Below, one piece after another: positions 1 to 20,307 of a stretch of 20,307 nucleotides of DNA. The stretch is from the IMG/VR virus record IMGVR_UViG_3300032164_003094, one strand, 5' to 3'. The notes below the pieces were generated by a model. It searched no databases. It was not told the origin of the DNA and saw only the letters and a list, made by a program, of their open reading frames with translations. Position 1 is the first letter of the stretch, and each line of letters starts with the position of its first letter. A program made the translations under genes and the position numbers. The stretch comes from a virus.

Positions 1-28
1 TTCAGCCTGATGGCCGTGGTCGAGACGG

Positions 29-955
29 TCAGCTTGCGATGACGCCCGTCTGCGCAACCCTGGCGGCTATGCGGAGAAGGTCCAGCCCCTCTCGGCGGGA
101 GCTAAGATGTCTCTTCTTCGGATTGAAGACCATGCCCTCGGCGTCGAGCTGCTTCTTGACCTCGCCCTGAGCAATGGCCCGGCTCGCCGGGTCCCGGAAC
201 TGTGTGTTGACGAGCTTCTGAAGCTCCGCGGGACCGTACTCGTCCTCGTCCATCTCATCCATGTGCTTGACGAAGGCATCGACCGATCCGTAGATGGCTT
301 CGTCCGCCTCGCGCTGGGCCTGGGCGGCCTCCGCCTGCTCCGTCTCGCGCGCCTTCTCCGCCTGGTTCTGACGGGCCAACTCGTTGATCTCCGCCTGCTC
401 CTTCCGGAGCTGCGGGTCACGCGTGAGGGACTTCGCCTCCGGCGGATGGTTTTCGAGGACGTGATCGTTCAGCTGCTCCAGGGCGTCGACGAGGTCGACC
501 AGGTCCGCGGGGTCCTTGAGCTGCGGGCTCCCGTTCGCGTCGAACGAAATATCCACCTTGCCGGCCGGGGTCGGGAACATGTACTTACCCGCGCCCTTCA
601 TCTTCGGGGTCTTGAAGAAGAACCCTCCCTCCAGGTTCACCACCGTGGCCTTTCCGGCGATCTCCTTACCCGACCCCTGGACTGGCGGTATTAGCGTCCC
701 CTTGACGAGGAGCGTCCCGTTGAGGTTCGCCTTGTTGAAGTCATCGGGCCGAGCCGGGAAGGAAAAGGAGTCCTCCGACTGCCCCCGGACTCCCGAGGAT
801 AGGGCGTCGTAGCCGAAGTCGGGGTTCAGCTTGCCCAGGAGCGGCTGAATCGTCGTCTTGACGAGGTCGGAGATCGCCTTCGCCACTGCCGGGTTGGCTG
901 CGGCCGTCAGGTCCGCCTGGGAAACGAGAGTCTCCGCTATCCTCTTCAGGTCCAT
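29..955 (-). CDS. Hypothetical protein, 308 aa. The N-terminal half is Gly/Lys-rich (possibly beta-rich). The C-terminal half is acidic and Gln/Glu-rich, probably coiled coil. No motif recognised.
   Basis: Long ORF whose amino-acid composition looks like a real protein. ATG at 953-955 is preceded by AAGGGG. The plus-strand ORF 107-694 on the opposite strand is Leu/Arg-rich shadow. The next gene follows after a 23-nt gap. Confidence 0.55.
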   Translation of the reverse strand: MDLKRIAETLVSQADLTAAANPAVAKAISDLVKTTIQPLLGKLNPDFGYDALSSGVRGQSEDSFSFPARPDDFNKANLNGTLLVKGTLIPPVQGSGKEIAGKATVVNLEGGFFFKTPKMKGAGKYMFPTPAGKVDISFDANGSPQLKDPADLVDLVDALEQLNDHVLENHPPEAKSLTRDPQLRKEQAEINELARQNQAEKARETEQAEAAQAQREADEAIYGSVDAFVKHMDEMDEDEYGPAELQKLVNTQFRDPASRAIAQGEVKKQLDAEGMVFNPKKRHLSSRREGLDLLRIAARVAQTGVIAS

Positions 956-978
956 GACCTACCCCTTCGAGAAAAGCT

Positions 979-1413
979 CTACCGGACAGTCCCATCACTG
1001 TTCCCGCGGAGGACCGTGTAGAACGGCAGGCTATTGGCGTTGATCCGCTTCGCCGCCGCCTCGTCGTCCTGTTGGTCGGGAACCATCAGCTTCACCTCAC
1101 GGGCAAGCGATAAGAGCTTCGGGTCGTTCGTAATGCGCGCCAGATCCCTGGCCGCGTTTGGGTTGCGGAGGAGGACGTCGTACACCTGCTCGTACGTCAG
1201 CTCGTCCAAAATGCACCTCCCCGGAAAGCCGGGGGCCCGCAGCTGGAACCATATGTTGCACTCCGTGTCGCCCGTACACTTTGTGCAACAGTTCTTTTCG
1301 GGGTTCACGTCCTCCGACATGTCCTCAATGCTATGGCAGCCGCAGTCGCTCCCGTCGTCGATCGGCTGAGGGCACGGAGGGAGGCCAGGGTGCATCGGGT
1401 TGTGATCCGCCAT
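979..1413 (-). CDS. Cysteine-rich hypothetical protein (CPQP..CGCH..CCTKCTGDTEC motif cluster). Start taken at the internal ATG (MADHNPMHPG); the ORF track extends it to a TTG at 1440.
   Basis: Protein-like ORF with clustered Cys/His in the N-terminal third. It lies in the same orientation as gene 29-955, 23 nt upstream of it. The start codon is uncertain and no clear SD is present. Confidence 0.45.
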   Translation of the reverse strand: MADHNPMHPGLPPCPQPIDDGSDCGCHSIEDMSEDVNPEKNCCTKCTGDTECNIWFQLRAPGFPGRCILDELTYEQVYDVLLRNPNAARDLARITNDPKLLSLAREVKLMVPDQQDDEAAAKRINANSLPFYTVLRGNSDGTVR

Positions 1414-1478
1414 AACGGACCGTACGGAAAGGAAGCTCAAGGCCTATGGTGAAGCATCACTCTTGGTAACGTTTCACT

Positions 1479-2048
1479 ATGGTCATTGGAGATAGATACG
1501 GACGGCTTGAGGTACTCGGAATCCGACCGCATCGACTACCGGGAGGGAAATCAAGCCCCCGCGCTTCAGTCCGATGTGACTGTGGGAAAGAAAAGGAGGT
1601 CTTTTCCGTTTCCCTTGTTCAAGGGAAGACTCGTTCGTGCGGATGTGACAAGTCCTTTTACAGCAAGATGACGGGAGTAAACAGTTACAAGTTCTCGGGT
1701 CATATGGAGATCCGAGGGACTCTCTGGAGCAAGTACATGCTTCGAGCTTCGAAAAGAAACATCCCGTTCACGGTCCGAATCGAGGACGCATGGGAGCTTT
1801 TCGAGAAGCAAGAAAGGAAGTGCGTCCTTTCCGGGATCCCAATCTTGTTCGGAGGTTCCCATCCGCTATCTGACACGACAGCTTCTTTGGACCGGCTGGA
1901 CCCATCTCTCGGTTATATCATAGAGAATGTCCAATGGGTTCACAAGATCGTGAACATGATGCGCTGGACGCTGTCCGTGAACGAGTTTGTCAACTGGTGC
2001 TCGTTGGTCACTCAGAGGGCGGCACTGACGACGCAGTCAGCGCCGTGA
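1479..2048 (+). CDS. Phage-type HNH endonuclease-like protein. It has an N-terminal zinc finger (GRLEVLG..RCDCGKEKEV..G.T.SCGC) and a C-terminal HNH_3-like region (ASLDRLDPSLGYIIENVQWVHKIVNMMRW..EFVNWC).
   Basis: The motif layout (FGRL.V, C.C.CG, SCGC, then SLDR.D..GY...NVQWVH..N.MK) matches my memory of free-standing phage HNH endonucleases. The gene is markedly AT-richer (about 50% GC by eye) than its neighbours. Its 3' end overlaps the convergent nitrilase gene by about 37 nt. Confidence 0.6.
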   Translation: MVIGDRYGRLEVLGIRPHRLPGGKSSPRASVRCDCGKEKEVFSVSLVQGKTRSCGCDKSFYSKMTGVNSYKFSGHMEIRGTLWSKYMLRASKRNIPFTVRIEDAWELFEKQERKCVLSGIPILFGGSHPLSDTTASLDRLDPSLGYIIENVQWVHKIVNMMRWTLSVNEFVNWCSLVTQRAALTTQSAP

Positions 2049-2788
2049 ACCATGCCCCCCGTGTGGACTTTCCACTCGGGCGTAATGATGGCAGTCTTTC
2101 CGGTGCCGAACTTACTGACAAACTCGGTACCGGGAGCGTTCTCGTCACCCCATCGGTCCGCGACTGCGAGAATGCAGTGGTTGTCCGCCACGAAGTTCAT
2201 GAAAGTAACCGGGGGGTACCCACCACCGGACCCCCAGTTCGTCATGCCGGCGACGATATCTACCCGTTTACCCTTCCACAAAGGCTTTTCTTTGGCCGTA
2301 CGGGGAATGTTCTCCGGGATTTTGTCCCGAATATCTCTGCAGATGACCACGGACATCTTCCCAAGTTCAGTGTCAACTATCGGTGCCGGCTCTTCACCAG
2401 GAGTGGCCCACAGGTAGTCGCACGAGTATAGGTTGATTTTACGGTAAGAAGTCACCAGTTTTCCGTCCGGGCCGACCATCGAGCAGGAGTTGTGGAGCTT
2501 CCCGTCCGCGACCTCGACGTAGCCCCAGGCCACGTACGCCTTCAGCTCGACGGCCGCCCCTCTCATCGCCCGGAAGGTCGGCCCGTCGAACGCCTCGGAC
2601 ACCCTGGCGGCCTCATCGCGGCCCAGGAAGGAGTATCCGGTGAAGGCGAGCTCGGGAAAGACAATGAGCTGAGAGCCGAGGCGTCCTGCTTCATGGATGA
2701 GGTTCGCCGCCCGTCGGATGTTGTCCGACACGTCCGCCGGGCACGAGGCGAGTCGAGGCCGAAACTGAACGCATGAAAGAATGTTCAC
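2012..2788 (-). CDS. Carbon-nitrogen hydrolase (nitrilase superfamily) enzyme, 258 aa.
   Basis: Catalytic triad context is visible: FPELAF (Glu), YRKINLY (Lys), VVICRD (Cys). The length is typical. The GTG start overlaps the TGA stop of the upstream J-domain gene (GTGA). Confidence 0.85.
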   Translation of the reverse strand: MNILSCVQFRPRLASCPADVSDNIRRAANLIHEAGRLGSQLIVFPELAFTGYSFLGRDEAARVSEAFDGPTFRAMRGAAVELKAYVAWGYVEVADGKLHNSCSMVGPDGKLVTSYRKINLYSCDYLWATPGEEPAPIVDTELGKMSVVICRDIRDKIPENIPRTAKEKPLWKGKRVDIVAGMTNWGSGGGYPPVTFMNFVADNHCILAVADRWGDENAPGTEFVSKFGTGKTAIITPEWKVHTGGMVHGADCVVSAAL

Positions 2789-3111
2789 TTTAGCGGATCC
2801 ACGTCAATGAAGACCGAGCGCTTGCTCTCCCGGTCGGCCTCACGTTTCTCCTCGGCCTCCCGGAACTTCGACTTGAAGTCCTCAGTCCCCCTCTCGATCG
2901 CCTCAAACGCCTCGGAAACCCTCTTGAACTTCGAGGGGTCGCCACCCCGGTCCGGATGGTGTTTGACCTGAAGGGAGGTCCGGGTCTTCCTCGCCTCCTC
3001 GAGAAGGCCCTCCAGGAAGGGGACCATGTCCTGGCGCTTCCGGGCCTTTGCGTCGGCGAGGATGGACGGCAGGTCACGGCCGAAAAGGCGCCAAGCTTCG
3101 TACAGGTCCAT
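2785..3111 (-). CDS. Small J-domain co-chaperone-like protein, 108 aa, with an HPD motif.
   Basis: KHHPDRGGDPSKFKRVSEAFEAI is a canonical J-domain helix II-III with HPD. It is translationally coupled on both sides: TAATG with the upstream small ORF and GTGA with the downstream nitrilase. Confidence 0.75.
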   Translation of the reverse strand: MDLYEAWRLFGRDLPSILADAKARKRQDMVPFLEGLLEEARKTRTSLQVKHHPDRGGDPSKFKRVSEAFEAIERGTEDFKSKFREAEEKREADRESKRSVFIDVDPLK

Positions 3112-3278
3112 TACCCGAACAAGCCCTTCAAACTTCTAGCGCCCCTTTTCTTTGGCTTCGTGAGCCGCCGGTCGAGAAAGGCCTTCAGCTCGGCGATAGT
3201 GGCCATATCCCTGCCGTTCACCCGGTGGAACTCGGCCACCATCTTATCCAGCTTGGTCGAAAACTCGTCGTATGTCAT
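3111..3278 (-). CDS. Small hypothetical protein, 55 aa (MTYDEFSTKLDKMVAEFHRVNGRDMATIAELKAFLDRRLTKPKKRGARSLKGLFG). It is not in the supplied ORF track because it is under 60 aa.
   Basis: I translated the minus strand by hand. ATG at 3276-3278 and a TAA stop that overlaps the ATG of the J-domain gene (TAATG). It is the first gene of the small-ORF/J-domain/nitrilase operon. Confidence 0.35.
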   Translation of the reverse strand: MTYDEFSTKLDKMVAEFHRVNGRDMATIAELKAFLDRRLTKPKKRGARSLKGLFG

Positions 3279-3373
3279 CGACAATTCCGTAAATACGGTA
3301 CTCGGTTCGGTAAAATCAGCGTGTAAAGTCGTGAGTGACGACCAAGCTAATCTTTCAAGCTCTCTGGACTCGA

Positions 3374-3544
3374 ATGGTTTTCCTAGCCGAAGAGTTCGGG
3401 GACACCAGGCTCCGGGCGGTCCTCACAAACCACGAGGACCGCCGAGAGTATATCTGCCGGAAACTGGGCGTGGTTTCGGACGGGGACATTCATAGGATCA
3501 GGGCTGCCAGGCAGAACCGTGGTGAACGAGGGAGGACCCCGTGA
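3374..3544 (+). CDS. Small hypothetical protein, about 56 aa (MVFLAEEFGDTRLRAVLTNHEDRREYICRKLGVVSDGDIHRIRAARQNRGERGRTP).
   Basis: Short ORF sitting divergent from the minus-strand operon. The ORF track starts it at 3335, but the internal ATG at 3374 follows an AT-rich stretch. No motif recognised. Confidence 0.3.
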   Translation: MVFLAEEFGDTRLRAVLTNHEDRREYICRKLGVVSDGDIHRIRAARQNRGERGRTP

Positions 3545-3548
3545 GTAA

Positions 3549-3600
3549 TTGTGTGCAACTGCAAGAATTGGTAAAGTGGGCTTCAAAGGCTCCCGGAGGA
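3549..3600 (+). promoter_or_regulatory. Sigma-70-like promoter candidate, TTGTGT-N17-TAAAGT, followed by the SD GGAGGA (3595-3600) 4 nt before the ATG of the histone-like gene.
   Basis: -35-like TTGTGT at 3549-3554, a 17-nt spacer, and -10-like TAAAGT at 3572-3577, all inside an AT-rich island within otherwise GC-rich DNA. The SD GGAGGA is textbook. Confidence 0.35.
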
Positions 3601-3604
3601 TAAC

Positions 3605-4381
3605 ATGACGAAGAAGAAGACGAATACGGATACGAAGACCCAGCAGGCCCCCAAGCCGGCGAAGATCAAGACGAAAACCGAGGTCCGGAACGCGTCGGCC
3701 CAGGCCGACAAGCTCGTTCGCGGGATGGACAACAACTCCGTGTCGATCCAGAAGCACCAGCAGGAGATCGAGAAGAAGATCGCGGAAAACGCGAAGAGCG
3801 CCGTGACAGTGCGCTCTCTCATCGCCGGCATCTCGAACGTCGCCCTCACCGCCCAGCCCGCTCCCGCTCCCGCGAAGGCCAAGCCGGCCGCGAAGGCCAA
3901 GCCGGCCGCGAAGGCCAAGCCGGCCGCGAAGGCCAAACCGACCTCGGCGGCCAAGCCGGCCGCGAAGGCCAAGCCGGCCGCGAAGGCCAAGCCGGCCGCG
4001 AAGGCAGCGGCAAAGCCAGCGTCCAAGTCGGCTTCAGGCGGGGTGGAGTGGAGGACGAAACACAAGCTTGACATCGTCGCGCGAGACATCGTCGCGTCGG
4101 CCGACAAGCCCCTGACGGCCGCGGAAATCTACCACGGCTGCGAGGCTTACGCCAAGAAGCACGCCTTCAAAGACGAATACGGCGACGACGACTGCTGGAG
4201 CCGCCAGTCGCTCTACAACCAGCTCAAGATCGTCGCCCGCTTCACCAAGTCCGGCGACGGGGCGACGGCGACCTACCAGAACGCTGCCTCGAAGGCTGCC
4301 TCGAAGGCTGCCACGGACCAGGACGCCGACGAGTACGTCAAGAAGGTCGAGAAGAATCAGACCGTCGCGAACGTGAGCTAA
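3605..4381 (+). CDS. Histone H1-like / AlgP-like basic DNA-binding protein with (AKPAAK)n repeats, 258 aa.
   Basis: N-terminus is Lys/Thr-rich. The central section carries 7-8 copies of AKPAAKAKP, characteristic of bacterial H1-like proteins (AlgP/Hc1 type). The C-terminal 110 aa look globular. A strong SD precedes the gene and a hairpin terminator follows it. Confidence 0.8.
   Translation: MTKKKTNTDTKTQQAPKPAKIKTKTEVRNASAQADKLVRGMDNNSVSIQKHQQEIEKKIAENAKSAVTVRSLIAGISNVALTAQPAPAPAKAKPAAKAKPAAKAKPAAKAKPTSAAKPAAKAKPAAKAKPAAKAAAKPASKSASGGVEWRTKHKLDIVARDIVASADKPLTAAEIYHGCEAYAKKHAFKDEYGDDDCWSRQSLYNQLKIVARFTKSGDGATATYQNAASKAASKAATDQDADEYVKKVEKNQTVANVS
3874..4005 (+). repeat. 18-bp tandem repeat (gccaagccggccgcgaag, about 6-7 copies with one interrupted copy) encoding AKPAAK.
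   Basis: Near-perfect DNA-level tandem repeat directly visible in the sequence. It is a candidate for repeat-number variation. Confidence 0.8.
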
Positions 4382-4395
4382 GGACGCCATGTCCC

Positions 4396-4434
4396 AGTAC
4401 AGGTCCGGAAATCGGGAGTCCGGACCTGTACTTT
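4396..4434 (+). terminator. Intrinsic-terminator-like hairpin downstream of the histone-like gene: 14-bp stem (agtacaggtccgga/tccggacctgtact), 9-nt loop, then CTTTCCGTT.
   Basis: Perfect inverted repeat 4396-4409/4419-4432 followed by a short T-run. It lies 15 nt after the stop codon at 4381. Confidence 0.5.
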
Positions 4435-4442
4435 CCGTTCGA

Positions 4443-4748
4443 ATGGAAGGGCTTCTCAAAACCTACGCGACGAGGCTCGCTCGCAAAACCGTTCTCCAGC
4501 AGGTCGGTCTCCCGGGCCTCGAGGTCCTGAAGACGGAAGAGCACTTACTGGAGATGGCCCTCTCTAGGCTAAGGGAGGAGCTTTTGGGTATGCGAGAGCG
4601 CCCAAAGGATAGTACGGTGGCCGACATGGTACGCCGGGAGGCCTCCATGCTCGTCGAGCGTTATGCGGACGACGAGGGAATACGGCTGGCCGCCCGTACG
4701 GAAGTAGAGTCCTTGAGTGATAACGACATTCTTCCAAGGCTCCACTAA
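4443..4748 (+). CDS. Hypothetical alpha-helical protein, 101 aa. Start taken at the ATG after the terminator hairpin (MEGLLKTY...); the track starts it at 4389, inside the hairpin.
   Basis: ORF with protein-like composition. The earlier start would put the terminator stem inside the coding region, so the 4443 ATG was preferred. Confidence 0.45.
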   Translation: MEGLLKTYATRLARKTVLQQVGLPGLEVLKTEEHLLEMALSRLREELLGMRERPKDSTVADMVRREASMLVERYADDEGIRLAARTEVESLSDNDILPRLH

Positions 4749-5357
4749 GTGGACCTGAACTTGGTCACGGCATTAAGCCATGTGAAGATGGCCATGATGG
4801 GCGCAGCTGAAAAGTCCGCGAAGCGCCGGCTTGCCGTGTACTCGAACACCATCACATGCAAAAAAGGGTGTGATGGCTGTTGTTCTCGAATGGTGCACAT
4901 CACCATTGCTGAGGCGGTCGTTATCCAAGAACATGTGCAGAAAACCGGGAAGTGGTCTGAGGTCAGGGCTAGGGCGATCACCATGGCCACGGTCGTAAAA
5001 GTCGCCAACCCCGTTTCATGGTTCAAGATGAACTTCAAATGCCCAATCCTAGACCCGGCAGCCAAGACGTGTCTTGCCTATGAAGTCCGCCCAGCTCCAT
5101 GCTCGGTCCATTTCGTTACGTCCGATCCAAACCTCTGCGACCCGTGGTCGACGTCCGGAGGGGGGTATCAGCCCGTGGAGATGGAGGACGTTTACGAGGA
5201 GTCATCCAGGAAGATAGAGTCGAAGGTCGACGGCCACGGGATCCTGGCATTCAAACTTCCCCTCCCAGTAGCGCTCCTTCTCGCTGAGCGCATTAAGCAC
5301 CGGAAAGGCCTATCTTCTCAAGAGGTCATGTCTTTCATATTCAACGAGTTGAAATGA
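4749..5357 (+). CDS. YkgJ/UPF0153-like putative Fe-S or zinc-chelating protein (C-x3-C-x2-CC motif CKKGCDGCC, with further conserved Cys).
   Basis: CKKGCDGCC followed by C..CPILD and CLAYEVRPAPC resembles the CxxCxxCC putative metal-chelating domain family. GTG start overlaps the previous stop (TAAGTG). The region has lower GC than the rest of the window. Confidence 0.5.
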   Translation: MDLNLVTALSHVKMAMMGAAEKSAKRRLAVYSNTITCKKGCDGCCSRMVHITIAEAVVIQEHVQKTGKWSEVRARAITMATVVKVANPVSWFKMNFKCPILDPAAKTCLAYEVRPAPCSVHFVTSDPNLCDPWSTSGGGYQPVEMEDVYEESSRKIESKVDGHGILAFKLPLPVALLLAERIKHRKGLSSQEVMSFIFNELK

Positions 5358-5590
5358 ACTGTGACTATTGCGGAGAGAAGACGGAGAGGACGGTCGAGGC
5401 GGTCGAGGAGAACGTTCCCGTCTGCCATCGGTGCGCGATCTTGCTCTCGAGCCCGATGACGGGCTCGAGGCTGATCCGAGGCCATATGAACCTGCGGCTT
5501 AGGGAGAAGATGGGGAAACGGCAGCTCGACCTTCTGTTCGAGAAGGCGATGCCCATCTTAGAGTCGATGAAGAGGAAGGACGCTTCCTAG
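5354..5590 (+). CDS. Small zinc-ribbon-like protein, 78 aa (CDYC...CHRC).
   Basis: Two CxxC pairs spaced about 20 aa apart. ATGA start/stop overlap with the upstream gene. Its stop shares a CTAG tetranucleotide with the stop of the convergent sigma factor gene. Confidence 0.5.
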   Translation: MNCDYCGEKTERTVEAVEENVPVCHRCAILLSSPMTGSRLIRGHMNLRLREKMGKRQLDLLFEKAMPILESMKRKDAS

Positions 5591-6276
5591 CTCGCCGCGG
5601 CGAGCATCCGCACTGCGGCCGGAATCCGCTGCTTGATGTCGCGGATGGTCTTCGTGGTGACCTTTCGATCACCGAACGAGAGGGACTCGCGCACGACCTC
5701 GGCGCTCGCGCCGGATCGGACCGCCCGGACATACCGTGCCAAATCCCACTCGCCTTTCATCCGCAGGGCGTGCTCGAAGGACTCCAGCTTTTCGGTGAAC
5801 GCGTCCGGCTCAACCCGCGCGTTCACGTCCTCGACTGTGTCGAGGAGCGAACGGCCGTCGTCCGGGCCCACGGGCGCGTCGATGGAGTCTTTTTCCCGGT
5901 CATACCGGCGCTTCTTGTGGACGAGGTTGACGCACACGTTGTTGGCCACCATGTAGACGTAGTGGCCGAACGAGCTCTTGTTCGGATTGTGCGCGGACCG
6001 CGTGCAGTTTTTGTGGATGATCGCGACGAAGACCTCCTGGATGAGCTCCTCCATCGAGTACCCCTCCACTCGGAAGAACTTGTGTACGATCTTCGTGACG
6101 TCGAGCTTTTTCTCGATGACGTCGATGCCGAGGGGTACGGACGCTACGGCCTTTCCGTTCTCATCCACTTCCGCCTTTGAAAACCTGGGCCAAGGTAGCT
6201 TGTCGGGGATCCTCTTCAAAGGCTTCCCGGGGACTCTGATGATCTTGGCCTGTTGGGCCAGCTTTCCGATTTCCAT
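5587..6276 (-). CDS. Sigma-70 family (ECF-like) RNA polymerase sigma factor, about 229 aa.
   Basis: Region 2-like segment: EELIQEVFVAIIHK...FGHYVYMVANNVCVNLVHKKRRY. Region 4-like HTH: DLARYVRAVRSGASAEVVRESLSFGDRKVTTKTIRDIKQRI. ATG at 6274-6276 preceded by GGAGAG at 6283-6288; the track starts it 2 codons earlier at a GTG. Confidence 0.7.
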   Translation of the reverse strand: MEIGKLAQQAKIIRVPGKPLKRIPDKLPWPRFSKAEVDENGKAVASVPLGIDVIEKKLDVTKIVHKFFRVEGYSMEELIQEVFVAIIHKNCTRSAHNPNKSSFGHYVYMVANNVCVNLVHKKRRYDREKDSIDAPVGPDDGRSLLDTVEDVNARVEPDAFTEKLESFEHALRMKGEWDLARYVRAVRSGASAEVVRESLSFGDRKVTTKTIRDIKQRIPAAVRMLAAAS

Positions 6277-6312
6277 TGCCACCTCTCCAATTAGACTGTC
6301 GACGCCCGCGCG

Positions 6313-6344
6313 TGCAGTATATCCCCCCTAGAGGATATACTGCA
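6313..6344. promoter_or_regulatory. Perfect 12-bp inverted repeat TGCAGTATATCC-N8-GGATATACTGCA in the divergent intergenic region between the sigma factor gene and gene 6396-7016. Candidate operator and back-to-back -10 elements (TATACT on both strands).
   Basis: Directly visible palindrome. TATACT is 5/6 of the -10 consensus and appears in both orientations, roughly 40-55 nt upstream of the two divergent starts. Confidence 0.5.
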
Positions 6345-6395
6345 GTTTAGCACACAGAGGACGATTGGTGCAAGCAATCTCGAACGTAATGTTTT

Positions 6396-7016
6396 ATGGA
6401 GCTTCAGATGTCCCAGGACTTTCTTCGAGAGTGCATGTCCGACCCGGCGCTGGTTCAGGGCCAAGTGCCCATAGACGAGTTCAACAAGGCGTATTGCGTC
6501 AGGTGCGTCCAAAAGGAGTGCGCCAGGGCCGGACTGAACGGGTCCCTGCTCTCCAGACGCGCGGCGACCTGGCATACAAACCTGTTCGAAAAGCCTCCCC
6601 GGGCGGCAGAGGACGATCCGCGCTATCAGTCCATACGGGCAAAGAAGTTCCTCCAGACCTCAAGTGAGGTCGTGGAGCTCCGGAACAACGGGGTGAACTA
6701 CGAAGTGCAGACCAGGGAGATGCCAGAGGCCCTCCGGAAAACCCCGCCGGAGCCGCCGGCCTTTGATCCGCCACCCCCGGCCCCCGTCTGGGCGGAGCCC
6801 GCTCCGCCCGTTCCGGAGCCTGTTGAAGCAGTCCCGGCGCCCGTCCTTGACGTTCCGCCGGTCCCAGAGCCAGCGCCCGTCGCACCACCAGCCCGCCAGT
6901 TTGACGCACCGCCCCAAAACACCCCCTTCGAGCAGGGGACGGTTCTCCCGGGCGGCCCCAGCGAGAAAACGGTAGAAGTAGGAGGCTCCTATGTCTTCGG
7001 ATCTGACGAACAGTAA
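6396..7016 (+). CDS. Hypothetical protein, 206 aa. The N-terminus has Cys pairs (CVRCVQKEC). The C-terminal half is extremely Pro-rich with PxP/PAPV repeats.
   Basis: Long ORF divergent from the sigma factor gene. The Pro-rich tail is PPEPPAFDPPPPAPVWAEPAPPVPEPVEAVPAPVLDVPPVPEPAPVAPP. The start could also be the ATG at 6408. Confidence 0.5.
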   Translation: MELQMSQDFLRECMSDPALVQGQVPIDEFNKAYCVRCVQKECARAGLNGSLLSRRAATWHTNLFEKPPRAAEDDPRYQSIRAKKFLQTSSEVVELRNNGVNYEVQTREMPEALRKTPPEPPAFDPPPPAPVWAEPAPPVPEPVEAVPAPVLDVPPVPEPAPVAPPARQFDAPPQNTPFEQGTVLPGGPSEKTVEVGGSYVFGSDEQ

Positions 7017-7851
7017 AAACCTCGCTCTCTTCCCGGCCGGCGAGCTCGCGATGGCCGGGTGCGACCCGGAGGGGGACGAGAGGAACTTTCGGAGGAACCT
7101 CCTGACGCTCCGGGACGCCTTCCAGCGCAGTCCAGAGATTCGAGAGTGCCTGACGGCCGCCACGCGGGAAGAACGCAAGCAGGGCATCCTCCATTTCCAC
7201 CCGTTCGCGGAGTGCGCCCCCGGAGGTAAAGCATCGCTCGAGAAGGCCCTAGACTACCTCCTCGAAGAGCTTGAACAAATGCAGGTGGCCGAGCACCCCC
7301 AATACCTCGTCGACGAGAGCACCGGCAAGGCGGTCGCGCCGTTCACGAAGGAAATGGTATATCAGACCCCGGACTTCGTGAACGAGGCCGGACAGCTGAT
7401 CAAAGGGAAGAAGGTAGTCAACCCAAGCTTCGCTTCCGCCATAGGGCTCGCCAGGCAAGAGCAGTCCAGGACGGAGTCCGCCCTCGCAAGGTCCAGCGGA
7501 GACCTAGACCCAGTCTACCTTCACCTCAGGGACCCGGACTCGATAGTCCGGGCGGCGAGGGAACACCTTGAGGCCGCAGGAGTGCCGGAGGCGGAGCCCG
7601 GCTCGGTGGAGGAAGTCCTGGAAGTCGGACGGGAGCAGTCAGACGGAGTCCTGCAGTCCCCGAACCGAGGGTTCCATCGGCACGCCGTCTACGGAGCCCT
7701 GGTGGCCCGGAAGGTCGTCGACGCCGGACACAAGGCCTGCACCGTGGTCGGGCTGGAGAAGAAGTCGAACTCCAAGTTCCGGTGGTACGAGGTCAAAGTG
7801 CTGGTACCGGCCCGATCAGCGGACGCCGGGGCCAACGTTCCGACTCTGTGA
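6991..7851 (+). CDS. Hypothetical protein, 286 aa, no motif recognised.
   Basis: ATG at 6991 is preceded by GGAGG 5 nt upstream. Protein-like composition. Overlaps the upstream gene by about 26 nt and the convergent gene at its 3' end. Confidence 0.55.
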   Translation: MSSDLTNSKNLALFPAGELAMAGCDPEGDERNFRRNLLTLRDAFQRSPEIRECLTAATREERKQGILHFHPFAECAPGGKASLEKALDYLLEELEQMQVAEHPQYLVDESTGKAVAPFTKEMVYQTPDFVNEAGQLIKGKKVVNPSFASAIGLARQEQSRTESALARSSGDLDPVYLHLRDPDSIVRAAREHLEAAGVPEAEPGSVEEVLEVGREQSDGVLQSPNRGFHRHAVYGALVARKVVDAGHKACTVVGLEKKSNSKFRWYEVKVLVPARSADAGANVPTL

Positions 7852-8359
7852 GGGCCTGGGCCAGGACGCACGCCAGGGCCCACTGGAACTCGTGGACGCC
7901 CTCAACGGCCGTCTCCTGGATTCCCGTGAGGACCTTCGGGACGTCGTCCACTCGGCACCGGAAGCGGAGGGACACGTACGTTCCAAGCGGGAGCATCGGG
8001 ACCAGGTCCGACGGGTTCGTCAGGAGCTGGGCGACCTTCGCGAAGGTCTGGGCGACCACGCTCATTTGGTGGGCGATGGCCGTATTGATCCGAACATCGG
8101 CCTGATCGAGCTGCGTCCCCATGAACGAAAGCCGCTCCTTCGTCACCTGGGGAATCCAGACGGCGAGCGGCTCGGCGATCTTGAACTCGTCGATGAAGCC
8201 AGCCCCGAGGAGGGAAGGCGTCACGGCCTGGAATAGGCAGTTCGGCATCTGGAGCCTGATGGACGCGGTGCGCCCGAACGGGTCGGTGTCCTCAAGGACG
8301 ACCTTCCCGTACTCGAAGAACTGAGAGGAGTCTACGGGGGAGGGCTCCTTATCCTGCAT
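7793..8359 (-). CDS. Hypothetical protein, 188 aa.
   Basis: Protein-like ORF; the antisense plus-strand ORF 7568-8236 is Arg/Ser/Trp-rich shadow. It is the last gene of the minus-strand string that begins with the dCTP deaminase gene. Confidence 0.5.
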   Translation of the reverse strand: MQDKEPSPVDSSQFFEYGKVVLEDTDPFGRTASIRLQMPNCLFQAVTPSLLGAGFIDEFKIAEPLAVWIPQVTKERLSFMGTQLDQADVRINTAIAHQMSVVAQTFAKVAQLLTNPSDLVPMLPLGTYVSLRFRCRVDDVPKVLTGIQETAVEGVHEFQWALACVLAQALTESERWPRRPLIGPVPAL

Positions 8360-8549
8360 CGCTCTCGTCCGCGTAATAGTCCTTGTAGTCCTTCACCTCA
8401 AGCCTCTTTCCGGCGACGAAGGCCTCCGGCGTCCCGTCCGCCCTCACCCGGAAAAGGATGAGCCCTCCTTTGTAGTACAGCTCCAGGTGTTCCCCAGGCC
8501 CCACCTTCAGGCGGTCGACAGTCGTCTCGACGGAAGGATGACGGCTCAT
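8349..8549 (-). CDS. Small hypothetical protein, 66 aa.
   Basis: ATGA-type overlap with the upstream small ORF, and an 11-nt overlap with the downstream gene, consistent with a translationally coupled operon. Confidence 0.4.
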   Translation of the reverse strand: MSRHPSVETTVDRLKVGPGEHLELYYKGGLILFRVRADGTPEAFVAGKRLEVKDYKDYYADESDAG

Positions 8550-8698
8550 TCGACCTTCTCCTGGGCGTCCGGAGTCTCCCTAACCACCGCGCCGTCGTCG
8601 GCCGTGGCGAGCAGCAGCGCCGACCCGGACGGGCAGAGACCGAACGGATGATCACGGCACTGCTCGCACTCGTCGAGGTGGGCGTGGAATTTGTCCAT
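8546..8698 (-). CDS. Small Cys/His-rich protein, about 50 aa (MDKFHAHLDECEQCRDHPFGLCPSG...). Start taken at the internal ATG at 8698 rather than the track start at 8773.
   Basis: The HAHLDECEQC..H..C motif looks like a metal-binding site. The internal start avoids a 60-nt out-of-frame overlap with the upstream gene. Confidence 0.35.
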   Translation of the reverse strand: MDKFHAHLDECEQCRDHPFGLCPSGSALLLATADDGAVVRETPDAQEKVE

Positions 8699-8712
8699 AG
8701 ACTCGATGAGGC

Positions 8713-8967
8713 TCACGGGCAGCCCACCGGAGGGTGCATCGCGGCGTTCAGCTCCGGCTCGACCTCCTGCCAATTCTCCACGTCCGTAAGGGCCTCACCC
8801 CACGTGGGGCTCATGGGAGAGAATACCCCGCACTTGCACTCCAGCCAGCACGATCCCCTCCCGCCGAGCGCCAGTAGCCCAGGCTCGAGGCAAGCCGGAC
8901 AAGGGTGCCTGGCGGCGGTGAAGGCCCTCCGGATCTCCCGGTCCTTCAACATTTCCTCGCGCGTCAT
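8713..8967 (-). CDS. Small Cys-rich protein, about 84 aa (CPAC...CWLECKC).
   Basis: Its ATG at 8965-8967 overlaps the TGA stop of the dCTP deaminase gene (ATGA). It has two Cys clusters. Confidence 0.4.
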   Translation of the reverse strand: MTREEMLKDREIRRAFTAARHPCPACLEPGLLALGGRGSCWLECKCGVFSPMSPTWGEALTDVENWQEVEPELNAAMHPPVGCP

Positions 8968-9659
8968 TGAAACATCTTCCACGACTGTGACGGGATTGGG
9001 CCCATCGCGAGATCGCCCTTATAACTACCCTTGGACTGGTAGCTGTCGACCTCTCCGACGAGCGTGTGGAATCGCATCTGGCAGAACCTCATACCCGGGT
9101 AGACGATGAGCGGGTGCAGAACCGCCACCTCGAGCGTGTACTGGCCGTCGAACCCCGGGTCGCCATATCCGGCCGTAACGTGGACGAAGCAGAAGAGACG
9201 GCCTATTGAGGACTTCCCGTCTATGATGGGGACGAATTTGTCCGTCGCCACGCGCTCCTCAGTGTGCATCAGGTAGCCGATCCCGGGCAGGAGAACGAGG
9301 CCCCGGTCGTCCATCTCGTACCTGGCCACCCGGTTCTCCCTGGCGGAGTCAAGACAGTTCTGGCCGGCCTTCGCCGCTATCTTCTCGCCGGGGGCATATT
9401 TCGGGCGGAGCCTCTCCCCCGGGACGCCGAAGGAGCCGTCGTCCCGCATCCCGTCGCACTCCCAGTCATCATCGCTCCCGGCCTGGACGAGAGCCCTATA
9501 TACGGCGACGTGGCGTCCGAGCGTCAGGTCGTACGAGGCCGGGTTGATCCGGTCCTCGAACCTGGGGTCGCCGGACTCGAACGGGTCTATCCTGATCGTC
9601 CCATCGCGGATGGCGTCGCGAATCTGCTTGCCGGAAAGAATGCCGCCGTTTGGTCCCAT
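8964..9659 (-). CDS. dcd: dCTP deaminase, about 232 aa, with a C-terminal extension of about 40 aa relative to typical enzymes.
   Basis: ILSGKQIRDAIRDGTIRIDPF ... NPASYDLTLG ... GYGDPGFDGQYTLEV are the dCTP deaminase / dUTPase-fold signature motifs. Start taken at ATG 9657-9659 (MGPNGGILSG), not the upstream track start at 9839. Confidence 0.8.
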   Translation of the reverse strand: MGPNGGILSGKQIRDAIRDGTIRIDPFESGDPRFEDRINPASYDLTLGRHVAVYRALVQAGSDDDWECDGMRDDGSFGVPGERLRPKYAPGEKIAAKAGQNCLDSARENRVARYEMDDRGLVLLPGIGYLMHTEERVATDKFVPIIDGKSSIGRLFCFVHVTAGYGDPGFDGQYTLEVAVLHPLIVYPGMRFCQMRFHTLVGEVDSYQSKGSYKGDLAMGPIPSQSWKMFQ

Positions 9660-9683
9660 TAAAGTCTCCAGGTATGATTTTAC

Positions 9684-9968
9684 ATGCCGATGACTGAAGA
9701 AGAAAAGCGGGAGGCCCTCGTCATCGCCGAGTCCATCGGCCCCGTGCAGATCTTCGAGACCCTCCAAGACCTCATCGCCAGGGAAAGGAGCCTTCTGGAG
9801 ACCCCTATGGACCGGGACATGCGGGCCATAACGCTGCACAACCTCGCCGTCCTGACCGCCGCCTGCGCAGGGTATGAGGAGGCGGCGAAAAAGTTCAACG
9901 AGGCTTTATCCAAGGCCAAACAGGCCCGCGATGACGGGGAAGGAACGGGAGTCGACGAGGATCCCTGA
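9684..9968 (+). CDS. Small hypothetical helical protein, 94 aa, with one TPR-like motif.
   Basis: Divergent from the dCTP deaminase gene with only about 24 nt between the starts. Its 3' end overlaps the convergent polymerase gene by about 63 nt. AITLHNLAVLTAACAGYEEAAKKFNEALSKAKQ looks TPR-like. Confidence 0.4.
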   Translation: MPMTEEEKREALVIAESIGPVQIFETLQDLIARERSLLETPMDRDMRAITLHNLAVLTAACAGYEEAAKKFNEALSKAKQARDDGEGTGVDEDP

Positions 9969-12902
9969 CTCCTCGGATATGATGACGTTCCCCTTCGAGT
10001 CGACGACGCGCAGTATGTCGACCCCCTCCGTCAGCACGCACACGGCGTGAAGCTTCTTCTGGTTCCGCTTGGTCATCGGGGACCTCAGCACCCAGCGGAC
10101 GACCTCCCTGTCGCCCGACGGGACTTCCCGCTTCTCCGGCCTGGCCTGGACGCTAGACTTCGGCTCCGAAGAGCCAAATCCGGGGTCCATGGAGTCGGAT
10201 AGGTCAATCTCAACGGGGGCCGGGGCCGGGATTGCCGGCTCGGACGTACCGTTCGCCTCCTTCGACACAGGGAGGGGGACGTCGAAGTCGTCCATTGAAA
10301 AGTCGTTCACTCCGGCTGTTCTCGGTGGCGGCGGTGGCGGCTCTTCCTCCTTCGGCGCCGCTGGCTTCTCTGCTTCGACCCTTGCGGACTCTGGGGTATC
10401 CGTCCTCTCCTCCGCGTTCATGTCAACCGGCCGTCCGACGATCTCAACAGGGTCGGCCCCGGATCCCGTCGTATGAACACGGTCCACCATGGTCTCGACG
10501 ACAACGTCTTTCGCCGGCTCGGTCGGCACCACCTCCTCGGACCTCTCCGGCTTCGGTTCAGACGTCACGGGAACCCTCCGTATCCATTGTTCGAGGAACT
10601 CAGGGACCTTCTGGTATATACGTCCATCCGCGAAGTATTGGTCCTTCTTCAGCTTACCCTTGAACGTGCCGTCCTCGGCGGTATCCTTCGGATTGACGGG
10701 AGCCCCGTCCACCATCGCGAAGTAGTCGAAGCGAGCCTTCCAGTTACAGTCGACCCCAGGCTCCGTGAGCAGTGGGACATCCCACGCGCGGCCGTGGGCC
10801 TTCTGCAGCCTCCAAGGCTCGGTCATCCACTCGTCGAGCTTACGGACGATCTCCATGAGGAACTCTGGCTTGATCTCATAGACGACCTCGTCGTGCACCG
10901 TCAGGACGTAGCGGCACCGGTCCTTCCACCCGAGCGTCCGGAGCTGCTTGTCGACGTAGCACATCGCAAACTTCAGGACGTCGGCCGAAGTCGCCTGAAT
11001 CGTGTAGTTGATCGCGCAGCGTTCGGCCTTCGACCGGATGCCGCGAATCGGAGAGTCGATCGTCGGGATGGGGATCCGACGGCCGAACGCTGTGTAGATG
11101 CACTTATGCTTATGGGCGTACTTCTTTTGGAACTCAACATACCCCATGAGGATGGGAACGTCGTTCCGGAGGTTCTCCATGTGCTTGGAGGCTTCCTCAA
11201 TGGAACAGCCGACGTTCCTCTGGATGGCGCCCGCGCCGCCGCCGTAGATGAACGCGAAGTTGCATCGCTTACCACGGTTACGCTCGTCCTTGTTAATGTC
11301 CTTCTTACCGAAGAGCGTGCGGGCCGTGATGCTATGAACGTCCCCGTCCTCGTAAAGGAATGACTTCGTCCAGATCGGGTCCCCGGAAAGGTTGGTGACG
11401 ACGCGCAGCTCCTCGCCTGCATAGTCGAGCTTCACGAGCATCCACCCCTTCCGCGGGATTATGCAGGTTCGAAGCTGCTTGAATAGGTCCGGCTTATCCT
11501 CGTCCGAATCGCGAGGTATGCCCTGGAAGTTGATTCCGGAATACCCGTCCGCGATCTTTCCAGCCTTCGACGAGAGGCGCGTCGTGTCAGTGCCTATCTG
11601 GCTAAAGTTCGGCCGGACGTCCCCATATTTGTCGACCGCCTTCGACAGCGGGTTCAGGTACGAACCCAACATCTTCTGGTAATGGCGCCATTCCAGGATG
11701 AGTTCGAAGATGCTCTCGCGCTTCAGGCTCCCGTCCTTGTCGGTGATGCCCTCTCGCACAACGGAGAACTTCGCGCCGTACACCTTATGAAGGGACTTCA
11801 GGGCCTCATCCTTGAGGCTATACTGCTTGTCATCCACCGACCCGTCCTCTTCCTCCTCCGAGTCCCCGCCCCCGCCACCACCCTCCTGACCCTCGTTCTC
11901 CGCCGCGAGCATCTCGGCCGTCGGCTTCAGGCGCAGTCCTTCCGAGTCCGTGATGAGGGCCTCGGAAAGCTGCTGGACGGCGCCAATGTTCAACGTAATC
12001 CAACGGCCCGTCTTGCCTGTCTTCCCCTCTATCACCTCGCGGATTGAGTCCCCGACCTTGTGCATCTCGGACGTGCACTCGGTCCGCAAGTGTTCCACAC
12101 GGTCCACGTCCACGTGGACGCGGTTTCGCTCAAGCTCGCGGATGACGTTGCAGAACGACTTTTCCAGATCGTAGATCCTCTGGTCGGAGTCGGAGAGTTT
12201 GGGGTGCAGGACCTCCCTCAGCTTGTACGTGAAGATGCCGTCGGAACAGCCATACGCAAGGCCCTCCTTCGGGTGCAGGACAGCAAAGTTGTACCCCTGC
12301 TTATCCCGCTTCATCTGCTCCATCTTCTCGGGCGTAAAGAGGTCCGAGAGCTCGAGCATCTCCACGTTGAAGTGAATCTTGGAAAGCTGCTTCAGGCCGT
12401 TCGGCATCTGCTTCAGCGGTGAGATGACCTTCGACATGAGGTATGTGTCCTCATACTCGGCGAGTTTCCAGTGGTCTTTCCCGGTGACGGGATAGAGGAA
12501 CTCGCAGTCGAACTTGGCTCCGTGGAACACGACCCTGCAGCCGTTCACAAGGCGGGTGATCTCCTCCCACGCCTCATCCCATGGCAGGTTCCCGGAGTCC
12601 TCCGGATAGTGTCCGACGGGGACGTAGTAGCCGTTATATCCGTCGAACGAGATGCAGAGCCCGGCGACCTTGTCGACCGTCCTCATGCCATGGCGAGTTT
12701 TCTTTCCATCCCCGAAGAACTCGTCCTGGTAGACGCGGTTGTCGAGCCCGGTGGTCTCCAGGTCCAGAGAGCATGTCTTGCGTTGGAGGCAAAGGTCAAC
12801 AAGCTTCTTAAGCCGGTCCACGGAGGTGACGAGGTGGAACTTGTACCCCTGCATCCACTCACGCTGAGTGTCCACCTTGTCGTCCATCTGCTGCAGAAGC
12901 AT
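9906..12902 (-). CDS. Family A (Pol I-like) DNA polymerase, 998 aa. It has an N-terminal 3'-5' proofreading exonuclease and no 5'-3' nuclease domain. An acidic/Gly insert is present, and there is a C-terminal low-complexity extension of about 260 aa.
   Basis: Exo I LDLETTGLD, Exo II HGAKFDCEF, Exo III YGCSDGIFTYKL. Pol motif A LDYAGEELRVV, motif B RNRGKRCNFAFIYGGG, motif C TVHDEVVYE. Confidence 0.9.
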   Translation of the reverse strand: MLLQQMDDKVDTQREWMQGYKFHLVTSVDRLKKLVDLCLQRKTCSLDLETTGLDNRVYQDEFFGDGKKTRHGMRTVDKVAGLCISFDGYNGYYVPVGHYPEDSGNLPWDEAWEEITRLVNGCRVVFHGAKFDCEFLYPVTGKDHWKLAEYEDTYLMSKVISPLKQMPNGLKQLSKIHFNVEMLELSDLFTPEKMEQMKRDKQGYNFAVLHPKEGLAYGCSDGIFTYKLREVLHPKLSDSDQRIYDLEKSFCNVIRELERNRVHVDVDRVEHLRTECTSEMHKVGDSIREVIEGKTGKTGRWITLNIGAVQQLSEALITDSEGLRLKPTAEMLAAENEGQEGGGGGGDSEEEEDGSVDDKQYSLKDEALKSLHKVYGAKFSVVREGITDKDGSLKRESIFELILEWRHYQKMLGSYLNPLSKAVDKYGDVRPNFSQIGTDTTRLSSKAGKIADGYSGINFQGIPRDSDEDKPDLFKQLRTCIIPRKGWMLVKLDYAGEELRVVTNLSGDPIWTKSFLYEDGDVHSITARTLFGKKDINKDERNRGKRCNFAFIYGGGAGAIQRNVGCSIEEASKHMENLRNDVPILMGYVEFQKKYAHKHKCIYTAFGRRIPIPTIDSPIRGIRSKAERCAINYTIQATSADVLKFAMCYVDKQLRTLGWKDRCRYVLTVHDEVVYEIKPEFLMEIVRKLDEWMTEPWRLQKAHGRAWDVPLLTEPGVDCNWKARFDYFAMVDGAPVNPKDTAEDGTFKGKLKKDQYFADGRIYQKVPEFLEQWIRRVPVTSEPKPERSEEVVPTEPAKDVVVETMVDRVHTTGSGADPVEIVGRPVDMNAEERTDTPESARVEAEKPAAPKEEEPPPPPPRTAGVNDFSMDDFDVPLPVSKEANGTSEPAIPAPAPVEIDLSDSMDPGFGSSEPKSSVQARPEKREVPSGDREVVRWVLRSPMTKRNQKKLHAVCVLTEGVDILRVVDSKGNVIISEESGILVDSRSFPVIAGLFGLG

Positions 12903-12916
12903 GGCGAGACCTTACA

Positions 12917-14026
12917 GTGGGTGTACCGTGTAGGACCAGGGAAGCCAAATTGAGCCAGGACCATTACGCTATCTTGGGACTGCCGAGGACGGCGTCCCAA
13001 GAGGACATCAAGAAGGCCTTCCGCAGGCTCGCGGTCGAGCACCATCCGGACAAGGGCGGAAACGCCTCCAGGTTCAAGGAGGTCAACACGGCCCACCAGG
13101 TCCTGACCGACGAGGGAAAGAAAGCGCGATTCGACGCTTATGGGGACGAGAACGCACAGCATCCGCCCCGTCCACCCCCGAGGCGGCCCGGGAACTTCCG
13201 TGTAACGATGGACGACCTGAACTCGGTCTTCAACAACCATTTTGACCCGTTCGGCCCGTTCCACGGCGGGGGAGTCGCGGACTTCGCCAAGAAAGCACGT
13301 CCCGTCCAAGACCCCGGCGACGACATCAGGATCAAGGTCTCCGTTCCGATGGAGGAAGCCTTGGTCGGGACGAAGAAGACGGTCCGATTTGACCGCGGGG
13401 ATGCACAGCTTTGCAGAAAGTGCGCAGGATCCGGGTCTCAGAACGGCAGGCCGCAGGGGATCTGCCTGACGTGCGACGGGAGTGGGAGGACCATAGACAT
13501 GGTGGCCGGCCATCCGGCCGTCCGACAGTGTCGACAATGCCGTGGGTCCGGGAGCTCGAGCGCGGACAGGTGCCAGGACTGCTCCGGGTCGGGAAAGGAG
13601 GCCGTGCAGAGGGAGATCACGGTCACCATCCCGAAAGGACTGCGCAGCGGGCAGGACATGAAGGTCAAAGGGCTCGGCAGGCCGGGGGCACCGCCGGGGG
13701 ACCTGATTTTGACCGTCGAAATCCGGGACTCCGAAAATTGGTGGGCTCGAGGAGAGTCTCTCTTCACAACGGTCGAGGTGGGGATGACGGACCTTCTCCA
13801 CGGCGGAAGCACGACGACGCGCATGCCGGACGGCCGGGAAGTCTCGGTGACCGTCCCCGCCGGGGGAGGCCGGGCGACCGCCCAGGGGGCGTGGAAGAAC
13901 CCCGCAGGGCAGGACGGAGACCTGACGGTCTTGTTCAAGGTGAGGCCGGCCAGGGGGTTCAGCCCGCGCGCGGAGCGCCTGATGCGAGAGCTTCTTGAAG
14001 AGCTTGGGGGTCGGGAACGACAATGA
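12917..14026 (+). CDS. dnaJ: Type I DnaJ (Hsp40) co-chaperone: J domain, linker, four CxxCxGxG zinc-finger repeats, then C-terminal substrate-binding domains.
   Basis: DHYAILGL...HHPDKGG...FKEVNTAHQVL (J domain). CRKCAGSG, CLTCDGSG, CRQCRGSG, CQDCSGSG. Start is GTG 12917, or alternatively TTG 12950 preceded by AGGGAAG. The long minus-strand ORFs over this gene are Arg/Pro/Gly-rich shadows. Confidence 0.85.
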   Translation: MGVPCRTREAKLSQDHYAILGLPRTASQEDIKKAFRRLAVEHHPDKGGNASRFKEVNTAHQVLTDEGKKARFDAYGDENAQHPPRPPPRRPGNFRVTMDDLNSVFNNHFDPFGPFHGGGVADFAKKARPVQDPGDDIRIKVSVPMEEALVGTKKTVRFDRGDAQLCRKCAGSGSQNGRPQGICLTCDGSGRTIDMVAGHPAVRQCRQCRGSGSSSADRCQDCSGSGKEAVQREITVTIPKGLRSGQDMKVKGLGRPGAPPGDLILTVEIRDSENWWARGESLFTTVEVGMTDLLHGGSTTTRMPDGREVSVTVPAGGGRATAQGAWKNPAGQDGDLTVLFKVRPARGFSPRAERLMRELLEELGGRERQ

Positions 14027-14441
14027 CGACCCGTCGCTTCGCAGCCCACGCCAGGACTATCGAGTTCACGACCTCCTGAAGTTCGCCCTCGGACGCGTGC
14101 TCCCAGCAAGGCGGGATGCGGCGCTTCCCCGTGACGTTCTTGGACGTACAAACGTGCCGGTCAGCCATGATGCACGTCCCGACGTGGGCGCACTCCGGGC
14201 GGAGCAGCTTCAGGAGCCCGGCCACCGGGTCCTTCACCGTCCTCCGTAGCTCCACGTCCCACCCCATCTTGGCGGCCTCCACCCCGTCGCGCGACATGAC
14301 GGCGCAGCCCCTCAGGACGTCCCATAGTGGGACGAGGCCCTTCACGGAGGCGAGGGCCGGGATGCGCTCGAAGGCGAACTCGGAGACGTCAATCCTCTCG
14401 CCGGTCTTCAGCGTCAGCGCGTACTCGTCAGGGATGATCAT
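13959..14441 (-). CDS. Hypothetical protein, 160 aa, with scattered Cys/His (CAHVGTC...HVC...CWEH).
   Basis: ATG at 14439-14441 overlaps the end of the upstream zinc-finger gene by 14 nt. Its 3' end overlaps the dnaJ 3' end (convergent). No family recognised. Confidence 0.45.
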   Translation of the reverse strand: MIIPDEYALTLKTGERIDVSEFAFERIPALASVKGLVPLWDVLRGCAVMSRDGVEAAKMGWDVELRRTVKDPVAGLLKLLRPECAHVGTCIMADRHVCTSKNVTGKRRIPPCWEHASEGELQEVVNSIVLAWAAKRRVVIVVPDPQALQEALASGAPRAG

Positions 14442-15072
14442 CGGCTTCGAACGCGAACATGTCGTCCGTGACGAGGGACGCCTCGTCCATCCTCCCCCGC
14501 AGCTTCAGCAGGGCGGACACCATCTCCGGCGTGGACTTCTCCAGCTTGTCGTAGTCGTACGCCACGTGGTCGAGGAGCCGGCAGAACTTCACGTAGTCCG
14601 ACATGGCGCACCTGTCCCGCAGCCGGGCGAGCTTCGTCTCGAGCAGCTTCAGGACGAGCGGGACGTCGGCCCATTTCTCGGACACGTAGCCGGAGCCGCG
14701 GTCGGACAGCTCCTTGAAGTCCGGGACGTCCGGGCGCCTCGGAACCTTGACGTGGTACCGGCGCTCCAGGTCCGTGAGCGCGTCCATGAAGCGGAGCTTT
14801 CGGAACTCCGCGTACAGGTTCAGGCCGTCCCAGTTCTTCTTGCACTTGAAGCACCGGACGTAGGACGGACGGCCGCCCGACCGCGGATAGTAGCGGCCGG
14901 ACGGCTTGTTGTCCGCCCCGTGGAAAGGGCACTTGATCTGCGTCGGCGTCGTCTCGTCCGGGACGTCCGAGATGCCGTTCTCAACCAGGCAGTCGAAGGC
15001 CGAGTAGCGCTCGTGGACCGCGTGGACCCGGCGCTTTATCCACTCCTGGACTGATGTCTTCTCGAGCTCCAT
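14428..15072 (-). CDS. Protein with a primase-type CHC2 zinc finger (CPFHGADNKPSGRYYP...CFKCKKNWDGLNLYAEF), about 214 aa, and no recognisable TOPRIM or catalytic domain.
   Basis: The CPFHG...C.KC...G....Y motif is the DnaG-type zinc-binding domain. Start taken at the ATG at 15070-15072 (MELEKTS...), immediately after the stop of the upstream gene. The track's longer ORF to 15219 would overlap the upstream gene out of frame. Confidence 0.6.
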   Translation of the reverse strand: MELEKTSVQEWIKRRVHAVHERYSAFDCLVENGISDVPDETTPTQIKCPFHGADNKPSGRYYPRSGGRPSYVRCFKCKKNWDGLNLYAEFRKLRFMDALTDLERRYHVKVPRRPDVPDFKELSDRGSGYVSEKWADVPLVLKLLETKLARLRDRCAMSDYVKFCRLLDHVAYDYDKLEKSTPEMVSALLKLRGRMDEASLVTDDMFAFEADDHP

Positions 15073-15073
15073 T

Positions 15074-20307: not shown

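Follow-up and report, generated by a model that had tools for sequence, protein, structure and literature searches.

The window, which is the whole stretch of viral DNA that was analyzed (20,307 nucleotides), contained three co-oriented ORFs, read directly from the sequence and all located on the minus strand: a tiny ORF, a J-like ORF and a CN hydrolase ORF. These ORFs and the other features considered here were as follows.

3111-3278, minus strand: tiny ORF, 55 aa from the ATG at 3278 (the mechanical ORF list runs to a TTG at 3284)
2785-3111, minus strand: J-like ORF, 108 aa
2012-2788, minus strand: CN hydrolase of the nitrilase superfamily, 258 aa, GTG start
1479-2048, plus strand: HNH-type homing endonuclease gene (PHROG endonuclease/HNH matches, E 1e-19 to 6e-9)
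979-1413, minus strand: Cys-rich "downstream" protein, approximately 144 aa (extended to a TTG at 1440 in the mechanical ORF list)
12917-14026: full-length DnaJ, additional to the mini J protein

The tiny gene was the first gene of the cassette and the downstream gene was the fourth; HMM searches and alignments revealed that the latter always accompanied the tiny and J genes. An earlier note on this DNA had grouped only three genes and left out the Cys-rich protein, whereas the unit comprises four. At the tiny/J junction, the TAA stop (3113-3111) shared one base with the ATG start (3111-3109) as TAATG, and at the J/hydrolase junction, the GTG start (2788-2786) overlapped the TGA stop (2787-2785) as GTGA. 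The tight junctions that the note had reported were thus found, but there were two of them and not three; the third overlap was that of the hydrolase 3' end with the convergent, plus-strand HNH gene (37 nt). The note had also taken the overlaps to mean that the products are made stoichiometrically. An overlap of start and stop codons implies no more than coupled translation, and the gene table showed that overlaps of -4/-1 were the norm across this phage genome, so the junctions of the cassette were not unusual. In relatives, the spacing ranged from -4 to +16 nt between the tiny and J genes, from -4 to +26 nt between the J and hydrolase genes and, where there was no insert, from -4 to +9 nt between the hydrolase and downstream genes. 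A promoter and terminator scan of positions 800-3700 gave no signal above the shuffled expectation. The HNH homing endonuclease gene, which separates the hydrolase gene from the fourth cassette gene, lies on the other strand and had a GC content of 50-52% compared with 60-63% in the flanks, is an insertion and not a member of the module.

The tiny protein (MTYDEF...RSLKGLFG) was helical and basic, with a conserved C-terminal motif, [GA](L/R)KSLKGL, and with Phe6, Ser49, Leu50 and Gly52 invariant in a 12-sequence alignment. Every locus with a J gene had the tiny gene upstream of it. When its codons were compared with those of relatives at 48-75% DNA identity, the 55 codons were kept, third-position changes were in excess and approximately half of the changed codons were synonymous. 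No relative was found in Pfam, PHROG or PDB; a Pfam match to KMP11 (E 0.004) and PDB matches to designed repeat proteins and PfEMP1 were rejected as chance. In the downstream protein, the Cys-rich N-terminus was variable and the C-terminal domain was conserved (C.LDELT...DL.RIT.DP...LPFYT..GN.DG). It had no match in Pfam, PHROG or PDB, and none of its 30 homologues carried a name. A DnaJ-type zinc finger in this protein was considered and rejected, since the CxxCxG-like motif was not conserved and only one Cys was invariant.

In the J protein, helix II (residues 26-50) was followed by the HPD motif (His52-Pro53-Asp54, read from the sequence at nt 2950-2958); helix III was long (59-101), and the C-terminal tail was short and hydrophobic (SVFIDV). 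The HPD motif was invariant in all 15 members of the family. When the window protein alone was compared with Pfam DnaJ (PF00226), it scored 17.3 bits, below the cut-off of 27.8; similarity to the J-domain profile was found at the family level, with precomputed PF00226 matches present on some members. In particular, the family profile matched 45 PDB chains, all of which were named DnaJ/Hsp40 or other J-domain proteins (best E 6e-8), and hhalign aligned the family with the DnaJ of the window at 96% probability (E 3.5e-9). A canonical helix IV was absent from the predicted model, which Foldseek matched weakly to DnaJ (E 0.85); all structure predictions in this analysis were of monomers. From these profile comparisons, we assigned the protein as a minimal, Tim14/Tim16-like, J-only (type III) predicted co-chaperone. 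It is indeed a second J-domain protein, as the earlier note had stated, given the full-length DnaJ elsewhere in the window.

The other identity proposed in the note, a nitrilase-superfamily hydrolase, also held. The hydrolase scored 88 bits against Pfam CN_hydrolase (PF00795; cut-off 23.2 bits) and had the alpha-beta-beta-alpha sandwich fold of the superfamily. The catalytic residues Glu46 (2651-2653), Lys117 (2438-2440) and Cys150 (2339-2341), whose codons were verified in the window, were invariant in 44 of 44 hydrolase sequences. The second catalytic Glu, expected 7-8 residues past the Lys, was absent; the residue that aligns with the second Glu of the Pyrococcus enzymes and Nta1 was Asp124, which was likewise invariant in 44/44. 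This Asp is a conservative replacement and compatible with activity, and, judged by its conserved catalytic residues, the protein is probably a catalytically competent thiol amidase. We also found the signature motifs CRD(I/L)RDK, NWGxGG(F/Y)P, NR(W/Y)GxE and FGxGG. In public gene calls for this phage, the hydrolase begins 19 codons later and has 239 aa; residues 1-19 were conserved in homologues, with Gln8 and Pro11 invariant, which supports the GTG start. None of the NCBIfam equivalog cut-offs was reached (archaeal nitrilase, AguB, formamidase, NAD synthase, Lnt and deaminated-glutathione amidase). The best model was nitrile_Arch, the archaeal nitrilase, with 73.7 bits compared with a cut-off of 500, followed by AguB with 49.8 bits (E 2.9e-13) compared with 410, and the Lnt model gave 22.2 bits compared with 132.9. 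HMM sub-classification thus left the subtypes suggested in the note, omega-amidase, NAD synthetase and Lnt-type, all far below their curated cut-offs. The closest cellular relatives in profile searches (approximately 200 bits) were tandem CN hydrolases with generic names only, and two relatives were named "N-carbamoylputrescine amidase" by JGI. The enzyme is a member of a huge-phage-specific amidase subfamily of more than 100 members with Asp in the catalytic tetrad. A literature search gave no paper that ties huge or jumbo phages to nitrilase or CN hydrolases.

To describe the distribution of the cassette, we used our own HMMs, which recovered the tiny, J and hydrolase proteins in every related locus. 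The four-gene cassette was present in 12 distinct lineages that carry the hydrolase, at hydrolase identities as low as 47%, and the tiny and J genes were kept in length, position and sequence across 17 distinct lineages. The earlier note had allowed that the 55-aa ORF and the J assignment might lack conservation in homologues; all three of its genes were conserved in relatives. The IMG/VR scan with the hydrolase as a single protein confirmed nothing, and the loci came from an alignment query; a scan with a narrower alignment of a cassette protein gave 8 loci. No match was found for the hydrolase in the GenBank phage collection (tblastn), for the J protein in 50,697 GenBank phage records (tblastn) or for the whole window in GenBank phages (megablast), and the phage therefore has no cultured relative.

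The J and hydrolase genes were separable in both directions. Five lineages (L141, L142, L144, L145 and L148) retained the tiny, J and downstream genes, adjacent and 14-27 nt apart with the downstream gene directly after the J gene, and no hydrolase was found in them by tblastn or HMM, on contigs that are partial (20-63 kb, so that the gene might lie elsewhere) except for the long contig of L145 (322 kb). The J proteins of L141, L142 and L144 were 56-64% identical to that of the window, compared with 45% for the hydrolase-bearing lineage L001; the absence of the hydrolase is thus a nested loss. Conversely, 42 far-clade IMG/VR loci encoded an orthologous hydrolase but had neither a J-like nor a tiny gene within 5 kb; these loci represent approximately 33 distinct hydrolase sequences, some of them repeating the same phage. 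The pairing of J protein and CN hydrolase, which the earlier note had described as a J protein dedicated to the enzyme, is therefore real in 12 lineages but not obligate. The tiny, J and downstream genes always occur together, and it is the 55-aa and Cys-rich proteins that invariably accompany the J protein.

The neighboring genes were compared in both clades of the hydrolase. In 30 of the 42 far-clade loci, a ClpX homologue was located downstream of the hydrolase on the same strand, 0-2.5 kb away, and in 15 of these 30, a gene for a zincin-like peptidase with an invariant HELGH motif was located between the two. No near-clade contig was present among the 80 listed of more than 528 IMG/VR ClpX matches. 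For the far-clade upstream gene c1, neither PDB nor Pfam gave an identity. Nucleotide-metabolism genes (thymidylate synthase, DHFR, NT5C, dCTP deaminase, MazG and HD) were found near the hydrolase in both clades. In the phage of the window itself, a pyroglutamyl peptidase gene (Peptidase_C15) was located at a distance of approximately 4 kb. An AdoMet decarboxylase gene was located approximately 7 kb away. Neither agmatine deiminase nor arginine decarboxylase was seen in approximately 20 kb of context.

With modest confidence, we lean towards the reading that the locus is a conserved huge-phage four-gene operon, in which an invariant core of tiny, J and downstream genes forms a DnaK-targeting type III J module and the embedded amidase is independent and dispensable. 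The operon is ordinary for a phage, though previously undescribed. According to this model, helix II and the HPD loop of the J protein would dock on ATP-bound host DnaK and induce it to hydrolyze the nucleotide, and DnaK would then clamp a partner presented by the J protein, which may be the basic, Leu-containing C-terminus of the tiny protein, the KRSVFI tail of the J protein itself or the downstream protein. Host Hsp70 may in this way be redirected or sequestered early in infection, as with Rki, the J protein of phage RB43. The hydrolase would be co-expressed with the J module, neither requiring the other. Its chemistry would be that of the superfamily, with Cys150 as the nucleophile, Glu46 as the base and Lys117 stabilizing the oxyanion, and the reaction would presumably pass through a thioester intermediate and release ammonia.

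A different and rather unlikely account is that the hydrolase is a proteostasis-linked protein amidase, which deamidates proteins or peptides (e.g., N-terminal Asn/Gln, as Nta1 does) and so marks or prepares its substrates for the machinery, chaperone or protease, that its neighbors engage, namely DnaK via the J protein in the window's clade and ClpX with the zincin-like peptidase in the other clade. The ClpX and HELGH genes of the far clade and the Peptidase_C15 gene of the window's phage are consistent with this account. However, the similarity to Nta1 was limited to residues 4-128 and the full-length Nta1 architecture was not found, the hydrolase being a bare catalytic domain of 258 aa compared with 457 aa for Nta1. 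In addition, the nucleotide-metabolism genes share the same neighborhoods, which makes guilt by association ambiguous; the closest cellular relatives are only generically named; and ClpX is generally not regarded as the bacterial N-degron reader. We consider it improbable that the enzyme is specifically an Nta1-like N-terminal Asn/Gln or side-chain deamidase directed at proteins or peptides and feeding phage proteostasis through DnaK and the mini J protein here and through ClpX and the zincin-like peptidase in the sister clade. We know of no N-terminal amidase described for a bacterial degradation pathway; if this proposal were true, the enzyme would supply the "tertiary destabilizing residue" step missing from bacterial degradation.

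The model of the earlier note, in which the mini J protein serves the hydrolase as a dedicated co-chaperone, recruiting host DnaK to fold or assemble the oligomeric enzyme or to supply it with clients, now has little to recommend it. The J gene was immediately upstream of the hydrolase gene with overlapping or nearly overlapping stop and start codons in 12 lineages, down to 47% identity, and nitrilase-superfamily enzymes are generally known as obligate oligomers; this tight arrangement could reflect a facultative functional link. Against the model stand the J genes without a hydrolase and the hydrolases without a J gene described above, the full DnaJ that is already available in the phage for generic folding, and the overlapping junctions that are the default in this genome. 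Equally doubtful is an auxiliary metabolic enzyme unrelated to its operon neighbors, e.g., an N-carbamoylputrescine amidase of polyamine metabolism or a ureidopropionase-like enzyme of a nucleotide step. The second rank of AguB, the JGI names, the AdoMet decarboxylase gene and the nucleotide-metabolism genes flanking both clades fit such a role, but the AguB score was far from its equivalog cut-off, agmatine deiminase and arginine decarboxylase were not seen in the approximately 20 kb of context, and the hydrolase family has invariant motifs of its own with Asp in place of the second Glu. Finally, that the tiny ORF or the J assignment is a chance artefact beside an isolated nitrilase gene, as the low single-sequence Pfam score and the lack of a database family for the tiny ORF might suggest, has already been refuted by the conservation of both genes in 17 lineages, the coding substitution pattern of the tiny ORF and the strong profile-level J-domain matches.

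The preferred reading, a J module with an independent amidase, turns one eye-catching pairing, which is not obligate, into two separate questions, that of the tiny-J-downstream core and that of the amidase. What is new here are families of already known kinds, a J protein and a CN hydrolase. The cassette offers a compact, testable system for the rewiring of host Hsp70 by large phages, and a huge-phage amidase subfamily is defined that has chaperone or protease genes alongside it in two clades. The carriers of the mini J protein are uncultivated phages of 100-440 kb that also encode a full DnaJ. "Moraphages" with DnaJ/DnaK (PMC12619734) are a precedent only for the presence of chaperone genes in large phages.

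We compared the hydrolase with its structural and sequence relatives. The Pyrococcus PH0642/P. abyssi nitrilase-type amidases (PDB 6ypa, 1j31 and 3ivz) have the second catalytic Glu, while the phage enzyme has Asp124, a specific post-Cys loop (RDKIPxNIPR, low pLDDT) and distinct C-terminal motifs. Yeast Nta1 (nitrilase branch 3; PDB 5hyy and 5b62) has large insertions, and only its N-terminal half aligned with the hydrolase. The tandem "nitrilase-related carbon-nitrogen hydrolase" bacterial proteins (e.g., HZD55953.1 from an Anaerolineales MAG) are 540-640 aa long, in contrast to the 258 aa of the phage enzyme, and contain two CN_hydrolase domains, to which Big_5 or DUF4300 domains are added in some members. 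As for the J protein, Tim14 (Pam18/DNAJC19) and Tim16 (PDB 2guz) are membrane-anchored eukaryotic import-motor subunits, whereas the phage protein is soluble and has a 40-residue helix III extension; its HPD motif is intact, while Tim16 is generally known to lack one.

To our knowledge, phage-encoded J proteins are rare, and Rki is the only one that has been characterized. Rki (gene 057w) of the T4-like phage RB43 is a type III J-domain protein of 237 aa that acts on host DnaK and consists of a canonical four-helix J domain and a 160-aa C-terminal domain (PMC3486835). Rki and the J protein of the window are both phage-encoded, contain no G/F or zinc-finger regions and belong to the early genes of a small operon of function-unassigned genes; for both, the presumed role is to target host DnaK and not to serve as a generic co-chaperone. 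The two proteins have no sequence relationship. The window protein, at 108 aa, has a Tim14/Tim16-like J core with extra N-terminal helices and without the C-terminal domain of approximately 160 aa, and its partner proteins are encoded by separate genes. A second phage J family, unrelated to Rki, is thus defined, a Tim14-like mini J protein that always occurs with the 55-aa and Cys-rich proteins.

The cassette on the minus strand contained four genes, and a further gene lay antisense within it:

3111-3278, minus strand, tiny ORF (55 aa, ATG at 3278)
2785-3111, minus strand, J ORF (108 aa)
2012-2788, minus strand, CN hydrolase ORF (258 aa, GTG start)
979-1413, minus strand, fourth cassette gene (HMM match to its family)
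1479-2048, plus strand, HNH-type homing endonuclease gene, antisense between the hydrolase and fourth genes (PHROG endonuclease and HNH families, E 1e-19)

The earlier note described three overlapping junctions, and two of them were confirmed: the tiny stop and the J start form TAATG with a 1-nt overlap, and the J stop and the hydrolase start have the 4 nt of GTGA in common. The third is instead a 37-nt overlap between the hydrolase 3' end and the convergent plus-strand gene at 1479-2048. As evident from the gene table of the same phage, the 4-nt overlap is the commonest junction in this genome; such overlaps reflect dense packing and probable translational coupling, and make no case for the proposed stoichiometric production, since start/stop overlaps are the genome-wide norm and imply coupling at most. 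Public gene calls for the same phage (L057 10381-11100; L059 1257-1976) begin the hydrolase 19 codons late (239 aa), omitting the conserved first β-strand and the GTGA overlap.

The second ORF had been called a J-domain protein with an intact HPD, and the family-level analysis bore this out. The window J protein alone scored 17.3 bits against Pfam DnaJ, under the 27.8 cut-off; a 15-sequence profile of its family matched 45 PDB chains, all named DnaJ/Hsp40 or other J-domain protein, with an E-value of 6e-8 for E. coli DnaJ. Alignment by hhalign of the J family with the full DnaJ of the window (12917-14026) gave 96% probability (E 3.5e-9) across helix II, HPD and helix III. The HPD, encoded at 2950-2958 in the window (His52-Pro53-Asp54), was invariant across the family, and the AF2 model (pLDDT 85) revealed helices at 3-9, 14-23 and 26-50, an HPD loop, and a single long helix at 59-101. 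Together, the profile matches, invariant HPD and predicted helices point clearly to a minimal, Tim14-like, J-only (type III) protein. The full-length DnaJ, on the plus strand, is of type I, with a J domain, a CXXCXGXG zinc finger and a C-terminal domain; a 446-aa antisense ORF over it (12683-14023) is probably spurious.

No relative of the tiny ORF was found in Pfam, PHROG, NCBIfam or PDB. Exactly 55 codons were kept in most relatives, Phe6, Ser49, Leu50 and Gly52 were invariant, and the C-terminus carried the motif (G/A)(L/R)KSLKGL. Third-position changes were in excess, with about half of the altered codons synonymous. Judged by this conservation, the tiny ORF is a real gene. The doubt that the tiny ORF and J assignments might lack conserved homologues was thus removed, as both were conserved in relatives.

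The third ORF scored 88 bits against Pfam CN_hydrolase (cut-off 23.2), and its sequence places it in the nitrilase superfamily, as had been proposed. None of the curated NCBIfam equivalogs came near its cut-off; the top match was archaeal nitrilase (73.7 vs 500 bits), and AguB and Lnt scored 49.8 vs 410 and 22.2 vs 133 bits, respectively. Glu46, Lys117 and Cys150 (window codons 2651-2653, 2438-2440 and 2339-2341) were invariant in a 42-sequence alignment, and the AlphaFold model was confident, with a pLDDT of 92.6; the triad of the hydrolase is complete, and its fold is that of the superfamily. In a profile search of PDB sequences, Pyrococcus enzymes ranked first (E 4e-29) and the yeast N-terminal amidase Nta1 second (E 6e-22, residues 4-128 only), with close likeness to Nta1 in the stretches FPELAFTGYSF and LYNSA within this region. 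In contrast to the Pyrococcus enzymes and Nta1, the second catalytic Glu is replaced in the phage hydrolase by Asp124, invariant in 44 sequences. The full-library profile search returned 138 representatives at E <=1e-30, and those outside the phage family were mostly bacterial 540-640-aa tandem CN-hydrolase proteins with generic names only. The nearest cellular relatives (P0170-P0310) contained two tandem CN_hydrolase domains, one being from an Anaerolineales MAG; some cellular relatives were 800-1070 aa long, with Big_5 or DUF4300 domains.

By HMM search, we found the order tiny-J-hydrolase-fourth in every hydrolase-bearing locus of the near clade (hydrolase 47-67% identical to that of the window), namely L001, L003, L005, L007-L010, L012-L014 and L140, with L002, L004, L006 and L011 as duplicate places of the same phages. 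Junction spacings were, in order, -4 to +16, -4 to +26 and -4 to +9 nt. In the fourth protein (115-195 aa), the C-terminal domain was conserved and the Cys-rich N-terminus variable. The real unit is therefore of four genes, not three. The HNH gene between the hydrolase and fourth genes had a GC content of 50-52% vs 60-63% in the flanks, and at the same junction L007 carried an antisense NinI-like Ser/Thr phosphatase gene (5771-6802, minus strand; PHROG 246, E 2e-34); this junction seems to be a hot spot for insertions. An unrelated 135-aa ORF was present there in L009. In the far clade, ORFs clustering with the window HNH gene or with a NUMOD3-bearing ORF of L001 adjoin the hydrolase (e.g. L015, L020, L035, L036 and L054).

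The earlier note regarded the J protein as dedicated to the hydrolase, a view contradicted from both sides. Searches begun with the J protein and with the fourth protein yielded five distinct lineages (L141; L142/L143; L144; L145, a 322-kb NCBI contig; L148) in which the tiny, J and fourth genes were adjacent and the hydrolase absent, with 14-27 nt from the J stop to the fourth-gene start. No hydrolase was detected in these loci by tblastn or the family HMM, and no contig carrying one of the ~100 hydrolase homologues was 322,391 bp long. Identity to the window J protein was 56-64% in L141, L142 and L144, higher than in the hydrolase-bearing L001 (45%) and L003 (37%), so that the absence is best read from these sequences as a loss nested among bearers. 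Conversely, the far clade, a second group of huge phages, comprised 42 IMG/VR loci (~33 distinct sequences) with an orthologous hydrolase of ~35% identity; near and far hydrolases have 38 positions conserved at >=95%, including the CRD, NR(W/Y)GxE and FGxGG motifs. A tiny or J gene was found within 5 kb of the hydrolase in 0 of the 42 loci. The J module and the hydrolase are separable both ways, each being dispensable for retention of the other, and their pairing is real as synteny, not an obligate functional system.

In 30 of the 42 far-clade loci, a ClpX homologue with ClpX zinc finger, AAA_2 and ClpB D2-small domains lay 0-2.5 kb downstream of the hydrolase on the same strand (e.g. L018 4998-7021; L035 4962-8245). 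Half of these (15/30) had in between a gene whose 315-430-aa product has an invariant HELGH motif and weak matches to zincin-like peptidase families. In some loci a fourth-gene homologue lay a few kb beyond, suggesting that the near-clade arrangement arose from an ancestral order of this kind. Upstream lay genes for thymidylate synthase, DHFR and a 5'-nucleotidase. Past the left edge of the window, the same phage (L057 13396-20025) encodes MazG-like, YfbR-like HD 5'-nucleotidase, pyroglutamyl peptidase (Peptidase_C15), AdoMet decarboxylase and ferritin proteins; nearly all relatives keep the HD nucleotidase close to the cassette, and about half keep Peptidase_C15 there. With neighbours so mixed, guilt by association points to proteostasis and nucleotide metabolism alike, and not to one substrate.

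The window had no match among GenBank phages at the DNA or protein level. The same genes were present on metagenomic contigs, including an identical J protein on a 75-kb ENA contig; ~100 hydrolase homologues (45-91% identity) were found, many on 200-440-kb contigs, and an IMG/VR scan with the hydrolase alignment gave 50 viral loci, the majority on contigs of 100-530 kb. The source is an uncultivated huge-phage lineage. Other window genes encode a family A DNA polymerase, a dCTP-deaminase-like protein, a sigma-like factor, the full DnaJ and a major-vault-protein-like protein. The last (892 aa; 16808-19486, minus strand), unusual for a phage, matched the major-vault-protein shoulder (PF11978, E 2.6e-29), a Vault_3 repeat and SPFH/Band 7. 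Divergent from the cassette, a 258-aa protein (3605-4381, plus strand) contains an Ala/Lys/Pro-rich (AKPAAK)n repeat (DNA 3870-4005; 18-bp tandem unit, 7.6 copies, 91% matches) and resembles a basic protein of the histone-H1 or AlgP type; relatives have homologues of 192-258 aa (cluster c19) at this place. Relatives also retain synteny between the cassette and genes for a CxxCxxCC (PF03692) putative metal-chelating protein (4749-5357, plus strand), a sigma-70 region 2-like factor (5587-6282, minus strand) and the dCTP-deaminase-like protein (8964-9839, minus strand), whose ORF has a ~150-residue N-terminal extension, provided that its GTG start is correct (231 aa in public calls). Among relatives, L003 carried a 557-aa ORF (927-2600, minus strand) with a weak Cas12f1-like TNB match (TnpB/Cas12-like) ~3 kb from the cassette, and the 430-kb L005 carried a RecA-like gene with an intein (12216-12762, minus strand; Intein_splicing and RecA_N).

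Neither protein represents a new kind: one is a type III J-domain protein, the other a nitrilase-superfamily amidase. Neither family has a cultured or characterised member, and we found no literature linking such huge phages with CN hydrolases. The chief interest lies in the invariant tiny-J-fourth-gene core and in a widely conserved, unexplained amidase that neighbours a J protein in the near clade and ClpX in the far clade.

By the superfamily mechanism, the hydrolase would form a thioester at Cys150 and release ammonia from an amide. We favour a small amide, since the nearest structural relative binds glutaramide; a peptide is also a possible substrate, as some motifs are Nta1-like and the neighbours include chaperone and protease genes. 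The cassette consists of real, conserved genes in tight coupling, and its J core retains the HPD. The J protein would dock on host DnaK-ATP via helix II and the HPD and trigger hydrolysis, and DnaK would then clamp something that the J module presents; candidates are the tiny RSLKGLFG tail, the J KRSVFIDV tail (both short and basic-hydrophobic, the latter of low pLDDT in the model) or the fourth protein. For such an action on DnaK, a parallel may be seen in Rki of the T4-like phage RB43: this type III J protein binds DnaK and stabilises sigma-32, and does not serve as a generic co-chaperone (PMC3486835).

Follow-up and report, generated by a model that had tools for sequence, protein, structure and literature searches.

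The stretch of DNA analysed here (the window; 20,307 nt, IMG/VR record IMGVR_UViG_3300032164_003094) carries a dnaJ gene and a DNA polymerase gene that are transcribed away from each other, which raises the question of how both can be expressed from so short a gap and what a phage does with a DnaJ of its own. The window represents the replication module of an uncultivated phage, probably of huge size; IMG/VR lists a 273,770-bp contig as a relative, and the largest contigs with polymerase relatives reach 439 kb. The explanation that we find best overall, and moderately probable, combines a phage DnaJ that has been kept, a divergent promoter pair with a leaderless polA mRNA, and the recruitment of Hsp70 to phage clients.

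A divergent yet complete DnaJ in one fixed slot

The initial annotation had placed dnaJ head-to-head with a replicative polymerase, and this arrangement was confirmed, the polymerase being of family A; the left coordinate given there, 12850, is in error, as it falls within the polymerase gene. The genes concerned are:

9906-12902, minus strand: family A DNA polymerase gene (polA), 998 aa (Pfam, PHROG 17)
12903..12949, no strand: divergent intergenic region polA/dnaJ, 47 nt
12950..14026, plus strand: dnaJ-like gene, 358 aa, start TTG, stop TGA
13959..14441, minus strand: convergent gene, 160 aa, whose final 68 nt overlap the dnaJ 3' end

The polymerase has 3'-5' exonuclease and polymerase domains and is extended at its C-terminus by ~270 aa (Pfam). 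dnaJ is the sole plus-strand gene inside a long minus-strand array of replication genes, and the genes linked with its slot are polA, primase, DnaB-type helicase and SNF2. A DnaB-family helicase is encoded by the phage itself; no lambda P-like or DnaC-like loader was recognised, and a 288-aa ORF lying upstream of this helicase gene matches no family. Family searches with the 160-aa convergent gene gave no match either, and its overlap with the dnaJ 3' end is kept in relatives (32-70 nt). No capsid or terminase genes were found in the ~33 kb of the window's contig examined (L001 and L018), and no Hsp70 gene in the genome parts examined. A macro-domain/DarG-like gene also lies in the dnaJ neighbourhood.

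Pfam and AlphaFold2 bore out the earlier description of a complete type I DnaJ, with a J domain, four CxxCxGxG motifs and both C-terminal domains (CTDs):

12959..13135, plus strand: J domain, residues 4-62 (Pfam, 71.5 bits)
13043-13051, plus strand: HPD motif within the J domain
13154..13324, plus strand: linker in place of the canonical Gly/Phe-rich region (alignment)
13325..13942, plus strand: CTD I and CTD II, client-binding, residues 126-331 (Pfam DnaJ_C PF01556, 74.1 bits)
13412..13594, plus strand: zinc-finger-like region with four CxxCxGxG motifs (sequence, Pfam, alignments)
13964..14017, plus strand: C-terminal helix, residues 339-356 (SPRAERL..ELLEEL; AlphaFold2, clade-conserved)

Residues H32, P33 and D34 show no variation across 60 aligned sequences, and the loop between J domain helices II and III is short. 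The linker consists of a Pro-rich part followed by DDLNSVFNNHFDPFGPFHGGG (FDPFGPF) and is modelled with low confidence (pLDDT < 50 at residues 69-85 and 104-108), with a helix predicted at residues 88-96. The zinc-finger region is an insertion inside the CTD span; its motifs read CRKCAGSG, CLTCDGSG, CRQCRGSG and CQDCSGSG, their eight Cys are invariant in the alignments, and Pfam DnaJ_CXXCXGXG scores 32.6 bits at residues 155-215 versus a cut-off of 32.7. In the model the CTDs form beta-sandwich strands that Foldseek matches to the CTDs of Ydj1 and DnaJA2, and the helix at residues 339-356 may mediate dimerisation; the DNA encoding it doubles as the 3' end of the convergent gene. For the model as a whole (mean pLDDT 84.7) the top Foldseek matches are all Hsp40/DnaJ proteins (DnaJA2, Thermus DnaJ, S. 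pneumoniae DnaJ and Ydj1). TIGR02349 is matched over its full length (residues 4-350 versus profile positions 1-352 of 354). Since the score of 231 bits is below the NCBIfam equivalog cut-off of 377.2 bits and the alignment reveals no typical G/F region, normal coupling to DnaK is only assumed. The window DnaJ is a divergent yet complete, class-A-like co-chaperone.

A search for DnaJ in related viral genomes, which had been suggested earlier, found the head-to-head pair in 12/12 lineages examined, with gaps of 29-49 nt; among them are two, with polymerases of 67% and 59% identity, that were picked by a polymerase-first search. The DnaJ proteins of this clade form 16 clusters (48-100% identity), the closest cellular DnaJ shares only about 33-37% identity, and no relatives were found in 185,579 species-representative genomes. 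For dnaJ, dN/dS is 0.18-0.32 at a dS of 0.6-1.3. The gene is held in one fixed slot under purifying selection. Because the pair occurs in all 12 lineages, dN/dS is low and cellular DnaJs are distant, dnaJ is not a recent host insertion lacking conservation, a possibility that the initial annotation had raised.

Start codons and the divergent intergenic region

N-terminal alignment of the homologous polymerases and DnaJs fixed both starts, at ATG 12902 and TTG 12950. Relatives begin dnaJ with TTG, GTG or ATG at the same place, the lengths of their gaps (38-49 nt) are not offset by multiples of 3, and in-frame stops precede the aligned start in two of them. The gene caller's dnaJ start, GTG 12917, was rejected, as the relatives begin at the aligned codon. 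From the gap of 14-47 nt first proposed, the upper value stands with TTG 12950 and the lower one is dismissed by the alignment. An alternative polymerase start at Met17 was likewise abandoned, since residues 1-16 (MLLQQ[ML]DD..) are conserved in all relatives; only 3 codons separate ATG 12902 from the upstream stop. Given a 47-nt gap, the upstream part of a polymerase promoter must overlap the dnaJ 5' region, as had been anticipated.

The core of the gap is near-invariant, ACCTTACA-N5-TGTACCGT, and consists of two back-to-back TGTANNNT elements, both resembling a -10 box:

12909..12916, minus strand: TGTAAGGT, -10-like (TANNNT after TG), ends 6 nt before the polymerase ATG
12922..12929, plus strand: TGTACCGT, -10-like, ends 20 nt before the dnaJ TTG
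12939..12944, plus strand: GGGAAG, Shine-Dalgarno-like, in the putative dnaJ leader (read from sequence)

The polymerase-side element is present in 12/12 lineages as TGTAAGGT or TGTACGGT, and the dnaJ-side element in 10 (nine and L021) as TGTA[CT][CT][GA]T; L159 has GATAGGGT, 5 nt before GTG, in its place, and L160 has no clear TGTANNNT on the dnaJ side. Exactly TGTA and the final T are invariant on each strand, and no conserved -35 sequence accompanies the two elements. Four lineages share an identical 21-nt intergenic core despite the dS of dnaJ.

From these sequence patterns we infer that TGTAAGGT is the promoter of a leaderless polA mRNA and TGTACCGT that of dnaJ. A 47-nt gap would be enough, because two outward-facing 8-bp TGTANNNT elements fit within it. 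With the polymerase-side element ending 6 nt upstream of the ATG, transcription would begin at or beside its A. A leaderless polA mRNA is suggested because TGTANNNT-N5-6-ATG marks gene starts: there are 3 instances in the window, each at a real gene start (shuffle mean 0.04, never 3), and among the 30 found in nine related loci, 29 stand ahead of an ORF with 60 codons or more (0.02-0.13 expected per locus). The TGTANNNT motif itself is intergenic in 7 of its 11 occurrences in the window versus 0.7 expected and 1.6 in composition-matched shuffles (p about 0.0015). The dnaJ-side element would yield a short leader of 13-14 nt; its Shine-Dalgarno sequence is weak, as is the TTG start, pointing to little translation of dnaJ; purine-rich equivalents of GGGAAG are found in most relatives. 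Against this reading stand L160, as described above, and L012, where the dnaJ-side element is just 11 nt from the start codon, so that the Shine-Dalgarno-like AAGGA would fall at or before the predicted start site. RNA polymerase bound at either promoter would occupy the same roughly 75 bp, so each template would fire in one direction at a time.

It is unlikely that the core instead binds a dimeric regulator as its operator (TACA-N-TGTA), folds into an RNA hairpin or provides polA with a Shine-Dalgarno sequence (UAAGG), with polA transcribed by read-through from the upstream minus-strand operon. TACA..TGTA does form an inverted repeat, but its half-sites lie anywhere from 4 to 9 nt apart, a variation uncommon in dimeric operators, and RNA folding detected no unusual structure in the intergenic region (z about 0). 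TAAGG, which pairs with the 3' end of 16S rRNA, stands 7 nt before the polA ATG; in L012 and L014 a T-to-G change (TAAGGT to TACGGT) keeps TANNNT and loses the Shine-Dalgarno-capable AAGG. Moreover, the NNN of TGTANNNT is AGG, GGG, TTT, CGG, CTC, ACA and others, so what they have in common is TANNNT rather than a stretch of purines, and the motif occurs at a fixed 5-6 nt ahead of 32 start codons. Read-through is geometrically possible because dnaJ is the lone reverse gene inside the minus-strand array, and upstream minus-strand genes could supply polA transcripts antisense to dnaJ. It also counts against the promoter reading that TG directly abuts TANNNT, whereas in the E. coli extended -10 it is one base away.

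The favoured promoter reading extends to further sites in the window:

9677..9684, minus strand: TGTAAAAT, ends 17 nt upstream of the dCTP deaminase ATG (gene 8964-9659), GGAG in the interval
16756..16763, minus strand: TGTATTTT, ends 5 nt before the ATG of a 166-aa macro-domain-like gene (16250-16750)
19530..19552, no single strand: second back-to-back element pair, TGTAACCT (minus) facing the MVP-like gene and TGTAGGGT (plus)

TGTATTTT, which is conserved in L009, L010 and L017, appears to be the same class of leaderless start as the polA element, and TGTAAAAT a leadered member of this promoter class; the dCTP deaminase gene is of the leaderless type in L010, L159 and L160. TGTAGGGT ends 6 nt before ATG 19559, and here the motif shifts a start codon call, from 19592 to 19559.

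Putative clients of the phage DnaJ

Family knowledge suggests that the HPD-containing J domain would stimulate the ATPase of host DnaK/Hsp70, and that the CTDs would bind phage clients and pass them to it. Judged by synteny, the clients are possibly replication proteins, the most likely candidates because dnaJ is so strictly linked to polA, primase, DnaB-type helicase and SNF2; this step would parallel the one at which host DnaJ/DnaK act when lambda and P1 replicate. Synteny likewise leans towards the tie with replication behind the initial proposal of co-regulated, chaperone-assisted replisome assembly. Against such clients, three of the four other phage contigs with a DnaJ gene have it beside genes unrelated to replication. 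DnaJ neighbours in L003, L004 and L006 are lectin-like proteins, IF3 and a methylase, without replication genes, and fit a general proteostasis factor through which host Hsp70 folds or assembles abundant or large phage proteins, for example virion proteins or the 892-aa MVP-like protein. Adjacency to polA would then reflect early or middle timing only, with no replication-specific client. We regard this alternative as possible, if tentative: a role of this kind has been predicted in print for the DnaJ proteins of jumbo phages (PMC7824862, PMC12619734), and the MVP-like gene is under the same promoter class. However, all 12 lineages keep dnaJ between polA and the primase-region genes, even where DnaJ has diverged to 30% identity, and DnaJ stays in L008, L016 and L159 though the MVP-like gene is absent from the locus.

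DnaJ changes about twice as fast as the polymerase (30-44% versus 59-67% identity), and this, with a macro-domain/DarG-like gene nearby, would suit a role in counter-defence, in which the protein would act as a decoy or compete where host immune sensing depends on DnaJ (bNACHT25 is an example). A related proposal is host takeover by modulation of the heat-shock response, as with the RB43 J-domain protein Rki on sigma32. Both are raised for phage DnaJs in PMC12619734 (citing Conte 2025 and Perrody 2012). We consider either very unlikely, since the dN/dS does not indicate an arms race and the Rki type is J-domain-only, whereas the full-length window DnaJ retains its zinc fingers and both client-binding domains with key residues invariant.

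Comparison with known systems

The window DnaJ has the domain order and fold of class A (type I) DnaJ (E. coli; S. pneumoniae, PDB 6JZB; DnaJA2; Ydj1), namely J/HPD, four CxxCxGxG, CTD I/II and C-terminal helix, and aligns full-length with 6JZB and TIGR02349. Unlike these proteins it has a Pro-rich linker and FDPFGPF for the Gly/Phe-rich region, and its clade has its own motifs, WWARG, GAWKNPxGxDGD and SPRAERL; unlike the cellular grpE-dnaK-dnaJ operon, its gene sits in a phage replication module. The initial view of a complete DnaJ as unusual for a phage-like element is not supported, in light of PHROG 14336, Lak megaphages, other huge phages, PMC7824862 and PMC12619734. PHROG 14336, a family of full-length phage DnaJs, matches the window protein over its full length (2.9e-60), and group 2.2 jumbo phages encode DnaJ (Iyer et al. 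2021, PMC7824862). The J-domain proteins of Lak, group 2.2 jumbo and moraphages and RB43 Rki are likewise phage-encoded and presumed to act on host Hsp70; identity to other large-phage DnaJ copies is only 25-31%. Moraphage chaperone homologues were ascribed to recent transfer from Flavobacteriales, the tree given being of DnaK (PMC12619734), whereas the window DnaJ belongs to an old clade without close relatives among cellular proteins. Neither PMC7824862 nor PMC12619734 mentions a fixed head-to-head arrangement with polA, and beside LR745208, the closest phage polymerase in GenBank, it is missing.

In Deinococcus-Thermus, experiments have characterised a -10 motif lying 6-7 bp ahead of the ORF as the signature of leaderless genes (PMC12340547). 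The window shares with those genes TANNNT 5-6 nt before ATG, a Shine-Dalgarno sequence that is not required, and start-codon correction; unlike them, it adds TG directly 5' of TANNNT, giving TGTANNNT. The predicted elements described here, moreover, are those of a phage. Leaderless genes are also common in Actinobacteria. Bacterial bidirectional promoters are likewise short, pseudo-symmetrical and divergent, and RNA polymerase binds them in only one orientation at a time (Warman et al. 2021; PMC12825309); the two starts, 10, 18 or 23 bp apart, are found inside a single -10 element that they share or to either side of it. The window, in contrast, has two separate hexamers 9 bp apart, with predicted starts ~34 bp apart.

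In lambda, host DnaJ, DnaK and GrpE release P from DnaB, and in P1 they act in RepA activation. The window phage similarly uses a DnaB-type helicase, and by analogy an Hsp40/Hsp70 role on its replication proteins is proposed; the chaperones of lambda and P1 replication are all host-encoded, whereas this phage encodes its own J-protein. Phage DnaJs are already documented, and what is unusual here is the fixed replication-module context.

Start codons and domains of the phage DnaJ

Alignment of the N-termini of homologous polymerases and DnaJs, a check proposed in the initial annotation, covered nine lineages at first and twelve at the end, and it fixed both starts. The polymerase begins with MLLQQ[ML]DD in every lineage aligned and there is room for just three codons between its ATG and the stop before it, so Met1 at 12902 is the start; the internal Met17 that had been offered as an alternative is ruled out by this conserved N-terminus. 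DnaJ begins with an aligned [MLV]-S-x-D-[HY]-Y in every close relative, mostly from TTG, from GTG in some and from ATG in two. Since the stretches upstream of this start (38, 42, 44, 47, 48 and 49 nt) differ by non-multiples of three and contain in-frame stops in two relatives, they are non-coding, which rules out GTG 12917 as the dnaJ start. The gene-caller model from that GTG (369 aa) is therefore 11 codons too long, and with the start moved to 12950 the gap between the two genes, previously thought to be as short as 14 nt, is 47 nt (12903-12949).

The same annotation had described a full-length type I DnaJ, and this description holds: a J domain with its HPD motif, four CxxCxGxG repeats and both C-terminal domains were found. 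The J domain (PF00226, 71.5 bits, residues 4-62) has an HPD (H32, P33, D34) that is invariant in alignments of 18 and 60 sequences, as are all eight zinc-finger cysteines, and the C-terminal client-binding domains match PF01556 (74.1 bits, residues 126-331). The CXXCXGXG central domain (PF00684, residues 155-215) scored 32.6 bits, 0.1 bit short of the cut-off of 32.7; the translation contains four perfect repeats (CRKCAGSG, CLTCDGSG, CRQCRGSG and CQDCSGSG), the first of which lacks GxG in some clade members. An AlphaFold2 model built from the 60-sequence alignment (mean pLDDT 84.7) resolves the J domain as four helices, followed by a linker of low confidence (residues 69-108), C-terminal domains rich in beta strands (pLDDT >90) and a final helix, residues 339-356, that is conserved in the clade and, as predicted on this single-chain model, is a candidate dimerisation element. 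The best PDB matches in Foldseek were DnaJA2, Thermus DnaJ, S. pneumoniae DnaJ and Ydj1 (E 1e-15 to 4e-21 against 7ZHS, 6JZB, 1NLT and 4J80), and phmmer aligned 6JZB with the protein from end to end.

The class A features kept include the HPD, a basic helix II, the KFKE and KKA..D motifs, the eight zinc-binding cysteines and both client-binding domains, and judged by its sequence the protein has everything that a class A J-protein needs for acting on Hsp70. It differs from cellular DnaJs in three respects. Residues 69-125, where the aligned cellular proteins have long G/F runs, are Pro-rich and have only a short FDPFGPFHGGG as G/F content, a Pro-rich linker with FDPFGPF apparently standing in for the usual G/F region; the C-terminal domains carry clade-specific motifs; and the score against NCBIfam TIGR02349, 231 bits with profile positions 1-352 of 354 covered, is below the equivalog cut-off of 377.2 bits.

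Setting and age of the dnaJ-polA pair

The divergent neighbour of dnaJ encodes a 998-aa family A polymerase with a 3'-5' exonuclease domain, whose exact sequence is also present on a 75-kb ENA metagenome contig. It is surrounded by genes for an SNF2 helicase, a DnaB-family helicase (L001:945-2471, L001 and L018 being the readable parts of the source contig), a NUDIX protein, a primase zinc-ribbon protein and a dCTP deaminase, along with a sigma-like protein, MazG-like and HD nucleotidases and RecA. These surroundings are a replication and nucleotide-metabolism module. The genes and sites of the window referred to below are:

3605-4381, plus strand: ORF with a tandem repeat
5587-6276, minus strand: 229-aa sigma-like protein
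9906-12902, minus strand: polymerase gene, polA
12950-14026, plus strand: dnaJ
13959-14441, minus strand: 160-aa convergent gene
16250-16750, minus strand: 166-aa protein
16808-19486, minus strand: 892-aa MVP-like protein
19559-19795, plus strand: 78-aa gene

One relative lies on a 273,770-bp contig listed in IMG/VR, and polymerase relatives with 55-70% identity occur on contigs of up to 439 kb. No relative was found in 185,579 species-representative bacterial and archaeal genomes, and megablast of the whole window against GenBank phages returned no match. As the relatives are on very long contigs, are absent from cellular genomes and have no nucleotide match among GenBank phages, the source is probably an uncultivated huge phage; capsid and terminase genes were not seen in the ~33 kb read of its contig (L001 and L018).

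A search of 5.8 billion proteins for DnaJ homologues placed the protein in a clade of 16 clusters with 48-100% identity, beyond which identity falls to ~33-37%, mostly to Patescibacteria-type cellular DnaJs. Every readable clade contig has the same order: polA on the minus strand, a short gap, dnaJ on the plus strand, a convergent gene of 146-160 aa that overlaps the dnaJ 3' end, and the primase zinc-ribbon gene. Searching with the polymerase first yielded two more distant relatives (polymerase identity 67% and 59%; contigs of 222 and 164 kb), and both have a DnaJ in the same slot, with gaps of 29 and 42 nt and DnaJ identities of 44% and 30%. A scan of metagenome contigs with a polymerase profile found nothing, a DNA pattern search found two further metagenome contigs with the pair, and the loose pattern GACCKTACA-N4-6-TGTAYCGT matched genome contigs at least 120 times by chance, with none of the matches encoding a relative. 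LR745208, the nearest GenBank phage by polymerase (34% identity), has no DnaJ nearby, and among other DnaJ-bearing IMG/VR contigs the gene is near helicase and primase genes in one of four.

Looking for DnaJ in related viral genomes, as had been recommended, thus placed it beside polA in every relative read. The contrary outcome envisaged at the outset, a recent host-derived insertion of dnaJ with no conservation, is ruled out by the clade-wide pairing, the 33-37% identity to cellular DnaJs and a dnaJ dN/dS of 0.18-0.32 at dS 0.6-1.3, and the absence of relatives from the cellular genomes argues in the same direction. As far as the sequences read can tell, the pairing is an old one and confined to this clade. 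The initial view that a full-length DnaJ is unusual for a phage-like element did not stand: such proteins were already known from PHROG 14336 and from Lak and other huge phages, and are documented in jumbo phages and moraphages (PMC7824862, PMC12619734). What is new is a DnaJ clade that is both deep and distinct, the constant head-to-head placement of its genes beside polA throughout a large group of huge phages and, as predicted from sequence, a compact promoter architecture with putative leaderless starts; each of these extends what is already known.

Several other features of the module were observed. The 3' overlap of dnaJ and the 160-aa gene is 68 nt (13959-14026; 32-70 nt in relatives), which leaves no room for a terminator between them and means that transcription arriving from either side must run into the other. 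The 160-aa protein contains a cluster of cysteines, C-x6-C-x7-C..C, and family searches with it, with the 174-, 213- and 288-aa neighbours and with the 78-aa gene gave no match. Polymerase residues ~735-998 (9906-10700, minus strand) form a C-terminal extension of ~270 aa, in which a low-complexity linker, acidic and rich in Pro, leads to a conserved ~65-aa domain ending in LFGLG, an end that is invariant in four lineages; the extension could be a clamp- or partner-binding tail. The ORF at 3605-4381 contains about nine to eleven tandem 18-nt units (3834-4041) encoding an Ala/Lys/Pro-rich, AKAKPA-like repeat, which resembles histone H1-like and other basic DNA-binding tails and has no family match, and a perfect 14-bp inverted repeat, AGTACAGGTCCGGA-N9-TCCGGACCTGTACT, lies at 4396-4432, at the very start of the ORF 4389-4748. 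The 166-aa protein matches PHROG 335 ('phosphatase', 3e-29) and, weakly, macro domains and the DarG ADP-ribosyl glycohydrolase; on these matches, a counter-defence function directed against ADP-ribosylation of DNA is possible. The MVP-like protein matches the major vault protein shoulder domain (PF11978, 2.6e-29), Vault_3 and, weakly, SPFH/Band 7; it is kept in most relatives (886-911 aa) and missing at the locus in L008, L016 and L159. Phage MVPs were described in a 2023 preprint (bioRxiv 10.1101/2023.11.10.566534). In the replication modules of the distant relatives L159 and L160, LAGLIDADG homing-endonuclease genes flank the SNF2 gene and a TnpB/Cas12f-like gene is also present, from which it follows that mobile elements invade this otherwise syntenic region:

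L159, 824-1717 and 3807-4604, and L160, 19566-21239: the LAGLIDADG and TnpB/Cas12f-like genes

Putative promoter elements of the divergent gap

Synonymous sites of the flanking genes are near saturation, yet a 21-nt core of the gap, ACCTTACAGTGGGTGTACCGT, is identical in four lineages and nearly identical in the remaining ones, its invariant bases being ACC-K-TACA in the left half and TGTA...T in the right half. Read outward on each strand, the core yields TGTANNNT twice, as TGTAAGGT in the direction of polA and as TGTACCGT in that of dnaJ, and its two distinct hexamers (12909-12914 and 12924-12929) are 9 bp apart. A second back-to-back pair (19530-19552), with a chance expectation of 0.00-0.04, lies where the MVP-like gene and the 78-aa gene diverge, the next junction of this kind. 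The distance between half-sites, 4-6 nt beside polA and 7-9 nt beside the MVP-like gene, is easier to reconcile with two independent elements than with a single dimeric operator. Of the 11 copies of TGTANNNT, seven are intergenic (expected 0.7 by length and 1.6 by composition-matched shuffles; p ~0.0015). A standard two-hexamer promoter is ruled out by a sigma-70 consensus scan of 12500-14500, which found no -35/-10 pair in the gap. RNA structure was likewise rejected as a feature of the gap (z ~0, nothing unusual), and the window gave no hit in Rfam and tRNA scans.

TGTAAGGT-N6-ATG is kept at polA in 12 lineages (N5 in L015). In the window TGTANNNT-N5-6-ATG occurs three times, each at a real start: 12902 for polA, 16750 for the gene of the 166-aa protein and 19559 for the 78-aa gene. 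Nine related loci contain 30 occurrences, 29 of which are followed by an ORF of 60 codons or more (expected 0.02-0.13 per locus); those that were compared with gene calls fall on called starts. The caller start of the 78-aa gene (19592, 67 aa) is too far downstream, as relatives and TGTAGGGT-N6-ATG place it at 19559, where the gene appears to be leaderless. In Deinococcus-Thermus, a TANNNT box 6-7 bp before an ORF has been established by experiment as a signature of genes without a leader (PMC12340547), with which polA shares a TANNNT-type -10 ~5-7 nt upstream of its start codon. From this signature and the positional specificity of TGTANNNT-N5-6-ATG, we infer that polA is transcribed from a -35-independent promoter with the A of its ATG as start site. 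TAAGG could instead be the Shine-Dalgarno sequence of polA, but the middle triplet of the element varies (AGG, GGG, TTT, CGG, CTC, ACA and others) and TAAGGT becomes TACGGT in two lineages.

For this clade the putative leaderless-start rule, TGTANNNT-N5-6-ATG, is a simple promoter finder and start-codon corrector: it corrects two caller starts (dnaJ from 12917 to 12950 and the 78-aa gene from 19592 to 19559) and accounts for head-to-head genes only 29-49 nt apart. A candidate reader of the elements is the 229-aa sigma-like protein, which is conserved in relatives and has a weak Sigma70 region 2/ECF-type match (Pfam 1.8e-5; PHROG sigma factor 9e-6). If this protein (5587-6276) does read TGTANNNT, the elements would be a new -35-independent class of phage promoter.

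Two further symmetric sequences were noted. Just after the MVP-like gene, a perfect hairpin with a 15-bp stem (TGAGGCCCGTCACGC / GCGTGACGGGCCTCA; 16766-16800) directly precedes TGTATTTT, the putative leaderless promoter of the next gene; it is terminator-like and lacks a T run. In the divergent gap between the sigma-like gene and a 202-aa gene (6408, plus strand) is a perfect 12-bp inverted repeat, TGCAGTATATCC-N8-GGATATACTGCA (6313-6344), with an outward-facing TATACT in each arm and partial conservation in L010, which may be an operator or else a third symmetric divergent promoter, one belonging to another class.

On the dnaJ side of the window lineage the element ends 20 nt before the TTG, with GGGAAG between, which points to a short leader and weak initiation. 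In L159, where the whole gap is 29 nt, a TAGGGT box lies 5 nt before the GTG, so that dnaJ looks leaderless there too, while L012 and L160 are poor fits to the element pattern on this side. The predicted start sites, ~12902 on the minus strand and ~12936 on the plus strand, would be ~34 bp apart, and two RNA polymerase footprints would cover the same DNA, which would make firing mutually exclusive on each template.

Candidate role and comparison with known systems

Gene calls over ~33 kb of the source contig (L001 and L018) include no member of the Hsp70 or GrpE families, and an IMG/VR scan with a GC-rich back-translation of DLGGGTFD, a weak negative, matched 16 contigs, the 273,770-bp relative not among them. 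Given the lack of Hsp70 and GrpE in the parts read, recruitment of host DnaK is the most likely mechanism for this putative co-chaperone. The invariant position of its gene among polA, primase, helicase and SNF2 genes suggests replication proteins as candidate clients. The protein may instead give general folding help or have a counter-defence role, both of which are discussed for other phage DnaJs (PMC7824862, PMC12619734).

A joint reading, which we regard as rather unlikely, is that the phage DnaJ is a dedicated replisome-assembly co-chaperone, its dose relative to the polymerase being set by a minimal 29-49-bp bidirectional promoter. It would hand a DnaB-type helicase, an unrecognised loader or the polymerase to host Hsp70, so that the DnaJ/DnaK step for which lambda and P1 depend on their host would have a counterpart encoded by a phage, and the promoter would fire in one direction at a time, setting a leaderless ATG polA against a leadered TTG dnaJ. 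With its own DnaJ tied to the polymerase gene, this huge-phage clade gives the idea of chaperone-assisted replisome assembly a concrete form that can be tested, in phages so far beyond the reach of culture.

In the bidirectional promoters of Warman et al., the starts flank or lie in one shared -10 element and are 10, 18 or 23 bp apart (PMC12825309). The gap would resemble them in mutually exclusive divergent firing; it has no shared -10 element, and its predicted starts are ~34 bp apart, which places it outside their definition.

For lambda, dnaJ and dnaK were first found as host genes required for DNA replication. In lambda-type initiation DnaJ and DnaK free the loader from a DnaB-type helicase, and the phage described here encodes a DnaB-family helicase, upstream of which lies a 288-aa ORF that has no match in Pfam, NCBIfam or PHROG and is at most a candidate for the loader.
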